Positions 1 through 64,000 of a stretch of DNA of 64,000 nucleotides are shown here, piece by piece. Made by a program: the position numbers and the translations under genes. The notes under the pieces were generated by a model that searched no databases, had not been told where the DNA came from, and saw nothing but the letters and a program-made list of their open reading frames with translations. This DNA is from Patescibacteria group bacterium (GTDB taxonomy: Bacteria > Patescibacteriota > Minisyncoccia > UBA6257 > GWB1-50-10). The first letter of the stretch is position 1; the number at the start of each line of letters is the position of its first letter. Location of the stretch: contig JBBTQX010000003.1 in NCBI GenBank assembly GCA_038065455.1, forward strand, positions 1-64,000, written 5' to 3'.

Positions 1-331
1 CAGTAGAACTAGCTACTTCCAATCGATACGCAGGTCCCGTTGTCCCGATGCCGACTCTTGCGTTTGTGGCGTCAATATACATGATATCCGTCGCGCCATT
101 TTTGAAAGAGTAGTAGCCTTGCGTGGAATTGGAACCGAACACGCCGGTTGAAATATATCCGGCGCCCATCGAGCCAGTAATGGAGCCGGTGCCTAAAATA
201 TTGTAGCCGGCAGTGTTCAAGGTATTGCCCAATGTCGTAGAGGCATTGCCGGTACTGCCGAGAGTGGAGGCACTGGCCACAGATGCCAGCAAGAAGGTGG
301 AGAAAATGAGTGTTAATACCAGTTTTTTCAT
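1..331 (-). CDS. Secreted GNVGIGTT-repeat fibre-like protein, N-terminal part (runs off window start)
   Basis: Manual translation from ATG at 331: signal peptide MKKLVLTLIFSTFLLASVASA, then GVFGSNSTQGYYSFKNGATDIMYIDATNARVGIGTTGPAYRLEV, clearly similar to a module of 7267..12027. Absent from the ORF track. Confidence 0.85.
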   Translation of the reverse strand, partial: MKKLVLTLIFSTFLLASVASASTLGSTGNASTTLGNTLNTAGYNILGTGSITGSMGAGYISTGVFGSNSTQGYYSFKNGATDIMYIDATNARVGIGTTGPAYRLEVASST

Positions 332-408
332 CTACATTTATTATACTATATTGGCCAATTTCTAATTGCTCTAATTTAGCCTAAAAATGACGGAAATTAC
401 CTAGGAAA

Positions 409-675
409 TTACTTGTAGATGTCACTTCTGTGACTCGTGTCAACAAGGACTATGTTTTCTTTGCTTTTAAAATAAAAAACCACGCGCCAGTCGCGAGTGA
501 TTCTTAGAGAATAAAGTCCCGCTAGTTTCCCGGCAAGCGGTTTTGTGTGAAGATTCGGTGCAAACGGATTTTCCACTATTCCTTCCAATAACGCTGCCAA
601 CTTTTTCTTTATCGGCAAGGGGAGTTTTTTCGCCGACTTTATGAAAGCACGGGAATATATTATCCGCATATTCAT
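409..675 (-). CDS. RelE/ParE-superfamily toxin (mRNA interferase-like)
   Basis: 88 aa basic protein with YSRAFIKSAKKL, LHTKPLAGKLAGLYSLRITRDWRVVF and a C-terminal HRSDIY, the RelE/YafQ-like pattern. Confidence 0.85.
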   Translation of the reverse strand: MNMRIIYSRAFIKSAKKLPLPIKKKLAALLEGIVENPFAPNLHTKPLAGKLAGLYSLRITRDWRVVFYFKSKENIVLVDTSHRSDIYK

Positions 676-682
676 TTCTTAA

Positions 683-892
683 TTATGAAATAAGAGCCAA
701 AAAATCTTTTTTTGTACTAAATGAATATGCCGGCTTTGAGAGAAGCTGTTTTCCTGTTCTCCCTACAAATGATGCCTTATATTCTCCCTCGCTGTCGCGA
801 AGCAAAAAATACACCAGTTCTTTTAACGATTCGGTCTCTTTTCGGATGGCTTTTACCTCCTTATATATTTTTTCCGCGGTTTGGGTTGACAT
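683..892 (-). CDS. Putative antitoxin of the RelE-like toxin
   Basis: 69 aa ORF directly upstream of and co-oriented with the toxin. The call rests on position and size only. Confidence 0.6.
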   Translation of the reverse strand: MSTQTAEKIYKEVKAIRKETESLKELVYFLLRDSEGEYKASFVGRTGKQLLSKPAYSFSTKKDFLALIS

Positions 893-934
893 TACTTACG
901 ATGCTACACAGGAGTAGGTCATATGGCAAGCGCG

Positions 935-1081
935 TCAAAATGCCAAATAAGTGCGGATGGCATCTTTTACATTTTCTTTAACTTCTTTCTCCGTTTCCCC
1001 TTGAGTATGACAACCCAGCAAGGTGGGAACCCGCGCGTCATAACCGTACTTGCTTTTGTGGATGATTACCGTAAATTTCAT
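935..1081 (-). pseudogene. Truncated HicB-family antitoxin (48 aa)
   Basis: Manual translation MKFTVIIHKSKYGYDARVPTLLGCHTQGETEKEVKENVKDAIRTYLAF* has the HicB P-L-GC-TQG-T-EE pattern, but it is short and has no partner. Confidence 0.75.
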
Positions 1082-1184
1082 ACAAACGGATGGACAATTA
1101 TGAGCTTGGCTCGGGACATTTATTTAATTATAGCACTATTGTAATGACAAAATCCTAATGATAAATGAGCTATTTCTTCATCAC

Positions 1185-1310
1185 TCAAGAATCGTTAAAA
1201 AGCCGCAGGAATTCCGTGGAAGATAACTCCGTATCGCGCAATATCTTTTGAAGAAGAGACCTGTCAATCGTTCGATAGTTGGGAACGGTAATGGATTTTC
1301 TGCCTAACAC
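1185..1310 (-). pseudogene. HicA toxin C-terminal remnant
   Basis: Frame reads KSITVPNYRTIDRSLLQKILRDTELSSTEFLRLF, like the HicA C-terminal half. The N-terminal GSH motif is missing. It lies right after a hicB. Confidence 0.65.
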
Positions 1311-1513
1311 CGTGATAGTGTGAAGGCTGATTTCTTTTCTCCGATAATAAGCTCAATCACTTCCTTGATGTTATGCAAGGCCTCATCGATAGTTTTGCCT
1401 TGAGTATAACAACCGTCAAAAAGCGGACACTCAACCACGTAAAAACCGTCCCTTCCTTTTTCCATAATAAGAGGGATTTGTTTATTGAAATGGGTGAATT
1501 TCATCTGCGACAT
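1304..1513 (-). CDS. hicB: HicB-family antitoxin
   Basis: DGFYVVECPLFDGCYTQGKTIDEALHNIKEVIEL motif. The C-terminus may have been altered by the deletion that truncated hicA. Confidence 0.85.
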   Translation of the reverse strand: MSQMKFTHFNKQIPLIMEKGRDGFYVVECPLFDGCYTQGKTIDEALHNIKEVIELIIGEKKSAFTLSRC

Positions 1514-1650
1514 AGTTTATATATACCACAGTATGTTTGAGAATTCAAATATTCAGCCGCTCCAGTGATTTTTTATATGATTCAAACACGCTTAGCATAC
1601 GGACAACATCCTGCTTATCCATTCGTTTAATTATAACACTCTTATAATGG

Positions 1651-1680
1651 CAAAATCCAAATGACTAATGACAAATCAAT
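1651..1680. repeat. Heptamer-periodic repeat (CAAAATCCAAATGACTAATGACAAATCAAT)
   Basis: Near-identical to copies at about 15356-15381 and 15636-15665, with a weaker copy at about 1143-1168. Confidence 0.8.
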
Positions 1681-1686
1681 ATCCGC

Positions 1687-2175
1687 TTACTTTGGCACGA
1701 CAACAAACTTTCCGATGACTTGGTTTTTACAAGTTGGGCAAATAATATCAAATTCCCCGGCTTCTAACACTTGAGTTGTAAAAGAAGCTTCTTTGCCGGG
1801 AGCAATGGTTCTTTTTATAAAGTTTGGCACAAATTCAGATTTGCCGGAAATTTGAACAATGTGTTCTTTATCCTCGCTGTTTTTTATGGAAATTCCCAAA
1901 AGATCGCCTATAGGTAGCCGGAATTCAAACGGATTAAGCTTGCCTTCTTTAAGTTCTGTTTCAAAAACCCAATACTGCTGACTTGGCTTATCGCTCTCGC
2001 CCTCGGCAATCTTACCGGGCACGCCTACGCCTTCCCCGGGTGATTTGTCGCCCACTTTTGGAATAACAAGATTTTTATTAGTAGTGGTTTCTTTATCTTG
2101 TCCACTAATAAAAATCACCGCCATGATGACCACTATCGCCGCAACGACTCCCCAAACAATGTATTTTTTATCCAT
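1687..2175 (-). CDS. Membrane-anchored cupredoxin-fold protein
   Basis: N-terminal TM helix and linker, then LNPFEFRLPIGD...KEH...AGEFDIICPTC...GKFVV, a cupredoxin-like strand pattern. Confidence 0.7.
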   Translation of the reverse strand: MDKKYIVWGVVAAIVVIMAVIFISGQDKETTTNKNLVIPKVGDKSPGEGVGVPGKIAEGESDKPSQQYWVFETELKEGKLNPFEFRLPIGDLLGISIKNSEDKEHIVQISGKSEFVPNFIKRTIAPGKEASFTTQVLEAGEFDIICPTCKNQVIGKFVVVPK

Positions 2176-2189
2176 AGATTAATTATAGC

Positions 2190-2424
2190 TTATTTAAAAT
2201 CAGAAGATATATTTCGAAATATCGAGATATTAAGATTATTACGGGTTAATTCTCGCGCTTTCAAGATTTCTGCAAACCCATCGGGTTTGTTTGCCTGCTT
2301 AAATTGCAGGCCGCGCCTGGCGCCGCCTTTGACTTTTTGGGCAAAACTCTGAATAAGCCGCGAGCATTCTTCCGCGAGGCCCTTTAAAAATTTAAATGTT
2401 TCAATATTTTTCTACCGTGGCCAT
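2190..2424 (-). pseudogene. Internally deleted four-helix-bundle protein gene
   Basis: Starts MATVEK, then shifts frame to IETFKFLKGLAEECSRLIQSFAQKVKGGARRGLQFK, resembling the two termini of four-helix-bundle (23S rRNA IVP-like) proteins. Bounded by ATTTCGA/ATATCGA-type octamers. Confidence 0.55.
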
Positions 2425-2460
2425 TTTGTAAGATTTCGATATGTCGACGTATGGGCCGAG

Positions 2461-3048
2461 TTATTTTTTATTGACTATCAATTTTCCTTCCACTTTCGCG
2501 CCACCGCAGGAATCTTTGCAGTAGAATTTATATTCGCCATACGGATTGCCCTGGAACTGGAGCTTGACTAACTCCCCTTTCGCCGCCGCTTTGTAAATAC
2601 CGAAGTCGGAGAAGAAAATGTCATAACCCTTGTCCACCGCCGTGAAATTCAAATCGATCACATCGCCTTCATTCACCACGATAATATTGGGCGAGTAGTC
2701 ATTGCCGCTCGCACTGATGTCAAAATGACGGAACGCCGCGGGACCCGTCTGCACCACAGTCGTCGGCACAGCTACGCCCTTGCCCGCAGAAGTCGCACCC
2801 TCGCCCGGCGTCGCTATTTTCGTCTGAACGACTTCGCGCGTGCCACCCTGCACCGTCTGGAGAGCTTTCGCGTTTTCCGGACGCATTGAATCCTGGCCCT
2901 TCGGCGCGCCGGTTTTTGCGGTACCCGAACCCGTGCCCGTTGTGCCTATTTGCCCGCCGCGATTGGACAAACCCCACCACGCCAACCCGACCACTACGAC
3001 TGCCGCTATTACACCACCGATGATTAGATTTCTTTTATTTGGTTCCAT
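2461..3048 (-). CDS. Membrane-anchored cupredoxin-fold protein
   Basis: TM helix, G/T-rich linker, YSPNIIVVNEGDVIDLNFTAVD and GEYKFYCKDSCGG...GKLIV. Confidence 0.8.
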   Translation of the reverse strand: MEPNKRNLIIGGVIAAVVVVGLAWWGLSNRGGQIGTTGTGSGTAKTGAPKGQDSMRPENAKALQTVQGGTREVVQTKIATPGEGATSAGKGVAVPTTVVQTGPAAFRHFDISASGNDYSPNIIVVNEGDVIDLNFTAVDKGYDIFFSDFGIYKAAAKGELVKLQFQGNPYGEYKFYCKDSCGGAKVEGKLIVNKK

Positions 3049-3064
3049 AATTTTGTATTTTTTA

Positions 3065-3598
3065 TTATTTTTTGTAAGGGATAATAATAAGCGAACCCTT
3101 GATGCTCCCCGCTTCTATGGTAAATGTGCCGCTAAGAGTTGGAGTAAAAACCAAGCGTTTTGTTTCGCCTTTCGCAGTGGCGGCAAAATTTATACCGAGA
3201 TAAGGAATGGTGAGGGAGTAATTATTATCAACTGCCGTGAAATCAAGTTGAACCGTATCAAACTCGCCGACCGTAAGAGAATTTGGGCTAAAACCGCTTT
3301 TCGTGGCCTTGAGATCATAGGTGCGCGATTTATTGGTTAGAATCGGATCAGGACCGGCTGGCGCGACTGCTTTTGATTCGCTCACGACTGCGTTTTTAGG
3401 AATGGTTGGATTATATAAATCCTTGACCGGCACGCCATTATAAGTCGGCTCTGCGACGGTTGCTTTACCGCCTCCGCCCGTTTTTAATAACGACGATAAC
3501 GGGGAAGTATCACTACCAAAACCCCACCACGCCAACCCGACCACCACGATCACGGCTATCACCGCCCCGATAATTATATTTCTTTTATTTGGTTCCAT
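3065..3598 (-). CDS. Membrane-anchored cupredoxin-fold protein lacking Cys
   Basis: Paralogue of 2461..3048 with a near-identical N-terminus (MEPNKRN...GLAWWG) and FSPNSLTVGEFDTVQLDFTAVD. No Cys or His ligands. Confidence 0.75.
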   Translation of the reverse strand: MEPNKRNIIIGAVIAVIVVVGLAWWGFGSDTSPLSSLLKTGGGGKATVAEPTYNGVPVKDLYNPTIPKNAVVSESKAVAPAGPDPILTNKSRTYDLKATKSGFSPNSLTVGEFDTVQLDFTAVDNNYSLTIPYLGINFAATAKGETKRLVFTPTLSGTFTIEAGSIKGSLIIIPYKK

Positions 3599-3627
3599 AA
3601 TTTTTTATTTTTGTTTATTTCGACTTT

Positions 3628-3918
3628 TTAATTTTTAATTCCGACTTTTTTCTCAATTTCCTCAATCCTGTCTTTCAGTTTCTCAAACTCATGGCGATAA
3701 ATCACATTTTCCAATTTCTTTTTGATCTCCATAATTTCTCTTTGAATAACCTCTAGTGTGCCATGAATCCAGCTTATTTCATCACTAATTTTAATAAATC
3801 CTTCACGTATTTCATTTCTGACTCCGCTTATTTCATTTTTTGAATCAATAAATTCTCGCTGAATTAATATCGCAAGATTATCCAATGTCATTTTTTGCTT
3901 CTTACTTGTTTTGGGCAT
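3628..3918 (-). CDS. Small coiled-coil hypothetical protein
   Basis: 96 aa, heptad-rich, tightly packed with its neighbours. Confidence 0.7.
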   Translation of the reverse strand: MPKTSKKQKMTLDNLAILIQREFIDSKNEISGVRNEIREGFIKISDEISWIHGTLEVIQREIMEIKKKLENVIYRHEFEKLKDRIEEIEKKVGIKN

Positions 3919-3920
3919 AG

Positions 3921-4139
3921 TTATTTTTTGGATTTATTCTTCAACATCCATTTTTCAAGATTAGATTTGCCTGCCAATCGAGGATTCCTATCTATTAACT
4001 TTTTCTTTCTTAAAAAAGTTAAAATGGGTTTGCCGCAAGATAAACACAGCTCATTTCTATTCCAACCTATGGTAGTTGAGATGTATTTATCATCCTTTTT
4101 TACAATTTTGCGGCAGAGGTCGCATTTAGTAAGCGTCAT
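3921..4139 (-). CDS. Small CxxC...CxxC (zinc-ribbon-like) hypothetical protein
   Basis: CDLC and CLSC motifs, with an extended -10 (TGcTATAAT) 7 nt before the ATG. Confidence 0.65.
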   Translation of the reverse strand: MTLTKCDLCRKIVKKDDKYISTTIGWNRNELCLSCGKPILTFLRKKKLIDRNPRLAGKSNLEKWMLKNKSKK

Positions 4140-4173
4140 TTGATTTATTATAGCATAAGATATGTTTAAATAT

Positions 4174-5643
4174 TTAAAGCCTTTTCACTTTATATTCCAC
4201 GAGCAGGCTGCCCAAATACGGCGTGAATTCAGGGTTGTTGCCCGGCTTGACTCTCATCCGCCACTCCAACGCCGCGCCGTGCGGGTCGGAAAACCAATGG
4301 CTTGTGCCGAGCGAGACCGCCTCCCATTTTCCATTATCGGTATTTCGAGTTTCGAAAGAAATATCCGCATTTCCGGCCGAGAAATCTTTTGATGTGAGGC
4401 CGATAAGATATGGCACTTCGGTATTGGCATAATTGTTCAAATTTATCGAAGTAACGGAAACCGGCCCGGAAGGAATTTTGAAGCCGTTATCCGTTACATT
4501 CCAATTTTGCGGACTCCCCGCTTTTTCGACATAAACCGAAAGCAAAAAAGGAAACGAATCTACACCAATCTTACGAAGTCCGACTTCGTAAGATTTAATG
4601 ACGACGAGATAAGAAAATGAAACCGGCGCGGTGCCCAATATATCCGCCTCGCCCGCTATATCCGCCGTGCCGTTCTGGAAAAGTTTAATGAAAACGGCGC
4701 GATTGTTTTTTTCTTTATTAAAAAGATACCAAGCCGTATGAATGCCGCTTCCCGCCCGTATAATACCCGGCCGGATGCCACCCTTCATTACTCTCACGTC
4801 AAAGAGATCGGAGATATCTTGAACACTATTTCCCCTCACTCTATATCCCTTGCCTTGATACGCGCCGTAGACCGCGAGAAAATCATCCGCTGTTCCGCCA
4901 AAACCCCACTGGCCTTCGTATTGCGAATCGAATGCTTTTCCGTTTTGAAATATCGGCGTGAAATTTTTTCCGTCAAACCTGTACGCGTAACCGGCATATT
5001 TATTGCCTTCCTTGATAACAACGCCTATCGCCCAGCCGTTGCCTACCGCATCCGCTGTCACATTATCGATATTCTCCAATACCGGAAGCTTTATCGGAGA
5101 ACCGTTCAATGTCAGAACCGTCCCTTTCGCGGAAAGACAGGAGCCACTGATACAGGCGGAGGAAAAATCCGGAGCCGTGGCGCCTTCGCTTTTTTCGCTC
5201 CATTCTAGCGACGGCGGAAACATCATAGCCGTCGCGACATCGTCGCGATACATCGTGGTTTCGGATTGGCTCAAGCCGCCCACGCCGGAAAACAAGTCGG
5301 TATAACCCGCATAAATCAAGCCATCGTCCGGCTGAGGCGTGCTACTGACGGAAACGGGACTTTCCATTGCGGCCGACTGCCCCGGCGGCAAACCGGCGGC
5401 CGGTGCCGGCGATTCTAATTTCTTCGTCAAACTCAGACTGAACGTCACATTCGAATCGATTCGGTTTTCAATCAGCTGGCGCAAAAAATAAAAAAACCAA
5501 AGGATTAGAATGAAAAAACCCAGAACGAAGATGGCAGTCGTGAAGGCAAGCCCGATGCCGGCAAAGAAATTTTTCAGCTTTCTGATTAATCTCTCGCCCT
5601 CCTTCAATTCTTTAATACCCCAATCCTTTATTTGATGTTTCAT
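4174..5643 (-). CDS. Membrane-anchored extracellular hypothetical protein
   Basis: 489 aa with an N-terminal TM segment, a P/S/A-rich linker and a beta-rich remainder. Confidence 0.75.
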   Translation of the reverse strand: MKHQIKDWGIKELKEGERLIRKLKNFFAGIGLAFTTAIFVLGFFILILWFFYFLRQLIENRIDSNVTFSLSLTKKLESPAPAAGLPPGQSAAMESPVSVSSTPQPDDGLIYAGYTDLFSGVGGLSQSETTMYRDDVATAMMFPPSLEWSEKSEGATAPDFSSACISGSCLSAKGTVLTLNGSPIKLPVLENIDNVTADAVGNGWAIGVVIKEGNKYAGYAYRFDGKNFTPIFQNGKAFDSQYEGQWGFGGTADDFLAVYGAYQGKGYRVRGNSVQDISDLFDVRVMKGGIRPGIIRAGSGIHTAWYLFNKEKNNRAVFIKLFQNGTADIAGEADILGTAPVSFSYLVVIKSYEVGLRKIGVDSFPFLLSVYVEKAGSPQNWNVTDNGFKIPSGPVSVTSINLNNYANTEVPYLIGLTSKDFSAGNADISFETRNTDNGKWEAVSLGTSHWFSDPHGAALEWRMRVKPGNNPEFTPYLGSLLVEYKVKRL

Positions 5644-5653
5644 ATTAAATTCG

Positions 5654-6113
5654 AAATCCGAAGCACGAAATCCGAAACAAGCACAAAATTATAAATCATA
5701 AAAATTACTTTTCCACCGAATTTCTCATAATAGAACTAAGAATCATCATCAACTCCCTTGATTCAGCCAATAAACTCTTTCGTTCTTTCTCTAACAACTC
5801 ATTATTTGCGCTTATTAATGCTAACCAAAATCCGCTTTCTTTAGCCTCTTTCCTTGAGATCTTAATTCGCATAATGAAATCTTTCTTACTCAATGCTTCG
5901 TTGGCTTCTATATAATTGGCACCAATAGAACCGGATGATCTTATAAGTTGCTTACCATCTTCTATGTTTGCAATTATTTTAGACAGTTTACCGACAAAAT
6001 TTCTTATGTCTTTGGCAAATTTCAATGTTCTGTCTTCAAGGTCATACTGTTTATGATTTTGAATTTCTGACATTCTAATTTGTTTCGGATTTCGGGTTTC
6101 GTGCTTCGGATTT
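5654..6113. mobile_element. Four-helix-bundle cassette bounded by heptamer-based inverted repeats
   Basis: AAATCCGAAGCACGAAATCCGAAACAA at 5654-5680 and its reverse complement (one extra heptamer) at 6080-6113 enclose a single gene. Confidence 0.7.
5705..6073 (-). CDS. Four-helix-bundle protein (23S rRNA intervening-sequence protein family)
   Basis: YDLEDRTLKFA...QLIRSSGSIGANYIEANEALSKKDF...ISRKEAKES.FWL. Start moved to the ATG at 6073 (MSEIQ), inside the inverted repeats. Confidence 0.92.
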   Translation of the reverse strand: MSEIQNHKQYDLEDRTLKFAKDIRNFVGKLSKIIANIEDGKQLIRSSGSIGANYIEANEALSKKDFIMRIKISRKEAKESGFWLALISANNELLEKERKSLLAESRELMMILSSIMRNSVEK

Positions 6114-6657
6114 ATTTCACAATCATTGTTCCTACTTCTCCCCTTGCGGCGTCGCCGAACGTATTGCACTGGAATTTATAACTCCCCGAACTGCCGGGAG
6201 CGGTAAAAGTGATTATGCGAGTCTCGTTGGGCCCCACGCCGACATTCGCCGATGCGAGCGAGGGGTCAACGAACACAAACGAATGGCCGTGAGTGTCAGT
6301 CGAGGTCAGGCTCAAAACCACCGTTTGACCCTTGCTCACAGTGAAAGACGCCGGATTGAAAGAACCTTTTCTAATGGAAAGTTTTATCGCTGTATCCGGA
6401 ATTTTTTCCTTTGAAATCGGCAGGGACTGGCTCGGCGCTTCCGGAGTGCCGGTCACTATCTTATCGGTGCTCGTAGAATAGGCATCGGCTGGATTATATG
6501 AAACTCCTGCGGGCACCGCCGAATTTTCAGCATTTCGAGATGTCGAACCTATCGAGCCGAAGGGTAAAACAACGCCCTTCGACAGAACAATTACGACTAC
6601 GATAATACCGGCCGCCGCTCCACCAATTATCCAGAAAATTAATGATTTGTTGTTCAT
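6112..6657 (-). CDS. Membrane-anchored cupredoxin-fold protein
   Basis: FNPASFTVSKGQTVVLSLTSTDTHGHSF...GSYKFQCNTFGDAARGEVGTMIVK. His and Cys are kept; the second His and the Met positions are replaced. Confidence 0.85.
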   Translation of the reverse strand: MNNKSLIFWIIGGAAAGIIVVVIVLSKGVVLPFGSIGSTSRNAENSAVPAGVSYNPADAYSTSTDKIVTGTPEAPSQSLPISKEKIPDTAIKLSIRKGSFNPASFTVSKGQTVVLSLTSTDTHGHSFVFVDPSLASANVGVGPNETRIITFTAPGSSGSYKFQCNTFGDAARGEVGTMIVK

Positions 6658-6667
6658 AACTTATGAC

Positions 6668-6811
6668 TTATAACTGATGATTGACGACCTTTAAATTATG
6701 ACACAATATCTCCGTCCGGATGACTTCAAACTGCGAGCCGAGATTATTGTAATCTTTCCTTACTTTTCTATCTCTTAGAATTTTTTTCTTTAATTCTTTA
6801 TAATTTTTCAT
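6668..6811 (-). pseudogene. Truncated HTH-XRE antitoxin-like N-terminus
   Basis: Manual translation MKNYKELKKKILRDRKVRKDYNNLGSQFEVIRTEI resembles the N-terminal arm of HigA-like regulators. It runs into heptamer repeats before any HTH. Confidence 0.5.
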
Positions 6812-7037
6812 GCTTTCTTTTATTATAAAAGTCTTCCTCTTCTACTTCCGCAAGTCTTAGAATGCCGAACAATGTTCCTTTGGCAAGTTCTTTATGTAAA
6901 GGAACAATGGTGGTAATGGTCCGGTTGGCTAGCTTTCTCTGTAACTTAATGTGACTGCCTTTTTGGGAGGTAAGAGAAAAGCCGAATCCCCGACATAAAA
7001 TTTTTACAACCTCCTTCCCAGAAAATGTTTTAGGCAT
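6798..7037 (-). CDS. hicA: HicA-family toxin
   Basis: SGKEVVKIL...GF...QKGSHIKL...IVPLHKELAKGTLFGILR, with the catalytic GSH present. Confidence 0.92.
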   Translation of the reverse strand: MPKTFSGKEVVKILCRGFGFSLTSQKGSHIKLQRKLANRTITTIVPLHKELAKGTLFGILRLAEVEEEDFYNKRKHEKL

Positions 7038-7254
7038 TTACTTCAATTAAAGCAAATATCGGCGGAATCTTGCTTAAAATTTTCTTATTTTGGGGAGTAT
7101 TTTCAAGATATAACCCAACTGCCTCCTCAAGATTTTTGCGGGCTTCTTCTACGGTTCGGCCCTGGCTCACCACGCCCAATTCCGCAGAACGGGCGACGAA
7201 CCACTTCCCTTCTTTATTGATAATGGCGGTTGATTTATAAGTCATAATTCGCAT
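7030..7254 (-). CDS. hicB: HicB-family antitoxin
   Basis: KEGKWFVARSAELGVVSQGRTVEEARKNLEEAVGLYLE; overlaps the hicA start. Confidence 0.9.
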   Translation of the reverse strand: MRIMTYKSTAIINKEGKWFVARSAELGVVSQGRTVEEARKNLEEAVGLYLENTPQNKKILSKIPPIFALIEVNA

Positions 7255-7266
7255 TATACCTTTTCT

Positions 7267-10200
7267 TTATTTGATGTTCAACGGAATGCCTTTTTCGTTT
7301 GTTTCGACCTGATTCAGCCATTCGCTCGCGTCATGGCGAGGCGCAACGAGATGATAGGAAATTTCGAGATTTCGAGATTTCGAGATTTCGAGATTAGACG
7401 GTTCTCCAAATATCACAATTTGTTTTTGAGCGGGATTTATTTCATACCACGCGCGGCCGTTGAACTGCGGAGTGAGCAAGACCTCGATATCTTTCATATT
7501 CTTGCCTTCGGCGATTGTTTGCCAGAAAAGCCATAAGTCGCTGCCCTTTTCTACATCATTAAAATCAATAATATATTCGTATTTGGAATTTATTTGGGAT
7601 TTGGTGCTTGGTGCTTGTAATTTGGCTTTGCCATACACCTCCTCTTTTTGTCCGATTGTATTTGAAACATAGGTCGCATATTTCACTCCGCCGATCTGAT
7701 AAACCGGGTCGATGGTCGTCACATAAAGCTTGTTCACGCCCGAAATATCCTTGCCGTTCATATTGAGATTGCCGGACATTGAATCGCCGGTTTTTAGAAC
7801 ATATCCGCTTGTTGAGCTTGAGGTTGTAATTCCAGCATTCGTGATGGCATCGCTCACATACTGCACCGAGGCCGCGTCAGTCGAGATAGCCGGATAGCCG
7901 AGACCTATAATCTTCTGGCTACCGACATCAATGGCGGGCTGCGCGCCCGGAGTGATTACCAATTTAGCAGTGGTGGGCGTTGTCGTCCCGATGCCGACGT
8001 TGCCTCCTTGTTTAACAGTAAACCTGTTTGTAGTGCCAGCTTCATTAATTTCAAAAGCAACACCAACTAACTGATTTACTCCATACGACCAATCTACTAC
8101 ATCATCACTTCCTACAACTTCATTTACTGCAATTCCGTCTACACTATCAGTCCTCTTAAACCTCAATTTTTGACCTTGACTAGCACCTGCAATTTCCAAT
8201 TTTACATTCGGACTCACTGTCCCGATGCCGACGTTGCCGGTTCCCGCTATGGTTAATGCTTCGGTCATAGTTCCTCCTGGTCTTACACGGAAAGAAATTG
8301 GCTGATCGTTGTTCCAGTTCTCTACTTGTAACTTTGTGGAGGTTGCCACTAAATCCATAGATCCACTCGTTCCGAAATAAACATATCCCCCGTTCGCTCT
8401 AATATCACCGCTAACATCCAGCTTATAACTCGGCCCCGTCGTCCCGATGCCGACTCTATCATTCGTGGCATCAATATACATCACATTGGCGGTGGTGTTA
8501 TAGTGCTGGAATTCAAAGTTGCCCTTCGTGGAGTTGGAACCGAAGACGCCGGCCGAGACATAGGAGGCGTTGATCGTTTGAGAACCGCCGGCAAAGGCGG
8601 TGGTTTGGACGGTATTGTCGGGGAATCTGAAGCCGCCGGTTACGGAGTAGATGACGCCGTTTACGGTCAGAGGATAGCCGGGGGTGGTGGTGGCGATGCC
8701 GACGGAGCCGTTTGACAGCATTGTCACATATGCATTGCCGTTATTTGTAAACAACTGCAGATATCCGCTTGCGGATGAATTACCAATAATCGAGTTGGCA
8801 CCGCTTTGCTGTAACAATAAATTTGCGCTGTCTGTCACTAAATTCATATCTGCTGTTGCTGAATTGTATATGGACAGTTTTTGTGATGGAGTTGTTGTCG
8901 CGATACCGACGTTGCCGCTGATAAAGGTGTTGTGTGCCACAATGTCATTGCCGATGAAATTATGAGTGCCTTCAATTTCTATATCATAAACCTGTTCTTC
9001 GCCGACTTTTTCAATGGAGGAAACCTTAGCCCACACCATATCGGAGTTATCCCCAACAGGATTTGACAAGAACGCACCCGGGGAATACAGTGGGGTGAGT
9101 AACGGTACCCCGGTTCTAAAAGCCGGGGCGTTTTTTTGTTCGCCCAGCCCGATCATCGACTGAATCTTGTCAAAATATACATGCTGTCGCTGGCGCAGTT
9201 CCCATGCCATATTTTCCTCAAAACCCATAAAGAGAATTTTCTTTCGTCCTTGAAGCACGGGGGCTATGGCAGCGATATAATCGCTGTCCCCGCTTACCAC
9301 TATTACCGCATCCAACTCGGCAAGGCGCCCCATGATGTCAACCACAATCTCCGCATCCATGCTCCCCTTCTTCTTGTATGCGAGGTTTTCCTCGTCGCGG
9401 ATATACTTCAGCGATTTTGATTTTATCTCCATGAAATCACCGTATGCGCGTCGGAGTTCACGCACAAACGCCTGCGTGCGCAAGAACGCGCTGTCGCGCT
9501 TGCCCGGAATCGTAAGGTAGTAGTTCACGAATCTGACATCAAAGAGGGTCTCCCAAAACATCTTCAATTTTGCGTAATCCACGCGCCAGCCGGCATTGCG
9601 CTGGGCATAAAACATATTGGCGTCATCAATAAACACGCCGAGTTTTGGTTTGGGGACCGCGATGAAGTCGCCTTTCCGAATATCGGCTACGGTTAGCCAG
9701 CCCGCCCCTGGAATCGGGGAGGGATGACGCGGCGATCTTCCTTGAGTATTTTGCGCCAGATACGGATGCTCTGCTGTGGTGCGGATTTCTCTTCCGTCTT
9801 CGGTCTTGAGGCGATAGGTGGTTTTAACGCCCATATCCAACAAGGCGTTCACTTTGCTCCAAACAATGCGGCCGGTGGCTTCATCGAGTGAGGCAATCTC
9901 ATCTCCGGCTTGAATGTCTTTAATCGCGACCTCGTTTTCCTCTTCTATCCATTCGTCGTTCTTGCCTTTGCGTCGGCGTTTGCGGCGGAGCTTGGTATCT
10001 CCGGTCACGCACTGCCCGACAACGTGGAGAGGCGCGGCAGGAGTGGTCGTCCCGATGCCGACGTAGCCGGTACTTAACATCGTCAATTGTTCCGTTAACA
10101 CACCGCTGCCATTTCTGGCTCCAACTACAAATGCTGAATCTCCATTAGTCGCATTCACAAGTCGCGAGCCAAGCATAACGCTTGTATCATTGTCAGGCCC

Positions 10201-12027
10201 TGAAAATTTCAATAACGTGAGATTCCCGGCAGTATTATTAGTATTTGAAAGTTTTGCCACCGCCGTTGAGTTAATACTCATAGCGGCGGTTTCAGCGATA
10301 TTTTGTGAAACTTGTAATTTATTGTATGGTGCTGTTATTCCGATGCCGACGTTGCCGCTTGCTCCTAAAATCGTGAACCTATTTACCGCGTTAGCAGTAC
10401 TGTTATTTTGGCTAATGTAAAAGTCCGCGGTTTCACTGCCGGCCGCATTCTGATATGAGCGTAAATAGACTCCTCCGCGATCTCCATAAATGCCAAGATT
10501 CAACGCCGCACCATTTCCAAGACCTGCGCCGCCAGCCGCAACTCCGATAATCCGCGCAGAACCAAGATCAGAAGGTGCACGGAGAAGTGAGCTATTAAAT
10601 CCTCCAACATCAAGTTGGTATGCCGGCCCCGTCGTCCCGATGCCGACTCTATCATTCGTGGCATCAATATACATCACGTTGGCGGTGGTGTTGGAGTGCT
10701 GGAATTCGTAGTTGCCCTTGGATGAGTTGGAGCCGAAGACGCCGGCCGAGACATAGGAAGCATTAATTGTTTGAGAACCCCCAGCGAAAGCAGTGGTTTG
10801 GGTAGTGCCATCGGGGAAGCGGTAGCCGCCGGTTACGGAGTAGATGACGCCGTTTACGGTCAGAGGATAGCCGGGGGTGGTGGTGGCGATGCCGACGTTG
10901 CCGGCTTTATCTATCAACATTCTTGTTGTATTCGATACACCGGAACTATGAGTTACAAATCCAATTTGATCACTTTGACCATCAGTATCCACTTTAAAAT
11001 ATATGTTCGATGTCCCGCTTCCATCTGCAAACGAGCCACCAGCGCCATATAATCCAATATAGTGATACGCATTAGCGCCGCCAAGACTATTCAATCCCAA
11101 AGCAATATTTCCATTTACGTCTAATTTCGACAGAGGCCCCGCCGTCCCGATGCCGACGTTGCCGGTTCCCGCTATGGTTAATGCTTCGGTCATAGTTCCT
11201 CCTGGTCTTACACGGAAAGAAATTGGCTGATCGTTGTTCCAGTTCTCTACTTGTAACTTTGTGGAGGTTGCCACTAAATCCATAGATCCACTCGTTCCGA
11301 AATAAACATATCCCCCGTTCGCTCTAATATCACCGCTAACATCCAGCTTATAACTCGGCCCCGTCGTCCCGATGCCGACCGAACCGCTGAAATATCCGCC
11401 ACCGGCGACGGTGAGTGATTGGGGCAGATTGGATGTGGTCGAAGTGCCGACGGCCAAGCTCAAAGGAAAGGCGTAGTTCGCGCTCTGAAAAGTCCCGCCG
11501 CCGATATTCGAGGCGATAATGCCGCTAATATTCGTGGCGTTGCCGTAATATGAGCCGGTTGTCTTTATGTTTCCACCAACAGTAAGGCGGGCGGTAACTC
11601 CCGCGCCAGTAGAAGTGGCCTTATCGCCAATCGCCACATCGCCATATTGGTTGATATCCATCACTACGTAACCAGGGAGAGTGGCTGACTCGCGATAAAG
11701 CTGGAGATTGCCGAAGTTGCGCGCCGACCAGACATAGGTATTGCCCGAGGTGAGATTTCTTAAACTAAGCCCTGGATTCGTAGTTGAAGCGACCGTGAAA
11801 ACGTAACCAAACGTGCTTGGCCCGCTCTCAGTCGAGGTAGTGTTGAAAGTACTGACCGGCGCAGGACTAGCCGTACCGAAACCGATGTTCAAACTCGCAT
11901 CAACCTTGAAAAGGCCGCCACCCGAGCCGGGCGTCTGGCCCACCGAAGGACCGATGAAGGCTTGCGCTGAAGGCAAAATTAAAAAACTAATAACAAAAAT
12001 CGAAACAGATAAAAAGTTTTTTTTCAT
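7267..12027 (-). CDS. Large secreted GNVGIGTT-repeat fibre/adhesin-like protein containing an intein
   Basis: Signal peptide ending AQA, about 11 G(N/S/Y)VGI(G/A)TT junctions separating variable modules, and Hint-domain motifs at aa 673-1033. Confidence 0.9.
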   Translation of the reverse strand: MKKNFLSVSIFVISFLILPSAQAFIGPSVGQTPGSGGGLFKVDASLNIGFGTASPAPVSTFNTTSTESGPSTFGYVFTVASTTNPGLSLRNLTSGNTYVWSARNFGNLQLYRESATLPGYVVMDINQYGDVAIGDKATSTGAGVTARLTVGGNIKTTGSYYGNATNISGIIASNIGGGTFQSANYAFPLSLAVGTSTTSNLPQSLTVAGGGYFSGSVGIGTTGPSYKLDVSGDIRANGGYVYFGTSGSMDLVATSTKLQVENWNNDQPISFRVRPGGTMTEALTIAGTGNVGIGTAGPLSKLDVNGNIALGLNSLGGANAYHYIGLYGAGGSFADGSGTSNIYFKVDTDGQSDQIGFVTHSSGVSNTTRMLIDKAGNVGIATTTPGYPLTVNGVIYSVTGGYRFPDGTTQTTAFAGGSQTINASYVSAGVFGSNSSKGNYEFQHSNTTANVMYIDATNDRVGIGTTGPAYQLDVGGFNSSLLRAPSDLGSARIIGVAAGGAGLGNGAALNLGIYGDRGGVYLRSYQNAAGSETADFYISQNNSTANAVNRFTILGASGNVGIGITAPYNKLQVSQNIAETAAMSINSTAVAKLSNTNNTAGNLTLLKFSGPDNDTSVMLGSRLVNATNGDSAFVVGARNGSGVLTEQLTMLSTGYVGIGTTTPAAPLHVVGQCVTGDTKLRRKRRRKGKNDEWIEEENEVAIKDIQAGDEIASLDEATGRIVWSKVNALLDMGVKTTYRLKTEDGREIRTTAEHPYLAQNTQGRSPRHPSPIPGAGWLTVADIRKGDFIAVPKPKLGVFIDDANMFYAQRNAGWRVDYAKLKMFWETLFDVRFVNYYLTIPGKRDSAFLRTQAFVRELRRAYGDFMEIKSKSLKYIRDEENLAYKKKGSMDAEIVVDIMGRLAELDAVIVVSGDSDYIAAIAPVLQGRKKILFMGFEENMAWELRQRQHVYFDKIQSMIGLGEQKNAPAFRTGVPLLTPLYSPGAFLSNPVGDNSDMVWAKVSSIEKVGEEQVYDIEIEGTHNFIGNDIVAHNTFISGNVGIATTTPSQKLSIYNSATADMNLVTDSANLLLQQSGANSIIGNSSASGYLQLFTNNGNAYVTMLSNGSVGIATTTPGYPLTVNGVIYSVTGGFRFPDNTVQTTAFAGGSQTINASYVSAGVFGSNSTKGNFEFQHYNTTANVMYIDATNDRVGIGTTGPSYKLDVSGDIRANGGYVYFGTSGSMDLVATSTKLQVENWNNDQPISFRVRPGGTMTEALTIAGTGNVGIGTVSPNVKLEIAGASQGQKLRFKRTDSVDGIAVNEVVGSDDVVDWSYGVNQLVGVAFEINEAGTTNRFTVKQGGNVGIGTTTPTTAKLVITPGAQPAIDVGSQKIIGLGYPAISTDAASVQYVSDAITNAGITTSSSTSGYVLKTGDSMSGNLNMNGKDISGVNKLYVTTIDPVYQIGGVKYATYVSNTIGQKEEVYGKAKLQAPSTKSQINSKYEYIIDFNDVEKGSDLWLFWQTIAEGKNMKDIEVLLTPQFNGRAWYEINPAQKQIVIFGEPSNLEISKSRNLEISYHLVAPRHDASEWLNQVETNEKGIPLNIK
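7361..7392. repeat. Tandem octamer (ATTTCGAG)x4 inside coding sequence
   Basis: Four perfect copies, read on the minus strand as NLEISKSRNLEI. Confidence 0.9.
7581..7625. repeat. Heptamer-periodic repeat inside coding sequence
   Basis: ATTTGGAATTTATTTGGGATTTGGTGCTTGGTGCTTGTAATTTGG encodes KLQAPSTKSQINSK. Same style as the four-helix-bundle flanks. Confidence 0.7.
8219..8454. repeat. Module A, copy 2 (236 bp direct repeat of 11144-11379)
   Basis: Identical by visual comparison; bounded at both ends by GTCCCGATGCCGAC. Confidence 0.92.
8431..8704. repeat. Module B, copy 2 (274 bp imperfect repeat of 10624-10897)
   Basis: Ends identical, middle diverged mostly at synonymous sites. Confidence 0.9.
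8929..10011 (-). mobile_element. Intein (361 aa) with an inserted NYN-domain nuclease
   Basis: Block A Q/CVTGDT, block B IRTTAEHPYL, block F VYDIEIEGTHNF, block G IVAHN/T. The insert at about 9150-9642 has the NYN motifs FIDDAN, KKGSMD and SGDSDY. Confidence 0.92.
9047..9137 (+). ncRNA. Putative antisense small-RNA unit inside the intein
   Basis: TTATCCCCA (9047-9055), TTGACA (9063-9068), 17-bp spacer, TACAGT (9086-9091), then hairpin CCCCGGTT-CTAAA-AGCCGGGG and T7 (9131-9137). Confidence 0.6.
10624..10897. repeat. Module B, copy 1
   Basis: Pairs with 8431-8704; part of it also resembles the ORF at 1-331. Confidence 0.9.
11144..11379. repeat. Module A, copy 1
   Basis: Identical to 8219-8454. 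Confidence 0.92.
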
Positions 12028-12561
12028 TTACGGCAGAATGATTAATTTTCCGCTGATTATTTTTCCATTGGGACAAGAATCCCGGCAAGAAAAATCATAC
12101 GTGCCGGAATCCGAAGGCGTAAAAGTTATCTTGCCTATTTTTCCACTAGAGGCCGAAACATAAAAACCAGCCGACCGGGAAAAAATATCGAAGTTTCCGC
12201 CCGAAGCCATGAGATTTATCTCCACTACGTCGCCTTTGTTGGCGACGATTTCGGAAGGATTGTAACCCGAAACCGAAACGTTCACGTTAAAGACTTTGTA
12301 ATTCGAAACGTTACTGCCGGAAGATTTGCTCGTTATCGGGATATCCTGTGAGGGCTTAGTCAGCTCCGCATTTTTGGGAACCTCATTCGTGAAGCCGGTT
12401 TTTTCCCCGCTTTTCGGAGTCGAGGTCGCGGTAATTTCGCCGGCCTGGCCGCCCGGGGAAACCGGCCCGCCGCCATTTTTTTTCGTTAAAACCCCCACGG
12501 CTACTCCCACCAAAACCACCACTCCGAAGACAGCAATAATAGTGGCTTGTTTTCTAGTCAT
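12028..12561 (-). CDS. Membrane-anchored cupredoxin-fold protein
   Basis: TM helix, linker, YNPSEIVANKGDVVEINL...SGTYDFSCRDSCP..GKLII. Its stop abuts the ATG of the fibre gene. Confidence 0.8.
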   Translation of the reverse strand: MTRKQATIIAVFGVVVLVGVAVGVLTKKNGGGPVSPGGQAGEITATSTPKSGEKTGFTNEVPKNAELTKPSQDIPITSKSSGSNVSNYKVFNVNVSVSGYNPSEIVANKGDVVEINLMASGGNFDIFSRSAGFYVSASSGKIGKITFTPSDSGTYDFSCRDSCPNGKIISGKLIILP

Positions 12562-12600
12562 TACTTTAATTGTAGCAGACGGGCATCCATAAACACCTCT

Positions 12601-12624
12601 CCAAGCGACGTCAGACGTTGCTCA
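12601..12624. repeat. REP-like palindrome, left inverted repeat of the RAYT gene
   Basis: CCAAGCGACGTCAGACGTTGCTCA; its reverse complement matches 13385-13408 at 23 of 24 positions. Confidence 0.88.
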
Positions 12625-13329
12625 TTCAAAGGAGGAGTCCCCAATCTCATCACAATCAATTTCTTTTAGCCACTTCCTGGTATTTTCCTCAAACTGTTCT
12701 GGGCCACCCAATAGTTCTGAAAGGAGTTGCCGCTGAGTTGCCGAAGGGAAATTTCGTTTGCCGATGTAGTCTCTATAACTACTCCACCTGTAATTTTCCA
12801 AGAATCTCATTGCCTTCTTATAGTCAGTGATTTCTCTCGAGCGCCATTCGGGCATAACTAAGTCCAGCGGATTGAAATGGATGTAAAAAGGTAAATGGAG
12901 GAAATGCGCATCCCTAGTGACGGCCACGGATTTGTACCGCCCCTCAAATAAAGTCCCTTTTCTCTCATACTTTATATTGAAATATTTAGCGTAACCGCCG
13001 TTTAACTTCTTAATAAACTCGGGAATACTGCTCTCACTTTTTGATTTGATCAGTAAATGATAGTGGTTAGGCATCAAACAAAAAGCTAGCATCTCCACCA
13101 TTAATTCTTTTGGCTTATCGCTGTCCGCTATTTCCGAGCGACGTCTGACGTTACTTGAAGACTTTCTCCGCTGAAGATTAAAAATTCTAACACTCGAGTT
13201 GGCGTCGTTAAAACCGCAGAGGTCATCTATAAATCTCAGATAATCGCTGTCACCTAAGAAAATTTTTCTCTTATCAACTCCCCTGTTAAGGACGTGGTAA
13301 ATTCCGCCCCCGATCAATTTGCCCCTCAT
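12622..13329 (-). CDS. HUH Y1 transposase, REP-associated (RAYT / IS200-like Y1_Tnp)
   Basis: YHVLNRG..K..IF, AFCLMPNHYHLL (HUH), LFEGRYKS, YIHFNP and YRWSSY motifs. Confidence 0.92.
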   Translation of the reverse strand: MRGKLIGGGIYHVLNRGVDKRKIFLGDSDYLRFIDDLCGFNDANSSVRIFNLQRRKSSSNVRRRSEIADSDKPKELMVEMLAFCLMPNHYHLLIKSKSESSIPEFIKKLNGGYAKYFNIKYERKGTLFEGRYKSVAVTRDAHFLHLPFYIHFNPLDLVMPEWRSREITDYKKAMRFLENYRWSSYRDYIGKRNFPSATQRQLLSELLGGPEQFEENTRKWLKEIDCDEIGDSSFE

Positions 13330-13359
13330 TTATAAATTATAACAAGTGGACGTTTCTGA

Positions 13360-14349
13360 CTAAGATTGACTAGTTTTTCTATTTTGAGCAACGTCTGACA
13401 TCGCTTGGTTTTTCAGATAATCGTAGATATTGAGCACTGCTTTGGCCGCATCGCCGGTCGAGATGTTGTTCTGACGATAGAGGCCGTCCGTCGCATCCCC
13501 CGCCGCCCAGATACCCACACAGGAAGTGGCTTGGGTTTTGGAATCGGTCACCACCTCCCCCCGAAGATTCAGAGAGACGATGTCTTTCACGAGGTCGGTG
13601 TTGGGAACAATGCCGATTTCGACGAAGATGCCGTCGGCGGATATTTTTTTGATTTCTCCGGATACATTGTCTTTGTATTCCAAGCCGGCAACGGTTTTAT
13701 CTCCCAGAATTTTTTGCGTTTCGGCATTATAAATTATTTCCACTTTCGGATTGGTTTTGATTTTTTCCTGAGTCACGGTATCGCCCTTCAATTCGTCACG
13801 ACGGTGAAGCAGATAGATTTTCGAGGCGTAGGGTAAAAGGTCAATAACGGCTTCAAGACCGGCATTACCCCCACCCACCACAGCCGCGATTTTTCCACCC
13901 ATAAGCGGCGCATCGCACGTAGCACAAAAGAAAACACCCTTGCCTTCCAATTCTTTTTCACCCGGCACTTCGAGCCTCTTCCGCCGGCTGCCGGCAGTGA
14001 AAAGAACGGTTTTCGTTTCGAAGGTCTTGCCGTTTTTCGTTTGGACGGAAAAATTAGGGACGTCGGATGTCCCGAAGACATCCGACGTCCTTATTACAGC
14101 GACGAGATCGTCTTCGATGATTTCTATCCCCTCCTGCGCCTTCAGGTGCTTTTCGAATTTTTGCGCCAATTCAAATCCCGAAATGTGCGGCTCGCCTATC
14201 CAATTCTGGATATCATCCGAGACCAGCGACTGACCGCCAAAAATATCCGTTATTAAAACGGTTTTCATTTTTTTCCGCGCGGCATAAATACCAGCGGCCA
14301 CTCCGGCCGGACCGCCGCCCACAATCACCAAGTCGTAAATGTTTTCCAT
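13360..14349 (-). CDS. trxB: Thioredoxin-disulfide reductase
   Basis: GGGPAG, CATCD active site, GGGNAG, HRRD and WAAGD. Confidence 0.92.
   Translation of the reverse strand: MENIYDLVIVGGGPAGVAAGIYAARKKMKTVLITDIFGGQSLVSDDIQNWIGEPHISGFELAQKFEKHLKAQEGIEIIEDDLVAVIRTSDVFGTSDVPNFSVQTKNGKTFETKTVLFTAGSRRKRLEVPGEKELEGKGVFFCATCDAPLMGGKIAAVVGGGNAGLEAVIDLLPYASKIYLLHRRDELKGDTVTQEKIKTNPKVEIIYNAETQKILGDKTVAGLEYKDNVSGEIKKISADGIFVEIGIVPNTDLVKDIVSLNLRGEVVTDSKTQATSCVGIWAAGDATDGLYRQNNISTGDAAKAVLNIYDYLKNQAMSDVAQNRKTSQS
13385..13408. repeat. REP-like palindrome, right inverted repeat, within the trxB 3' end
   Basis: TGAGCAACGTCTGACATCGCTTGG; another copy lies inside the transposase at 13138-13154. Confidence 0.88.
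14057..14090. repeat. REP-like doublet inserted in frame in trxB
   Basis: GGACGTCGGATGTC-CCGAA-GACATCCGACGTCC, a perfect 14-bp stem encoding RTSDVFGTSDVP. Confidence 0.85.
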
Positions 14350-14376
14350 AATTTTAGTTTATTATTTTGCTCATTT

Positions 14377-14964
14377 TTAAAAATTGGTTTTTTCAAACTC
14401 GAAAATCTCAGAATCCCTAATAAGGAAGGTTTTGTTAGTTGAGGCGGTTAAGCCTTTATTAGGGTCTAAGCTAAAACCTAGATATATGCAATATACACCC
14501 CTATTCTTTACCTCTTTTATGGCAGGTTGTAAGTCCGAATCAGAACTAGCCAAAATAATATTGTTTACTTTTTTGTCACACGACCAAGTAACCATATCCA
14601 CGGCAATTTTTACATCAACACCCTTCTCTTTAAAAATCTTTATCTTTTTCCCAAGAAAACCGTCCCCAAGCTGGCCTCTTACTCTGCCGGCAAACTCAAC
14701 TTCAAATTCCTGCCTTTCAAGATGGGTTTTTAGCAAGCGCTGCTCCTGAATTAACTCTTGGGATTTTTTAAGCGTAGCCGGATCTTCTTTTATTCTTCCA
14801 AAATAGAAGATTTTCCTATCGATATTTACACCATATAAAACTTTTCCAAAAATACCCTTAAAATCGTATTCGTGCCAAATCGGCTCTTTTCTTCCATAAG
14901 ATAAAAAAACGGATTTCATTTTACGTTTAAAATTCTCTCCGTCTATCAATAAAACCGATTCCAT
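14377..14964 (-). CDS. NYN-domain (LabA/DUF88, PIN-like) protein
   Basis: LIDGEN, KEKGVDVKIAVDM and LASSDSDL motifs. Confidence 0.92.
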   Translation of the reverse strand: MESVLLIDGENFKRKMKSVFLSYGRKEPIWHEYDFKGIFGKVLYGVNIDRKIFYFGRIKEDPATLKKSQELIQEQRLLKTHLERQEFEVEFAGRVRGQLGDGFLGKKIKIFKEKGVDVKIAVDMVTWSCDKKVNNIILASSDSDLQPAIKEVKNRGVYCIYLGFSLDPNKGLTASTNKTFLIRDSEIFEFEKTNF

Positions 14965-14989
14965 ATATAAATAGTAGGCTTAATTGATT

Positions 14990-15085
14990 AAAAATCGAAA
15001 CCCCAGCGGACCTTGCGGCTGGCTGGGGTGGTTATGTTCTACATAATACAACAGACACCCACTTAAAGCAAATGGGTGTGGATAA
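14990..15085 (-). promoter_or_regulatory. DnaA-box-like motif, sigma70 promoter and hairpin leader upstream of the NYN gene
   Basis: TTATCCACA (15085-15077), TTGCTT-17bp-TATTAT (15071-15043), then hairpin ACCCCAGC...CC-GCAA-GG...GCTGGGGT followed by TTCGATTTTT. Confidence 0.65.
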
Positions 15086-15104
15086 CTAAAATCAAACTTA
15101 CTTA

Positions 15105-15338
15105 TCATAAATTGAGCTTTGCCGCTATTTCCGCGCGGGCGAAGCCGACGAAGATTTCCCCGTCGATGTCCGTGACCGGCACGCCCATCTGGTGCGACTT
15201 ATGAATCATTTCCTCGCGCGCCGCCAAATCCGAAGACACATCTTTATTTTCGTACGAAACCGAATTCTTGTTTAAAAATTCCTTGAGCATTTTGCAGTAG
15301 ACGCAGGAAGGGGTGGAATATATAATTATTTTTTGCAT
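15105..15338 (-). CDS. Glutaredoxin-like (NrdH/YruB-type) protein
   Basis: IYSTPSCVYC, GVPV and IDGEIFVGF motifs. Confidence 0.92.
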   Translation of the reverse strand: MQKIIIYSTPSCVYCKMLKEFLNKNSVSYENKDVSSDLAAREEMIHKSHQMGVPVTDIDGEIFVGFARAEIAAKLNL

Positions 15339-15350
15339 AAAAATAAATTA

Positions 15351-15448
15351 AATTCCAAAGTCCAAATGACTAATGACAAATGATAAGTTGATTTTGACAT
15401 TTAACATTTGGATTTGATTTGGTATTTGGAATTAGACTTTTGTCATTT
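15351..15448. repeat. Heptamer-periodic inverted repeat pair without cargo
   Basis: AATTCCAAAGTCCAAATGACTAATGACAAATG followed by opposite-sense TTTGACATTTAACATTTGGATTTG...TTTGGAATT...TTGTCATT. Confidence 0.75.
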
Positions 15449-15611
15449 ATACCTCCGGTTCCGACGAATCCCAAATAGAAAAGATGACAATAAGGACGCC
15501 TATCAGGATATTGTTCCAGGCGGGCAGGTTAAAAGCGGAGAAGCCCAGAATCCATGGGGAGAGCACGAGCCATATTCCTAAAGTGATTAAAGTCCAATGT
15601 GTCCATTTCAT
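15447..15611 (-). CDS. SPW-repeat small membrane protein
   Basis: LGIWLVLSPWILGF...WNNILIG. Start set at MKWTHW, 7 nt after TATAAT. Confidence 0.85.
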   Translation of the reverse strand: MKWTHWTLITLGIWLVLSPWILGFSAFNLPAWNNILIGVLIVIFSIWDSSEPEV

Positions 15612-15629
15612 AGAAATGATTATATCACG

Positions 15630-15720
15630 AAATTCCAAAATCCAAATGACTAATGATAAATCAATGACAAATGCCTAAATGCTATAAGTTTTGACATTTG
15701 GAATTTAGACTTAGGATTTA
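15630..15720. repeat. Heptamer-periodic inverted repeat pair without cargo
   Basis: AAATTCCAAAATCCAAATGACTAATGATAAATCAATGACAAATG ... TTTTGACATTTGGAATTT. Confidence 0.75.
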
Positions 15721-15750
15721 AAAATTCCCGACAATTAGTCGGGAATTTTT
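15721..15750. terminator. Intrinsic terminator
   Basis: AAAATTCCCGAC-AATTA-GTCGGGAATTTT just downstream of 15757..15963. Confidence 0.85.
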
Positions 15751-15756
15751 GTTTGC

Positions 15757-15963
15757 CTATCTGCGGAAAGCGCGAACCCTTTCCTGATGGCAATTGCGGC
15801 AAAGGAGCTTATCGAGCCTGGACGGATCCGGCTCAAAAGGCAATTCGGTGATAGGCGTGCCGCACTTGGCGCACTGCCACTCACCTTTGAAAGTCTGCCT
15901 CTGGAATCCTTGTCCGCCGCGATTGCTGTTGAAGTCTCCTCCGCGATTGTTGTTAAAATCCAT
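15757..15963 (-). CDS. CxxC-x17-CxxC-like small zinc-binding protein
   Basis: RGG-rich N-terminus, then CAKCG..ITELPFEP...LCRNC. Confidence 0.85.
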   Translation of the reverse strand: MDFNNNRGGDFNSNRGGQGFQRQTFKGEWQCAKCGTPITELPFEPDPSRLDKLLCRNCHQERVRAFRR

Positions 15964-16234
15964 TTTCTATTGAATGCTTACCCCCATAATTATGAAGGTG
16001 TACGACCTTTCGGGCTAAGAATTCAACAAAATGGTTTAAGATCACTTTGACGCTCTCTAGCTCGTGGCTTATATTTGCCTTCTTGGATAATATTACTTAT
16101 TCAATTCTTTGTCTACCGGGTAGTGAAAATGCGATTGCAAATCGTGATTAAACAATGTTTTTATTAACATTAAAGAGGTTTTTTAAGCACAACACATACC
16201 GTTATATTATATAGAGAAAGGTTGCGATTTGAAT

Positions 16235-16951
16235 TTATTTTGATCGCATTTCTACTACCCGGTCTAACGCCTGCTTGAAAGAGGAGAAAGGCAGGGCGCC
16301 CTGGAAAAGCAATTTGCCATTCAGGAAAAAGCTCGGGGTCGAGGCATTCTGACCCATCAATATGCCGGCTTCGGCCGTCGATGCCTGAACCCGGCTTTCG
16401 TATTTCTTCGAATCGAAGCAGGCGGTAAAATCGGTTGCGTTAAGACTGAATTTCTGGGCAAGCGTGAGGAAGAGCGCTCGTGTCAGATTGCCGCTGTTTT
16501 CGGAGCTCCCATTCACTTTGCCGTCGTCCGTTCCATCTTCTTTCATTTCAACATCATAAAGGGCATCGTGATATTCCCAGAACTTTCCCTGGTCTTGCGC
16601 ACAGGCGGCGGCAGAGGCCGCGGCGACAGATTCCGGTCCCAGAAATGCCATATCTTTATATCCGAATTTCACTTTACCGGTGGCAATATATTCGGAATTA
16701 AGACTCGGTTCCGTCTGCTCAAAAAATCGGCCGCAATAAGGGCATTGGTAATCGCCGTATTCCAAAAGCGTGAGCGGCGCATCACTCTTTCCCGAAAACG
16801 CGACCGAACTCAAATCGATATCTCCAACCTTAACAACGGTGTTGGTTGCGCCTTTGCCGGTATTGTAGACGAGCGCAACTGCAACCATCAGCGCCGCGAT
16901 TAAAATGCTTGCCGGAAGCAGCCAGTCGCGTTTTTGTTTTTCGGGTTCCAT
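16235..16951 (-). CDS. DsbA-family thioredoxin-fold protein
   Basis: N-terminal TM, EYGDYQCPYC, DQGKFWEYHD and TPSFFLNG. Start set at MEPEKQ. Confidence 0.92.
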   Translation of the reverse strand: MEPEKQKRDWLLPASILIAALMVAVALVYNTGKGATNTVVKVGDIDLSSVAFSGKSDAPLTLLEYGDYQCPYCGRFFEQTEPSLNSEYIATGKVKFGYKDMAFLGPESVAAASAAACAQDQGKFWEYHDALYDVEMKEDGTDDGKVNGSSENSGNLTRALFLTLAQKFSLNATDFTACFDSKKYESRVQASTAEAGILMGQNASTPSFFLNGKLLFQGALPFSSFKQALDRVVEMRSK

Positions 16952-16988
16952 AGGTAGTAAATTATCTATCTGTGCTAAAATCATAAAC

Positions 16989-18533
16989 ATGCAAAAAATG
17001 AAAGTCAACCAGGTAGTAGAAACTCGATCGCCTAGCGGCGACAAACCAAAATCGAGTTTTCACTACCTGGTCAACCGGGAAAAAATAAAGGGATTTCTTT
17101 TCACCAACACCTCGCTCAAACAGACAGTCCTTAAAAACACTTTTTGGCTTACCTCCGGGACAGTTGTGAGCCGGCTCATAAGAGCAGTCCTTATAATCTC
17201 CTCGGCCCGCATCCTGGGAGCCGAAGGCTACGGCATCATATCATATGGCCTCTCACTCGCCGCCTTCTTCGGCATCTTCACCGACATCGGCCTCTCTTCC
17301 CTCCTTACCCGGGAATCCACGAAAGACCCGGAAAATATTCCCGCTCTCCTTTCGACTACCTTTTTCCTAAAACTCGCCATTCTCGCTTTGGCGGTCATTG
17401 TAATGGTATTTGCCGCGCCTTATCTCACGAAAAACGCGGAGGCCGCGGCCTTAATACCCGTGATGGCCGTAGTGCTTGTTTTCGACAGTCTTCGCACTTT
17501 CGGCTTCTCTATTACGCGGGCCAAAAATAAAATGGAATGGGAGGCGGGATTGATGATTGCGACGGATTTTTTCATCACCGCGTTCGGCCTCGCGATTCTT
17601 TTCTTTTCTCCGGAACCGATGAAGCTCGCCTGGGCCTATGCCGCAAGCACCGCGCTCGGCTTCCTTTTAGTGCTTTTCGTATTGAGAAAAGATTTGAAAG
17701 GTATCTTCACAAAATTCGAAAAAAAATTGGTAAAGCCGATTTTGAGCAAAGCTTGGCCCTTCGCCATTATGGGGCTCTTGAGCGGTTTTATGATAAATAT
17801 CGATACGATAATCATCGGCGCATTCCGGAACGCGACGGAGCTCGGGCTCTACGCCGCCGCCCAGCGCCCCATTCAGCTCCTCTATCTTTTTCCCGGGCTC
17901 ATCGCCGCGAGCATTTTTCCTATCCTTACAAAACTTATTCACGAAGGGAAGGGTGAGGCCGTAAAAAGAGCGCTCGAGAAAGTTTTGCCGGCTGTCTTCG
18001 CGGCCGCCTTACCCATCGCTTTGGGCGGAATCATTCTAGCCCGCCCGCTCATCAGCCTGATTTTCGGCGCGGAATACGACGGAAGTGTTTTCACTTTCCA
18101 GCTTCTTCTCTCGACTCTTCTTTTTGTCTTCCCCGGCACTATTATAGGCAACACGATTTTTGCTTTCGACCGGCAGAAAATTTTCATCTTCTCGACCGGT
18201 ACGGGCGCGATCACGAATGTCGTCCTGGACCTCGTCCTTATCCCCGCTTACGGCATTTGGGGCTCGGCCATCGCTACTATCGTTTCCCAAGTGCTCGTCA
18301 CAGTCATCAATTGGAATTATCTGAAGAAAATTACCGGTTTTTCCATATCGAAACATATGGCAAAGATAACGCTCGCGACAATTTTGATGGGCGCGGCCAC
18401 CTTCGCTCTGCTTTATTTGGGAATGAACGTCATTCTGAATGTCGTCGTATCGGCTGTAATTTTCGGCAGCGCTCTTTATCTCTTTCGGGAACCGCTTCTC
18501 AAACTTTTTGACGTGAGGGAATTGGCGGGTTAG
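16989..18533 (+). CDS. Wzx-type polysaccharide flippase
   Basis: Multi-TM protein with KNTFWL, ARILGAEGYG, DIGLS.LLTRE, GLYAAAQR and LIPAYGIWGSAIAT. Start codon uncertain. Confidence 0.9.
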   Translation: MQKMKVNQVVETRSPSGDKPKSSFHYLVNREKIKGFLFTNTSLKQTVLKNTFWLTSGTVVSRLIRAVLIISSARILGAEGYGIISYGLSLAAFFGIFTDIGLSSLLTRESTKDPENIPALLSTTFFLKLAILALAVIVMVFAAPYLTKNAEAAALIPVMAVVLVFDSLRTFGFSITRAKNKMEWEAGLMIATDFFITAFGLAILFFSPEPMKLAWAYAASTALGFLLVLFVLRKDLKGIFTKFEKKLVKPILSKAWPFAIMGLLSGFMINIDTIIIGAFRNATELGLYAAAQRPIQLLYLFPGLIAASIFPILTKLIHEGKGEAVKRALEKVLPAVFAAALPIALGGIILARPLISLIFGAEYDGSVFTFQLLLSTLLFVFPGTIIGNTIFAFDRQKIFIFSTGTGAITNVVLDLVLIPAYGIWGSAIATIVSQVLVTVINWNYLKKITGFSISKHMAKITLATILMGAATFALLYLGMNVILNVVVSAVIFGSALYLFREPLLKLFDVRELAG

Positions 18534-18558
18534 CATAGTCAATGAATCCCCCATACAA

Positions 18559-19872
18559 ATGAAGGAAATAAGAAAATTAACGCTTTTCCTGGGCGACGTG
18601 GCTATGCTCTACGCTTCTTTGGCACTTACGCTCGTCATCCGCTATCCCATGGCGGATTTGGAATTGCACCTCAAAAACCACCTTTATCCGTTCTCCGCCA
18701 TCTTCATCCTCTGGCTCGCCGTTTTTTATCTTTCGGAGCTCTATCAATATAAGAATTACGGGAGTGCTTCAATGCTCGTCAAAAGGCTGGCGGGCGCGGT
18801 TTTTTTGAGCGGCGTTTCATCCGTCATAATTTTCTATCTCTTCGGAAATTTCTTCGAACTGACGCCTAAGATAAACCTGCTGATTTTTTCGGGCATCTTT
18901 CTCGCTCTCGATTATTCATTGAGGATACTCATTGCGAAAGCGTTCACGGCCGGTGCCGCCAAAATAATGGTTCTCGGCGACGCTCCGCTTTTGAAGGAGA
19001 TTGAAAAATATCTCGCGGGCAATCCCCACGCCGGATACCAGGTAGCCGACACGCTCAAAAATCCCGGAGAAAATAGCGCGGAAACCATTGCCCGGGAGAT
19101 AAGAGATAAAAAAATCAGCGCCGTTATTTTCCAGCCGAACGCGAAAAGTGATTTCTCCAATTTGAAGACGATTTTCCAGCTCCTCTCCGCCGAGGTGGAC
19201 CTTATAAACGCCTGGGATTTTTATGAAATGCTTTTCGAAAAAGTGCCGCTCAAGGATTTGGACGAAAATTGGTTCATCGAAAAAATTTCCACCCGCCGGC
19301 CATTTTACGACGGCCTAAAAAGAATCGTGGATATCCTACTCTCGCTGGTTTTGGGAATAATCTTTTTGCCTTTCGGAATTATTTTCGCTTTAGGCATAAG
19401 AATCACTTCGGCCGGCCCGGCCATATTCAAACAGGAGAGAATGGGCAGGAACAGCCGAACCTTCACCCTCTACAAATTCCGGACAATGCGGAATGGGGAT
19501 AAGGGGCCGCTTTGGACCGAGGAGAACGACGGACGAATCACGGCTTTCGGAAAATTCCTCCGCTTCACCCACTTGGATGAGACTCCCCAGCTTTGGAATA
19601 TTTTGAGAGGCGATATCTCTTTCACCGGGCCGCGTCCCGAACGGGCCGAACTCGCGGAAACTTTCCGGAAATTCCCCTACTACGATATCCGCCACATCGT
19701 GAAGCCCGGACTTTCCGGCTGGGCGCAAATCAACTACAAGCCGAGCGCCTCATTGGAAGAAGCTTACGAAAAGCTCCGCTACGATATCTACTATGTGAAG
19801 AACCGCTCTTTCTTTTTGGATTTCGTCATTATATTGAAAACAATAAGATATGTTTTCACGCCCCACCACTGA
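18559..19872 (+). CDS. Polyprenyl glycosylphosphotransferase (priming sugar transferase, WbaP/WcaJ-like)
   Basis: KRIVDI, FTLYKFRTM, LDETPQLWNILRGD.SFTGPRPE and KPGLSGWAQIN. Confidence 0.93.
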   Translation: MKEIRKLTLFLGDVAMLYASLALTLVIRYPMADLELHLKNHLYPFSAIFILWLAVFYLSELYQYKNYGSASMLVKRLAGAVFLSGVSSVIIFYLFGNFFELTPKINLLIFSGIFLALDYSLRILIAKAFTAGAAKIMVLGDAPLLKEIEKYLAGNPHAGYQVADTLKNPGENSAETIAREIRDKKISAVIFQPNAKSDFSNLKTIFQLLSAEVDLINAWDFYEMLFEKVPLKDLDENWFIEKISTRRPFYDGLKRIVDILLSLVLGIIFLPFGIIFALGIRITSAGPAIFKQERMGRNSRTFTLYKFRTMRNGDKGPLWTEENDGRITAFGKFLRFTHLDETPQLWNILRGDISFTGPRPERAELAETFRKFPYYDIRHIVKPGLSGWAQINYKPSASLEEAYEKLRYDIYYVKNRSFFLDFVIILKTIRYVFTPHH

Positions 19873-21332
19873 TGATTCTCAAGCTAAAAAAGATTCTTTT
19901 TAATAATTCCGGAACGCGCCAAACGGTCGCGAAGAATTTTTTTTGGCTTTTCACAAGCCAGATAGGCACCCGTCTTTTGAGAGCGTTTCTCATAATTTAT
20001 GCCGCGAGGGTATTGGGCGTCGCCGAATATGGCGTTTTTTCGTACGTGATTGGATTAGCTGGCTTCTTCACGGTCTTCGCCGATATCGGAATCAATACCA
20101 TTCTTACGAAAGAAGTGGCGATGAACCCAGAGAAGAGCCATCATCTTTTTGCGACAAGTTTCTGGATAAAAATCTTCCTTTTGACCTTCACAGTACTACT
20201 CATAATATTCGTCGCTCCTTACTTTTCAAAGATAGAGGGGATTGAAACATTGCTGTATTTTGCGGCACTTCTTACGATCTTCGACGGCATCCGGGAATTC
20301 ACCGTGGCTTTTTTCCGCGCCCGGGAAAAGATGGAATTAGAGGCTCTTGTCACCACGGTTACGAACGTCGCAATAACGATATTTGGTTTCATTATTTTGA
20401 ATTCCATGCCGACGGCTAAAGCATTGGCCACCGCTTATGCCATAAGCGCGGGAACCGGAACGATTCTGGGAATATTCATCCTTCGCGACCAATTCAAAAA
20501 TCTGATAAACGGATTCAGAAAAGAACTGCTGGCGCCGATTCTTCAGCTGGCCTGGCCCATCGCCATCGTATCGCTCGCGGGCATCTTCATGCTGAATATG
20601 GATGTGATAATGCTGGGTGCGCTCAAAACCGCGAAAGATGTGGGGCTTTACTCTGCCAGCCAGAAAATAATCCAATTGCTTTATACCCTGCCATCGATAT
20701 TGGCCATTAGCCTCTTCCCAACTATGGCCAAATTTATCGGCCAAAATAACGCCGAGAAAACCAGAGAGGTTATGGAAAGAGGCGTTGTTTTATCAATGCT
20801 TTTTGCCATCCCAATCGTCGTCGGCGGATTTGTGCTTGGATCGGACATAATAAGGTTCCTTTACGGGGAAGATTATATAGGGACAATCCCGACATTCCGC
20901 ATCCTGCTCCTTTCCGTGCTTCTGATCTTTCCCGGCTATCATTTCACCAACTACATTATGGCCTATAACAAGCAGAAAAAAATGATATTGATCATATTGA
21001 TGAGCTCGCTCGCCAATATACTTCTCAACTACGTTCTTATCCCGATCTACGGCGCGGCCGGAGCGGCCATCGCCACTCTAGGCGCATTGCTTACCATCCA
21101 TGGCTTAAGCTGGCGGCTGGCCAAAAAGACGAATAATTTTTTCATTTTCCGGCATCTGAAAAAAATCTTCGCGACATCCGCGTTAATGGGGCTGTTCAGT
21201 CTGGCTCTCCATTGGCTCGGCGTGTACGTCTTGGCGAATATCGCAATGTCGGTTTTTCTTTATTTCGCCGTTCTGCTTTTCCTCGGTGAAAACTCCATCA
21301 AAGAAGTTAAACAACTCTTCAAAAGAGCTTAA
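19872..21332 (+). CDS. Second Wzx-type flippase
   Basis: Paralogous motifs KNFFWL, ARVLGVAEYG and GLYSASQK. Start set at the TGATG overlap at 19872. Confidence 0.9.
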   Translation: MILKLKKILFNNSGTRQTVAKNFFWLFTSQIGTRLLRAFLIIYAARVLGVAEYGVFSYVIGLAGFFTVFADIGINTILTKEVAMNPEKSHHLFATSFWIKIFLLTFTVLLIIFVAPYFSKIEGIETLLYFAALLTIFDGIREFTVAFFRAREKMELEALVTTVTNVAITIFGFIILNSMPTAKALATAYAISAGTGTILGIFILRDQFKNLINGFRKELLAPILQLAWPIAIVSLAGIFMLNMDVIMLGALKTAKDVGLYSASQKIIQLLYTLPSILAISLFPTMAKFIGQNNAEKTREVMERGVVLSMLFAIPIVVGGFVLGSDIIRFLYGEDYIGTIPTFRILLLSVLLIFPGYHFTNYIMAYNKQKKMILIILMSSLANILLNYVLIPIYGAAGAAIATLGALLTIHGLSWRLAKKTNNFFIFRHLKKIFATSALMGLFSLALHWLGVYVLANIAMSVFLYFAVLLFLGENSIKEVKQLFKRA

Positions 21333-21346
21333 TAAACAATATTGGC

Positions 21347-23263
21347 ATGTGCGGAATATCAGGGGTCTATCATTTCAATAATTCCGGGAAAATCGACGAA
21401 GAAAGTTTGTCAAAAAGCCGCGATACCTTAAAACATCGCGGACCGGACGGCGGCGCCAATTATATCTCGCCTAACGGCAAGGTCGGCTTGTCCCAGCGGC
21501 GGCTCGCCATCATCGACCTTTCTAAAGAAGCGGCCTGCCCAATGACAAATGAGGATGGCACCGTATGGATTACATTCAACGGCGAAATATACAATTTCAA
21601 ACCCATTCGAGAAGAACTCGTGAAGCGCGGGCACAGGATGAAAACGCGCGGCGATACGGAAGTCATCCTTCACGGATACGAAGAGTGGGGCGAAGCAATC
21701 GCCGAAAAATTGAACGGGATGTTCGCTTTCGCCATTTGGGACGAGAAAAAGAAAACACTCTTCGCCGCCCGGGACCATATGGGCATCAAGCCATTTTACT
21801 ACGCCATCCAGGACGGCACGTTCTACTTCGGTTCGGAGATAAAAGCGATTCTCGCTTATCCCGAATTCAAAAAAGAATTGAATGAAACCGGCGTTTCCCA
21901 TTATCTGACATTCTCCTCCGTTCCGGCTCCCCATACTCTTTTCAAGAATGTTAAAAAACTTCCGGCCGCCCACCAACTTTCAATCGGGAAAAACGGCGAA
22001 ATAATCGAAAAAGAATATTGGAATCCCTCGACAGGCTTGGGGCAAGCCCCTCTGACGGAAAAACAATACATCGAGGAAACAAGAAGTTTGCTCCGCGACT
22101 CCGTAAAAAGCCAAATGGTTTCGGATGTGCCTTTCGGCTGTTTCCTTTCGGGCGGCATCGATTCATCAATAAATGCAACCTTGATGAGCGAAGCAATGGG
22201 AAAGCCAGTCGAGACATTCTCGGTCGGATACAAAGATTTCGGAGAAAAAAACGAATTCCGATATTCCCGCGAAACCGCCAAGATTCTGGGCGCAAAAACC
22301 CACGAAATACTTTTGGACGAATCCCATATGCGCGGATTCCTGGAACAGTACGCCGAATACGCCGATGACCCGAACGGCGACCCGGCTTGTTTCCCGGTCT
22401 TCTGGCTTTCCAAACTTACCCGCGATTCCGGCGTCACGGTCGCCCAAATCGGCGAGGGTTCGGATGAGCTCTTCGCCGGATACGACGCATATATAAGAGC
22501 CGCTCAAATGTACGAAAAATGGCGATGGCTCAAAAATATTCCGGGCATCGCAAAACCTTTCGCTTCGGGGGCCGCTAAGGCGTTTCTCGGCCTCGTGCAT
22601 TTGGACTCCGGAAAAGACTTTGCCCATAGGATTATCGCGGGCCAAAATCCTTTTTGGGGACTGGCTATCGCTTTCGGCGACCACGCGAAAAACGGATTAT
22701 TTACCCAAGAATTCAAAAACGGGGCGGACCGGAAAAGCTGTTCCGTAATCGAAAATTATTACAATGAAATTCTGGAACTTGACCCGAATGCCGATTTCCT
22801 GAAACAAATGACTTATTTGGAAATCAAGCATCGATTGCCGGAATTCCTTCTGGCTCGCGCCGACAAAATGACAATGGCTCACTCGGTCGAAGGCCGCGTG
22901 CCGTTTTTGGACAAGCGTCTCGTGGAACTCGCTTTGAACATGCCGAGCGATATGAAGACAAAAGGCGGCGAAACCAAATACATCCTCAAAAAAACGGCAG
23001 AGGGCATTATTCCGGACGGAATAATCCGACGCAAGAAACAAGGCTTCGGCACCCCGATATCCGAATGGCTGAAAAGCGATTCCCCGCTCTCGAAAGAAAT
23101 GGAATATATTGTCATGAATTCCGGTTTGAGAAAAAGGAATATATTCGACTACGGCCATATCCGGGAAATATTTTCCGCCAACCGGCGGGGAAAAGCCGAC
23201 CAAAGCTTCAAAATCTGGAATCTTATTACCCTCTCCCTTTGGTACGACCGCTGGTTCGGATAA
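21347..23263 (+). CDS. asnB: Asparagine synthase (glutamine-hydrolysing) family amidotransferase
   Basis: MCGI, HRGPD, RRLAIIDL, FNGEIYN, LSGGIDSS, GEGSDELFAGY and EGRVPFLD. In this context it probably amidates a sugar. Confidence 0.93.
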   Translation: MCGISGVYHFNNSGKIDEESLSKSRDTLKHRGPDGGANYISPNGKVGLSQRRLAIIDLSKEAACPMTNEDGTVWITFNGEIYNFKPIREELVKRGHRMKTRGDTEVILHGYEEWGEAIAEKLNGMFAFAIWDEKKKTLFAARDHMGIKPFYYAIQDGTFYFGSEIKAILAYPEFKKELNETGVSHYLTFSSVPAPHTLFKNVKKLPAAHQLSIGKNGEIIEKEYWNPSTGLGQAPLTEKQYIEETRSLLRDSVKSQMVSDVPFGCFLSGGIDSSINATLMSEAMGKPVETFSVGYKDFGEKNEFRYSRETAKILGAKTHEILLDESHMRGFLEQYAEYADDPNGDPACFPVFWLSKLTRDSGVTVAQIGEGSDELFAGYDAYIRAAQMYEKWRWLKNIPGIAKPFASGAAKAFLGLVHLDSGKDFAHRIIAGQNPFWGLAIAFGDHAKNGLFTQEFKNGADRKSCSVIENYYNEILELDPNADFLKQMTYLEIKHRLPEFLLARADKMTMAHSVEGRVPFLDKRLVELALNMPSDMKTKGGETKYILKKTAEGIIPDGIIRRKKQGFGTPISEWLKSDSPLSKEMEYIVMNSGLRKRNIFDYGHIREIFSANRRGKADQSFKIWNLITLSLWYDRWFG

Positions 23264-23270
23264 AAATAAA

Positions 23271-23300
23271 AATGGCGAAGTGAATATTCACTTCGCCATT
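23271..23300. terminator. Perfect 30-bp palindrome between convergent genes
   Basis: AATGGCGAAGTGAATATTCACTTCGCCATT equals its own reverse complement. Confidence 0.75.
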
Positions 23301-23321
23301 CGTTTCTGCGAATGCCGGGAA

Positions 23322-23957
23322 TCATGCCCCGTTCGGATACTTCTCGTTCAGGAACTGGCTGGCCGGGATGAGCGTCGTCTCGCGTCCGCCGTAGGCGATC
23401 ATCTCCTTGGGCGGAATGCCGTCGATGTCGAACCAATTGAAATCATTGGCTTCTTGACCACCGTGCTCCGTGGAGCCGAAATGCACTTCCTTATCATCGC
23501 CGATCAGGACCAGATAGGTGAGCGCGATGCAGTGCTTGCTGTGCTCGTGGCCGAAATTCGGAAGATGATACGGCTCACGATAATTCTCCGGATTGTGGTA
23601 GTACTGGAGCGTCAGGAAAGGCTTGTTCCAAGCGAGCCCCGGGAACAAATTCATTCCGATCATGAGATCGCTCTTCATATTCCGATCGAGTGCCGCTTGA
23701 ATGGATTCCCCGATATTGACCCGCCCGCCGATAATCCAGAGCTTGTCCTTGAAGAAGCCTGTATTCCGGGTGATGAGGCCGACCTGCCACTTTCCTTCGT
23801 GCCATCGGCACGGAATCATGTCCACACACGTGATGGGCGAGATCTCCGTAAGAAGCTTATAAACTCCGTCCGGAAGAAAATCCACCCCCTTCAATATCTG
23901 CGATAATTCCGCAGAGATGTCGTTCGCGCGATCTTCATCGCTCTTCTTTAATTTCAT
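23322..23957 (-). CDS. NUDIX-like hydrolase (DUF4916 / GDP-mannose hydrolase-like)
   Basis: PITCVDMIP, GLITR and IGGRVNIGESIQAALDR (degenerate Nudix box), with an AGGAGG RBS upstream. Confidence 0.7.
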   Translation of the reverse strand: MKLKKSDEDRANDISAELSQILKGVDFLPDGVYKLLTEISPITCVDMIPCRWHEGKWQVGLITRNTGFFKDKLWIIGGRVNIGESIQAALDRNMKSDLMIGMNLFPGLAWNKPFLTLQYYHNPENYREPYHLPNFGHEHSKHCIALTYLVLIGDDKEVHFGSTEHGGQEANDFNWFDIDGIPPKEMIAYGGRETTLIPASQFLNEKYPNGA

Positions 23958-24113
23958 TTAAACCTCCTATAAGTGATAGTGAAATGGAACAGCTGGCTAA
24001 TATTCAGTTGATTTACAGAACTGCCTACAATCTAGCATATAATTTAGAATGTGTCAAATGTTGTTGAACGGCGCCGGTTTCTGAGCGATAATTACAGACG
24101 GGAAATATTTTCA

Positions 24114-25409
24114 ATGACTAAAGCGCCTTCTTATTTAAATTTCGTTCTTGCGGCCGCGGCGATAGTCGCCATTCTTTTCCATTTAAACAATATTCTTGGT
24201 CCGACTATCGGCGGCGACACCGAATGGTATATTGCCGCGGCGAACGGCCATCTTAACGAGCTTATAGAGCCATACTCCGGCCGTTTTCTCCATCCGTTCC
24301 TCGTCGGTTCCATCGCCAGCAATTTCTCCATAACCGTCGAACAGGGATTCCTGATTGTTGGTATTGCTTCCATTTTCCTCTTTTTCCTCATCAACGCCTT
24401 TCTTCTCAAAAAAGTTCTCCATTCATCCCCGCTCCTTTTTCCTCTCTTCCTCACGCCTTATTTTTTCAATACCCTGCGGGAGATATTCGAGCCGGACGCT
24501 TTTTACATCTTCCTCTCGGCTTTGTTTTTACTTTTTCTGTTTTACAAAATGGAGCGTTCGGGGCTTCTGACTCTTTTTCTGCTTCTGCTTTCGAGGGAAA
24601 CGACGGCGATTCTGGGCCTAATGTATGCCGGAATGGCCTGGTTTCTGTCGAAGAAAAAATTGCTGGCGATAGCGATTATCGCCGTTATGGGAGTTTCCTT
24701 CTATCTTACGGGCATTATGAAGAGTATCGGCCGGCCGAACATCCATAATTTGAGCGGTTCTGCCTATATGGTCTCCAAACTCTCGTACAACTTCCTCACG
24801 AACGTGGCGGGCGTGAAGCCCTGGATAAACACGACGAATATTTGCGAGCCGGTTTTCAAAATATCCCTGCCGGCGAATAAATCCCTGGGAAACGTCCGGG
24901 AAATCGGTTTCTGCGGCTTTGATTTGTCGTTCCCCTTAAAAGCTCTAATTACTCTGCTCTCTATTTTCGGGATGGCTCCGCTAATCGTTTTTTACGTATT
25001 CCTGAAAAAAAGAAGGGAAATCTTCAAAAATTTTTCTTTCGGCATCCTTCTCGCTTCCGGCTACGGCCTGGCCATTTATATTATCGGCATTTTCGCCGGC
25101 ACTGGTATCGGAAGAATTGTGGGTTATGCCTGGCCTTTATTCCTGATTGCCGGACCCGTCTGGCTTTCGGCTTTTTTCGAAACCGACCGGAAGTTCATCC
25201 TCAAACTTTCTTTGATTCAGCTTTTCACGGTCTGGCTGCCTTTTATTGTTTATAAAATAAATGGCGATGCGATGAATTCGCTGATATTCATATTGGCTGT
25301 GGTTTTAACAATCTATTTTTACGCTTTCCGAATCATGAAGAATCAAACGATAAAACCGGAAACAAATCTCAAAGAATTGCCGAATTATGCCTTAAGCGAT
25401 AGGATATAA
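24114..25409 (+). CDS. Polytopic membrane protein (GT-C / polymerase-like)
   Basis: About 10 TM segments with D..WY, PYSGR and SRE motifs; lies in the glycan cluster. Confidence 0.6.
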   Translation: MTKAPSYLNFVLAAAAIVAILFHLNNILGPTIGGDTEWYIAAANGHLNELIEPYSGRFLHPFLVGSIASNFSITVEQGFLIVGIASIFLFFLINAFLLKKVLHSSPLLFPLFLTPYFFNTLREIFEPDAFYIFLSALFLLFLFYKMERSGLLTLFLLLLSRETTAILGLMYAGMAWFLSKKKLLAIAIIAVMGVSFYLTGIMKSIGRPNIHNLSGSAYMVSKLSYNFLTNVAGVKPWINTTNICEPVFKISLPANKSLGNVREIGFCGFDLSFPLKALITLLSIFGMAPLIVFYVFLKKRREIFKNFSFGILLASGYGLAIYIIGIFAGTGIGRIVGYAWPLFLIAGPVWLSAFFETDRKFILKLSLIQLFTVWLPFIVYKINGDAMNSLIFILAVVLTIYFYAFRIMKNQTIKPETNLKELPNYALSDRI

Positions 25410-25415
25410 GCACAA

Positions 25416-27224
25416 ATGATTGCCAATCCGAAAATTAAATTTGGTGTCCTTGGCTGTTCCCGCGTGGCTTTGAAAGGAATGCTGCCTGCCATAAACGATT
25501 CGGAATTTGCCGAACTCGAAATGGTCGGCTCGCGGAACCCGGAAAAATCGAAAGAAACGGGAACGCGATTCGGAGCCAAATCCTGGGGAAATTACGAGGA
25601 TGTCCTTAAAAATAAAAATGTCCAAGCCGTCTACATATCGCTGCCGAACGCTCTCCATGAAGAATGGACGATAAAGGCGCTTGAAGCCGGAAAACACGTC
25701 ATCTGCGAAAAACCGACCGCAATTTCCTACGGCGCCGCAAAAAGAATGGTTGAGGCGGCAAAAAAGAACAATGTCCGCCTTCTCGAAGGATTTATGTTCC
25801 GCTACCATCCCCAACATGCCAAAGTGAAGGAATTAATCGCGAACGGGATACTGGGAGAGCTCGTGAGATTCGAAGGATGCTTCAGCTATGCGATGCCCGA
25901 TAGGAAGAGCAACGCGATGAATAAAGAACTGGCCGGCGGTTCCTTCAATGACCAGGCGCCCTACTCGATCTACGCCAGCCGGATGCTCTTCAACGAGGAA
26001 CCGGAAAGCGTTCTGTGCAATATGGCATACGATTCGGAAAGCGGCGTGACCGTTAAAACCGACATGGTCTTGCGCTATCCGAAAGACAAATATGCCTTCG
26101 CTTCATCCTCTTTCGGTTCGTATTTCCAATCGACCTACAGCATTTTGGGAACCAAAGCGCACATCAGAATGAGCCGAGCTTACGCCGTTCCGCGCGAAAC
26201 GGAAACGAAAATATTTTTGGATTCCGATGACGCCGTAAAGGAAATAAAAATAGAACCGGCTGACCAGTTCCGGCTGATGGTGAACGATTTCTGCCAGGAA
26301 ATATCGAGCGGAAAAACCGCGAAGAATTACGAAAACGACCTGCTTGCCCAAGCCAAAGTACTCGAGGCCGCCCGGCGTTCCGATGCGGAAAAACGCATCG
26401 TTCCTTTATCCGAAATAGACGAGAATGTCGAAATCAGCGTCGCCTCAAACGCAAAATATGAACGGGTGCTTCTTACGGGCGCATCCGGAAATCTCGGCCA
26501 AGCGATAGTGCGATCCGGAAAGTTCTCCAAATTGATTATGCCTACGCACGAAGAAATGAATCTCACGGACGAAAAAGCTGTCGCCGAGTTTTTCAAAAAA
26601 GAAAAGCCGGATGCCGTCATCCACTGCGCCGCGATGGTCAAGATGGTCCAGCATGAGAACGAACCGGAAAAAGCCATCGACACCAATATTGTGGGAACCT
26701 GCAATATAGTGAAAGAGGTTTTGCGGGCGGAAAGAACGGGAAAAAAGAAAATAAGGTTTATTTACATATCCACCGACGGCGTCTATCCGGGAACAAGGGG
26801 GAATTATTCCGAAAAAGACGCTACTTTCCCCTATAACAAATACGGCTGGGAAAAACTCGCCGGCGAATGCGTCGTCAATCTGCTTTCCGATTTTTGCGTC
26901 ATTCGGACAAGCTTCTTTGATTCGAATAACATCAGATATGATTCGGCCGCCATCGACAAATATTCCTCCCGGGTGCCGATAAATTATCTGCCCAAAGCCA
27001 TCGCTTTCATGCTTGAAAACAATTTCGTCGGCACGATAAATATCGGCGGAAAAAGAGAATCGGAGTACGATATTTACCGAAAATTCAAACCCTCGATCCA
27101 ATCCTGCACCTACGAAGATATCGTGAGAGATCTCCCGATAAAATTGGCTAGGGACGCTTCATTGGATTCTTCTCTTTGGAATAAAATAAAAGGGGGCGTA
27201 AAAGAGCTTCAAATAGATGACTGA
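25416..27224 (+). CDS. Fusion of Gfo/Idh/MocA oxidoreductase and RmlD-like SDR
   Basis: N-half GVLGCS, AGKHVICEKP, FMFRYHPQH; C-half VLLTGASGNLG, IHCAA, YISTDGVY, YGWEK. Confidence 0.88.
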   Translation: MIANPKIKFGVLGCSRVALKGMLPAINDSEFAELEMVGSRNPEKSKETGTRFGAKSWGNYEDVLKNKNVQAVYISLPNALHEEWTIKALEAGKHVICEKPTAISYGAAKRMVEAAKKNNVRLLEGFMFRYHPQHAKVKELIANGILGELVRFEGCFSYAMPDRKSNAMNKELAGGSFNDQAPYSIYASRMLFNEEPESVLCNMAYDSESGVTVKTDMVLRYPKDKYAFASSSFGSYFQSTYSILGTKAHIRMSRAYAVPRETETKIFLDSDDAVKEIKIEPADQFRLMVNDFCQEISSGKTAKNYENDLLAQAKVLEAARRSDAEKRIVPLSEIDENVEISVASNAKYERVLLTGASGNLGQAIVRSGKFSKLIMPTHEEMNLTDEKAVAEFFKKEKPDAVIHCAAMVKMVQHENEPEKAIDTNIVGTCNIVKEVLRAERTGKKKIRFIYISTDGVYPGTRGNYSEKDATFPYNKYGWEKLAGECVVNLLSDFCVIRTSFFDSNNIRYDSAAIDKYSSRVPINYLPKAIAFMLENNFVGTINIGGKRESEYDIYRKFKPSIQSCTYEDIVRDLPIKLARDASLDSSLWNKIKGGVKELQIDD

Positions 27225-27963
27225 GCTGGATATTTTGATTCCCGTCTACAACGAGGGCGAAAATATCGTTCCGACCCTTCGCGCCCTGAAAGACAAGGTT
27301 AAGACGCCGTTTCGAGTCCTTATCTGCTACGATTTCGACGGCGACGATACCTTGCCGGCGGCGGAACGAATGAAAAAAGAGCTCGGCCTTGAAATTGCCT
27401 TCGTGAAAAATCCCGGAACAGGCGTGCATCGCGCTGTTGTTGCCGGTTTTGAGGCAAACCAAGCGCCAGCCGTTCTGGTCTATCCCGCCGACGAAGTCTA
27501 CAACATAGGCATAATCGATAAAATGCATCGGGAATTCAAAGAAGGCAGCGAAGTGGTTGTCGCGAGCCGATTTATGAAAGGCGGCGGGATGGAAGGCGGC
27601 CCTGTCATTAAATCAATCGTGGTAAGAGCCGCCTCTTTCGTTCTTCATTACATAGTGGGCATACCGGCTTCGGACGCCAGTTACGGACTGAGATTATTCT
27701 CCAAAAAAATCCTTGATGTTGTTCAAATCGAATCCACCGAAGGTTTTACCTATGCCGTGGAACTTCTGGTGAAATGCCATCGCCTCGGCTGGAAAGTTTC
27801 CGAAGTTCCCGCCAAATGGTATAGGAGAGAAAAGGGACAAAGCCGATTTAATTTCAAAAAATGGCTGCCGCACTACTTCCTGTGGTTTATATACGCCTTT
27901 GAAACGACTTACTTGAGAAAATCGGCAAGCACGGTTAAACTGAGACCAGGCGCAAATATCTAA
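27217..27963 (+). CDS. GT2 glycosyltransferase (DPM1-like)
   Basis: LIPVYNEGENI, VVASRF..GG, DASYGLRLF and EVP. Confidence 0.88.
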   Translation: MTELDILIPVYNEGENIVPTLRALKDKVKTPFRVLICYDFDGDDTLPAAERMKKELGLEIAFVKNPGTGVHRAVVAGFEANQAPAVLVYPADEVYNIGIIDKMHREFKEGSEVVVASRFMKGGGMEGGPVIKSIVVRAASFVLHYIVGIPASDASYGLRLFSKKILDVVQIESTEGFTYAVELLVKCHRLGWKVSEVPAKWYRREKGQSRFNFKKWLPHYFLWFIYAFETTYLRKSASTVKLRPGANI

Positions 27964-27967
27964 TAAA

Positions 27968-29209
27968 ATGGAACAAAATTCAACAAGCAGAGTGGTAAAA
28001 GAATGCCAAATATGCGGCAGTTCCGATTTAAAATCGGTATTGTTTCTCGGCTATCTGCCGCCGGTAAACGATTTTCATCCGATCGGCGAAAGGCCCAAGG
28101 AAGAACCGAGTTATCCCGCGGAGATACTTCATTGCGGAAAATGCCATCTCATCCAATCCGGCTTTATTGTTGACCCGAAGATTATTTTCCCTCCTTCTTA
28201 TCCCTACACTTCAAGCACCACCAAGGTATTGAGGGATAATTTCGCGGAGCTCTATCAAGAATGTTCGTCGATGTTCGAACTTAAGCCGGACGACCTGGTG
28301 GTGGACGTGGGCTCAAACGACGGAAATCTTCTGAATAATTTCAAGGGGCACCACAAGGTGCTGGGCATCACTCCGGAAGATATCGGAAAGATAGCGATTG
28401 AAAACGGCATCCCGACTATTCTCGATTATTTCACGAAAGAAGTGGCTTTGCGCGTAAAAAAAGAATACGGGCCGGCGAGAATCGTAACCGCTACGAATGT
28501 TTTCGCCCATATCGATAACGTAAACGAAGTCGTGGAATCCGTTCTCGAAATGCTCGCGGAAAAAGGCGTATTTATAATAGAATCGCATTACGTTCTGCCG
28601 GTAATCCAAATGAACCAATTCGACACCATTTATCACGAACATCTGCGGCATTATTCCATCCACAGCCTGAAATATCTTTTGGAAGCCCACGGCTTTGAAA
28701 TAATCCATACAAAACCCATTCCGAGCCACGCCGGATCAATCAGGATTTACGCCGCGAGAAAAGGAGATTATCCGGTAAAAGACACGGTTGCCCAAATGAT
28801 GGAAACGGAAAAAAACACTATTCTGAAAGACGGAACATTGGCCGAATTCAGAAAAAAAACCATTATCGCCAAATTGGAACTGATGGCGCTTCTTCGCGAC
28901 ATTAAAAAAAGCGGCGGGCGCATCTACGGCATAGGAGCTCCGTCGCGCGGGACTACCCTCATAAATTACACGGGCATCGATGAAGGTATTGTCGACTGCA
29001 TTCTTGAAATAAAGGGTTCGCATAAAATCGGCAAATACGTTCCGGGAACGCTTATCCCCGTGCTTGAGGAATCGAAATTATTCGAGGACCAGCCGGAATA
29101 TGCCCTCTTATTTTCCTGGCAGATTACCGACGAACTGATACCCAAATTGAAAGAGAAAGGTTTTAAGGGAAAATTCATTATTCCTTTGCCTAGCCCTCAT
29201 ATCGTATAA
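27968..29209 (+). CDS. NDP-hexose C-methyltransferase-like class I SAM enzyme
   Basis: CQICGS zinc site, VDVGSNDG.LL, NVFAH, FDTIYHEH, HAGSIR and GAPSRG.TL. Confidence 0.88.
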   Translation: MEQNSTSRVVKECQICGSSDLKSVLFLGYLPPVNDFHPIGERPKEEPSYPAEILHCGKCHLIQSGFIVDPKIIFPPSYPYTSSTTKVLRDNFAELYQECSSMFELKPDDLVVDVGSNDGNLLNNFKGHHKVLGITPEDIGKIAIENGIPTILDYFTKEVALRVKKEYGPARIVTATNVFAHIDNVNEVVESVLEMLAEKGVFIIESHYVLPVIQMNQFDTIYHEHLRHYSIHSLKYLLEAHGFEIIHTKPIPSHAGSIRIYAARKGDYPVKDTVAQMMETEKNTILKDGTLAEFRKKTIIAKLELMALLRDIKKSGGRIYGIGAPSRGTTLINYTGIDEGIVDCILEIKGSHKIGKYVPGTLIPVLEESKLFEDQPEYALLFSWQITDELIPKLKEKGFKGKFIIPLPSPHIV

Positions 29210-29212
29210 CGA

Positions 29213-29245
29213 AAACACCGCCCACAAGGGCGGCGTTCCTTTTTT
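29213..29245. terminator. Intrinsic terminator between convergent genes
   Basis: CCGCCC-ACAA-GGGCGG followed by a T-rich tract. Confidence 0.65.
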
Positions 29246-29249
29246 AGAA

Positions 29250-29642
29250 TTATTTCTTTTCCAAACCGAAATCCTCGTGAATAATAGGCTTTTCGCAATC
29301 GTCCCATTTCTTGGTTAGGAAAGTGACGTATCGGATATCCGTAATCGCATAGGTAATGTGGGGCACGTTCTGCGGAATGTGAACGCAATCCCCTGCGCTC
29401 ACATAAAGGAATTCTTCCTTGGTTCCGTCATCCGATTTGGTGACCACCGCCCCATGACCGGCGGTAAAAAGGTAATATTCGTCGAACTCCGGATGATAAT
29501 GGCTTCCTCGTATCGTATTTTTGTTAATGAACTGGAAATTAAATTCCACTATCGGCTTATCGGGATAGAAGGTGAAAATACCGCCCCGGCCGTCCCGGAC
29601 GGTATTTAAATTGCACGAAGGGTCTACTTTTTTTATTTTCAT
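29250..29642 (-). CDS. Cupin-domain protein (sugar isomerase/epimerase-like)
   Basis: DGRG, RGSHYH...E and GDCVHIP.NVPH motifs. Confidence 0.8.
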   Translation of the reverse strand: MKIKKVDPSCNLNTVRDGRGGIFTFYPDKPIVEFNFQFINKNTIRGSHYHPEFDEYYLFTAGHGAVVTKSDDGTKEEFLYVSAGDCVHIPQNVPHITYAITDIRYVTFLTKKWDDCEKPIIHEDFGLEKK

Positions 29643-29657
29643 ATTATCGGAATTCTA

Positions 29658-30890
29658 TCAAAAAGCCGCGATTTTTTCAATTTCTCGGGCTGCAAGGGCG
29701 GCGTTCAGATTCTTTTCGGCGAAGAGCCGGCCGTTTTCGCCCAGCTTCGCAATACTTTTCCTGTCCCGATACATCTTTCTCGCCAATTCCTCGGCTTTGC
29801 CGATATCGGTTGAACCGGCGACGAAGCCGCACTTCGCTTCTTCAATAAGCGTGGAGCGGAGACTTTCCTTATTCACAAAAGCGAGCACAGGAACGCCGGC
29901 CGCCATATAGGCCGGAATCTTGGCCGGAAAAATCGGCGTCGTATTGCGCGAAGTCAGAGACACCAATCCGACATCGGCATCTTTCAAAAGAAATGGGAAT
30001 TTCTCTTTCAAAACCAGGGGTTTGAAAATCACGTTTCCCAGATTTTTTTCTTTCGCGATTTTCATAAGTTTTTCTTTTTCCGTCCCGTCGCCGACGAAAA
30101 GAAAAACCGCATCCGGCAAATCTTTTACTCGCTCGGCGACTTGAAGCACAAATTCCAAGCTTTGCGACGGTCCCAGAATGCCGCCGAAAAAGAAGATGAG
30201 TTTGTCTTTCGAAATGCCGAATTTTTCCCTGAAACGGTTTGTCCGCTTCGCCTCTTCGAATTGGCGCATATCCACCCAATGAGGCACCGAACTCACCTTC
30301 TCCGACGGAACGCCGCGCATCCGTTCCAAAAATTCCTTATGCCCAATCGAAGGAACGATAATCACATCGGCTTCCCGGTAAACATACGATTCCATTTTTT
30401 CGAAAAACCATTTTAAAACGGCGGCCGAAAAAGGCAGAAAAGGAACCTTGAGAATGCCGAGATCCACCGCATTCTGCGGAAAGATATCATGGACATTCAA
30501 AACAAAGCGCGCCTTGAAACGGCGCTTCAACGCCACGGCGGCGAGTGCTAAAGGAAGCGGCGGGGTATGGATAAATATCGCGTCCGTCGGTCCCGCCAAG
30601 CGCTTTGCGGCCCGGAAGAACGTAATAGGCATAAAAAGCTGGGAGAAGCCCCTAAAAATGAAGTTTACTTTGTGATGAGGCAGGGTCTTTATGCGGATAA
30701 CCCGGATACCGGCTTCGTTCTCGACTTCCGAAAGCGACACGTTCCCATCCGCCAGATTATAGGCCGGATAGGAAGCGAGAACGGTAATTTCGTGGCCGAG
30801 CTTTTTCAAATTCTCTGCAAGTTCGGCCATTAAATGGGATGCCGAGCGCACTTCCGGCGGGTAAGAGTCGGTAATGACAAGAATCCTCAT
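29658..30890 (-). CDS. GT4 glycosyltransferase (WbuB-like)
   Basis: YPPE, VHDIFPQNA, GG.LG..Q, FVGDG and PAKI.AYMAAG.PV. Confidence 0.9.
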   Translation of the reverse strand: MRILVITDSYPPEVRSASHLMAELAENLKKLGHEITVLASYPAYNLADGNVSLSEVENEAGIRVIRIKTLPHHKVNFIFRGFSQLFMPITFFRAAKRLAGPTDAIFIHTPPLPLALAAVALKRRFKARFVLNVHDIFPQNAVDLGILKVPFLPFSAAVLKWFFEKMESYVYREADVIIVPSIGHKEFLERMRGVPSEKVSSVPHWVDMRQFEEAKRTNRFREKFGISKDKLIFFFGGILGPSQSLEFVLQVAERVKDLPDAVFLFVGDGTEKEKLMKIAKEKNLGNVIFKPLVLKEKFPFLLKDADVGLVSLTSRNTTPIFPAKIPAYMAAGVPVLAFVNKESLRSTLIEEAKCGFVAGSTDIGKAEELARKMYRDRKSIAKLGENGRLFAEKNLNAALAAREIEKIAAF

Positions 30891-32516
30891 TTATTTGAAA
30901 TGACGATAGAACTCCTTTTTGGCCAATTCATACCGGTTGCCCCAGCCTTTCATCTTTTGAAGCTTTTCCTCCAAATCAAGCATAATCTTCGCCGAAATAA
31001 GGATGGATTCGATGGAATCGCCTTCTTCGTTCCGGGCAATCTTCGCGCCGATTGTCCGGTACATGTCCCGATAGCTCTGGGTTTTGAATATCCTCTTTTT
31101 CCTGATTATCCGGTGGTTGTCTTCGGATTGGTACTTGATGGCGTCGGTTATCCGAATGTTTTTTCCGTGTACCTTCAACTCCACGATATCCCGCGGACCG
31201 ACCCTTGATGTGCCTTTTTCGCTGAAAGTCGTCGTGAAAGACGCGCCATTTTCCAATTCTATCCAGACCTCAACAGCGTGGTCGTGGAGAAGTTTGATAT
31301 CAAAATCTTTCGGCTTGCTGAAATTATTCAGATGAAGGAAGTGATCGATTTGGTGGCAGCCGTTCGCGAAAAAAGTACTCCGCGAAACCGGCCAGTTGTA
31401 CCAGAAAAATTCCGGCTGGATGAGCTCGTAAACGATGGAGTGATAGGAAATCGGATCGCCGCACTTCACGCCCAAATCCTTGAGGGCGAATTTGTTGAAT
31501 ATTCCGTAGCGCTTATGGAAGCCGATGAAAACTTTCCGGCCCGCCTGACGCAGGGCTTTTTCCAATTCGGCCAGTTCCTCATAGTCGTTTACGACCGGCT
31601 TTTCCACCACGGCGTAGGCGCCCCGCTTCAAGGCGTGGAGAGTGATGGGAACGTGGGTGTGGTTGTAGCTCGCAACGAAATACACGTCGCCTTTTTCATC
31701 CGTTTCGGGAAAAGGCGCGGAGCTCCATTTTTCCACTCGCCGCTCGATAGAAATCTGCGTCGGGTCTATTTCATGGACCGTCCGGATATCCACGAACGGC
31801 TTCATATAAGGAAGAATATTTATTTTGGCGTAGTTGCCGAAGCCGAAAAGAATCCCGGTCTTCGGAGAGTTCGCCTCTATTTTCGATATCTCATCTTTGA
31901 TCTCTGATACCGGACTCGCATTCCGCGCATCGACATGTTCCGCTTTGGACCAGTCGGTATTTTTTATTTCTTCCCGAAATCCTTTTTCCAGCCTTCCGCG
32001 CATTTCTTCCGAAACTTTTTCTCCCGAATACACGCTCCAAGCTTTCATTTCGCTCCACCATTGGTTTTGCTTTCCGCTGTTCCGCAAAGGATAGTAAAGA
32101 ATTTCATTGTCTTTTCCATCAAAGGCGGACCCGCCTTGGGCGGGGAAAATAAACTCTTCGGACAAGACAATCCGTTCGGCGAGCGCCGGATGCCAAGGAG
32201 CCAAAAAACCGACGGTATCGCCCTCGTGGAAATTTCCGCCCTCCGGCTTCTCCAAGATTTTTCCGATGCCGCAGGCGATATACTTGTCGTTGCGCCGCTC
32301 TTCCCGAAGGCGCGACCAGGTTTTCGTGAACATTCCGACCGGCCCCACGACCGGGAAATAATTCAAAAGCAGGCGCAGGCTTTTGGGCCGCGTATGATAG
32401 ACGTTTTCGAGTTTTTCGAGGTTTTTCCAGGCCAGAACGCGGACCCGATATCCGCTCTTATTCCGAAAATAGTCCAAAAAGCCGCCCCTCCATTTTTTGC
32501 CGGCAAGTATCCTCAT
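30891..32516 (-). CDS. Gfo/Idh/MocA-type oxidoreductase with N-terminal extension
   Basis: GFGNYA, VVEKP, IGFHKRY and NGCHQID. Confidence 0.7.
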   Translation of the reverse strand: MRILAGKKWRGGFLDYFRNKSGYRVRVLAWKNLEKLENVYHTRPKSLRLLLNYFPVVGPVGMFTKTWSRLREERRNDKYIACGIGKILEKPEGGNFHEGDTVGFLAPWHPALAERIVLSEEFIFPAQGGSAFDGKDNEILYYPLRNSGKQNQWWSEMKAWSVYSGEKVSEEMRGRLEKGFREEIKNTDWSKAEHVDARNASPVSEIKDEISKIEANSPKTGILFGFGNYAKINILPYMKPFVDIRTVHEIDPTQISIERRVEKWSSAPFPETDEKGDVYFVASYNHTHVPITLHALKRGAYAVVEKPVVNDYEELAELEKALRQAGRKVFIGFHKRYGIFNKFALKDLGVKCGDPISYHSIVYELIQPEFFWYNWPVSRSTFFANGCHQIDHFLHLNNFSKPKDFDIKLLHDHAVEVWIELENGASFTTTFSEKGTSRVGPRDIVELKVHGKNIRITDAIKYQSEDNHRIIRKKRIFKTQSYRDMYRTIGAKIARNEEGDSIESILISAKIMLDLEEKLQKMKGWGNRYELAKKEFYRHFK

Positions 32517-32635
32517 CCCGTTAGAGACAAGATGCGCTTTTTAAGCGCATCTGTTTGTTATGCGGACTTTTTGATTTTTCGAACCGAATGTAATTGTTTC
32601 TTTTCATATATCTATCTTGAACGTCTCTAACGGGA
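32516..32635. mobile_element. MITE-like element, 120 bp
   Basis: 13-bp TIR TCCCGTTAGAGAC/GTCTCTAACGGGA, internal hairpin AGATGCGCTT-TTT-AAGCGCATCT, related copy at 34641. Confidence 0.8.
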
Positions 32636-32681
32636 CTCATATTCGATATAATATAACCAACTTTTATAGATATCAAATCGG

Positions 32682-33857
32682 CTAAAAGAAATTGTTAAGC
32701 GCTTCCGTTATTTTTTCCGCGGCGAAGCCGTCGCCGAAGGCGCCGTGTTTTTTGGCCATGGACGCGTAATGCGCCGGCTCGTCCAATAGCCAGAAAGTTT
32801 CACGGATAATGGCGCTTTTTTCGGCGCCGACAAGCATGGCGTTTCCGGCCGCGACGGCCTCGGGCCGCTCCGTCGTTTTGCGGAGCACCAGAATCGGCTT
32901 ACCCATCAAAGAAACTTCCTCCTGAATGCCGCCCGAGTCCGATAGGATAATATGTGCCTTGCCCATTAAAAAGAGAAATGGTTTGTAATCCAGCGGTTCG
33001 GTAAGCAGAATACCCGGCGCGCCGCGGAGCATCTTGAAAACCGTTTCCCGGACATTCGGATTGGGATGCACCGGATAAACAAACAGGATATCCGGCCTCT
33101 TTTTTGAAATTTCAATAAGCGCTTCACAAATGTTTTTAAGCCCCTCCTCGAAATTCTCCCGCCGATGGGCGGTGACGAGGATTATTTTCTTTTCCCCGGA
33201 AAATTCCATTCCGTATTTTTCGTTGAAATAATTTTCCCACTTCGCGCCGAAATCTTTTCCGGCGGAAACGAGGCGCACGGCGTCCAGCGCCGTATTTCCC
33301 GTGACGAATATCCAGCTCTCCGGAATGTTTTCTTTCAGAAGATTTTTCTTGGCATCTTCGGTCGAAGCGAAATGAATATCGACCAAAGGCGCGATAAGCC
33401 GGCGATGCGCTTCTTCGGGAAAAGGATCGGACTTATTCCAAGTGCGCAGGCCAGCCTCAACATGAGCGATTCTGATTTTGAGATAGAACCCTATAAGCGC
33501 GGCGAGAAAAGCGGTAAAGGTATCACCCTGAACCGCGAGAAGATCGGGCTTTTCTTTTTTTATTATCCTCACGAAAGACAAAAGCCCCCAGGCGCTTTTT
33601 ACCCCGCTCCAGCCTTTCCTAAAAATCCCCGCTCCGAAAAATTCCCGGTCATTCAGGGATATTTTTAAATCAAAATCCGGCTTCAAACCGAAGGCAGAGA
33701 GCGCCTGGTCCAGCATCGCGCCATGCTGGCGGAAGACACAAGCGAGTACCCTGAATTTTCCGGAAGCTCGGAGCGAAAGGATGATCGGCGCAAGTTTGAT
33801 TGCTTCGGGTCGGGTGCCGAAAACCACGAGAACCGTTTTTAATTTCGACCCTGTCAT
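32682..33857 (-). CDS. wecB: UDP-N-acetylglucosamine 2-epimerase (non-hydrolysing)
   Basis: FGTRPEAIKLAP, QGDT, HVEAGLR, PFPEE, TAHRREN, DSGGIQEE and TERPE. Confidence 0.95.
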   Translation of the reverse strand: MTGSKLKTVLVVFGTRPEAIKLAPIILSLRASGKFRVLACVFRQHGAMLDQALSAFGLKPDFDLKISLNDREFFGAGIFRKGWSGVKSAWGLLSFVRIIKKEKPDLLAVQGDTFTAFLAALIGFYLKIRIAHVEAGLRTWNKSDPFPEEAHRRLIAPLVDIHFASTEDAKKNLLKENIPESWIFVTGNTALDAVRLVSAGKDFGAKWENYFNEKYGMEFSGEKKIILVTAHRRENFEEGLKNICEALIEISKKRPDILFVYPVHPNPNVRETVFKMLRGAPGILLTEPLDYKPFLFLMGKAHIILSDSGGIQEEVSLMGKPILVLRKTTERPEAVAAGNAMLVGAEKSAIIRETFWLLDEPAHYASMAKKHGAFGDGFAAEKITEALNNFF

Positions 33858-34642
33858 TTTCCTTTCAGTCTTGCCTTAAAAATCTTTATATCCACCAAAA
33901 ATCTGTACCAAAATCCCTGGAGAGAGTGGAAAATCAGCCCTTCTTTTCCGTCCAAAAAGCCGAGCCGGATGAAAAAACGGTAGAAAAAATAAAGGCACGG
34001 CCGTAAAAATGGCGGCAAGCGGTAATAAAAAGAGCGTTTCGGATCATTCGCGGCTCCGCCGTTCAGGATATCCTTCACTTCCCTGTCCGAATATTTTTTG
34101 TGGCGCTCTATCCATTCTTTCAATCCTTTCCGGTTATCGTCCACAAAATCGTTTTTCAGGCGGCCGGACTCGCCTTCGAGCAATATCATATGCTCATCCA
34201 TCTCTTTGTCTTCGGAACGGCCCATACCTTTCCGCCACAGCCTTAAAAACCAAATCGGATAATAGCCGCCGTGTTTTATCCAGCGTCCCATAAAATAAAC
34301 GCGGCGCTTCATATAATATCCGTTGACTGCGGACCCGGAACCAATGACATTTTTTATTTCCTCCGCGAGTTCGGGAGTGAGATACTCATCGGCATCCAAC
34401 TTCAAAATCCATTCGCCTTTTATTTCCAAATAATCCAGCGCCCAATTGAACTGTTCCGCCTGATTTTTGAAAGAATGGGTAAATGTTTCGGCGCCGAGTT
34501 TTTTTGCCAATTCAACCGTTCCATCCGTACTGCCAGAATCAACTACGATTATCTGGGACGCGAGACTGCCGACGCTTTTAAGGCATCTTTCAAGATGTAC
34601 GGCTTCGTCTTTGGTAAGAACTATAAGAGTAAGGTTATTCAT
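33854..34642 (-). CDS. GT2 glycosyltransferase
   Basis: VVDSGSTDGT, LDADE, LRLWR and GFLDGKEG. Confidence 0.9.
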   Translation of the reverse strand: MNNLTLIVLTKDEAVHLERCLKSVGSLASQIIVVDSGSTDGTVELAKKLGAETFTHSFKNQAEQFNWALDYLEIKGEWILKLDADEYLTPELAEEIKNVIGSGSAVNGYYMKRRVYFMGRWIKHGGYYPIWFLRLWRKGMGRSEDKEMDEHMILLEGESGRLKNDFVDDNRKGLKEWIERHKKYSDREVKDILNGGAANDPKRSFYYRLPPFLRPCLYFFYRFFIRLGFLDGKEGLIFHSLQGFWYRFLVDIKIFKARLKGK

Positions 34643-34765
34643 CCCGTTAGAGACAGGATGCGCTCAAAAAGCGCATCCGTGATAGATTAGTTAACTCAAC
34701 TTTATTGGATTTCATTGATTGTTTGATGATTATATTTTTCATAAGGTTTATGTCTCTAACGGGAT
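34641..34765. mobile_element. MITE-like element, 125 bp
   Basis: 15-bp perfect TIR ATCCCGTTAGAGACA/TGTCTCTAACGGGAT, internal hairpin GGATGCGCT-CAAAA-AGCGCATCC. Confidence 0.82.
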
Positions 34766-35946
34766 CAATTTTTCAGTATTTTATTATATTCGGCGAGCAT
34801 CGCCTCCGCCACCTTATCCATTGAAAATTCTTTTTGAATCATTTCTCTGCCTTTTGCCTTAAATTGTTTTTTTAGATCTGGGTTTTTTAAAACCTTTAAT
34901 ATCGCTTCCGCAAACTTTTTCTCGTCTTTTTCAATAACCATGCCGGCCCCGTATTTTTCAACATAGGGGCTTATTCCGACTTCGGGTGTAATCACAACCG
35001 CTGTTCCATATGCTCCTTCCATGGCAGCCATGCCGAAATTTTCCGAATAGGACGGCAAAACAAAAACTGAAGAATCGCCGAAAGCAGCTGTTTTTTCGCC
35101 ATCCGCAAGCATCCCTGTAAATACGACGTCTTTTCCATTTTTCAAATCATTCTTCGCTATAAAACCCCGAATTTGTTTCTCATAATTGTCTTCATCGCCG
35201 CCCGCTATGACCAGGATTGCTTTCGGCTCCTCCGCCAAGACCCGCTTGAATGCCGGAATCAAGGTATCAAAACCCTTCTTCCAATTCAAACGGCCGAGAG
35301 AGAGAATAATCTTTCTGTCGGGCGATATCCCGAATTTCTCCCTGGAAAATTTCGGAGCGGATTTTCCGCCAAATTCATCCAACTCAATTCCGTTTGGAAT
35401 TATGAATGAACTTTTGAGCGGCAAGCCGGCCGCCAAGTACTCTTTCTTTTCGGCCTCGGCTGTAAAGTGGATTGCGGCTGCGCCGGCCAAATTTTTCTTC
35501 TCCACCAAATTCAGGTAAAGCCATTTTTTAAAATTGCTTTTTCTGGCCAGCGGCTCTTTCATTAAGCTTCCCCGGGGAGAAATAATATACGGCTTTTTGG
35601 ATTTATTCGCATAACAGGCGCCCAAAGCGGAAGCCGCAAGAAAAACCGAAGTTATATGCACCATATCAAACTCTTTGATATTTTCTTCCAGAGCTTTGCG
35701 CAATGCGCGCGAATAAATCCAAAATCGTGGAAACGAAACGGGAAAATAAAAAACTTTTACTCCGTCTACCGGTATCTCCCGCCCCAACGGAACGTCCAGT
35801 GTTTCGCGCCCATTTATATTCGTGGTGTAGACCGTCACATCCGCTCCTTTTTTCACAAGCCATTTATTCAAAGAATGGACGCTCTGAATCGGCCCGCCGT
35901 AGCCGTATGCGGGCAGATAGCTGGGAACGATATGGAGAATTTTCAT
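34765..35946 (-). CDS. GT4 glycosyltransferase
   Basis: YGGP, SPRG, LGRL..KKG and LPSYSENFG..AME. Confidence 0.9.
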   Translation of the reverse strand: MKILHIVPSYLPAYGYGGPIQSVHSLNKWLVKKGADVTVYTTNINGRETLDVPLGREIPVDGVKVFYFPVSFPRFWIYSRALRKALEENIKEFDMVHITSVFLAASALGACYANKSKKPYIISPRGSLMKEPLARKSNFKKWLYLNLVEKKNLAGAAAIHFTAEAEKKEYLAAGLPLKSSFIIPNGIELDEFGGKSAPKFSREKFGISPDRKIILSLGRLNWKKGFDTLIPAFKRVLAEEPKAILVIAGGDEDNYEKQIRGFIAKNDLKNGKDVVFTGMLADGEKTAAFGDSSVFVLPSYSENFGMAAMEGAYGTAVVITPEVGISPYVEKYGAGMVIEKDEKKFAEAILKVLKNPDLKKQFKAKGREMIQKEFSMDKVAEAMLAEYNKILKN

Positions 35947-36867
35947 TTATTTCCGCTCCGAGGCGTGCTTCAGATCGCCCCAAAAACCCTCCCATTCGCC
36001 GACGCACCTCGCCAATTCCTGGATGAAATAAACCCAAAGAAAAGGGAAAAAATCCTTCAGCTTGTTCTGGGAACGAAGGCTGATTTTTCCGACACGCAAA
36101 GTTGCGGGAATTATCAAAATAAATCTCAATACGAAAACAGCGTCCTTCGCGAGCAATTTAATAAAAAGGTAAAACAAAGAACGCTTATCCATAAAATACT
36201 GCTGGAGGGGGCCGAAGCGCCCGCGCGCCTTCCTTACATACCAGAACTCGCTGAAATTGTCCGGCTGGGGATGCTGAACCACAATCGACGGGTCATAAAC
36301 TTTTTTATACCCGCCTTCGGTCAGCTTTTTCCCCAAAAGCCAGTCCCGGCAGAATCGGACGGGATAGCTCGGACCGAACATCCCCAATTTTATCGCCAAA
36401 TCCTTCCGGACCGAAAACGCCTCGGTATAATACATATCATCGCGCCCTTCATGTTCAAAGATGTGCAGTGCCCCGATAAACCGGGAAAAAACGCTTTCGG
36501 TGCGGGGATTCCGGCAATCCACCAGGACCCAATCGGCGCCCGCGTCGTATTTTTCCTTGAGCCGCTCCAAAAAATCGCGGGGCGGACGCACGTCGGCGTC
36601 GGCTTGGACTATCACGTCCCCCGTCGCCTGCTCTATTCCCAAATTAACCGCTTCGCAGCATCCTTTTCTCGGCCCGTTTATGAGACGCACGCCTCTTGAG
36701 GCGTATTCCTTGATTATTTCCGCCGTCTGGTCGGTTGAATCGTCCACAACCAGGATTTCCTTGTTCGGATAAGACAATCCGATGAAATTTTCCAATGTTT
36801 CGCGAATATCCTTCTCCTCGTTGAAAGAAGGGGTAATAATGCTGAACTTAAGGTCGTTTTTGCCCAT
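35947..36867 (-). CDS. GT2 glycosyltransferase
   Basis: SIITPSFNEE, VVDDSTD and DAD. Confidence 0.88.
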   Translation of the reverse strand: MGKNDLKFSIITPSFNEEKDIRETLENFIGLSYPNKEILVVDDSTDQTAEIIKEYASRGVRLINGPRKGCCEAVNLGIEQATGDVIVQADADVRPPRDFLERLKEKYDAGADWVLVDCRNPRTESVFSRFIGALHIFEHEGRDDMYYTEAFSVRKDLAIKLGMFGPSYPVRFCRDWLLGKKLTEGGYKKVYDPSIVVQHPQPDNFSEFWYVRKARGRFGPLQQYFMDKRSLFYLFIKLLAKDAVFVLRFILIIPATLRVGKISLRSQNKLKDFFPFLWVYFIQELARCVGEWEGFWGDLKHASERK

Positions 36868-37702
36868 TAGGAACCGCTAAAATGTTATGCGACGTTCTTA
36901 TGGTAGGTTCTTCCGTTATTGGCGTCAAATTATTGTCGCCTATGAGATACAAAACATAACCGACTCCGTCAAAAAAACTTTTCGCGTTGCTCCAATTAAA
37001 TCCGGCCTCATTCCAATTATCCCGATTGTATTCAAAAATTACGGCGGGTTTGAATTTTTTTATGCTTTCGGCCGCGCCTTTGATAATCGGAAAATCGCTT
37101 CCCCGCGTGTCTATTTTGACGAGATCCAAGCGGCTCAATTTTTCCTCCGCCGCCAATTTATCCAAAGTCGATACCTGAACCTCAAAAGATTTTTCCAAAT
37201 TATTCAGTTCATATAAGCTGGAAGTTCCTTTATCCAGCATCCGATCGCTGTAGGAAAAAAGATTCGTCTTTCCTTCTTTGTCGGACAAAGCCGATCCGAA
37301 AACTTTTATGTTATTGAAACCATTGAGCCCGATATTATCCGCCAATTTCCCGCGGATATCCGGATGCGGTTCAAAAGCAAGGACTCTTCCTTTTTCGCCG
37401 GCCAATTTGGCCATCGGAAGCGTGTGGGTGCCGATGTAAGCTCCCGCGTCAATCGCGACAAAACCTTCTTTGATGAATTTTTTGAAAATATCGATGACTT
37501 TTTTCTCATACTGTCCGCGAAAAAAAATATCCCACTCCACATACGAGGAGGTATCGATATTGACCAGTAATCCGTCGCCGTATCTTATCGTTCCTTTAAA
37601 ACGGAATTTTTCGGGGTTGAATAGCGCCCTCAATATCCTCTGGGTTCCCCGCGGATGGAATTTCCGGGTAACGGCCGCGAGAATTCTAGCGAATATTTCC
37701 AT
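36848..37702 (-). CDS. FkbM-family methyltransferase
   Basis: IDAGAYIG.HT, VLAFEP, LD, KIDTRGSD (variant) and IFE. Confidence 0.88.
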   Translation of the reverse strand: MEIFARILAAVTRKFHPRGTQRILRALFNPEKFRFKGTIRYGDGLLVNIDTSSYVEWDIFFRGQYEKKVIDIFKKFIKEGFVAIDAGAYIGTHTLPMAKLAGEKGRVLAFEPHPDIRGKLADNIGLNGFNNIKVFGSALSDKEGKTNLFSYSDRMLDKGTSSLYELNNLEKSFEVQVSTLDKLAAEEKLSRLDLVKIDTRGSDFPIIKGAAESIKKFKPAVIFEYNRDNWNEAGFNWSNAKSFFDGVGYVLYLIGDNNLTPITEEPTIRTSHNILAVPNGQKRP

Positions 37703-38807
37703 AAATTTCTTTCAGGGATGATACGACATAGTTAAGCTCTTCTTCTGACATAATGGGGCCGCTCGGCAGATAAAAGCCGTTCTTGCCCGTCCGATTCGCC
37801 GCCGGGCAATCGCCTTCTTTAGTCCAGCCCTGTTTTATGAAAATTTCTTGCATATTAGCCGGAATGAACGCTTCGCGCGTCTCAATACCTTTATCTTTCA
37901 ACGCTTCCATTACCTCTTTACGCTTGCCTTCCAACTTTCCTTTTAATTCCACGTGAAACATCCAATAAACGTTTTTCGCGTAGGACTTTTCAATAGGCAG
38001 CCGGATATCGGCCAAATCTTTCAGATTTTTCAGATAAAAATCGGCTATTTCCCTCTTCTTCCGAATAACCGTTTCGATATTCTTCAACTGGGCGCAACCC
38101 AAAGCCGCCTGAATATTGGTCAGGCGGTAATTGAAGCCCACTTCGGCGTGCATGAATTTATTCCCGCTTCCGTAAGCCAGCGATTTCAGCGACCTCGCGC
38201 GGTCCGCATATTCTTTCTTATTCGTTATGAGCATTCCCCCTTCGCCGGTCGTGATTATCTTGTTCGCATAAAAACTGAAGACGCCGATATCGCCGAGAGA
38301 GCCGGCTTTCTTTCCATTGTATTCCGCGCCGTGAGCTTCGGCCGCGTCTTCAATGACGAAAAGATTGTGTTTTTTGGCAATGGCCAATATCGGGTCCATA
38401 TCCGCCGGATGGCCATAAATATGCACCGCCATAATGGCTTTGGTCCGAGAATTAACCTTCGCTTCAATAAGCAACGGATCCAAATTCCAGGTGTCGGGCT
38501 CAATATCTATCGGCACCGGTTTCGCGCCCGTATACAGAACCGCGAAGAAGCTCGCCATATTGGTAAACGTGGAAACCAAAACTTCGTCGCCGGGACCGAT
38601 TTTTAGGGTCGCAAGCGCCAAATGGAGCGCTGTCGTGCCATTTGAAGCGGTTACCCCGTAAGAGCAGCCGGAATACCCGGCGAATCCGTTTTCAAATTCG
38701 CCGATGAATTTTCCGAAATTGCCGGAAATTTCCCCGGAATCGAGGGCTGCCATCACCGATTTTTTCTCTTCCTCGCCGATTAGCGGCCTAGAAACTGGTA
38801 TATGCAT
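37686..38807 (-). CDS. DegT/DnrJ/EryC1/StrS aminotransferase (perosamine synthase-like)
   Basis: SNGTTALHLAL, VHIYGHP, IEDAAEAHG, FSFYANKIITTGEGG and GFNYRLTNIQAA. Confidence 0.92.
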   Translation of the reverse strand: MHIPVSRPLIGEEEKKSVMAALDSGEISGNFGKFIGEFENGFAGYSGCSYGVTASNGTTALHLALATLKIGPGDEVLVSTFTNMASFFAVLYTGAKPVPIDIEPDTWNLDPLLIEAKVNSRTKAIMAVHIYGHPADMDPILAIAKKHNLFVIEDAAEAHGAEYNGKKAGSLGDIGVFSFYANKIITTGEGGMLITNKKEYADRARSLKSLAYGSGNKFMHAEVGFNYRLTNIQAALGCAQLKNIETVIRKKREIADFYLKNLKDLADIRLPIEKSYAKNVYWMFHVELKGKLEGKRKEVMEALKDKGIETREAFIPANMQEIFIKQGWTKEGDCPAANRTGKNGFYLPSGPIMSEEELNYVVSSLKEIYGNIR

Positions 38808-38829
38808 CGCTTCTGATTATACCTCAATA

Positions 38830-40611
38830 TCACTTGGATACCACATAATTTCCCAAAACCAAAATATCGATTTCGCTTCTCCTGAAAGTCGAGTAAGCGT
38901 CTGCCGGCGTATTCACTATCGGTTCGCCTTTCAGATTGAACGACGTGTTGAGAATCAAAGGCACGCCGGTTTTTTCATAAAACGCTTTTATTAATTTGTG
39001 ATAGCGGGGCGATTCTTCCGCAAATACGGTCTGCGGCCGGGCTGTTCCATCCACGTGCGTGATTGCCGGAATTATCGATTGCTTTTCCTTCCTGACATTC
39101 ACGACATAAAGCATAAACCGGGCCGGCAGATGGGTTTCCGCTTCGGGCAGTTCAAAAAAATCATTCGCCTTATCTCCGAGAACCGAGGGAGCGAATGGTC
39201 GGTATGGTTCGCGGAATTTTATCTTGGTGTTCACGATATCTTTCATATCCGCCCGCCGGGGGTCGGCGATAATCGAACGGCTGCCGAGCGCGCGCGGACC
39301 CCATTCGAAACGGCCGTTAAACCAGCCGACGACTTTGCCTTCGGTAATGGCGCCCACGACGGCGCCGATCAGTTCGTTTTCATTATTGAAATAGCGATGA
39401 GCGATTTTTTCTCCGTCCAAAAAACCTTTAATCTCGGCATCGGAGTACTCGGCGCCGAAATAAGCGTGCCTCATCACGTATTTCCTGGGAGCGCCGAAAA
39501 TTTGGTGTTCAACGAGCAAAGCCGAACCCAGGGCGCCGCCGGCATCGCCGGCCGCAGGCTGGATGAACATGTTTTTGAAAGGAGATTGCTTCAGCATCTT
39601 CCAATTCGCCACCGAATTCAGCCCGACACCGCCGGCCAGGCAAAGATAATCGCAGCCGGTCAATTTATGCGCCTCATTCGCGAGCCTTATGACCGCTTCC
39701 TCGTGGATTGCCTGAAGCGATGCGGCAACATCGGCATAATATTCCTGTTCCAAGGCGATTTTTTCGTATTCTTCCCCTTCCGGCTTGGGCCCGAAATAGG
39801 AAGGCCAGCCGGTTTCACGGGTAAAAAATTTTGATTTTGGGTCGCGCGGCTTTCCGAAAAGCCCGGTGAATTTATCGGAATAACTCCGACTAAGCGAGTG
39901 ATGGAAGCTGAAATAACTTAAATCGAGTTCATACGAACCGTCGTCAAAAAATTTTATCATTTTTCTAACCTTATCCGCGTATTTTGGCTTGCCGTAAGGC
40001 GCCATACCCATCACTTTGTATTCGCCTTCGTTGACCTCAAAACCGAGAAAGGCGGTAAAGGCCGAGTAAAGGAGGCCGAGCGAGTGGGGAAAGCGAATCT
40101 CCTTCAATATCCTGATCTTGGTGCCCTCTCCGATTCCAATCGTGGTCACCGCCCATTCGCCGACTCCGTCTATCGTGATAACAGCCGCCTTTTCATAAGG
40201 CGAGGAAAAGAAGGCCGATGCGCCGTGAGCCAAATGATGTTCGGCAAAGAGAATTTTTTCGGGAGCGACATCCAGCTCTTTGGCAATAAGACTGCGAACC
40301 CACAACTTGCTCAAAAAAAGATGTTTTATGGATTCTTTGAAGACAAGGGGGGCGAACGGGAAAGTTGCCAGATTGTTTTTGAATATCCTTTCGAACTTCA
40401 AGAAGGGCTTTTCGTAGAAAATCACGTAATCCAAGTCGCGGACGTCCAGATTTCCCTCTTTAAGGACGAATTTGATGGCTTCCTTGGGAAAAGCGGAATC
40501 GTTTTTCTTCCTTGAAAAGCGCTCTTCCTCGGCCATTGCGACCGGCCGGCCGTCAACCAAAAGGACGGCGGCGGAATCGTGGTAAAAGAAGGATAATCCG
40601 AGGACTTTCAT
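38830..40611 (-). CDS. Carbamoyltransferase (NodU/CmcH family)
   Basis: HDSAA, EEER, EHH.AH, DGVGE, EYKVMG, GGVGLN, GPRALG.RS, KFRE.YRPFAP and NTSFN. Confidence 0.95.
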   Translation of the reverse strand: MKVLGLSFFYHDSAAVLLVDGRPVAMAEEERFSRKKNDSAFPKEAIKFVLKEGNLDVRDLDYVIFYEKPFLKFERIFKNNLATFPFAPLVFKESIKHLFLSKLWVRSLIAKELDVAPEKILFAEHHLAHGASAFFSSPYEKAAVITIDGVGEWAVTTIGIGEGTKIRILKEIRFPHSLGLLYSAFTAFLGFEVNEGEYKVMGMAPYGKPKYADKVRKMIKFFDDGSYELDLSYFSFHHSLSRSYSDKFTGLFGKPRDPKSKFFTRETGWPSYFGPKPEGEEYEKIALEQEYYADVAASLQAIHEEAVIRLANEAHKLTGCDYLCLAGGVGLNSVANWKMLKQSPFKNMFIQPAAGDAGGALGSALLVEHQIFGAPRKYVMRHAYFGAEYSDAEIKGFLDGEKIAHRYFNNENELIGAVVGAITEGKVVGWFNGRFEWGPRALGSRSIIADPRRADMKDIVNTKIKFREPYRPFAPSVLGDKANDFFELPEAETHLPARFMLYVVNVRKEKQSIIPAITHVDGTARPQTVFAEESPRYHKLIKAFYEKTGVPLILNTSFNLKGEPIVNTPADAYSTFRRSEIDILVLGNYVVSK

Positions 40612-40617
40612 GGTTGG

Positions 40618-40854
40618 TTAAAATTCATTCTCAAAATCCTTGAGAATGGTGGGGGTTTTTTCTTTCTTTATCCAATTGGATGTTTTGGATTGGACAGCCA
40701 GCGGATTTTTACCGAAGAGCCTGAAGGGCAAGGCAAAAAGGGCAAAAATCGTGAAATAAAAAAAAACCAATACTACGCCAGAAACGAAGTTCCCGATAAT
40801 CAGGCCGAACTTCATCCAACCGTCAAAAATCTTCTTGAAAATCCCGCGATTCAT
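40618..40854 (-). CDS. SxtJ-like small membrane protein
   Basis: GWMKFG..IG pattern with one TM, adjacent to the carbamoyltransferase. Confidence 0.65.
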   Translation of the reverse strand: MNRGIFKKIFDGWMKFGLIIGNFVSGVVLVFFYFTIFALFALPFRLFGKNPLAVQSKTSNWIKKEKTPTILKDFENEF

Positions 40855-40855
40855 C

Positions 40856-41065
40856 TCAGAAAATAGTGTAGATGAACGGCCCGAGAGGCGAACTCTGCGC
40901 GAAGATTATAATAAGGAAAAAGACGACAATAAGCGCAACCATGGGAATCAGCCACCACATCTTGTTCTGCCAAAGAAATTGGAAAAGCCGGCCCACAATC
41001 CCGAAACGGATGGAAATCGTCCGCCGGATACCCGATAACTTTTCAGAGATATTCATGATTTCCAT
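40856..41065 (-). CDS. DUF5989 / SxtK-like small membrane protein
   Basis: FLWQNKMWWLIP...SSPLGPFIYTIF signature. Confidence 0.85.
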   Translation of the reverse strand: MEIMNISEKLSGIRRTISIRFGIVGRLFQFLWQNKMWWLIPMVALIVVFFLIIIFAQSSPLGPFIYTIF

Positions 41066-42261
41066 TATAACCCCGATTTGGGACCGTTGAAAAGCCGCTC
41101 GACTTCTTCGGCAATCGATTCAGCCATGGCCTCGTAGCCGATAGCGAACGGATGACTGTCCAAATAATTATTGAAAATCGGATTCTTTTTATCCCCAATC
41201 TTTTCGACCATAGAAGATCTAACATCAACTGTCGGCACATTCAATTGTTTGAAAAAATCCGTAAACATTTTTTGCACCTCTTCGTGGAAGGCGATATTCC
41301 GTTTGTAATTCTCGGGAATCGCATATCCTTTTGAAACCAGATAATCTTCCAAAACATCCGGCTTATCAGGAATGAAGACTATCAGCAGCTCCGCGCCGGC
41401 CGCTTTTATCTTTTTGGCCGTCTCACCCAAGAAATACTTCGCTAATTCGGCGCCTCTTTTTATGTTCGGCGAATCGAAGCCAATCTTCGCACCCGGTTCT
41501 CCAATGGAAAAGATTGTATTTATCACGCCATTGTTAACCACAAAAAACTCATTCGGACTTTCTTCCGCCCATTTCAAATCCCGTCTGTGGGAAATGAAAT
41601 TACTAACGGCGGGCACCTGTTTTAAAAGCATCAGAAAGCTGGAATCCCTCGCCGAATCCCTCAATCGTTCCAATAAATTTCTCTTCGGAACAATGGAATT
41701 CGGCGGAAGTAAAACATCCAGACTCTTCAGGCAATCTTCCACATCCAACCCTTTTTCCTTCGCGAAATTTTTCCAATAATCCAGCGCGAACATCCGACAG
41801 GCATCGCTCATGTCGTTTGCGGCGTAAAAGCCGAGAATGACGAGCTTGGGACGCATTGAGAGGGCTTTATCCGCCAGGTAATAGTATTGGACTGGTCCGT
41901 AGCCGCCCATACCCATATTGTAGACCGAGCGCCCCGTCAGCTTTTCCAGTTTACTGGGCCAGGAATCAGCGCTCAAAGCGTTAAAGCCGTAAGTTTGAGA
42001 ATCGCCTAGAGTCACGATATCGGCACTTTCGGGAACACCTGGATTCCGGAAGCCGTTCGCATCCGTATCTTCGAAACTATGGGGCGGAAGCGCGTATCCG
42101 AGAATGTCGTGGTAGACGCCGTTCGGCGACATCGTCCGGTAAGCCGGAATGATTTTCAGCCGGACCGCCGCGGTCGTCAAAAATTCCAAAAACAAAAAAC
42201 CGACGGCTAAGCCGACGATAAGCAGAATTATTTTTGCCCCGAACGTTTTCAAATTGCCCAC
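41065..42261 (-). CDS. SGNH/GDSL-type hydrolase/acyltransferase, membrane-anchored
   Basis: GFR, LGDSQTYG, NMGMGGYG, ND and DSHP motifs. Confidence 0.82.
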   Translation of the reverse strand: MGNLKTFGAKIILLIVGLAVGFLFLEFLTTAAVRLKIIPAYRTMSPNGVYHDILGYALPPHSFEDTDANGFRNPGVPESADIVTLGDSQTYGFNALSADSWPSKLEKLTGRSVYNMGMGGYGPVQYYYLADKALSMRPKLVILGFYAANDMSDACRMFALDYWKNFAKEKGLDVEDCLKSLDVLLPPNSIVPKRNLLERLRDSARDSSFLMLLKQVPAVSNFISHRRDLKWAEESPNEFFVVNNGVINTIFSIGEPGAKIGFDSPNIKRGAELAKYFLGETAKKIKAAGAELLIVFIPDKPDVLEDYLVSKGYAIPENYKRNIAFHEEVQKMFTDFFKQLNVPTVDVRSSMVEKIGDKKNPIFNNYLDSHPFAIGYEAMAESIAEEVERLFNGPKSGL

Positions 42262-42269
42262 GGAAAAAT

Positions 42270-42923
42270 CTATTTTCTACCGACTATAATGACATTCTGA
42301 GTAAAAATTCCGGCCGAGCTGCCCGTTTCAATCAAGCGATAGAGTTTCAATCCAATTTCAATTATCCGCCAGAGGCAATGACGGATGAAGGATTTCATCC
42401 CGTGGACCACCGGCCGAACCGGATAAGCCCCCGGCTCGCGGAAACCGATTCCCGAAAGAGCGGTCTTAATGCTCTGTTCCGTAATATCCACTCTCTCCCC
42501 GAAGTGCGCGTTCCTCAGCCGACCCACCGGACTTTCGGCATTGACGCCGCGAATAACCACGATACCGTCCTTCTTCAGCGATTTGAAAATTTCTTCCAAA
42601 AGATTGAGAGTTTCTTCTTTCGTCAAATAATCCAAAACATCTACCAAAAAAACTCGGTCATAGTAATCGTTCTTATTTTTGAGAAAACTCAGAGCATCTC
42701 CGTGATGGATATTTTTAACACCCAAGCCGGTACCTTCGTCTATTTTTTCCCGATTAATATCGATGCCTTCCGTATTTGAATAACCCTTATTTTGAAGCCA
42801 ATTAACCATTCCTCCGCGGCCGCAACCCGCGTCTAATATTATTGCCGACTTATCTTTCGGCAGAAATCGGCCGTACCAACCGTGCCAAACCGGAAATTGA
42901 TTTTTAATATCCTTTAGATTCAT
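42270..42923 (-). CDS. Class I SAM-dependent methyltransferase
   Basis: ILDAGCGRG, GID and LKKDG. Confidence 0.85.
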   Translation of the reverse strand: MNLKDIKNQFPVWHGWYGRFLPKDKSAIILDAGCGRGGMVNWLQNKGYSNTEGIDINREKIDEGTGLGVKNIHHGDALSFLKNKNDYYDRVFLVDVLDYLTKEETLNLLEEIFKSLKKDGIVVIRGVNAESPVGRLRNAHFGERVDITEQSIKTALSGIGFREPGAYPVRPVVHGMKSFIRHCLWRIIEIGLKLYRLIETGSSAGIFTQNVIIVGRK

Positions 42924-43003
42924 ATGTAAAATGTATACATCAACTTTTCCATCCGGTCAAATACCTTGAAAAAATAATTAAAAGGCTTACAATCAAAAAT
43001 AAT

Positions 43004-43960
43004 ATGAATGAGGAAATTAGAGGGAAAAAGGTCTGTGTTATCGGGGGCGCCGGTTTTTTGGGCAGTCATCTCGTGGATCATCTCGTGGACGAAAAGAACT
43101 GCGAAGTGCTGGTCTTGGACAATCTCATCTCGGGACTCAAAAAATATATCAACAAAAAGGCGGAGTTCGCCTGGTATGACATCCGCGACGACGAACACGA
43201 GCTTATCGGAATTTTGAAAAGCCATCAAATCGAGTACGTTTTCAATTATGCCGCGGAACCCTACATCCCGGAGGGTTTCGAACGGCCGAAGCATTTCTTC
43301 ATCATCAATGCGCTCGCCGTCCTCAATGTCTTGAATGCCTGCCAAAAAGCCGGCGTGAAAAAAGTTTTACAGGTAAGTTCCGCCGAGATCTACGGCGATA
43401 TGAAGGGTAAAATCAAGGAAAGTGATATGGTGGTCGCCCACTCCACCTACGGTGTTTCAAAAATGGCGGCGGACGGCCTGGTGCAGGTGCGCTGGCGCGA
43501 AGCCCAAGTGCCGGGGATCGCAATGCGCCAATTCAATTGCGTGGGCGAACGGGAAACGCACGAATACGTGATTCCCGAAATAATCAGCCAACTGGCCCAG
43601 GGCCCCATAGTCCATTTGGGCAACAACAGCTTCCGCGACTTCCAATACGCCGGCGACGCCGTCCGAATGGCCGTGGAACTCCTTGAAAAAGGCGAACCCG
43701 GCGAAGTTTACAATATGGGCTCGGAAGAAGGCATTCAAATATACGACTTGGCGCATTTGATAGGAAAACTGATGGGCCACGAAAAAATCGAGATTGTAAC
43801 CGAACAAAAAAGAGTGAGACCGTGGGAAATTTGGCATCTTCAATCGGACAACACAAAACTTTATTCCATTATTTCCTACCGCCCGAAAGTGAAGCTTGAA
43901 CAGGCACTCGAAAAGACCATTAAATATTTCCGCGAAAACGGAAAGAAATGGGATTTCTAA
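43004..43960 (+). CDS. NAD-dependent epimerase/dehydratase
   Basis: GGAGFLG, SSAEIYG, YGVSK and RDF.Y. Confidence 0.9.
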   Translation: MNEEIRGKKVCVIGGAGFLGSHLVDHLVDEKNCEVLVLDNLISGLKKYINKKAEFAWYDIRDDEHELIGILKSHQIEYVFNYAAEPYIPEGFERPKHFFIINALAVLNVLNACQKAGVKKVLQVSSAEIYGDMKGKIKESDMVVAHSTYGVSKMAADGLVQVRWREAQVPGIAMRQFNCVGERETHEYVIPEIISQLAQGPIVHLGNNSFRDFQYAGDAVRMAVELLEKGEPGEVYNMGSEEGIQIYDLAHLIGKLMGHEKIEIVTEQKRVRPWEIWHLQSDNTKLYSIISYRPKVKLEQALEKTIKYFRENGKKWDF

Positions 43961-43967
43961 CCGTTCA

Positions 43968-45149
43968 CTAACCGAGCCAATTCTCTTTTTCAAAAAAATC
44001 CATCCAACGATCGGTAAATTTGTCCACCGAGTATTCTTTTACCGTGCCGGCGGCCTGAACGCCCATCTGCCCGATTAAAGCCATATTTTTGGCACAATAG
44101 AGCAATTTTTCGGCGAGCGCTTCGCTATTATAAGGCGGAATAATAAAGCCATTCACTCCCTCTTCGATAATGTCAGGACCCCCGCTGTGCGTCGTCGCAA
44201 TGACCGGCAAACCATGGCTCATCGCTTCGAACATCACTTGGCCGAAGCCGTCATCCAGCGTGGGAAATACGAAAACCGAAGATTTTTGATAGTATTCCCC
44301 CAAAAGATGGTGACGCACCGCGCCGGCATATTCAAATATGCCATCGTATTTTCCTAAGAATTTTTTTATTTCCGGGTCAACCGGCCCGACGACCGTAAGT
44401 CTGACGTTGTCTCCGCTCTCTTTCTTTATTTTTTTTATCGCCTCCAAAAGATAAAGCGCGCCCTTCATTATCGAAAGAGAACCGACATATAAGACTTCCA
44501 GCGGACCATTTTTATTCTTCTCCGATATTCCGGCGCCGGAAATTACAAGATCCTCCGCCGCGCTCAGGGGGAAGTGAATGATTTTTTCTTCGGGAACGCC
44601 GCGCTCCGCGTAGGTTTTGGCGGCAAATGACGAGGGGGTGAAGAGCACATCGCATAATTCGTATTCCTCGAGCTCTCTTTTTATCTTGTTCGGGCTGTTC
44701 AGGGATCGAGAGGTTATGCCAAGCTTTCGATATTCTCTTTCTCTTTCTTCCTTCTGGAACTCTATATGCGAAGAACCGCGATACATCACGGTCTTTGCTC
44801 CCATCCGTTTGGCCGCCTCCATCGTCTTCAAGGCGCACATGGAACGGGTGATGACAATATCGCTGCTCCCGATATGTTTTGAAGCCCAGGCGTCAAAGAA
44901 AACCTGCTCATAATAAGAAAAATCTTTAATGAGCCTCCGGGCCACGATGTCAAATATCCGGGCGAGGAAGAAAAGTCTTACCTTTTCTTTGGGGATTTTT
45001 TCCGCGTCTTTTCGCCGCCATTCCAAAAAAGGCATCTTCGGACTGTAAAAATCGGTCAGAACCCGGTAAAGCAAACCGCGCTTTTCGAAACCCTCGGCCC
45101 ATCGAAAAAGGTCAAATTTCCCGTAAGTGGAGATGGTTATTTTTTTCAT
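43968..45149 (-). CDS. GT4 glycosyltransferase
   Basis: YVG...KG and FPTLDDGFGQVMFEAMSHGLPVI. Confidence 0.9.
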   Translation of the reverse strand: MKKITISTYGKFDLFRWAEGFEKRGLLYRVLTDFYSPKMPFLEWRRKDAEKIPKEKVRLFFLARIFDIVARRLIKDFSYYEQVFFDAWASKHIGSSDIVITRSMCALKTMEAAKRMGAKTVMYRGSSHIEFQKEEREREYRKLGITSRSLNSPNKIKRELEEYELCDVLFTPSSFAAKTYAERGVPEEKIIHFPLSAAEDLVISGAGISEKNKNGPLEVLYVGSLSIMKGALYLLEAIKKIKKESGDNVRLTVVGPVDPEIKKFLGKYDGIFEYAGAVRHHLLGEYYQKSSVFVFPTLDDGFGQVMFEAMSHGLPVIATTHSGGPDIIEEGVNGFIIPPYNSEALAEKLLYCAKNMALIGQMGVQAAGTVKEYSVDKFTDRWMDFFEKENWLG

Positions 45150-46217
45150 TTATTTATTCGAAAGCCCCAAAAGCTTCGCGATCGCTTCCGACGCCATTTG
45201 ATGACCTTTTTCGTTGATGTGCCCGTCTTTCGGGAAATACAGATCTTTCCCTGCAATGACCGTCGGCGTCAGATCAACGAAAGGAATACCGTTATTCTTG
45301 AGGATAGAACCCATTTTTTCGCCTATTTGCCTTTCAAGTAAGTTAAACCGGATGTTTCTGGACGGGATAAGAATGGCAGCGACAGTTTTGCCCGGCAAGA
45401 GCTCCTTTGTCTTCTTGATGATTTCATTAAAAATGGCGAACTTATCGCTGTAGTCGTCGACGGTCTTCACCAAACCGAGTCGGCTCAAAAATCCGTAGAG
45501 ATATTCCTTGGCGAGAGTTTTTGTGAGAGAAAGGGTTTTGAGGTCGAAGAGCCACTTGGTCATATTATAAACCGTCTGATTTTTGACGCGATAGTCGGCC
45601 TTAGGCGCCGCGGCTTCGGCGGCGCTCTCCTCCGGAACACTGCTTAACACAAGAGAGTTATTTCCCAAGCTGAATATGGGTTTGGGACCGGAATTGGAGC
45701 CGACATTGATCTCATTAATATCATTCAGGAAATAAAAACCAAAAACTACGATATCGGGATTATATTTTATGCCCTCCATTTTGAGGGCGATATAATACTG
45801 CCCCGCGTCGTATCCGGGAACGCCAAAATTCAAAACCTCCGCGCCGGTATTCTTTTGGAGCAGTTTGCCAAAAGTATTTTCTATGGCGATGCCCTGGCCG
45901 AAGGTGTGGGAATCGCCTAAGATTACGATCCTTTTCTTCGCGGGATCTTTGGCATATGAATGCTCCTCGTCATCCCTAAATCCCTTGCCGTTTGTCTTGT
46001 ATTCGACATCATACTCAACGGTTTTTTGCCGACAGGATTCGTTGGGCACCAATCGCCAGCCGATCGTCGAATCATGCGCATAGAGCTTGTCGGCGCAATC
46101 ATAAAAATTCACGGCTTGCTCACGGGACTGCTCAAGATGGTCCCACATCCGTAATCCAATCTCCGAGACCGCGAGACCCACCGCCAGACCCAATAAAATA
46201 AGAATTACTTTTCGCAT
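45150..46217 (-). CDS. SGNH/GDSL-type hydrolase/acyltransferase, membrane-anchored
   Basis: N..GFRD, LGDSHTFG, NFGVPGY, ND and DGH.N..GH. Confidence 0.85.
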   Translation of the reverse strand: MRKVILILLGLAVGLAVSEIGLRMWDHLEQSREQAVNFYDCADKLYAHDSTIGWRLVPNESCRQKTVEYDVEYKTNGKGFRDDEEHSYAKDPAKKRIVILGDSHTFGQGIAIENTFGKLLQKNTGAEVLNFGVPGYDAGQYYIALKMEGIKYNPDIVVFGFYFLNDINEINVGSNSGPKPIFSLGNNSLVLSSVPEESAAEAAAPKADYRVKNQTVYNMTKWLFDLKTLSLTKTLAKEYLYGFLSRLGLVKTVDDYSDKFAIFNEIIKKTKELLPGKTVAAILIPSRNIRFNLLERQIGEKMGSILKNNGIPFVDLTPTVIAGKDLYFPKDGHINEKGHQMASEAIAKLLGLSNK

Positions 46218-47537
46218 TTAAATATTGCCGTTTAATTCAATGACATATATCTGCCGAGAACCTTCGTGGACGGAATCGATGCAAATCTGGGTGCCATCGC
46301 GGTTAAAACGAGGATGGAGATCCGCCCTCAAATTACTCAAATCCCAATCGTCCTTCGTTCCATATTTTTCGTCCGGCAGGGAATAGAATTTTCCGACCTC
46401 CGTCAATTTTCCCGATTCGGGAACGAATATTTGAAGAACCCGCCAATGCTCCCTTTCCGGATAAGTATCCGTCATGAGCCGTTTTCCGTCCGGCGAAAAA
46501 GAACAGTGGCCGTCTTCTTTAAGAATCCCCCGCCCGATTGCCTCCGGTTTTACGGCAAAATCTTTCGGTTCGCCGTTCAAATTGAAAAGCAAAAAGGCAT
46601 CGCCGCTGATCTTCTGCCTCAACGCCGGCGAAGACTTGAAGATTTTATGGTAAATCGGCACAAGCAACTTGCGGGCGAATCCGGTTTTGCCGACCGAGGC
46701 GGACGTTCCGGCCGGCCGCGCCCAAATCAAAAGTTCGTCATTGTTTTTCCAAGCGAAGTGCGATGCCATGCCGCTGTCCAAGAGAATCTTCGGTTTCATG
46801 GTTCCGAGGTCCGCAACATAAAGCCGGCTGTGCATTCCTCCGTTCTTCGTCTGCCATCGGTGGAGAAAGGCGAATCTCGTGCCGTCGAAATTGAGGGTCG
46901 GCTGGTCCGCCCAATGTTTTCCTTCATTCATAGAATCGACGAAGTATTCTTTGCAAAGCTGGGCCAGGGAAATTTTCAAGGCCGCCGTTCCATTTTCCAA
47001 ATCAACCGAATAAATTCCGTCGCTTTCCAGCTTTCCTTCCGCAAGAGAATAGTCCTCGACGCCTTTGTAACCATAGCCCTCCCGTACGGCATCCAGCCGG
47101 GAGAAATTCATAGAAACGGCGTATTTTCCGCCGAGATGAACGTCATAAACCGGGAACGGAATGACTTTCTCTTCTTTGCCAGAAAGAACGTTCAATATCA
47201 CCGAAACGAATTTTCCGTCCCGAAAATCATTGAATATTACGCGAGTGTTGAAATCCGGTCCAAGCCACTGAAGCCGGCACCCCTGCTGCCAGTTCCAGGC
47301 GCGGGTTTCGGCTATTTTACTGAATACCCGATTACCCTCAAGGTCTATGATTCCGATATCCGCTTTGTCTTTTCCGTTCGGTAATCTTTCCAAAAAATCC
47401 GTTTCGAGCGCCAATAAAAATCTTCCATCCTTACTCCAGGGGCATTTATCGTAGTAACCGAAAAAATGGTGCTTGCATTCGGTATTGAAACTTATCCGGA
47501 CTGCTTCGTCCAAAAAATATTTATTTTCTTCTTTCAT
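46218..47537 (-). CDS. Beta-propeller-like protein in glycan cluster
   Basis: HFFGYYDKCPW, AWNWQQGCRLQW, DGHCSFSPDG, TDTYP, DLHPR and CIDS. Confidence 0.65.
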   Translation of the reverse strand: MKEENKYFLDEAVRISFNTECKHHFFGYYDKCPWSKDGRFLLALETDFLERLPNGKDKADIGIIDLEGNRVFSKIAETRAWNWQQGCRLQWLGPDFNTRVIFNDFRDGKFVSVILNVLSGKEEKVIPFPVYDVHLGGKYAVSMNFSRLDAVREGYGYKGVEDYSLAEGKLESDGIYSVDLENGTAALKISLAQLCKEYFVDSMNEGKHWADQPTLNFDGTRFAFLHRWQTKNGGMHSRLYVADLGTMKPKILLDSGMASHFAWKNNDELLIWARPAGTSASVGKTGFARKLLVPIYHKIFKSSPALRQKISGDAFLLFNLNGEPKDFAVKPEAIGRGILKEDGHCSFSPDGKRLMTDTYPEREHWRVLQIFVPESGKLTEVGKFYSLPDEKYGTKDDWDLSNLRADLHPRFNRDGTQICIDSVHEGSRQIYVIELNGNI

Positions 47538-48726
47538 ATGGTACTTGGGAATTTAAAGATTGGAGCGCTTCAATAATCCCGTCTGCATCTTTTTTATAGC
47601 TCCAATTTTTGACCGTCCGCAAAGAATTTTCTTTGAACATCTTAAGAAGCGCGCGGTCCGAAACGAGCTTTTCCATGTGGCCCGAGAGCGCATTCACATC
47701 TCCGAATTTGTATATAAAGCCGCAGCCGCCATCCTTAATAAGGTCGGGGGCGGTGCCGACTCTATCCGAAACAATAAACGCCATTCCGAAGTTCATCGCC
47801 TCGTTCACCTGCTTGGGCGACGGGTCAAACTCCGACGGCAGAAGAAGGATATCCGAAACGGCGCAGAAAAGCGGAATTTCGGACTGATTCCTGAAACCGA
47901 AAAAATAGAAGTTCTCGAGATTATTCTCGCGAACGCCGTCTTCAAGCGCCTTTCTATCCTCCCCGTCGCCCACGAAGAGAACATTGAATTCAACCTTCCC
48001 CTTCAAGAGCACGCAAGCTTTCAGAATATCGAAGACTTTTTTTCTCTTCATAATCTTGCCGATAAAAACGAGTGTTGGCACTTTGATATTCTTGATGCCC
48101 AGAGACTTCTTTATTTCGTCTCTCTTAGGCTCTAACTCTCCAGCTTTCTTTCCCCAAAAATCATTATCCACGGCACATGGGAAGAAAAAAAGTTTCTCTT
48201 CCGGCACATCAAAGTGCCGAAAAAATTCCTTATTGAGCTGATAACTGTATAAAAAGGTTGGGATAGTCTTGAACAGATTTTTCAAAACCAATGATTTGAC
48301 CAGATTTTTCAGAGCGCCGTTTTGCTTCCCCATATCCGCTTCGCCCCGCAGTATGACTTTCGCGCCGGTATACCATCTCGTGAGATATATGAACCACGAA
48401 GTCATTGTGACATAACCCTGGATAAGAACACCGTCGAATTTTTTTTCTTTCAGCTCCCGGACAATGGACGGATTGATTTGGCCGAAAAAAGACGGGGCGG
48501 GCTTGAAACTCCAATTCTTCAAAAGCACATAACGATATCCGTCCAAAAGAGGAATGTCCCATTTGACCTTCACGCCCAATTCCTTGTCAAAACCGGCTTC
48601 GGATATGCCGAAATCCCAGCAGTAATAGACCGTCACATCGAGCCGGGGATCTTGAGCCAATGCCCGAAAAAGCGGCGCCTGGTATTGGATGGGATGGGAA
48701 GCGACTATGGCAAGCCGGTATTTCAT
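47521..48726 (-). CDS. GT4 glycosyltransferase
   Basis: SHPIQY, AVDN, GK...K, GFRNQSE and LPS..DP....NEAM. Confidence 0.9.
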   Translation of the reverse strand: MKYRLAIVASHPIQYQAPLFRALAQDPRLDVTVYYCWDFGISEAGFDKELGVKVKWDIPLLDGYRYVLLKNWSFKPAPSFFGQINPSIVRELKEKKFDGVLIQGYVTMTSWFIYLTRWYTGAKVILRGEADMGKQNGALKNLVKSLVLKNLFKTIPTFLYSYQLNKEFFRHFDVPEEKLFFFPCAVDNDFWGKKAGELEPKRDEIKKSLGIKNIKVPTLVFIGKIMKRKKVFDILKACVLLKGKVEFNVLFVGDGEDRKALEDGVRENNLENFYFFGFRNQSEIPLFCAVSDILLLPSEFDPSPKQVNEAMNFGMAFIVSDRVGTAPDLIKDGGCGFIYKFGDVNALSGHMEKLVSDRALLKMFKENSLRTVKNWSYKKDADGIIEALQSLNSQVPYERRK

Positions 48727-49640
48727 TTCTTTCTTAAAATTGACACCAAAAACGAGCCCATTCTCAAGTTATGCGCCAAAAATCTGTTCAGCCAATTGGG
48801 GAATATCCGGGAAACGGCCGCCTTGATTCTTCCGCCCGGAAGGAGAAGGATATCCGTCTTGGGGCCGAAAACTTCGATTTTTTCAACCTCAAAAAGACTT
48901 TGAACGGCCTTTCGCCATCCCAAAAAAGCGTAATAGCGGGCAATTGCCCCGTCCGTATGAACCTGGACGCTTCTATGAAGAGACTTGGTTTTAAAAAGAT
49001 TGCCCGAAATTATCCCATATAATGTTTCCGTAACATAGTAATTCCACCAGCCCCGATGATAAACCATAATGACGGCTCGTCCGCCCGGCCGCAAAACTCT
49101 GCGAATCTCGCTCAAAATTTTCTCCGTGCTCGAAGAATGGTGGATTACGCCCCAACTCCAGACGAAATCAAAATTGGCATCGGGAAATTCCAAACGCTCG
49201 GCATCCATTTTTTTGATCGTCCCTTTGATGCCGAAAACCTCAAAACGCTTTTGCGTGCTCTTCACCGCGTAGTCCGTCAAATCGATGCCAGTGAAAGACC
49301 GGGCATGGCGCGCCAAAAGCGCGGCATGACTGCCGTTCCCGACGCCGATTTCCAAAACATCCTTGTCGTTCAACTCGTTAAAATGAACGAGTTCGTCAAA
49401 AGGAGTTTTGGCGCGCTTGAGATACTCGGCCGCATTTCCGAAAAAACGGCCGTCTATCCTTTCGTAGAACTCCCGGCTGAATTCCGGCACGCCCAACTTG
49501 TCTTCCCAGTCATAGCGCATTGGATGCCCTTCCCACCAGGAATAATTCGCGGACTGCCACTCACCCGCCTCTTCTTTAGAACGGGGCAGTTCCGTCGGAG
49601 CGCCGAATCCTTTCGGCAAATCTTTTTTGAATTCGCTCAT
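48723..49640 (-). CDS. Class I SAM-dependent methyltransferase
   Basis: VLEIGVGNG, DAE.L.F, FDFVWSWGVIHH and VLRPGG. Confidence 0.9.
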   Translation of the reverse strand: MSEFKKDLPKGFGAPTELPRSKEEAGEWQSANYSWWEGHPMRYDWEDKLGVPEFSREFYERIDGRFFGNAAEYLKRAKTPFDELVHFNELNDKDVLEIGVGNGSHAALLARHARSFTGIDLTDYAVKSTQKRFEVFGIKGTIKKMDAERLEFPDANFDFVWSWGVIHHSSSTEKILSEIRRVLRPGGRAVIMVYHRGWWNYYVTETLYGIISGNLFKTKSLHRSVQVHTDGAIARYYAFLGWRKAVQSLFEVEKIEVFGPKTDILLLPGGRIKAAVSRIFPNWLNRFLAHNLRMGSFLVSILRKK

Positions 49641-49676
49641 AAATTAAATGATAAAGCATTTGAATAATTTCTGAAA

Positions 49677-50675
49677 CTATTTCTCCGGATGCGCGGCGTA
49701 CCAATCGTATGTCATCTTCAATCCTTCCTTGAGCGGAATTTCCGGCTTCCAACCGGTCAGAGCCTGCAACTTGCTCACGTCGGCCAGCCGCCTTTTTACG
49801 CTTCCGGGCGGACCATTTTTTATATCCAACGATTTCGGACGCCAACCGGTCACTTCAAACAGCTTCTCCGCCAATCCCTTCATATCAATCTCTTCAAAAT
49901 CTCCGATATGGACGGTTTCAATAGGCTGACCGTCGGTCTTCGGGGATTCCATCAAAAGCCTCATCGCCCGAACGGCATCCGAAATATAACAGAAAGTTCG
50001 CGTATCATCCGCGCCGTAGATAGGGAAAGGGTCAACGTGAGCCGCGATTCGTTCCGAGAAATCGGGTATTACATGGCCTTTATATCCAGCCCTCGGTCCA
50101 TAGAAATTATGAGGTCGAACTACCAAGGCCCGGAAGTTGAACATCTTGGCATAATGGATGACAAAAAGCTCCCCTATGAGCTTCGTCGAGGCGTAAGACC
50201 AGCGCGGATTATAAGGGTCTTCTATCACGAGCGGAACCTTTTCCGGCGTCGGTATCGGTAAAACGCCGAAAGCATTCAATCCGCCGGCATAAGCTTCATT
50301 TGAAGAAGTAAAACAGAATTTGCCTTCGTGATTGAATTTCGCGAACCAATCAAGCATATAAATCAAAGTCAGAGTGTTGATTCTCAATACTTCATGCGGA
50401 ATTTCATAAAAATATTTGGTTCCGTTCACCGCCGCGAGGTGGTAGACGTGGTCGTAGCCGCTTCCCAGCTTTTCATATGAAGCGAGGTCGGTAAGGTCCA
50501 AAATCAATAATTTTACTCTCGGGTTTTTTAGGAGTCTCTCAAAATCCTCATCTATCTTCCCTTTCCGCATGTTATCAACCAAAACTATTTCCGCTTCGGT
50601 ATTCTCAAGCAGATGATTCGCCAAGTGTAATCCTATGAATCCCGAACCGCCGGTTATTAAAATTTTCTTTGCCAT
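49677..50675 (-). CDS. NAD-dependent epimerase/dehydratase (UDP-glucuronate decarboxylase-like)
   Basis: TGGSGFIG, HLAA, SSNEAY, PRWSYASTK, YGPR and TRTFCY. Confidence 0.88.
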   Translation of the reverse strand: MAKKILITGGSGFIGLHLANHLLENTEAEIVLVDNMRKGKIDEDFERLLKNPRVKLLILDLTDLASYEKLGSGYDHVYHLAAVNGTKYFYEIPHEVLRINTLTLIYMLDWFAKFNHEGKFCFTSSNEAYAGGLNAFGVLPIPTPEKVPLVIEDPYNPRWSYASTKLIGELFVIHYAKMFNFRALVVRPHNFYGPRAGYKGHVIPDFSERIAAHVDPFPIYGADDTRTFCYISDAVRAMRLLMESPKTDGQPIETVHIGDFEEIDMKGLAEKLFEVTGWRPKSLDIKNGPPGSVKRRLADVSKLQALTGWKPEIPLKEGLKMTYDWYAAHPEK

Positions 50676-50683
50676 AAAATTTC

Positions 50684-51892
50684 TTATATTTCCCGCAAAA
50701 GATTCCAGACATCCACGAATTTCTTACCCGGATGATTCTTGGGATTTATTTCCAAATACCTCTTGTGCGGCGTTGCCAGTATCAAAATGTCGGATTTTGC
50801 CAAAGCGACTTTGAGCGAAACGAATTCCGGATTCTTAATATGTTCATCCGTGCACAGAACATCTTTGCATTCCATCTGAGCAAGCTTTCGAAGTTTGTAA
50901 GAAAGGGAAGAACGGGGGTCATCCACCTCCGGCTTGAAGGCCATACCCAGGATACCGATGGTCTTGTTCTTGAGTTCGTGCGAATGCTCTTTTTTCAATT
51001 CGTCTATAACGTGCTTCGCCAAGCCTTCGTTCACGAGCATTGCCGCGTGGCCAATCCAAAAATTGTTGTTGGCGAAAGCCGCAAGCTGCATCGTATCCTT
51101 GAACAAACAGGGACCCGCCGCGAATCCTGGAGACGGCAAGTCGCGATTCCTGGGATAATCCCTGTTCATCGCCTCGTGAATCTTGTGGTAATTGAGGCCA
51201 TGGCCCTGCGCAATCATATAAAACTGGTTTGCCACGGCGAACCGGATATAGCGCCAGGAATTCGTGAAAAGCTTTCCGAGTTCCGCTTCAATAGGCTCAA
51301 TGGGTATCAAATCCGCCTGGGTAATATTCCGGAAAAGCGCGGTCACTTCCTTTATGGTCTCGTCGTCAAAGCCCGAGATGAGCTGGGGCCAGATCTTTAA
51401 TTCCTCTATCGCGTTTCCCTGCATAATCCGCTCCGGACAAAAAGCGAGCTTTACATTCTTCCCTTTCTTCAAGAAATGACTCTGGAGTTTTTCGGTCGTT
51501 CCCGGGAAAACCGTGCTTCGAAGAATGATGATCTGCCCATCTCTGAAGTATTCAATGCTCTTATCAATCAGCCGGATGATGCCGCCAAAATCCGGACTTA
51601 GATACTCGTCCACGGGCGTACCCACGATAATGACGATAAATTTAGACTCGCTGATTGCTTTCGGGTCGTCGGTCGTCGAGAGATTATTTTTTTGGAGAGC
51701 CGATTGGAGCGCCTCATCTCCTCCCTTTTCCTTGAATGGGAATTGGCCCGATTCAATCTTCTTGAGGGCCTCTTTGTTTATGTCGAGAAGGACTGTTTTT
51801 ACGCCTGCATCGGCAAAGACCACCCCCAATGGCAGACCAACGTGGCCGGCTCCGCCAATGATACAAAGGTCGTATTTCATACCGTTTTCCAT
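50684..51892 (-). CDS. Nucleotide-sugar dehydrogenase (UDP-glucose/GDP-mannose dehydrogenase family)
   Basis: GHVGLP, VGTP, STV.PGTT, CPER, AE..KL..N, G.CL.KD and LGMAFK...DD.R.S. Start set at MENG. Confidence 0.92.
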   Translation of the reverse strand: MENGMKYDLCIIGGAGHVGLPLGVVFADAGVKTVLLDINKEALKKIESGQFPFKEKGGDEALQSALQKNNLSTTDDPKAISESKFIVIIVGTPVDEYLSPDFGGIIRLIDKSIEYFRDGQIIILRSTVFPGTTEKLQSHFLKKGKNVKLAFCPERIMQGNAIEELKIWPQLISGFDDETIKEVTALFRNITQADLIPIEPIEAELGKLFTNSWRYIRFAVANQFYMIAQGHGLNYHKIHEAMNRDYPRNRDLPSPGFAAGPCLFKDTMQLAAFANNNFWIGHAAMLVNEGLAKHVIDELKKEHSHELKNKTIGILGMAFKPEVDDPRSSLSYKLRKLAQMECKDVLCTDEHIKNPEFVSLKVALAKSDILILATPHKRYLEINPKNHPGKKFVDVWNLLREI

Positions 51893-51905
51893 TGAGATTA
51901 ATATA

Positions 51906-53402
51906 TTATCTTTTGATGTCTTCGTCAATTGCGCATTTGTAGACGGCGTAGTTATAACCCGGCGCGGTATTGCCGAGTTTTATGCCGAGGAATTTCGGCG
52001 CCTCTCCGGAAAACTTATCGTCGGAAATATCGCACCCGGAAATTTCTGGAGGAAAAATCATCCCGCTGTATTTTTGCTGAAAGAAAATGAACGCAGTGTT
52101 TTCTTTGGGTTTTTCCGGCCAGGGATACACGTACATCCTGCCGTAGTCCTCGGACAAGGACCAAAAACTGCCGGTAACGCCGAATTTTAAATTGTCGTTT
52201 TTATGCTCCCCGCTCTTTTTTGCGAAAACTTCGCGGACCTGGGCGAAGGTTGGTTCTTCCTTTAAAAACGACGGAAATAAAATAATCGTTCTTAGGAAAG
52301 CGGTGGACACTAGCGCCAAGGTCATAAACACCGCCATTTTCGAAAAGTTTCCGGCTTCGGAAAAATAACAGAGGAAACCGAGAAAAATTATCGGGGCGAA
52401 AATCAAAAGATAAAAGATATGCCCAACCGAATAAATCATGCTCGCGAGCATTATGAGAAGACCTACCGCGCATAAAGCAAAAAGCCTCGGCGAAGATATT
52501 TGTGGCCGATATTTTTTATAAAAAAACCAGCCGGACACAAGCAACAAAATTACCACGAAAGCATAGAACGGAGTTACCGGGGATAGGAAATAATATTGGA
52601 TGAATTTGGATAAGGTGAACCATTCGGAAAGCTGGGCGGTATAACCGGCACTGACCGCAAGAGCATTTTTGACCGTGCCCGAAAGCGTTTCCCATATACC
52701 GAATGGGCCCAATTTAATTGTGAGGAATAGAGTGAGGATACCGAGAATCAAAGCGCCAAAAATTCTCCCAAAAAATTCTTTCGGCTTATGTCTCGCCGCG
52801 AAGACCGTGCCCAAGACAAGGAGTGCGATGATGCCGCCCACAAGATGAGTGGCGAGCATAAGCCCCAAAAGTATTCCATATAAGCTCCAATCGTATTTTT
52901 TACCGGCATAAAAATAGGCCAGAATGCCCAATACTGCCCACAAACTCCCGAGAATCTCGGGACGGCCGCTTCCGCCAACCAGACCCGAAGCAAGCGCCAA
53001 AAGACCGAGGATAACGGCAAAAACTTTCGACCAGCCTAATTCTCCGTCTTTTTTCGTCGCTCTGAAAAAAATCCATGCGCTTAGCCAAATAACCAAAATG
53101 TTCAAAATCGCGATGGTTAGAAAAATATCCAATGGCGCCGCCCCAGTCATTCCGTGATTCAAAATAAGCGGAAATAACGGCGGATATATCAAAAATCTTT
53201 TCATCCCCGACGGGTCTATCGAATCTATGCTTTGCTCGTCCGAAAACAGAGGGTTCGTAAGAATTCCTTCGTTGGAAAACTGAAGCGCCGGCACCAGAAA
53301 AAATTCCGAATCCCCGCCCGGTACGGGATAGGCATTCTTGGCAAAGACCAGAAAGAGCGCCGCTATGGCCAGACAAACCAGGACCAAGGCGGCCTTTTTC
53401 AT
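51906..53402 (-). CDS. Polytopic membrane protein (GT-C-like)
   Basis: About 11 TMs with GD, YPPLFP and GRPE motifs. Start set at the ATGA overlap with the upstream gene. Confidence 0.6.
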   Translation of the reverse strand: MKKAALVLVCLAIAALFLVFAKNAYPVPGGDSEFFLVPALQFSNEGILTNPLFSDEQSIDSIDPSGMKRFLIYPPLFPLILNHGMTGAAPLDIFLTIAILNILVIWLSAWIFFRATKKDGELGWSKVFAVILGLLALASGLVGGSGRPEILGSLWAVLGILAYFYAGKKYDWSLYGILLGLMLATHLVGGIIALLVLGTVFAARHKPKEFFGRIFGALILGILTLFLTIKLGPFGIWETLSGTVKNALAVSAGYTAQLSEWFTLSKFIQYYFLSPVTPFYAFVVILLLVSGWFFYKKYRPQISSPRLFALCAVGLLIMLASMIYSVGHIFYLLIFAPIIFLGFLCYFSEAGNFSKMAVFMTLALVSTAFLRTIILFPSFLKEEPTFAQVREVFAKKSGEHKNDNLKFGVTGSFWSLSEDYGRMYVYPWPEKPKENTAFIFFQQKYSGMIFPPEISGCDISDDKFSGEAPKFLGIKLGNTAPGYNYAVYKCAIDEDIKR

Positions 53403-54211
53403 GAATGAGGCTCGAATCTCCCTTTGTTGAAATCGGCCTGGTCGAAAACCTCCATTTTCTGGCAAATCAAGGTCGTGAACACCCCGTTATTCAACCAACC
53501 GGCAACACTCCGGAAAACACGGAAAGGCAGGGAAAGCTGGCGGCTCAAAAAGAATTCCAATTTCCAAAACGGCGGGAGCGCGGCCCCATAAAACGTTCGT
53601 CCCGACAGAACGAAGAAGAAAAAGTTCAGAATAAAGAGTAGAAAATTCGCGATCGGGGCGTAGACGAAAAGATTGGGATATTCGAAGGCCTGGTCCACGG
53701 AAAAACCGGCCACCTTGAGGAGCCGCCGGATGGATTCCCGGCTATAGATGTGCATATGGGTTATCTCCCAATCGTTGTAAAAAGGGATACCAATTACGAA
53801 AATGCCGTCGTCCTTGAGGATGCGCCGGATGTTCTTCAAGGCGGCATAATCGTCGTTCACATGCTCGATAATCGCCGATGCCACAATGACGTCGAAGGAT
53901 TTGTCCGGAATCTTGGTATCTTCCACGTTCCCAATGATTACTTTTCCTAGTTCATCATCCGGAAAAAGATCCAAGCCAACGACGTCATATCCGGCCGTCT
54001 TGAAATAAAGGTAATCCCGCCCGCCATGGACTCCGACAATGAGCACTTTCTTTTTATCCTTGGGTATCGTCCGCTCAAGCAGATAATGCCAATCGCTCGC
54101 GGCCCCGACGCAGACGAACTGCGACCAATACTTCTCGGGCAAAAGCGCGGACTTTTCGCCCAAATAGCTTTTTTTCATCTCCCGATAGATGTTTTTTATT
54201 TTTTTCATCAT
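53399..54211 (-). CDS. Class I SAM-dependent methyltransferase
   Basis: VLIVGVHGG, GLD, FDVI....IEHV and RILK.DG. Confidence 0.8.
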   Translation of the reverse strand: MMKKIKNIYREMKKSYLGEKSALLPEKYWSQFVCVGAASDWHYLLERTIPKDKKKVLIVGVHGGRDYLYFKTAGYDVVGLDLFPDDELGKVIIGNVEDTKIPDKSFDVIVASAIIEHVNDDYAALKNIRRILKDDGIFVIGIPFYNDWEITHMHIYSRESIRRLLKVAGFSVDQAFEYPNLFVYAPIANFLLFILNFFFFVLSGRTFYGAALPPFWKLEFFLSRQLSLPFRVFRSVAGWLNNGVFTTLICQKMEVFDQADFNKGRFEPHS

Positions 54212-54220
54212 ATTCTTGAA

Positions 54221-55318
54221 TCAATCGGCTTTGAATTTTAAATCTTCAGTCAAAAAATAATTCGGATCGGGCGAAAATGACCGCTTTCCTCGGAATATTC
54301 CCGAAAAACGCCCGACAATCTTCAGAAACGCGTACGGTACGATGCTTATCATGATAAGCCATTTTTCTTTCTTTGAATAATCTTTGAAATATTCCTTCAC
54401 CTTTTCAAAATAGCCGCCGGCATCCGCTCCTCCAAAACGGCTGGAGAAAAAAATTAAAATGGCGTTTGAGATAATCGTCAGCCCGCCGAAAAATCGCAGC
54501 CGATTGTGATGCTTTTCGAATCCGTGGCTCCCGTAAAAAGATTCGTAAGCCCGGCGAAGCGCGATTGTATAGCGGAGCTGGCCCTCCCGAGTTTCAAAGG
54601 ATTCTCCCTCAAGGCCCACGTGATCCTTGCCGTGGACGGTCTTTACGTAAGCGGCTTTCTTCGTGACAAAAATAGCCGGGTACTTGGCGAGAATTTCAAG
54701 AAATATGGGCATATCAAACGGCTCCCGTCTCTCTCCTCTTTGAAACATGTTCACGGGATTATCCAAAACTTTCTTCAATCCGACAATGGAATCCTCCCGG
54801 CGCAAAAAAGAGATGAATCCGGCACCGCCCGCCTTGCCCAAATAGATATTGCTGAAAAACCAATCCGCCGAATACTTGCCCGGCCTCATCAGCACCTCGT
54901 CCGAAAATTCCAATTTGCCGCTCTCTTTATCCAGTTCGAATGTGATTATGTTGGTGATTATGGCGGCCGCATCCGGATGCAATACAAAGCTTTTCACGCC
55001 TTCCTCCACATAATTCTTCGAAAGCCAATCATCGCTCCCCAATGCCTGCATATAAAAACCCGAGGCATATTCGGCGCACTTCAAAAAATTATTTCCGCTT
55101 CCGATATTCGTTTCATTCCGGAAATACTTCACGCGCGGGTCCCGCTTCGCGTATTTCATAACCACTTCGCGCGTATCATCCGTTGAGGCATTATCAACCA
55201 CGATTATCTCTATATTCCCGTAAGTTTGGTGGATGGCGCTCTCTATCGTACGCCAAACCGAATGAGCGCGATTGAAAGTCGGTATGCAGATACTTACCAA
55301 AGGGTTCTTTTCGTCCAT
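54221..55318 (-). CDS. GT2 glycosyltransferase
   Basis: VSICIPTFNR, VVDNASTD and SDD. Confidence 0.9.
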   Translation of the reverse strand: MDEKNPLVSICIPTFNRAHSVWRTIESAIHQTYGNIEIIVVDNASTDDTREVVMKYAKRDPRVKYFRNETNIGSGNNFLKCAEYASGFYMQALGSDDWLSKNYVEEGVKSFVLHPDAAAIITNIITFELDKESGKLEFSDEVLMRPGKYSADWFFSNIYLGKAGGAGFISFLRREDSIVGLKKVLDNPVNMFQRGERREPFDMPIFLEILAKYPAIFVTKKAAYVKTVHGKDHVGLEGESFETREGQLRYTIALRRAYESFYGSHGFEKHHNRLRFFGGLTIISNAILIFFSSRFGGADAGGYFEKVKEYFKDYSKKEKWLIMISIVPYAFLKIVGRFSGIFRGKRSFSPDPNYFLTEDLKFKAD

Positions 55319-55321
55319 TTT

Positions 55322-56065
55322 CTATCTGATTCTTTTTAAGAATCCGTCATAAGCCACCGTAATGGCCAATTTGTTTTCCATGCTTTTATCGGGAATGAAG
55401 TTCTTGTGCATGCGCAAAAATTCCCGGGCCGCCGTCCACGGACTATTTCCCTTTCCCCAAGGGCGGTTTTTGATTATCCCTTTCGGCAGGAATTCGGCAA
55501 TAGTATCAAAGGCCACAATATAACTTCCCTTGGTCACAAGAGGAGAATAAAGTTCCAGTTCCTTGAGAACGTGGGCGTGGGAGTGATTGGAATCCAAAAA
55601 TACGATAATTTTCCTCTTGCCTCGAGCGAATTTTTTAACCTTATTCAAAATAACAGGGTCTACCGACGAGCCCTCAAGCATTGAAATCCGCTTGAACATC
55701 CTATGAGCTTCTATTTTTTGGCGGTTGTGTTCGCGAATATCGGTATCTATCCCCAAAACCTCTCCCTTGCCGCCGATGAGTTCCAATATGGAAGCGGAAA
55801 GAATGAGCGAGCCGCCGCGCGCGATACCCGTTTCAATCACCAAATCCGGCTTCACGTTCCAGATAAGCTCTTGGATGGCCATAATATCCTCCGGATATTG
55901 GATTATCGGCCTCCCCAGCCAATCAAAATTATAAGGATACCTGTCTTTCATTGCCTGGCTCGCGAAATCAAGCGCGAGTTTTTTGAGCCGCTTGTCGGAC
56001 CCGAGACGCTTGATATTGGCTTCCCGTTCTTTGGCAAATTCTTTTTCGTCATTTTTGAATTTCAC
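55322..56065 (-). CDS. CmcI-family methyltransferase (cephalosporin hydroxylase / rhamnosyl O-methyltransferase-like)
   Basis: WLGRPIIQYPED, KPDLVIETG.ARGGS and LDSNH.HAHV..EL. GTG start overlaps the upstream TGA. Confidence 0.9.
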   Translation of the reverse strand: MKFKNDEKEFAKEREANIKRLGSDKRLKKLALDFASQAMKDRYPYNFDWLGRPIIQYPEDIMAIQELIWNVKPDLVIETGIARGGSLILSASILELIGGKGEVLGIDTDIREHNRQKIEAHRMFKRISMLEGSSVDPVILNKVKKFARGKRKIIVFLDSNHSHAHVLKELELYSPLVTKGSYIVAFDTIAEFLPKGIIKNRPWGKGNSPWTAAREFLRMHKNFIPDKSMENKLAITVAYDGFLKRIR

Positions 56066-57015
56066 TTTTGTTTTTTCAGCATATCTATGACCTTTCCCTC
56101 GTCTATTTCGAAAATATCCGACACGGGCCGGAGCCAATCCTCGTTGGCAAGCTCCCGCCTTATCACCATCTTATTTTCAAGATTAACATTACCGCAGATT
56201 TCGGCAAGCAGGGAATCAGCCGGAATATTGGCGCTCTTGCTGTCATCTACAACAACTATCTTTTTGGTTTTTTTTACGCTTTCGACTATCGGAGACCAGT
56301 CGGTCGCGAGCGCCGAATTCACGTTGAAATGCGCGGCGTTTATCCCTTGTTCCTTAAGCACCGAATTCAATTTGTGTGTTTGGGGAAAAGAAAAGTTAAA
56401 AGATACCAGGGTTGCATCGTTGCCTTCCGAGTATTGGAATATCGTTCCATCGCCGAATATTTTGAGCGGCTCTCCAGGCTCGATAATATCCATCTTTCCC
56501 AATCTCTGGCTTACGCCGATAATCCGGAAACCGGGCTGAACAAGATGTTTGGAAAAAATGAAATCCGCATCGGCTTTGCTGGTAACCGCAAATCCCGGAA
56601 TTCTCGCGATGGAGCAAAAATCCGCGAAATTATTCAAGCTGGACTGAGGACCCTCATAGCCGCTATCGACGACCGTCGCCACTATCGTGAATGAACCGCC
56701 CTTCAACTGATGTTTCATGCTTCGAATGATATTATAGGTATTCGCAAGCTGGTCGATGCCCAACAGCAAGAAATCCATTTGTTTCATAAAAAATACGCCG
56801 GAGACGCCGTTCAGCATCAGGCCAAAACCGAAACCAACCAAACTATTCTCGGCATTCGTGGAATTGAAAATCCGGCCGCCGGGGTTAACCTTCATTCCCC
56901 GCGTGAGCCCTCCCAGACAGGAACCGGCATTGATATTCTGCCCAAAAAGCACCGCGTGTTCGGGCTTGGCAACTTCTTCCTTGATTAAGTTGTTCAAATA
57001 TTCAACGTATTTCAT
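56062..57015 (-). CDS. Transketolase-C / E1-beta-like subunit
   Basis: GQN, AENSLVG.G.GL...G, DFL.L.IDQL.N and GPQ; paired with an E1-alpha gene. Confidence 0.8.
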   Translation of the reverse strand: MKYVEYLNNLIKEEVAKPEHAVLFGQNINAGSCLGGLTRGMKVNPGGRIFNSTNAENSLVGFGFGLMLNGVSGVFFMKQMDFLLLGIDQLANTYNIIRSMKHQLKGGSFTIVATVVDSGYEGPQSSLNNFADFCSIARIPGFAVTSKADADFIFSKHLVQPGFRIIGVSQRLGKMDIIEPGEPLKIFGDGTIFQYSEGNDATLVSFNFSFPQTHKLNSVLKEQGINAAHFNVNSALATDWSPIVESVKKTKKIVVVDDSKSANIPADSLLAEICGNVNLENKMVIRRELANEDWLRPVSDIFEIDEGKVIDMLKKQK

Positions 57016-57910
57016 TTTGCAGTTCTTTCGTTATTTTTTCGGAAAGTTCGGCGAATTTTTCCCGGCCCATCTCTTCGCGCACGACGAAAACCGGGTCGTT
57101 TTCGTTTTCCTGGATGATTACCTTGGTCATGTCCACGGTCGGAGCCGGACCGGCATGATAATTGATGAATCTTCCGTCATCGGCTCTCCGGTCGCCCAAT
57201 GTCTTCACTGTCGCCTCAATGCATACAGGGCCGCCGCCCCTCAACGCTTCATTTTTCGCGCCTTGAAGCGTTTCAATATATTTATGGGCATGATTTCCCT
57301 CCATTTTAACATACGGAATATTGACCGAGCCGGCCATCTGCTTCAAATCGATAACGCATCTTCTTTCCGAAATACTGGTTCCCAAAGACCATTCGTTGTT
57401 TTCTATCACAAAAATCAGATTCAACCCCAATGTTTTTGCTAAAACCAGGCTTTCGTAAAAGCTTCCTTCTTCCATGGAACCATCCCCGCCCAAAACAAAA
57501 ACAGTGCTGTTTTTTCCTTTCACCTTGTCGGCCATACTGATGCCGGCGGAAACAGGAAAATTATTTCCCAAAATACTTGAGCTGTAAACGATTCCGCGCT
57601 CCGGATTAATGACATTCATCGAACCGAGTTTCCCTTCCGCGAGACCCGTCGGCAAGAGGAGATATTCGTCCAGTATCGGACGCAATTTTCCGAGCCGAGC
57701 CAGATTATAAGCCGCGTTCCGATGGGGTAATATCAGTTTGTCCCCGTCTTCAAGAACGTGATTCATAGCAACCGCGATTGCTTCGTGCCCCAAAGCCAAA
57801 TGAACCGGGATTTTGAATTTCCCGGCTTTATATTCCTCGTTTACGAGAAGTTGGCTGAGCCGCAGCCGCAAAATCTCCTCGGCTATTTTTTCATCGTTCG
57901 TTTCCATCAT
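57002..57910 (-). CDS. TPP-dependent dehydrogenase E1-alpha-like subunit
   Basis: HLALGHEA, HR, GSM and the TPP-binding GDG...ENN motif. Confidence 0.9.
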   Translation of the reverse strand: MMETNDEKIAEEILRLRLSQLLVNEEYKAGKFKIPVHLALGHEAIAVAMNHVLEDGDKLILPHRNAAYNLARLGKLRPILDEYLLLPTGLAEGKLGSMNVINPERGIVYSSSILGNNFPVSAGISMADKVKGKNSTVFVLGGDGSMEEGSFYESLVLAKTLGLNLIFVIENNEWSLGTSISERRCVIDLKQMAGSVNIPYVKMEGNHAHKYIETLQGAKNEALRGGGPVCIEATVKTLGDRRADDGRFINYHAGPAPTVDMTKVIIQENENDPVFVVREEMGREKFAELSEKITKELQNEIR

Positions 57911-58788
57911 ATGAATGGAAGCAGCATTTTAAGCCCCGTTTCCAAATCTATCTGAGGTTCCCATCCGATAAGCTCCTTCGCCCGCCTATTGGAAGGATTG
58001 CGCACGCTGACCTGCGCCGGATTGCTTTCGATAATATTAACCTTTTTTCCGAAAATCCGTTCGGCTGTTTCAATGACTTCCCTAAGGGTAACGACTTTAT
58101 TTCCGGAAAGATTGATGATATTGAAACCCGCAAGACCGATGGATTTTATTATTCCCCGGCAGATATCCGAGATATGGACGTAGCGCCGGCCGTTTTTCAA
58201 AGATCCGACCGTCACTTCCGGCTGGTTTTTGACCGCGCTTGAAATAGACTCTACCGCTCCCCAATTCGCTTTGCGTGGACCGTAAATGATTCCGAAACGA
58301 AGAATGGTTGTTGCCAAAAATCCCTGGCTGTAGCGCTGACGCAGGTTCGCCTCGGTGACAAGCTTCGAGAGGGCGTACTCCGAGGTGTGATTCACAATGT
58401 TTATAAGCGCGTCTTCATCCTTCTCCTCATCCCCCTCAAAACGGTCATAAACCCACTCGCTCGAAGAGAAGATAAGTTGCTTGGCGTTTTTTTTGACGGC
58501 TGCGTTCATCACATTCAGGCTTCCCATCACGTTGGCATCGAAACATTCGTAGGCCCGGCCGCGGCAGTCCGGATCGCGAGAAAGGGCCGCCAAATGGACG
58601 ATTGCGTCGACGCCCTCTGGCAGTTCGTCGGCGAATTGCGGCGTGCGGACGTCCGCCCGATGGAACTCATAATCAGTCGAGGGTTTTTCTACCAGATCGA
58701 ATCCGACAATTTCCGCCCCCGCCTGGCGCAATTGAGCGATGAGCTCACGGCCGATGAAACTTTCCGAACCGGTTATAACAATTTTCAT
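57907..58788 (-). CDS. NAD-dependent epimerase/dehydratase
   Basis: TGSESFIG, HLAA, YALSK and YGP. Confidence 0.88.
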   Translation of the reverse strand: MKIVITGSESFIGRELIAQLRQAGAEIVGFDLVEKPSTDYEFHRADVRTPQFADELPEGVDAIVHLAALSRDPDCRGRAYECFDANVMGSLNVMNAAVKKNAKQLIFSSSEWVYDRFEGDEEKDEDALINIVNHTSEYALSKLVTEANLRQRYSQGFLATTILRFGIIYGPRKANWGAVESISSAVKNQPEVTVGSLKNGRRYVHISDICRGIIKSIGLAGFNIINLSGNKVVTLREVIETAERIFGKKVNIIESNPAQVSVRNPSNRRAKELIGWEPQIDLETGLKMLLPFI

Positions 58789-59687
58789 ATCTGTTTTTTA
58801 CTGAAATACTCGACGGTTTTCTTCACTCCTTCGGAAATTCCTGTTTTAGGCTTCCAGCCGAGCTCTTTTTTTATTTTTGAGATATTAGCATAGAAACCCC
58901 GCGAACGCACTTTTTTAACGCTCCACTTCGGCGCGGGCAAATTTAAATTCTCATAAACCTCTTTCACTACTTCTGCCACGCTTGTGAGCCGGCCGGAACC
59001 GACGTTGTAGATTACGCTCGGTTTTTTGCTCTTTTCCAAAATTTTTACGAGTGCTTCGACGACGTCGTCAATATAGACGAAATCATTGGCGCCGGATTTA
59101 TTCTTCACTTCCGGCATAACTCCGTTCCCGAAGCTCCGCACCAAATGAGCGATAAGCGTCCGGGATTTTTGGCCGGGACCATAGGCGAAGAATAATCTGG
59201 GCCACAAGAACTGCATTTTATTCTGGAGAGCAATCTGCTCCCCCATCGCCTGAATCGTCCTTTTCGCGATGACAAAATCCAGAACATGGGCTGGCGGCAA
59301 AAGCGAAGCCGATTCTTTCAAAGAGCCTTTGCCATCGCCATATTCCCAACAACTCCCGACTGAAAGGAATTTTTTGCACCCAAGCTCGGCCGCCACAGAA
59401 ATCAAATTCAAACTATTCATCATATTTCCCAAGCTCACGCCAGCGGAAAAATCGTAATTCTCCAGCCCTTCCCAAGCCAAATGAATCACGGCGTCCGGCC
59501 GGAATTTTTTCAGCTTGTTTTTCCAACCGTTGATATTTTTCAAATCCCCTTTGATGGAAGAGGGCGACTTGCCGACCCTTCCGGACCTTTTTCTCGAAAG
59601 CAGAAGCAATTTATGCTTGCGCGTCAAAAGCTTCGGCACCAGATGCGAACCGATGAAACCGCTTCCGCCGGTGATGAAAATTTTCAT
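58785..59687 (-). CDS. NAD-dependent epimerase/4-reductase-like SDR
   Basis: TGGSGFIG, HLAW, GSCWEYG and YGPGQ. The catalytic YxxxK appears as FVIAK. Confidence 0.82.
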   Translation of the reverse strand: MKIFITGGSGFIGSHLVPKLLTRKHKLLLLSRKRSGRVGKSPSSIKGDLKNINGWKNKLKKFRPDAVIHLAWEGLENYDFSAGVSLGNMMNSLNLISVAAELGCKKFLSVGSCWEYGDGKGSLKESASLLPPAHVLDFVIAKRTIQAMGEQIALQNKMQFLWPRLFFAYGPGQKSRTLIAHLVRSFGNGVMPEVKNKSGANDFVYIDDVVEALVKILEKSKKPSVIYNVGSGRLTSVAEVVKEVYENLNLPAPKWSVKKVRSRGFYANISKIKKELGWKPKTGISEGVKKTVEYFSKKQI

Positions 59688-60892
59688 GAATTCAATAATG
59701 ATTTTACTGCGGTTTCCAATATCTCTCCAGTTTTCAAAATAATCGTTTTACATTCCGCCGCTTCGCCCGCCAGCCTGTCGCTTTCGGTATCCCCGATAAA
59801 GACGGATTTTGTCAGATTAAGCTTGTGTTCCCGGGCGGCTTGGAAAAACATTCCCGGCTTCGGCTTCCGACAAAGGCAATTATCGTCGTTTCCGTGAAAA
59901 CAATGGTAAATTCCCGCAATCTGTCCGCCGTGTTTTTCAATTTCGGCAGTCATTCTTATATGAATATCCTTCAAATCATCTTCCGTCATCAGCCCGCGCG
60001 ATATTCCCCGCTGGTTAGTAATGATATAAATTTCATAACCCGCTTTCGTAAGTGCCGTAAACGCATCCAATACTCCGGGCAAAAACTCAAATTCCTCCCA
60101 TTTTTTCACGTAATCATGCGGAGGCATCTGTTTGTTTATCACTCCGTCACGGTCAAGAAAAATGACTTTTTTGGATTTGAAAAATTCTTCAACGACCGGT
60201 ATCTGCCCCACTGTCGTAATCGCGTAATAAGGATGGTCGGTTACATAAGCCGCAAGGCTATTGTTTTGGATGAGTTTCGGAAGAATCGTGTGTTCAAAAG
60301 AAAAATTATCTTTCGGCATCATATCGATGATGTTTTTTTTCATCAAGAAAAATCCAATATCCACCGCATTCAAATTGGGGTCTTTGCTGAACGGGCCGTA
60401 ATAAGCAACATGCTCATCTTCTTGAACCCGAACATTGTTCTCCCGGCCATGTTCGGCATCACCGTTCACGTTGGAATAAGCCACGAGACTTCCAACAACA
60501 TTTTTCTCGCTATAAAATTCAACCAATTTTTTGAGATTTAACGGCCAATAATTATCGCTGTATAGGAGAAGAAATTCGTCCGCGAGAAGCGGTGCGGCGT
60601 TTCTAACCCGAGTACCGGTAAGATCATCCACGCTCCCGATGGAATATTTGATTGAAACACCAAATTTTTTGCCGTCGCTGAAATATTCCGTTATCTTCTC
60701 CGGCATATATCCCAAAAGTAGAACCACCTCTTTGATTCCATTCTCTTTCAATAGATTTATCAGATGTTCCAAAAACGGCTTACCATTAATCAATATCATC
60801 GGCTTCGGCCGATCGTTTGTAAGTGGTCTTAATCGTTCACCTTTTCCGCCGGCCAAAATAACGGCCTGAGTAATCGGTTTTATTTCACCCAT
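59684..60892 (-). CDS. Fusion of sugar-phosphate nucleotidyltransferase and GmhB-like HAD-IIIA phosphatase
   Basis: ILAGGKGERLRPLT..PKP in the N-half; FLDRDGVIN, TNQ, C.H...C.CRKPKPGM and IGD..SD in the C-half. Confidence 0.92.
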   Translation of the reverse strand: MGEIKPITQAVILAGGKGERLRPLTNDRPKPMILINGKPFLEHLINLLKENGIKEVVLLLGYMPEKITEYFSDGKKFGVSIKYSIGSVDDLTGTRVRNAAPLLADEFLLLYSDNYWPLNLKKLVEFYSEKNVVGSLVAYSNVNGDAEHGRENNVRVQEDEHVAYYGPFSKDPNLNAVDIGFFLMKKNIIDMMPKDNFSFEHTILPKLIQNNSLAAYVTDHPYYAITTVGQIPVVEEFFKSKKVIFLDRDGVINKQMPPHDYVKKWEEFEFLPGVLDAFTALTKAGYEIYIITNQRGISRGLMTEDDLKDIHIRMTAEIEKHGGQIAGIYHCFHGNDDNCLCRKPKPGMFFQAAREHKLNLTKSVFIGDTESDRLAGEAAECKTIILKTGEILETAVKSLLNS

Positions 60893-61914
60893 CTCAATCG
60901 TTCGTCAATCTCCTTTTTTTCCTGGAGGTATTGAATCTGTTTCAGCCGGTTGCACTCCCTCCCCCGGAAACGCTCTTCCGTGAAATTTATCTTTTTGAAA
61001 AACTCCGTCAATTCCTTGCCTCCCCTATCCAAATCCCATTCCGGCTTGTAGTAGTCCTTAAGCTCCGAGAGAATCCGCTTAAATGAAACGCGATAGGTTC
61101 GCGAGTCCTTGCCGTGCTCGCCGGTAAATGTGAGCGCGCTTCCGGGTACGGAACGCTGGGCGGCTTCGGCCAGATCGCGGACGGTATAGTTACCGTTCAG
61201 CACACCGACATTGAAAGATCGGCCGGCTACCAATTCCTTGGGCGCTTCCAAGCCCACTATGAACGCGCTGGAAACGTCCCTTACGTGCACCACTGGGCGC
61301 CAAGGCGTGCCGTCGCTCTTTACCTCCACCTTGCCGGTCGTATAGGCGGAGGCGACAAGATTATTGAAGACGATATCGCACCGGAGGCGCGGGCTCGCGC
61401 CGAAGACCGTGGAGGGCCGGAAACAGACGATCATAAAACCATCCGAATTCATCTTCTTTAAGGCCACTTCGGCATCCCACTTGGTCCGCGCATAGGCCGT
61501 AACACCGAATGGCCCCGCTTCGTCTTCCGCAAGTTCGTGGCTCGTATCCGCCACGCCATACATACTCTGCGAGGAGGCGTAAACGAAACGCTTCACGCCG
61601 GCGCGCTTGGCGCACTCCGCCAGTTTGAGCGTTCCCTCCAAATTTATCTCCTCCGTAATCCCAGGCGTGAGTTCACCCAACGGGTCGTTTGAGAGCGCCG
61701 CAAGGTGAATCACGGCATCAATACCGGCCAAATCTTCATCGGTAACATCGCGAGTATCCTTCGTTATTTGGCGTGCCAGGTTCTGAACCGAAACCAATGC
61801 ATTATCTTTGTAAAAGCCGGTATCGTAGCCAACGACATCATATCCTCGCTCGCAGAGGACTTCCGTTAGCACCGTTCCTATATACCCCCTGTTCCCTGTT
61901 ACGAGAATTGTCAT
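60880..61914 (-). CDS. NAD-dependent epimerase/dehydratase
   Basis: TGNRGYIG, HLAALSNDP, YARTK, SPRLR.D and DGTPWRP. Confidence 0.9.
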   Translation of the reverse strand: MTILVTGNRGYIGTVLTEVLCERGYDVVGYDTGFYKDNALVSVQNLARQITKDTRDVTDEDLAGIDAVIHLAALSNDPLGELTPGITEEINLEGTLKLAECAKRAGVKRFVYASSQSMYGVADTSHELAEDEAGPFGVTAYARTKWDAEVALKKMNSDGFMIVCFRPSTVFGASPRLRCDIVFNNLVASAYTTGKVEVKSDGTPWRPVVHVRDVSSAFIVGLEAPKELVAGRSFNVGVLNGNYTVRDLAEAAQRSVPGSALTFTGEHGKDSRTYRVSFKRILSELKDYYKPEWDLDRGGKELTEFFKKINFTEERFRGRECNRLKQIQYLQEKKEIDERLRWVK

Positions 61915-61969
61915 TTTATAAGATTAAAACTATTTAAGTTTAACCGATAAAAGTTAGAATGATAAGTGT

Positions 61970-62048
61970 TTGACATAAATCATATATATGCTATTATACT
62001 TTTCAGTTATTTAACAAAAAAGTATATTATCCAACAATGATAAGGAGA
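61970..62048 (+). promoter_or_regulatory. Sigma70 promoter and RBS
   Basis: TTGACA (61970), extended -10 TGcTATTAT (61989-61997) and TAAGGAGA (62041-62048). Confidence 0.65.
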
Positions 62049-62055
62049 CTTAGTT

Positions 62056-62325
62056 ATGGAAAAAGAGGAAAAATGGAAATTAGCGGGATTTTTAGGAACA
62101 TGGATAAGTATCATATCTTTTACCCCTCAAGTTTATTCCGTTTGGGTAAATCTGCCTAAACCAGCGACAGATATATCGCTCGGAATGTATATGATGCTCA
62201 GCCTTAGTAGTATTCTTTGGCTAATGTATGGATTAAAAAACAGGATAAAGCCAATCTGGCTTTCAAATTTATTCGTCCTCGTGTTTTCTCTGTCGATTAT
62301 AATTTATAAAACTATCTTCGGATAA
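62056..62325 (+). CDS. SemiSWEET / PQ-loop family transporter
   Basis: 89 aa, 3 TM, with SFTPQ, DIS, LWLMYG and PI.L.N. Confidence 0.88.
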   Translation: MEKEEKWKLAGFLGTWISIISFTPQVYSVWVNLPKPATDISLGMYMMLSLSSILWLMYGLKNRIKPIWLSNLFVLVFSLSIIIYKTIFG

Positions 62326-62330
62326 AATCA

Positions 62331-62367
62331 AATTCCCCATCTAAATAATTTAGATGGGAAATTTTTA
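62331..62367 (+). terminator. Intrinsic terminator
   Basis: AATTCCCCATCTAAA-TAA-TTTAGATGGGAAATT followed by Ts. Confidence 0.75.
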
Positions 62368-62449
62368 TTGCGGAATATCGCATCTTTCCAAAATACTCCG
62401 CGGGGAGATACGGAATTTTTATCAAAGATGGTATTTAAGAATCGAGATA

Positions 62450-63124
62450 TCAATACCGAGCCACTCTCTTATCTCGTTCATCCATGTATTTCAGAACCTC
62501 CGCTGCCGAAATGAGGTCGCCATTTTTATAATATTTTTCTATTTTTGCCAATTCGTTAGCCAGAAGCTCGCTCCGAGTCCCTTTCAAAATCCCCTGCGAG
62601 TGGGTGATGTGTTCTTCCCAGCTTTGGGGGATGCCAGGGAAACTATAGACTAATAAATTCGATTTTGATTTCACGACCGCGCTCACGACCGAGACGAAGG
62701 CCCTCAATTGATGGAGAGGTGGAGCGATGATAAAAACGCTTTTCCATCCATTATTCTTCGCATAGTCTACCAGTCCCCAAGCTTCGGCATCCGTACTCGG
62801 AGGAAACTTATCCGACGGCGGTACGCTGTAGATATCTTCTTTTTTCACGCCCATTTCCACCAGCTCGTTTCGCCAATTTTTGAAACCCGGATACCCGAAA
62901 CCCTCGGGCATCCCGCACAATCCCAGTTTTTTAACCGGGCCCAAGCTATACAAGAAACCGGCCGCTTTCAAGACCGATGACTGATTATCTTTTGTCTCGC
63001 CAAAGAGATAGGCGGCTTCAACCCTGCCGGATGTTGCTGAATCGCAAAGCACTCGGGTAATTAACTCGTCTAATTCCAGATAGGAGGATGTGATTGATTT
63101 GAAAATTTTTTTCTTTTTATCCAT
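62450..63124 (-). CDS. YdcF/DUF218-like protein
   Basis: T..EA...DYA...GW....IIAPPLHQLRAF pattern. Confidence 0.55.
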   Translation of the reverse strand: MDKKKKIFKSITSSYLELDELITRVLCDSATSGRVEAAYLFGETKDNQSSVLKAAGFLYSLGPVKKLGLCGMPEGFGYPGFKNWRNELVEMGVKKEDIYSVPPSDKFPPSTDAEAWGLVDYAKNNGWKSVFIIAPPLHQLRAFVSVVSAVVKSKSNLLVYSFPGIPQSWEEHITHSQGILKGTRSELLANELAKIEKYYKNGDLISAAEVLKYMDERDKRVARY

Positions 63125-63185
63125 AAAAGCTTATTTATTCATAATATCATTATTATCTTGAACAGGACACTGTTTTAACGAGTGT

Positions 63186-63214
63186 TTGACAGAATAACTA
63201 TTTAGTGCTATTCT
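63186..63214 (+). promoter_or_regulatory. Sigma70 promoter
   Basis: TTGACA-17bp-TATTCT with a TG extension. Confidence 0.7.
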
Positions 63215-63276
63215 TATACAAGATCTTACAAAAATTAAATAAAACCTCAAACCAAACACAGAAAGGAAAAGAAGCT

Positions 63277-63534
63277 ATGAACCAAACAATTCACGAATTC
63301 GATGAGTTCGGGTGCACTAATGGGCCAGATTGCGAACAGTGCAAACAGTTGGATATTGAGATATTAAGGTGGGAACAACGACATCCCACGAGAACAAAGC
63401 TGTTCAACGCACTGAAAATTATTGTTCCAGCCGTGGGGGTTACCTTTACATTCTTGTGCATGGCCGGGATGTACATATACGTAACCTGGTTATTAACATC
63501 CAAAACACTACAAATCCTAAGGGGTTTGTTCTAA
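63277..63534 (+). CDS. Small membrane protein with Cys-rich N-terminus
   Basis: MNQTIHEFDEFGCTNGPDCEQC plus one long TM; has its own promoter, an AAGGA RBS and a terminator. Confidence 0.6.
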   Translation: MNQTIHEFDEFGCTNGPDCEQCKQLDIEILRWEQRHPTRTKLFNALKIIVPAVGVTFTFLCMAGMYIYVTWLLTSKTLQILRGLF

Positions 63535-63554
63535 TTCAATTTCTTTTGGGTTAC

Positions 63555-63588
63555 TAGGGACTGGAAAACACTTCCAGTCCTATTTTTT
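63555..63588 (+). terminator. Intrinsic terminator
   Basis: GGACTGGAA-AACAC-TTCCAGTCC followed by TATTTTTT. Confidence 0.8.
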
Positions 63589-63608
63589 ATAGTTATTTTC
63601 GGGTATTC

Positions 63609-63854
63609 CTAGTTAATTGGCACAAGAGATAACGACTTTTTAAGATAGTATCTAGGGTTTTCAAACAATTTTTGGTATGGGAGCTTCATGCTCTTGAGCC
63701 AGGTGTGGGAGAGAAGGGAAAAGCGGATCCGACAACTGCGGCAATGATATCTTCCTTGTCTGGCGACGACCTTTCTCGTACTCCAACCCCGATATTTGAC
63801 CAGACGAACCGCTTCCATCCGGAGCTTGGGCATATGATGATTCTTTGTATACAT
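63609..63854 (-). pseudogene. Collapsed transposase remnant(s)
   Basis: HTH-like start (LRMEAVRLVKYRGWSTRKV) joined to an IS1595-like zinc-ribbon fragment (RYHCRSCRIRFSLLSHTWL). No catalytic DDE core. Confidence 0.55.
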
Positions 63855-64000
63855 GCTTGGATTCTAATTCAATCAGGTGATTCCAAGCTATTGGGATATT
63901 ACGTCAAATTTGACATAAATACTACAGTATGTTAAACTATTAAAAGTTAATTCACATTGTTAAAAACAAATAAACTGCGTAGAAACGCAAGGAGGTTCCC

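Follow-up and report, generated by a model that had tools for sequence, protein, structure and literature searches.

Class-1 inteins such as PI-SceI and PI-PfuI carry a nested homing endonuclease. The recognized homing-endonuclease families are LAGLIDADG, HNH, GIY-YIG, His-Cys box, PD-(D/E)xK, and EDxHD, and to our knowledge inteins carry only a few endonuclease families. In polymorphic toxin systems, Hint domains also serve to release toxins, and BIL domains, which are Hint domains without the requirement for a +1 nucleophile and without a nested endonuclease, occur in variable secreted proteins. All characterized NYN nucleases known to us are RNases (MARF1, KHNYN, N4BP1, and the CRISPR-associated NYN), and we know of none that acts as a homing endonuclease. 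The PIN-like superfamily includes the structure-specific DNA nucleases FEN, EXO1, and T4 RNase H, and the bacterial NYN.COG1432 group is listed in the same source as “function unknown” (PMC5499597). The locus described below is almost certainly an intein with an NYN domain as its cargo (8929–10011). No description of an NYN-carrying intein family was found in the literature.

The window, a stretch of 64,000 nucleotides of contig JBBTQX010000003.1 (assembly GCA_038065455.1), comes from a tiny groundwater bacterium of the Patescibacteria. The host gene (7267..12027, minus strand, stop codon included), defined from the list of open reading frames and its translation, encodes the 1586-aa precursor of a tail-fiber-like surface protein with GNVGIGTT repeats. 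A Sec signal peptide is predicted at aa 1–23 (11959..12027, minus strand); it was read by eye from the translation, in which the N-terminus MKKNFLSVSIFVISFLILPSAQA, closing with PSAQA, is followed by F. Comparison of N-termini showed the same type of start in the hosts of L042 and L037. The exteins were delimited from the translation and the repeat spacing. Past the signal peptide, the N-extein covers aa 24–672 (10012..11958, minus strand) and ends in ...GYVGIGTTTPAAPLHVVGQ, with a repeat core beginning 19 aa upstream of the junction. The C-extein, aa 1034–1586 (7270..8928, minus strand), is 553 aa long and opens with the +1 Thr (TFISGNVGIATTTP...), and the next repeat core lies 4 aa downstream of the junction. 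Relatives of the C-extein either carry the name “tail fiber domain-containing protein” in their sources or are listed there as Patescibacteria hypothetical proteins. Both the signal peptide and these names agree with the secreted fiber host that had been proposed in the original prediction. The neighbors of the fiber gene are cupredoxin-like genes and an IS200-like transposase, and no immunity-like small gene is evident next to it.

Translation of 8929..10011 (minus strand) gave 361 stop-free residues in frame within the 7267–12027 reading frame, beginning with Cys and ending with His-Asn; the codon directly after them (8926–8928) encodes Thr. Pfam, NCBIfam, an AF2 model, and Foldseek assign this segment to the class-1 inteins. 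The Pfam profile Intein_splicing (PF14890) matched residues 24–361 around the looped-out cargo (85.9 bits, E 3.3e-24, cut-off 35.8), and the NCBIfam models intein_Nterm (TIGR01445, 34.3 bits against a cut-off of 24.5) and intein_Cterm (TIGR01443, 30.2 bits against 15.6) matched as well. The N-terminal splicing region, aa 1–120 (9652..10011, minus strand; NCBIfam and residue conservation), contains block A (CVTGDT) and block B (T79xxH82). The C-terminal region, aa 323–361 (8929..9045, minus strand; Pfam, NCBIfam, and conservation), contains block F (VYDIEIEGTHNF, with VYDIEIEG at 341–348) and block G (IVAHN). All canonical splicing residues are present, namely Cys1, T79-x-x-H82, Asp343 in block F, His350, His360-Asn361, and the +1 Thr, and Cys1 is the sole cysteine of the 1586-aa precursor. 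The boundaries and the splicing residues had both been given in the original prediction and were reproduced exactly.

The AF2 model of the intein, based on a 34-sequence alignment, reached a pLDDT of 91.3 and a pTM of 0.86. Foldseek superimposed residues 1–361, with the cargo looped out, on the Ssp and Npu DnaB mini-inteins (TM 0.78–0.83 by target length, E down to 4e-10), and the Npu and Ssp DnaB inteins were also the closest solved sequences to the splicing domain. Among the 36 relatives bearing an intein-borne NYN, C1 and H82 were kept in all, T79 in 35 (one T79S), and the other class-1 catalytic residues in 36/36. In the wider family, a C-terminal HN was found in 130/130 members, the +1 Thr in 128/130, and a Cys start in 86/86. 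The intein of the fiber gene is a genuine class-1 intein that very probably is able to splice. A hallmark of the family is an Arg/Lys-rich strand paired with an acidic strand in the AF2 model (aa 7–29; 9925..9993, minus strand), with strands at 7–15 and 21–29 and a pLDDT of 94–97. At least seven K/R residues occur within aa 7–20 in 75 of 83 family members, cargo-less mini-inteins among them; because these mini-inteins retain the hairpin, it is not tied to the nuclease.

The cargo is an NYN (LabA-like, PIN-fold) nuclease domain at intein aa 123–277 (9181..9645, minus strand), detected by Pfam, the genome scan, and Foldseek. On the intein, Pfam NYN (PF01936) scored 55.4 bits (E 1.3e-14, cut-off 24.2) over residues 123–277, and a whole-genome Pfam scan returned 57.7 bits with identical coordinates, 9181–9645. 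The structural comparison with the NYN structure 2qip gave an E-value of 2.2e-8, a TM of 0.71 by target length, and an rmsd of 3.6 over 156 columns at 24% identity. The motifs FIDDAN (127–132), KKGSMD (214–219), and SGDSD (240–244) are all intact, as had been predicted along with the placement of an NYN domain in the endonuclease slot. Residues D129, N132, K215, D219, G241, D242, and D244 were invariant in 36/36 intein-borne NYNs and in 34/34 rows of alignment A1, free-standing NYNs included; identity between cargos drops to 28% for the two NYN inteins of P0017. From this pattern, the catalytic residues of the intein-borne NYN are judged to be under clear purifying selection, and the domain would be a catalytically intact metal-dependent nuclease. 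It is followed by a conserved tail and linker, aa 278–322 (9046..9180, minus strand), whose motif in the A1 consensus is G.(P)LL..LYS; the tail motif is common to free-standing NYN genes, and the pLDDT of the AF2 model is low at 295–315. No added DNA-recognition domain was seen on the NYN, the only candidate being the Arg-rich hairpin, and the NYN has no attached part for translocation or for binding to a receptor.

In the profile scan that had been proposed as a check, Intein_splicing and NYN exceeded their cut-offs and no LAGLIDADG was listed. The only other Pfam families at E ≤ 1 on the 361 aa were Hint and PT-HINT, each under its own cut-off (PT-HINT, PF07591: 18.7 bits against 27.7), and none of the matches at that threshold was to LAGLIDADG, HNH, or GIY-YIG. 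A cargo from a recognized homing-endonuclease family was accordingly rejected. The PADLOC “HEase” match was confined to the C-terminal splicing block (residues 333–361).

A family search of metagenomic representatives yielded 3238 matches at E ≤ 1e-3 and 94 at E ≤ 1e-30, and 138 intein units were parsed from the best 150 of the 3238 matching proteins; since this list was drawn with an NYN-containing query, the cargo proportions in it are biased. By sequence, the fiber-gene intein is a member of a large family that resides mainly in Patescibacteria (CPR). The flanks are conserved in the family as ...LHVxGQ / intein / TY[IL]xGNVGIGTT, and the insertion lies at one fixed phase of the 23-residue unit GNVGIGTTxPxxxLHVxG-Q / T-Y-I-x of Patescibacteria fiber proteins. 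Among 83 well-bounded inteins, 44 have the upstream repeat core exactly 19 aa before the junction, and 26 have the downstream core 4 aa past it. Excision had been expected to restore the repeat pattern of the host, and the intein-free relative P0164 does carry the same arrangement uninterrupted (...RLHVSGDTYLAGNLGIG...); P0180 likewise shows 23-residue repeat units. One host protein may contain several inteins, the maximum being five in P0005. Inteins within one host are diverged, with N-splice regions 49–87% identical and cargos 20–29% identical, and even the kind of cargo can differ.

When the homologous fiber genes were collected, as had been suggested, and their cargo tabulated, the slot was found to hold an NYN, a truncated NYN, another cargo, or none; a non-NYN cargo or none occupies the same repeat position in many members. 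For the second cargo class, which is unrelated to NYN, the only structural leads are nuclease folds (RNase H-like), all sub-threshold. In P0095, an NYN-intein interrupts the Walker A loop of an ATPase that is cytoplasmic and of the SMC_N/RecF/RecN type; the NYN cargo is therefore not fiber-specific. An intein was present in 0/120 of the C-extein relatives listed, and empty target sites were scarce, with three loose matches among these 120 intein-free relatives. The other two fiber-type reading frames of the same genome contained no such site. The DNA around the junction is conserved no further than the protein motif requires.

The NYN module also exists on its own. Thirteen free-standing proteins of 176–337 aa have a Met start and match the NYN part only, and the tail motif recurs at the C-terminus of at least six; in L044, such a gene lies between other genes and is set off by intergenic spacers. 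The module boundaries are the same in the free-standing and nested contexts. On the phylogenetic tree, free-standing and intein-borne NYNs interleave, and branches with SH-aLRT ≥95% force at least five changes of state; the two NYN inteins of P0017 fall in separate clades. Decay forms were also recovered: the NYN is truncated in P0003_416-693 and degenerate in P0039, and P0072 and P0090 are mini-inteins of 197–198 aa; all of these cluster with NYN cargo. The distribution is sporadic: the full NYN-intein was found in 0/40 relatives of the same genus, family, or order, and in an even sample of the phylum it occurred in 1 of 400 other genomes (G268, 35% identity), with related inteins in two more. 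In G004, a genome of the same genus, the fiber-gene orthologue is split by contig ends, so that the orthologous empty site cannot be read there. Sporadic distribution, a fixed site, decay forms, and the coexistence of free-standing and nested forms make up the population signature of a mobile element, and the intein family is probably one.

The explanation that we prefer, with roughly even odds in its favor, is a mobile intein in which the NYN module acts as the mobility nuclease or, at the minimum, forms a selfish nuclease cassette; for the narrower claim, that the NYN is the mobility nuclease of the intein, the sequence evidence leaves the chance a little below even. Under this explanation, the Hint domain would excise itself after translation and ligate the two halves of the fiber by means of Cys1, T79xxH82, Asp343/His350, His360-Asn361, and Thr+1. 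The NYN, a functional analogue of a homing endonuclease in the slot of LAGLIDADG or HNH, would act on nucleic acid in the cytoplasm of the producer, presumably on DNA that codes for repeats still free of an intein. Repair with an intein-bearing copy as template would carry the element to further repeats, genes, and genomes. More tentatively, the NYN module may represent an unrecognized homing nuclease family, free-standing as well as nested, that drives the radiation of inteins in CPR, with the second cargo as another new intein nuclease. In this more tentative view, the inteins would target DNA encoding the GNVGIGTT repeat, so that the element could multiply within one gene, up to five copies, and could also reach other conserved positions, the Walker A loop of SMC among them.

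The original prediction spoke of an NYN instead of a homing endonuclease. This wording held insofar as no homing-endonuclease family was matched, but an NYN acting as mobility nuclease is at least as likely because of the fixed site, the diverged copies within one host, the decay remnants, and the sporadic distribution. Several observations nevertheless speak against the mobility-nuclease explanation. The characterized NYN nucleases that we know of have RNA as their substrate, no DNA-recognition domain has been added to this one, exact empty target sites are scarce, and conservation of the junction DNA does not exceed what the protein motif requires. None of the 15 joints listed, out of 97, exactly skipped 8929–10011, as an intein-less allele would. 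The interleaving in the tree fits a cassette that uses inteins as neutral landing sites equally well. In addition, the host is a Sec substrate, and splicing after export would leave the nuclease outside the cell, away from the genome. The Arg-rich hairpin beside Cys1 might retain the junction at the cytoplasmic face of the Sec channel for as long as splicing takes, which is pure inference.

Rather unlikely is the view that the NYN is an RNase, selfish or useful, that is lodged in the intein slot and has no part in mobility. It could function in RNA processing or turnover or in anti-phage RNA cleavage, and it would have been lodged in inteins repeatedly because splicing removes an insertion at this place and makes it harmless. 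The inteins themselves would then spread by recombination between GNVGIGTT-coding DNA or by another nuclease. NYN relatives of known activity are RNases according to PMC5499597, in agreement with this view. The 654-kb genome contains eight NYN matches above the Pfam cut-off, seven of them outside the intein, and the PADLOC model for LabA-like NYN matches the cargo weakly (26.9 bits). The recombination route receives a weak hint from the N-junction, where the summed depth in the bin 10001–10081 was 3411 (X5) and 3254 (X6) against 15–42 in neighboring bins; the adjacent repeat-coding DNA is common to many other contigs of the same communities and would offer ample homology. However, such sporadic occurrence among relatives and across the phylum would be unexpected for a gene useful to the cell, and so would its erosion to remnants within inteins that are otherwise intact. 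The second, unrelated cargo with its sub-threshold nuclease-fold leads occupies the slot as well, as would be expected of a slot for a mobility nuclease, and the exact domain boundaries in both contexts resemble those of homing-endonuclease genes. The safe harbor for a selfish NYN cassette that had been envisaged originally thus fits the interleaving of free-standing and nested copies, but the NYN as mobility nuclease is favored over it.

Much less probable is a released effector or toxin, in which the precursor would be exported, the intein would splice outside the cell, and the NYN RNase would be freed at the fiber, either as a weapon aimed at host or competitor cells or as an addiction module. 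Consistent with it, the host carries a signal peptide, and with Cys1 as the only cysteine no disulfide trap is expected outside the cell. Toxin release by Hint domains is known from polymorphic toxin systems, secreted proteins can contain BIL domains, and Patescibacteria are episymbionts. Nevertheless, the Hint fold encloses the nuclease and the fiber runs on for 553 aa past it, and retention of the +1 Thr in 128/130 members indicates that ligation, rather than terminal release, is under selection. The PT-HINT profile stays under its cut-off, no immunity-like gene is evident among the cupredoxin-like and transposase neighbors, and the NYN has no part for translocation or receptor binding; a polymorphic toxin with PT-HINT was rejected on the profile score, the nesting, and the neighborhood. 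The same cargo in a cytoplasmic SMC/RecN-type ATPase and the many family members with another cargo or none at this site argue in the same direction. The release of an RNase during fiber maturation, the second option of the original prediction, found no support and is weakened by the ATPase host, the variable or missing cargo, and the conserved +1 Thr.

It is also highly improbable that the element does not splice, being a BIL-type or other autoproteolytic Hint domain or a relic that leaves the fiber cleaved or permanently interrupted. A variable, secreted repeat protein does belong to the host class of BIL domains, but the class-1 catalytic residues are kept in 36/36 NYN inteins apart from the single T79S, the +1 Thr is nearly universal, the Pfam and both NCBIfam intein models are above their cut-offs, and the nearest solved relatives are active DnaB mini-inteins. 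A BIL domain was likewise rejected in view of the +1 Thr in 128/130 and the nested NYN.

The continuity of the assembly was examined with contigs from other sources. An X6 contig covering 8890–10369 spans both intein junctions with 0 differences, and in X5 and X11, which are other studies, two contigs each bridge both junctions, also with 0 differences. RNA-library contigs cover parts of the intein, which says nothing about splicing. Although the assembly is of the MAG type, the region is repeat-rich, and the G004 orthologue is broken at contig ends, a chimera or annotation artefact, which the original prediction had raised as a concern, is scarcely conceivable: contigs from three studies bridge the junctions and the insert is therefore not chimeric, the frame is continuous with exact boundaries, and dozens of independent homologues share the architecture.

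If the mobility role is true, a PIN-fold NYN in the intein slot would be a new nuclease family for mobile-element biology, and the large bacterial LabA-like NYN group would gain a testable role. If the NYN is only an RNase passenger, the case still shows that unrelated selfish cassettes can settle in the intein slot. The usual residence of inteins in cytoplasmic replication and repair enzymes is a rule to which the family does not conform, as it colonizes a secreted fiber repeat several times per protein, and its presence in a Sec-exported fiber raises the question of how splicing is coordinated with Sec export. In practical terms, it offers a set of compact inteins, diverged and orthogonal, that have a +1 Thr and defined flanks, and possibly a new scaffold for site-specific nucleases.

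Comparison with known systems demonstrated that the fiber-gene element shares with canonical class-1 inteins the Hint fold and splicing residues, the nesting of a nuclease between blocks B and F, the insertion in a conserved host motif, the sporadic distribution, and the mini-intein decay products. Unlike in those inteins, the cargo is of the NYN/PIN fold and not LAGLIDADG or HNH, the usual host is a secreted repeat fiber rather than an enzyme of replication or repair, as many as five copies occupy equivalent repeat positions of one host, and a conserved Arg-rich hairpin follows block A. BIL and pretoxin-HINT domains show the same Hint-fold autoprocessing inside variable secreted or surface proteins of bacteria. 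The conserved +1 Thr, the nested nuclease, and the long C-extein continuing the same repeats distinguish our element from both and indicate a true intein architecture; moreover, the NYN is nested in the Hint domain, whereas in pretoxin-HINT proteins the toxin domain would be C-terminal to it. The LabA-like NYN proteins (PF01936, COG1432; 2qip, VPA0982) have the same profile, fold, and Asp/Asn motifs, but here the NYN is nested in an intein and has a clade-specific C-terminal tail motif. Finally, like the homing-endonuclease genes of the LAGLIDADG, HNH, and GIY-YIG families, the NYN module occurs both free-standing and nested, with repeated switches in its tree, but the nuclease here is of a different, PIN-like family.

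The putative intein occupied window positions 8929–10011 (-), a run of 361 codons without a stop that was in frame with the 1586-aa ORF of the fibre protein at 7267–12027 (-). It began with Cys and ended with His-Asn, followed by Thr. In the Pfam search, Intein_splicing matched residues 24–361 with a large gap within (85.9 bits; cut-off 35.8), and the gap corresponded to the match of NYN at residues 123–277 (55.4 bits; cut-off 24.2). The N-terminal and C-terminal intein models of NCBIfam were both above their cut-offs. LAGLIDADG, HNH, and other endonuclease families were absent among the Pfam matches of the 361-aa intein at E ≤ 1. The domain scan thus agreed with the original prediction, which had placed an NYN domain instead of a homing endonuclease in this position. 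All splicing residues named there were found (C1, T79xxH82, D343, H350, H360, N361, and Thr+1), as were the NYN motifs FIDDAN (127–132), KKGSMD (214–219), and SGDSD (240–244).

An AF2 model of the intein from the single sequence had a pLDDT of 33 and was replaced by a run on the 34-sequence intein/NYN alignment (A1), which gave a pLDDT of 91.3 and a pTM of 0.86. In a Foldseek comparison, the Ssp and Npu DnaB mini-inteins matched the latter model over its full length, leaving the cargo as a loop (TM 0.78–0.83 by target length), and the LabA-like NYN structure 2qip matched the cargo (TM 0.71). The DnaB mini-inteins were also the closest solved relatives by sequence. The predicted anatomy corresponds to a canonical class-1 intein in which a nuclease domain occupies the homing-endonuclease slot. 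The GC profile did not set the intein apart from its host gene. Two antisense ORFs of 93–94 aa overlapped the intein region, at 8684–8965 (+) and 9136–9420 (+), and were treated as chance occurrences.

A chimeric assembly, which the original prediction had named as a possible source of error, was not indicated, as both junctions were bridged by contigs from three studies with zero differences. Record 31 of sequencing run X6 spanned 8890–10369 and hence both junctions, while records 21 and 22 of run X5 and records 3 and 6 of run X11 covered one junction each. A joint from 8704 to 10048, skipping 1343 nucleotides (X11 and X6), was considered as an intein-less allele and rejected: it lay off the intein borders, joined two copies of the repeat-core motif, and had only 24 matching letters on its shorter side. 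The exact 8928|10012 joint was absent among the 15 joints listed, of 97. The RNA-library run X14 covered 9083–9364 and 9590–9759 inside the intein; this is no proof of expression because the library may contain DNA. In the groundwater runs, the summed contig depth spiked up to about 200-fold over adjacent bins at 10001–10081, 8381–8461, and 10568–10648. These spikes fell on stretches of the GxVGIGTTxP core, indicating that many other contigs of these communities share the motif DNA at ≥90% identity.

The genome comprised 654 kb in 10 contigs with a completeness score of 100%; its named relatives were MAGs of Patescibacteria, Paceibacterota, and Candidatus Nealsonbacteria, and the runs containing the stretch were groundwater or aquifer metagenomes. 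The N-terminus of the host protein reads as a putative Sec signal peptide. The protein was composed of GNVGIGTTxP repeat cores, which in relatives were mostly spaced 60–100 residues apart, and Cys1 of the intein was the sole cysteine of the entire precursor. Its relatives were annotated as hypothetical or “tail fiber domain-containing,” and some had a Peptidase_S74 domain. An IS200-like (Y1_Tnp) transposase, a 23S rRNA intervening-sequence protein, and three cupredoxin-like genes surrounded the fibre gene (jointly 12622–13329, 5705–6169, 12028–12561, 6112–6657, and 2461–3048, all (-)). A similar mix was seen by eye in a related genome (L037, G023:C8:1-12000), with fibre genes, cupredoxin-like ORFs, an ORF resembling the intervening-sequence protein, and a free-standing NYN. 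The 654-kb genome contained eight matches to NYN that passed the Pfam cut-off. One was a free-standing 195-aa gene at 14377–14964 (-), 2.4 kb upstream of the fibre gene (56.2 bits); it was too distant for a direct match to the intein NYN. Two further inteins in the genome lay in putative gyrase B-like (L006, G000:C9:11622-12698) and gyrase A-like (L007, G000:C4:41758-42225) hosts, as judged by reading the translations, and the latter contained LAGLIDADG-like motifs by eye.

When all 1.84 billion representative proteins were scanned, the family matches numbered 3238 at E ≤ 1e-3, falling to 650 at E ≤ 1e-10 and to 94 at E ≤ 1e-30. The best 150 of the 3238 matching proteins were parsed into 138 intein units. 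Among the family inteins of these 150 proteins, the terminal His-Asn was present in 130 of 130 and the +1 Thr in 128 of 130. All 86 units with a mapped start began with Cys, preceded by Gln in 55 and by His in 17. The flanks were constant, following the pattern ...GNVGIGTTxPxxxLHVxGQ / intein / TY[IL]xGNVGIGTT.... The upstream repeat core began exactly 19 residues ahead of the junction in 44 of the 83 well-bounded units, and the downstream core began 4 residues past it in 26 of the 83; thus, the intein occupies a single phase within a repeat unit of 23 residues. The uninterrupted 23-residue unit was present in the intein-free relatives P0164 and P0180. Beyond the protein motif, no nucleotide-level signal was detected in the DNA flanking the junctions (7 N-side and 8 C-side). 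Many hosts were giant multi-intein proteins, such as P0005 with five and P0003 with three inteins. Copies within one host had N-terminal splicing regions that were 49–87% identical and cargoes that were 20–29% identical; such copies are not recent duplicates. A run of Arg and Lys (LRRRRR...), a hallmark of the family, was located directly after block A in the window, at 9925–9993 (-), where it is paired with an acidic strand. Seven or more K/R within residues 7–20 were found in 75 of the 83 well-bounded units, and the run was kept in cargo-less mini-inteins; it was missing from a small subgroup (P0005, P0056, P0052, P0016, and P0152).

Tabulation of the cargo at this site, which the original prediction had proposed, was based on clustering of the 83 well-bounded inteins; the query itself contains NYN, and the proportions are biased accordingly. 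The NYN cluster comprised 41 inteins, of which 35 were flagged as NYN by the domain parse and two more (P0070 and P0076) were also intact. The other four were the truncated P0003_416-693, the degenerate P0039, and the mini-inteins P0072 and P0090 of 197–198 aa, so that decay forms of the cargo coexisted with intact copies. A second class of cargo, of about 200 aa, was present in the same slot in 24 inteins (P0059, P0074, P0079, P0089, P0113, P0116, and others), and the rest formed several small groups. In Pfam scans of 10 proteins with the second class, this cargo was without a match. It was also rejected as a diverged NYN, since hhalign against the NYN cargo aligned only the common 21-column Hint strand. 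The Atlas structure leads were all sub-threshold and pointed to RNase H-like nucleases (rve, DDE, and TerL nuclease); this cargo may be another unrecognised intein nuclease.

The 36 intein-borne NYNs, among them the copy in the window, all retained D129, N132, K215, D219, G241, D242, and D244, and the splicing residues were also kept across these 36 inteins, with the exception of one T79S. The invariance of the active-site residues indicates that the cargo is under purifying selection for catalysis.

Thirteen further family matches were proteins of 176–337 aa with a Met start that covered the NYN part only, and at least six of the 13 shared, at their C-terminus, the G.(P)LL..LYS tail located after NYN in the intein. 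In a maximum likelihood tree of 61 NYN sequences, built by a quick method and with some long branches, so that its details are provisional, intein-borne and free-standing NYNs were interleaved. Branches with SH-aLRT ≥95% forced at least five changes between the two states, and the two NYN inteins of P0017 fell into different clades. The contexts of free-standing NYNs in relatives (L016, L017/L037, L019, and L020) were heterogeneous, without a clear target-gene association. At one locus (L044, 2594–3187 (+)), two giant surface-protein genes flanked a distinct gene for an NYN that was free-standing and belonged to the intein clade; the record was labelled as uncultured Gammaproteobacteria, and either the contig is mis-binned or the module has a wider host range.

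One full NYN-intein was found outside the fibre proteins, at residues 38–378 of P0095 (717 aa), with 33% identity and Ser at +1. This intein interrupts an SMC_N/RecF/RecN-type ATPase in the Walker A loop, where GPNGSGK is followed by Cys, and its NYN was nested among fibre-borne NYNs in the tree. The Walker A loop is a classical intein niche. The NYN cargo is, on this sequence evidence, not tied to fibre hosts.

The occurrence counts are lower bounds because MAGs often fail to assemble repeats: a full NYN-intein was found in 0 of 40 relatives at the level of genus, family, or order, and in 1 of 400 other genomes sampled evenly across the phylum (G268; 35% identity, 1621-aa frame). Most of the 40 close relatives had only distant free-standing NYNs, and two had related intein halves; the 400-genome sample included two more genomes with related inteins, in frames of 1783 and 2430 aa. 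An intein was absent from all 120 C-extein relatives listed, and no target-like site was found in the other two fibre-type ORFs of the genome. The orthologue in G004, of the same genus, was 87–92% identical and consisted of two contig-end fragments, so that its insertion site was unreadable. Genomes G002, G003, and G005 had only diverged intein-free fibre genes. The phage collection contained no NYN-intein, its only match being the N-terminal Hint in the terminase of Corynebacterium phage P1201, and PADLOC gave only weak partial matches, to NYN and HEase.

At the sequence level, the features of the family are those of a site-specific mobile element: its target motif is fixed and conserved, insertions at equivalent sites are independent, occurrence is sporadic, the cargo decays to mini-inteins, and the nuclease is both free-standing and nested. 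The simplest mechanism covering all of these signs would be that the NYN module is the mobility nuclease of the element, a role in which it would cut DNA. The main rival explanation, an RNase cassette merely lodged in a harmless slot, agrees with the characterised NYN enzymes listed in the sources as covered, which are RNases. However, the wider PIN-like superfamily includes structure-specific DNA nucleases, and its bacterial LabA-like group is without known function, according to the covered part of PMC5499597. Selection on the nuclease would imply that the NYN meets nucleic acid, most simply in the cytoplasm of the producer. Three observations disfavour release of an RNase during fibre maturation, the other role envisaged in the original prediction: one copy has an SMC-type host, other cargoes occur at this site, and the NYN is nested within an intein whose +1 Thr is conserved.

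Neither an NYN or PIN domain in an intein or Hint domain nor an intein in a Patescibacteria fibre protein was described in the literature searched, which lay outside subscription journals, InterPro, and InBase. In the covered part of the PIN-like classification (PMC5499597), the words “intein,” “hint,” and “homing” occurred 0 times. We rate the intein cargo family, the host class, and the multi-copy colonisation of the repeat as new here, with an earlier description elsewhere being possible; the intein itself is of an already known kind.

Follow-up and report, generated by a model that had tools for sequence, protein, structure and literature searches.

Why should an intein carry, on the strand opposite its coding strand, what looks like a complete promoter-to-terminator unit? 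The question arises from the Patescibacteria group bacterium contig JBBTQX010000003.1 (GCA_038065455.1), of which we analysed positions 1-64,000, a stretch hereafter called the window, and which holds both this antisense unit and an intein with a NYN nuclease domain. At 9063-9137 on the plus strand, TTGACA, a 17-nt spacer and TACAGT are followed by a conserved 5' segment, AGTAACGGTA, by a GC hairpin and by a run of seven T residues (T7), the whole being antisense to the linker that joins the NYN domain to the C-terminal Hint part of the intein. The preliminary description of this DNA had reported a promoter, spacer, hairpin and T7 run inside a reading frame that stays open, and we find all of these elements in place (Table 1).

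Table 1. Positions in the window of the antisense unit, the intein and the host open reading frame (ORF)
Feature	Position	Strand	Remarks
Host ORF, 1586 aa	7267..12027	minus	surface or tail-fibre-like protein; GNVGIGTTxP repeats; interrupted by one intein
Intein, 361 aa (CVTGDT ... VAHN, then Thr+1)	8929..10011	minus	Pfam Intein_splicing, 2.7e-22
NYN nuclease domain (PF01936)	9181..9645	minus	acidic conserved residues intact
Linker or 'tail' peptide QKNAPAFRTGVPLLTPLYSPGAFLSNPVGDN, residues 964-994	9046..9138	minus	in-frame translation of the antisense RNA gene; ORF stays open
DnaA-box-like TTATCCCCA	9047..9055	+	8/9 match to TTATCCACA; 7 nt upstream of -35; optional accessory
-35 hexamer TTGACA	9063..9068	+	near-consensus, sigma-70-type
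-10 hexamer TACAGT	9086..9091	+	17-nt spacer from -35
Predicted 40-nt RNA	9098..9137	+	start inferred at A9098, 7 nt after -10; end in T7 run
Single-stranded 5' segment AGUAACGGUA, 10 nt	9098..9107	+	conserved
GC terminator hairpin CCCCGGUU / AGCCGGGG	9108..9128	+	arms CCCCGG 9108-9113 and CCGGGG 9123-9128
Terminator T7 run	9131..9137	+	sense-strand codons CAA AAA AAC

Homologues of the host ORF carry the source annotation 'tail fiber domain-containing'. The hallmarks of an intein are all present in the insert, namely Cys1 (CVTGDT...), a TTAEHP block, the VAHN/T end and a Hint fold; its AF2 model is confident (mean pLDDT 88.9), and splicing is predicted. As in LAGLIDADG and HNH inteins, a nuclease domain lies between the N- and C-terminal Hint parts, but the domain that occupies the usual homing-endonuclease position here is a NYN domain, with a candidate RNA gene antisense to the coding sequence. 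This domain of about 155 aa matches its Pfam model with an E of 1e-13 and 52.5 bits (cut-off 24.2). In NYN alignment A2, D12, N15, D102 and G124-D125-S126-D127, which we take to be the active site, are invariant, and the D, N, D and GDSD columns are invariant or nearly so across homologues. NYN inteins were found in many Patescibacteria proteins, and the 654-kb genome encodes eight NYN paralogues. PADLOC and NCBIfam scans of the NYN proteins gave generic NYN matches only, below or near threshold, and assigned no defence system.

The window promoter scores 10/12 and is of sigma-70 type in sequence, without the TG extension that is common in non-coding units. Its hairpin has eight pairs, six of them G-C, around a loop of 5 nt, and is followed by CG and the T7 run as in an intrinsic terminator; the predicted 40-nt RNA folds at -15.5 kcal/mol (z = -2.0). 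One metatranscriptome run contains a 282-nt contig spanning 9083-9364 with no differences, a contig that carries no information on strand, transcript ends or level and could stem from DNA carry-over. Between positions 5000 and 14000, the promoter is one of five 10/12 matches and the terminator-like site ranks first; promoter-like sites in this region number 21 against 12.1 +/- 3.1 in shuffles, and terminator-like sites 10 against 10.6. A combined detector, which looked for a promoter of at least 9/12, then a hairpin and then a T-run, found 80 units in the 1,308,840 strand-bases of the whole genome, 11 of them, including the window's, with a promoter of at least 10/12. The background of this detector is 0.020 units per 330 nt of the own genome, and 4/116 upstream-sense control regions were positive.

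The main evidence for the unit is its recurrence at NYN genes elsewhere. Among 140 NYN genes examined in other genomes and in metagenomes, 106 have an antisense unit at the 3' end, lying after the stop codon in 73 cases, straddling it in 14 and in frame in 19, the last comprising 14 long intein-type ORFs and five short ORFs that are read through. Beside free-standing NYN genes of Patescibacteria the unit does not code for protein; it converges on the gene and adjoins its stop codon. Promoter scores are much the same in the three classes, at 10.7, 10.8 and 10.5 of 12 for units after, straddling and in frame with respect to the stop codon. Promoters of homologous units score 9-12/12, with the hexamers kept and the spacer sequence free; TTGA is present in 26/26 aligned units and TTGAC in 97/106. 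An alignment of NYN 3' ends had been proposed in the preliminary description as a check on the unit, and in it the hairpin covaries and the -35/-10 spacing is conserved (16 nt in 48, 17 nt in 50 and 18 nt in 8 of the 106 units). The DnaA-box-like 9-mer, which had been described as part of the same arrangement, is indeed there, but it does not belong to the conserved core: boxes with at least 8/9 matches to TTATCCACA no more than 40 nt upstream of -35 occur in a minority of units (14/106, where the background rate at the same loci predicts about 1.8), with placement and orientation that vary from unit to unit. At one locus (L094) the box is perfect and spaced as in the window.

Units of this kind fall into six or more sequence types, and each type goes with one clade of NYN nucleases. 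Three further NYN paralogues of the same genome have, as judged by eye, convergent promoter-hairpin units of their own, and an intein without NYN (L013) contains only a decayed unit, in which the pairs are broken. Leader-type evidence comes from two loci: in L104 a sense-orientation unit (558-643) forms the leader ahead of the NYN ORF (659-1198), and in L125 a single NYN gene comes with a leader unit as well as a convergent one, and the 5' segments of the two are similar.

Within the RNA, the 5' segment AGTAAC(A/G)GT is common to the window's subfamily, and neighbouring subfamilies have AG(C/T)AAC or GTAAC motifs. The segment is kept within subfamilies even where the unit is non-coding, and its types track the NYN tree, with 7 changes on a quick tree against 43.9 in shuffles. 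For the hairpin, a MAFFT-only alignment of 26 units has compensatory changes at 6/7 pairs. In 56 distinct units aligned to the model, pairing is intact in 94.2% of cells, and both sides have changed in 91 cells, compared with 20.6 +/- 5.2 in shuffles and with 17 after a slide by one column. A distant subfamily (43 units, MAFFT only) has compensatory changes at 8/11 pairs and one U.G wobble in 42/43 units. Pair types on the RNA strand include 17 G.U against 2 A.C; since G.U outnumber A.C and the U.G wobble is conserved, the structure is placed on the antisense strand. It should be noted that the figures from covariance model R1 and alignment A4 lean toward structure, because the window was included and fitted to the structure, and that the shuffle tests overstate significance, because related sequences are not independent.

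Covariance model R2 was trained on 24 non-coding units, with the window sequence and the in-frame units excluded. Its top match, both in the window (E 0.004) and in the whole 654-kb genome (E 0.04), is 9098-9139(+) at 23.3 bits, a modest and local match that omits the promoter half and starts exactly at 9098. Matches of model R1 in 41 related genomes are mostly weak (24-32 bits); among the R1 loci retained only two (L182 and L184) adjoin an NYN gene, both convergent and abutting, and four same-genus genomes searched hold no strong R1 copy. Rfam 15 gave nothing at E <= 1 in positions 7000-12500 of the window, and an Rfam scan of 16 homologous loci returned tRNAs and two weak unrelated matches, nothing relevant.

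Judged by these comparisons of sequence, the unit is very probably a genuine NYN-linked RNA gene. The earlier suggestion that the NYN domain is accompanied by a cognate small RNA gene is thereby strengthened, by the units at 106/140 3' ends, by 5' types that follow the tree and by hairpin covariation. Related nuclease genes of many very small groundwater bacteria come with the same RNA gene, so that nuclease and RNA look like a pair not yet described.

We infer that the RNA functions as an antidote to the nuclease or as its partner. The best explanation as a whole, to which we give somewhat better than an even chance, is a conserved RNA gene of about 40 nt whose product is the cognate partner of NYN, as its antidote or regulator; the specific point that the RNA acts as an antidote or regulator, and neither as a guide nor purely by antisense pairing, falls slightly short of even. 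The strong promoter would supply RNA in excess and hold the nuclease in check, and the NYN protein would recognise the RNA mainly via the conserved 5' segment and the hairpin, a logic similar to that of type III toxin-antitoxin systems. Perfect complementarity of the RNA to the mRNA might add a second layer, resembling type I pairs or oop RNA. Where the NYN lineage entered inteins, its frame reads through the unit, whose translation has thus become the flexible link that joins NYN to the C-terminal Hint part, and the pair carried in the intein may be an addiction module that penalises intein loss. Conservation of the 5' segment in non-coding units and the sense leaders of L104 and L125 argue for protein recognition over pure antisense action, and a toxin-antidote logic is suggested by the eight NYN paralogues, three further ones with their own units, and by the decayed unit in the NYN-less L013. 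The fixed position at the stop codon argues against protein recognition, being unneeded by a protein-binding model and a better fit to antisense action.

That position also speaks for the first alternative, a pure cis-antisense regulator that would pair with the NYN or host mRNA and cause its cleavage or block it, without the protein ever recognising the RNA. Placement is convergent and fixed: in 87/106 units the T-run abuts the stop codon or overlaps it. The RNA is by construction perfectly complementary to the message, and the genome offers no second site for its 5' segment. However, self-complementarity requires no sequence conservation, and still the 5' segment is preserved within subfamilies where the DNA is non-coding; the conserved U.G wobble suggests a recognised shape, and similar units occur in sense orientation as NYN leaders. 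We regard this alternative as unlikely. A search for pairing between the 5' segment and the 5' region of its own NYN gene gave a longest run of 5.94 against 6.14 for shuffled segments (86 loci).

A guide RNA is less probable still, and we would assign it a small chance. Here the hairpin would be the handle held by NYN, and the 10-nt 5' segment would aim the nuclease at a complementary target, for example an invader or, in homing, the allele that lacks the intein. The combination of a short single-stranded segment and a hairpin does resemble minimal guide RNAs, NYN sits in the normal homing-endonuclease place of the intein, and the 5' segments are specific to NYN subfamilies, but candidate targets are missing where they were sought. 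The window's 5' segment occurs only once in the genome, both strands counted, with no complementary site elsewhere, and comparison by eye with the spliced extein junction gave no consistent match at the six loci with both junctions recoverable. The segment is moreover conserved in free-standing genes of very different genomes, for which a common target is not evident, and that of the largest subfamily (ACTAAACRTG) is about as frequent in 41 genomes as its reversed control.

The DNA could also act as a sense-strand or transcriptional element without a functional small RNA, that is, as a message stabiliser or terminator, through polymerase collision or through a -1 frameshift, all of which we consider very improbable. 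Transcription of NYN could suffer from a strong convergent promoter, and the hairpin is preceded, at a distance of 1-2 nt, by the zero-frame heptamer A AAA AAC. In the frameshift version the -1 frame meets TAG after six codons, giving a product without the C-terminal Hint part. Known frameshift sites have longer spacers than 1-2 nt, which counts against this idea. The sense strand has no T-run past the hairpin, and the G.U and A.C counts and the conserved U.G wobble put the structure on the antisense strand. All of these ideas would in addition leave unexplained the conserved -35/-10 pair with its free spacer and the conserved 5' segment.

Finally, the peptide translated from the unit has a conserved motif of its own, KK-(T/A)P-x4-G-xLLxxLY-x5-S, in which P179, L187, L191 and Y192 are invariant in nine sequences, and which could be read as a sign of selection on the protein. 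Each conserved tail residue (KK, P, G, LL, LY, S) maps to the T-run, a hairpin arm, the 5' segment, -10 or -35. The codon of tail Ser988 is TCA in 15/15 sequences, the catalytic Ser912 having six codons; at locus L098 the -35 is retained in a different codon phase; and the hairpin arms covary though the encoded residues change. Codon uniformity over all conserved tail columns is slightly higher than in the domain (0.68 vs 0.62), a difference small enough to suit selection on the protein. In the intein model the tail is the sole low-confidence stretch, with pLDDT below 50 at intein residues 293-302 and 310-314. The preliminary description had seen in this peptide translated regulatory DNA, a view that the residue mapping, the uniform TCA, the phase shift in L098 and the low pLDDT bear out, and had suggested that the module was captured in frame, which agrees with the nearest free-standing NYN genes, where a non-coding unit lies just past the stop, and with the inteins, where it is read through. 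That the unit arose by chance, or as a side effect of selection at protein level on the C-terminal tail conserved in this NYN subfamily, is hardly credible, being already contradicted by the 73 loci with a non-coding unit after the stop codon and opposed by the covarying arms, the other codon phase in L098, the constant TCA and the predicted disorder of the tail.

Among the closest known systems are the type III toxin-antitoxin systems (ToxIN, CptIN, TenpIN), in which RNA in excess is tied to a ribonuclease-type protein encoded alongside. Their antitoxin RNA consists of tandem repeats upstream of the toxin gene, is processed by the toxin, and binds and inhibits it. The NYN-linked RNA is likewise specifically tied to an adjacent nuclease, and the leaders of L104 and L125 have the toxI-terminator-toxN layout. 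However, the NYN unit is single-copy, without tandem repeats, its gene is convergent and not upstream in the window and at most loci, and the protein has a NYN (PIN-like) fold, not the ToxN/AbiQ fold. The oop RNA of phage lambda, 77 nt long and antisense to the 3' end of cII, is also a very short promoter-to-terminator unit that runs convergently into a gene and overlaps with its 3' end, but it is not known to be linked to a nuclease family, to be translated on the opposite strand as part of a protein, or to have a family-wide covarying hairpin with a conserved 5' segment.

Type I pairs with a convergent 3' overlap include par RNA I/RNA II of pAD1 and txpA/RatA, and type I toxins are small, usually hydrophobic peptides. 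They share with the NYN loci a small RNA with its own promoter (a predicted one in our case), complementary to the coding strand of its partner, and convergent units. The NYN-linked RNA is much shorter, at about 40 nt barely more than a 10-nt segment and a terminator; its partner is a nuclease domain of about 150 aa and no small peptide; and the conservation of its 5' segment from genome to genome goes beyond what antisense action alone would demand. An enzyme can nevertheless be the toxin of an RNA antitoxin, as is reported for RalR/RalA, a DNase toxin with an sRNA antitoxin (PMC4041452). A CRISPR-associated NYN protein is reported to cleave ssRNA in a Mn-dependent manner and with no sequence preference (10.1101/2024.04.08.588522). 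Our literature search found no description of an NYN-linked small RNA or of an NYN intein, and no paper in which 'NYN domain' and 'intein' occur together.

If the RNA is made, it would represent an uncatalogued and widespread small-RNA family of candidate-phyla-radiation (CPR) bacteria, and a first functional handle on a very common, uncharacterised nuclease family of organisms that cannot be grown alone. The locus is also a clear case of a single DNA stretch with two roles, since one strand would hold a complete RNA gene while the other encodes a protein linker. A further, testable idea that it raises is that an intein may persist via a toxin-antidote pair rather than a homing endonuclease. 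More speculatively, and with a chance that we put well below even, CPR NYN nucleases in general might be two-part RNA-protein modules, each gated or aimed by a clade-specific RNA of about 40 nt, with inteins having captured and translated the whole module in frame, RNA gene included, where a homing endonuclease would otherwise sit. Were this so, such modules would constitute a new engine of intein persistence or mobility, working through RNA-antidote addiction or RNA-directed cleavage.

The elements listed in the preliminary description (a DnaA-like box, TTGACA, a 17-nt spacer, TACAGT, a hairpin and T7) are all present exactly where they had been placed, and the frame does stay open, the whole promoter-to-terminator unit lying inside a minus-strand ORF of 1586 aa. 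The 40-nt RNA that this unit would encode has a predicted fold of -15.5 kcal/mol (z = -2.0), and in an RNA-library run one contig, which holds no strand or end information, spans 9083-9364. No Rfam family matches the unit, either in window positions 7000-12500 or in 16 homologous loci.

Features of the unit and of the ORF that is read through it, in window coordinates
Feature	Position	Strand	Remarks
DnaA-like 9-mer TTATCCCCA	9047-9055	+	sequence reading
-35 hexamer TTGACA	9063-9068	+	sequence reading
-10 hexamer TACAGT	9086-9091	+	17-nt spacer after -35
GGGGTG	between -10 hexamer and 5' segment	+	sequence reading
5' segment AGTAACGGTA	9098-9107	+	sequence reading
Hairpin CCCCGGTT-CTAAA-AGCCGGGG	9108-9128	+	sequence reading
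CG then T7 run	T7 at 9131-9137	+	sequence reading
Host ORF, 1586 aa	7267-12027	-	GNVGIGTTxP repeats and one intein
Intein, residues 673-1033	8929-10011	-	Pfam Intein_splicing, 2.7e-22
NYN domain	residues 795-949	-	Pfam, E 1e-13
Tail, residues 964-994	NYN domain to C-terminal Hint strands	-	in-frame link antisense to unit

In the window intein the NYN domain occupies the place of the homing endonuclease. The AlphaFold2 model of this intein is confident (pLDDT 88.9) except at residues 293-302 and 310-314, which both lie in the tail and are separated by a short helix; this fits a tail that would serve as a flexible linker, its sequence dictated by the opposite strand. In a homologue search, tail-fibre-like proteins of Patescibacteria commonly carried NYN inteins, and free-standing NYN proteins, about 200 aa long and with 35-45% identity, were returned as well. 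Several NYN inteins can occur in one such tail-fibre-like protein, a second CVTGDT... start is found at the end of the ORF in each of three homologous loci (L010, L011 and L013), and the position of the NYN-plus-tail cassette in the Hint fold varies among homologues. On the minus strand, 9129-9137 contains a zero-frame A AAA AAC heptamer that precedes the hairpin by 1-2 nt; in the -1 frame a TAG follows after 6 codons, and a hypothetical slip there would yield a product without the C-terminal Hint part.

Taken alone, the motif (G/N)KK-(T/A)P-x4-G-x-LL-xx-LY-x5-S, which is common to NYN inteins and free-standing NYN proteins, would suggest that the tail is an ordinary protein motif. However, when the antisense strand was read in 19 non-redundant loci, all 19 held TTGAC(A) or a near match followed 16-17 nt on by a TAnnnT/TAnnnA-type hexamer (a perfect 12/12 promoter in two of them), then AGTAAC(A/G)GT or a variant, and then a GC hairpin and a T-run, with arms that vary by locus but keep their complementarity (for example CTCCTGGG/CCCAGGAG, CCCCAG/CTGGGG and CCCCCGAA/TTCGGGGG). 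Every conserved tail residue coincides with an element of the unit: KK with the T-run, P and G with the hairpin arms, LL with the 5' segment, LY with the -10 and S with the -35. At one locus (L098), where the spacer is 16 nt, the -35 falls in another codon phase (AGT CAA, not G TCA A), a shift that is expected under DNA-level constraint and not under protein-level constraint. All 15 of 15 sequences encode the conserved tail Ser as TCA, whereas the invariant catalytic Ser912 has six different codons. Pooled over conserved tail columns, codon bias is only slightly in excess of that in the domain (0.68 vs 0.62), which confines the signal to particular positions. The mapping of residues onto elements, the phase change and the constant TCA bear out the earlier suggestion that the tail is translated regulatory DNA.

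Many free-standing NYN ORFs (170-230 aa) stop before the tail, with a like unit directly after the stop on the opposite strand. A crude detector (promoter of at least 9/12, 12-41 nt, a hairpin of 5-9 pairs and a T-run) was applied to NYN 3' ends in 173 fetched loci (hmmsearch E <= 1e-10, not cut by a contig end, de-duplicated) and found a unit at 106 of 140, placed after the stop in 73, straddling it in 14 and read through in 19, the last in ORFs of at least 514 aa in 14 cases and of 131-247 aa in five. As controls, the detector returned 80 units in 1,308,840 strand-bases of the source genome, or 0.020 per 330 nt (11 of the 80 with a promoter of at least 10/12), and a unit in 4/116 regions on the sense strand upstream of free-standing NYN genes. 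These rates uphold the proposal that the unit travels with NYN genes; since it is non-coding after the stop in those 73 loci and read through in the window intein, capture of the module in frame is upheld as well. Promoter scores out of 12 are alike, coding or non-coding (10.5, 10.7 and 10.8). Three of the 34 misses (L109, L132 and L143) were recovered by a covariance model, and many others come from records titled Chloroflexota, Planctomycetota, a cyanobacterium or an acidobacterium. Eight loci carrying Gammaproteobacteria/Pseudomonadales MAG labels (L012, L014, L035, L038, L059, L070, L077 and L078) have NYN genes and units of Patescibacteria types, and the labels of these contigs may differ from their true origin.

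In a MAFFT alignment of 26 units, RNAalifold gave a 7-pair hairpin with compensatory changes in six of the seven pairs. When 56 distinct units were aligned to R1, a covariance model that includes the window copy and whose alignment is fitted to structure, 94.2% of cells pair, with 91 double-sided changes vs 20.6 +/- 5.2 in shuffles (0/500) and 17 with the partner slid one column. A MAFFT-only alignment of a large distant subfamily gave 11 pairs, 8 of them compensatory, and one U.G wobble is kept in 42/43 units. G.U pairs exceed A.C pairs (17 vs 2), which places the fold on the strand antisense to NYN. Alignment of related NYN 3' ends, the check proposed in the preliminary description, finds a covarying hairpin and a -35/-10 spacing kept at 16-17 nt in the 19 loci. 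Because R1 contains the window, a second model (R2) was built from 24 non-coding units only; its best match in both the 64-kb window and the 654-kb genome is 9098-9139 (+) (23.3 bits; E 0.004 and 0.04), a local match that omits the promoter half and starts exactly at the predicted RNA start. The second-best match in the window, 63907-63962 (+) (20 bits, E 0.021, GC 0.2), probably represents an AT-rich promoter-terminator pair of a generic kind.

At least six types of unit can be told apart by their 5' segments: AGTAAC(A/G)GT, which is the window's, AGCAACGCT, TGTAACTCC, CGTAATCTT, TGTGATAGCAC and ACTAAACGTGA, the last being the largest (47 loci) and adjoining NYN proteins that share only 21-29% identity with that of the window. 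When these labels are placed on a quick maximum-likelihood tree of 93 NYN domains, 7 changes are needed to explain them (minimum 5) vs 43.9 in shuffles, a fit that shows co-inheritance and not co-evolution, because relatives share labels.

Among the eight NYN matches in the source genome, only the one described here is intein-borne. By eye, three other paralogues (C8:92572-93081, C8:7045-7863 and C2:42599-43312) are each accompanied by a convergent promoter-hairpin-T-run unit that overlaps the stop and would give a longer RNA, of ~55-85 nt; at the second NYN gene of the window (14380-14979, -) no convergent unit was seen by eye. A perfect TTATCCACA box lies ~100 nt upstream of that second gene, at 15076 (-). 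The DnaA-like 9-mer does not belong to the core unit. Nevertheless, 14/106 units have a match of at least 8/9 in the 40 nt preceding the -35, vs ~1.8 expected. The source genome has 15 perfect TTATCCACA boxes, one of which (C2:42513 (-)) directly adjoins the -35 hexamer in the unit of the C2 paralogue.

The unit also occurs as a leader, in sense orientation upstream of NYN. In L104, the first of two tandem NYN genes has a similar sense unit just upstream (558-643 (+), ORF 659-1198) and the second a convergent one, and in L125 a single NYN is flanked by a leader (1377-1466 (+)) and a convergent unit with similar 5' segments. The L013 intein, whose Hint parts are 71% identical, carries an unrelated insert without a Pfam match in place of NYN, and keeps the unit at 38.8 bits with its hairpin pairs broken. 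Just beyond this decayed unit, a second near-consensus promoter (L013:518-551 (-)) is directed antisense into the insert, possibly a further case of a translated antisense RNA region.

The original observation is real, and its initial interpretation is largely right. At the level of sequence, our comparisons establish that NYN genes are co-inherited with a conserved, predicted promoter-to-terminator unit whose hairpin covaries in a strand-specific way; in the window this unit is read through as an intein linker. Such a unit would yield an abundant RNA of ~40 nt, which may act on or together with the NYN nuclease. A CRISPR-associated NYN is reported to cleave ssRNA in an Mn-dependent manner and with no preference for sequence (10.1101/2024.04.08.588522). 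We favour an antidote or regulator that would be recognised by the NYN protein, because the 5' segment is kept even where it is non-coding, the wobble pair is conserved and the unit is also found in sense orientation. The RNA may also have a cis-antisense role, as the position of the unit is fixed against the stop codon and complementarity to the NYN message is built in. For a guide we found no support: the window's 5' segment is unique in the source genome, is not enriched against the NYN 5' region, and shows no spliced-junction match by eye in 6 loci. That the putative antidote or regulator serves addiction within inteins is a conjecture, prompted by the many NYN paralogues in a tiny genome and by the decayed unit in the NYN-less L013 intein. 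The logic resembles that of RNA-antitoxin systems, but the unit does not fit the full definition of either type I or type III toxin-antitoxin systems. Neither NYN inteins nor small RNAs linked to NYN were described in the papers that our literature search turned up. The unit is, as far as sequence can tell, a new and widespread candidate RNA gene tied to a nuclease family, and the in-frame capture of an RNA gene by an intein is unusual.
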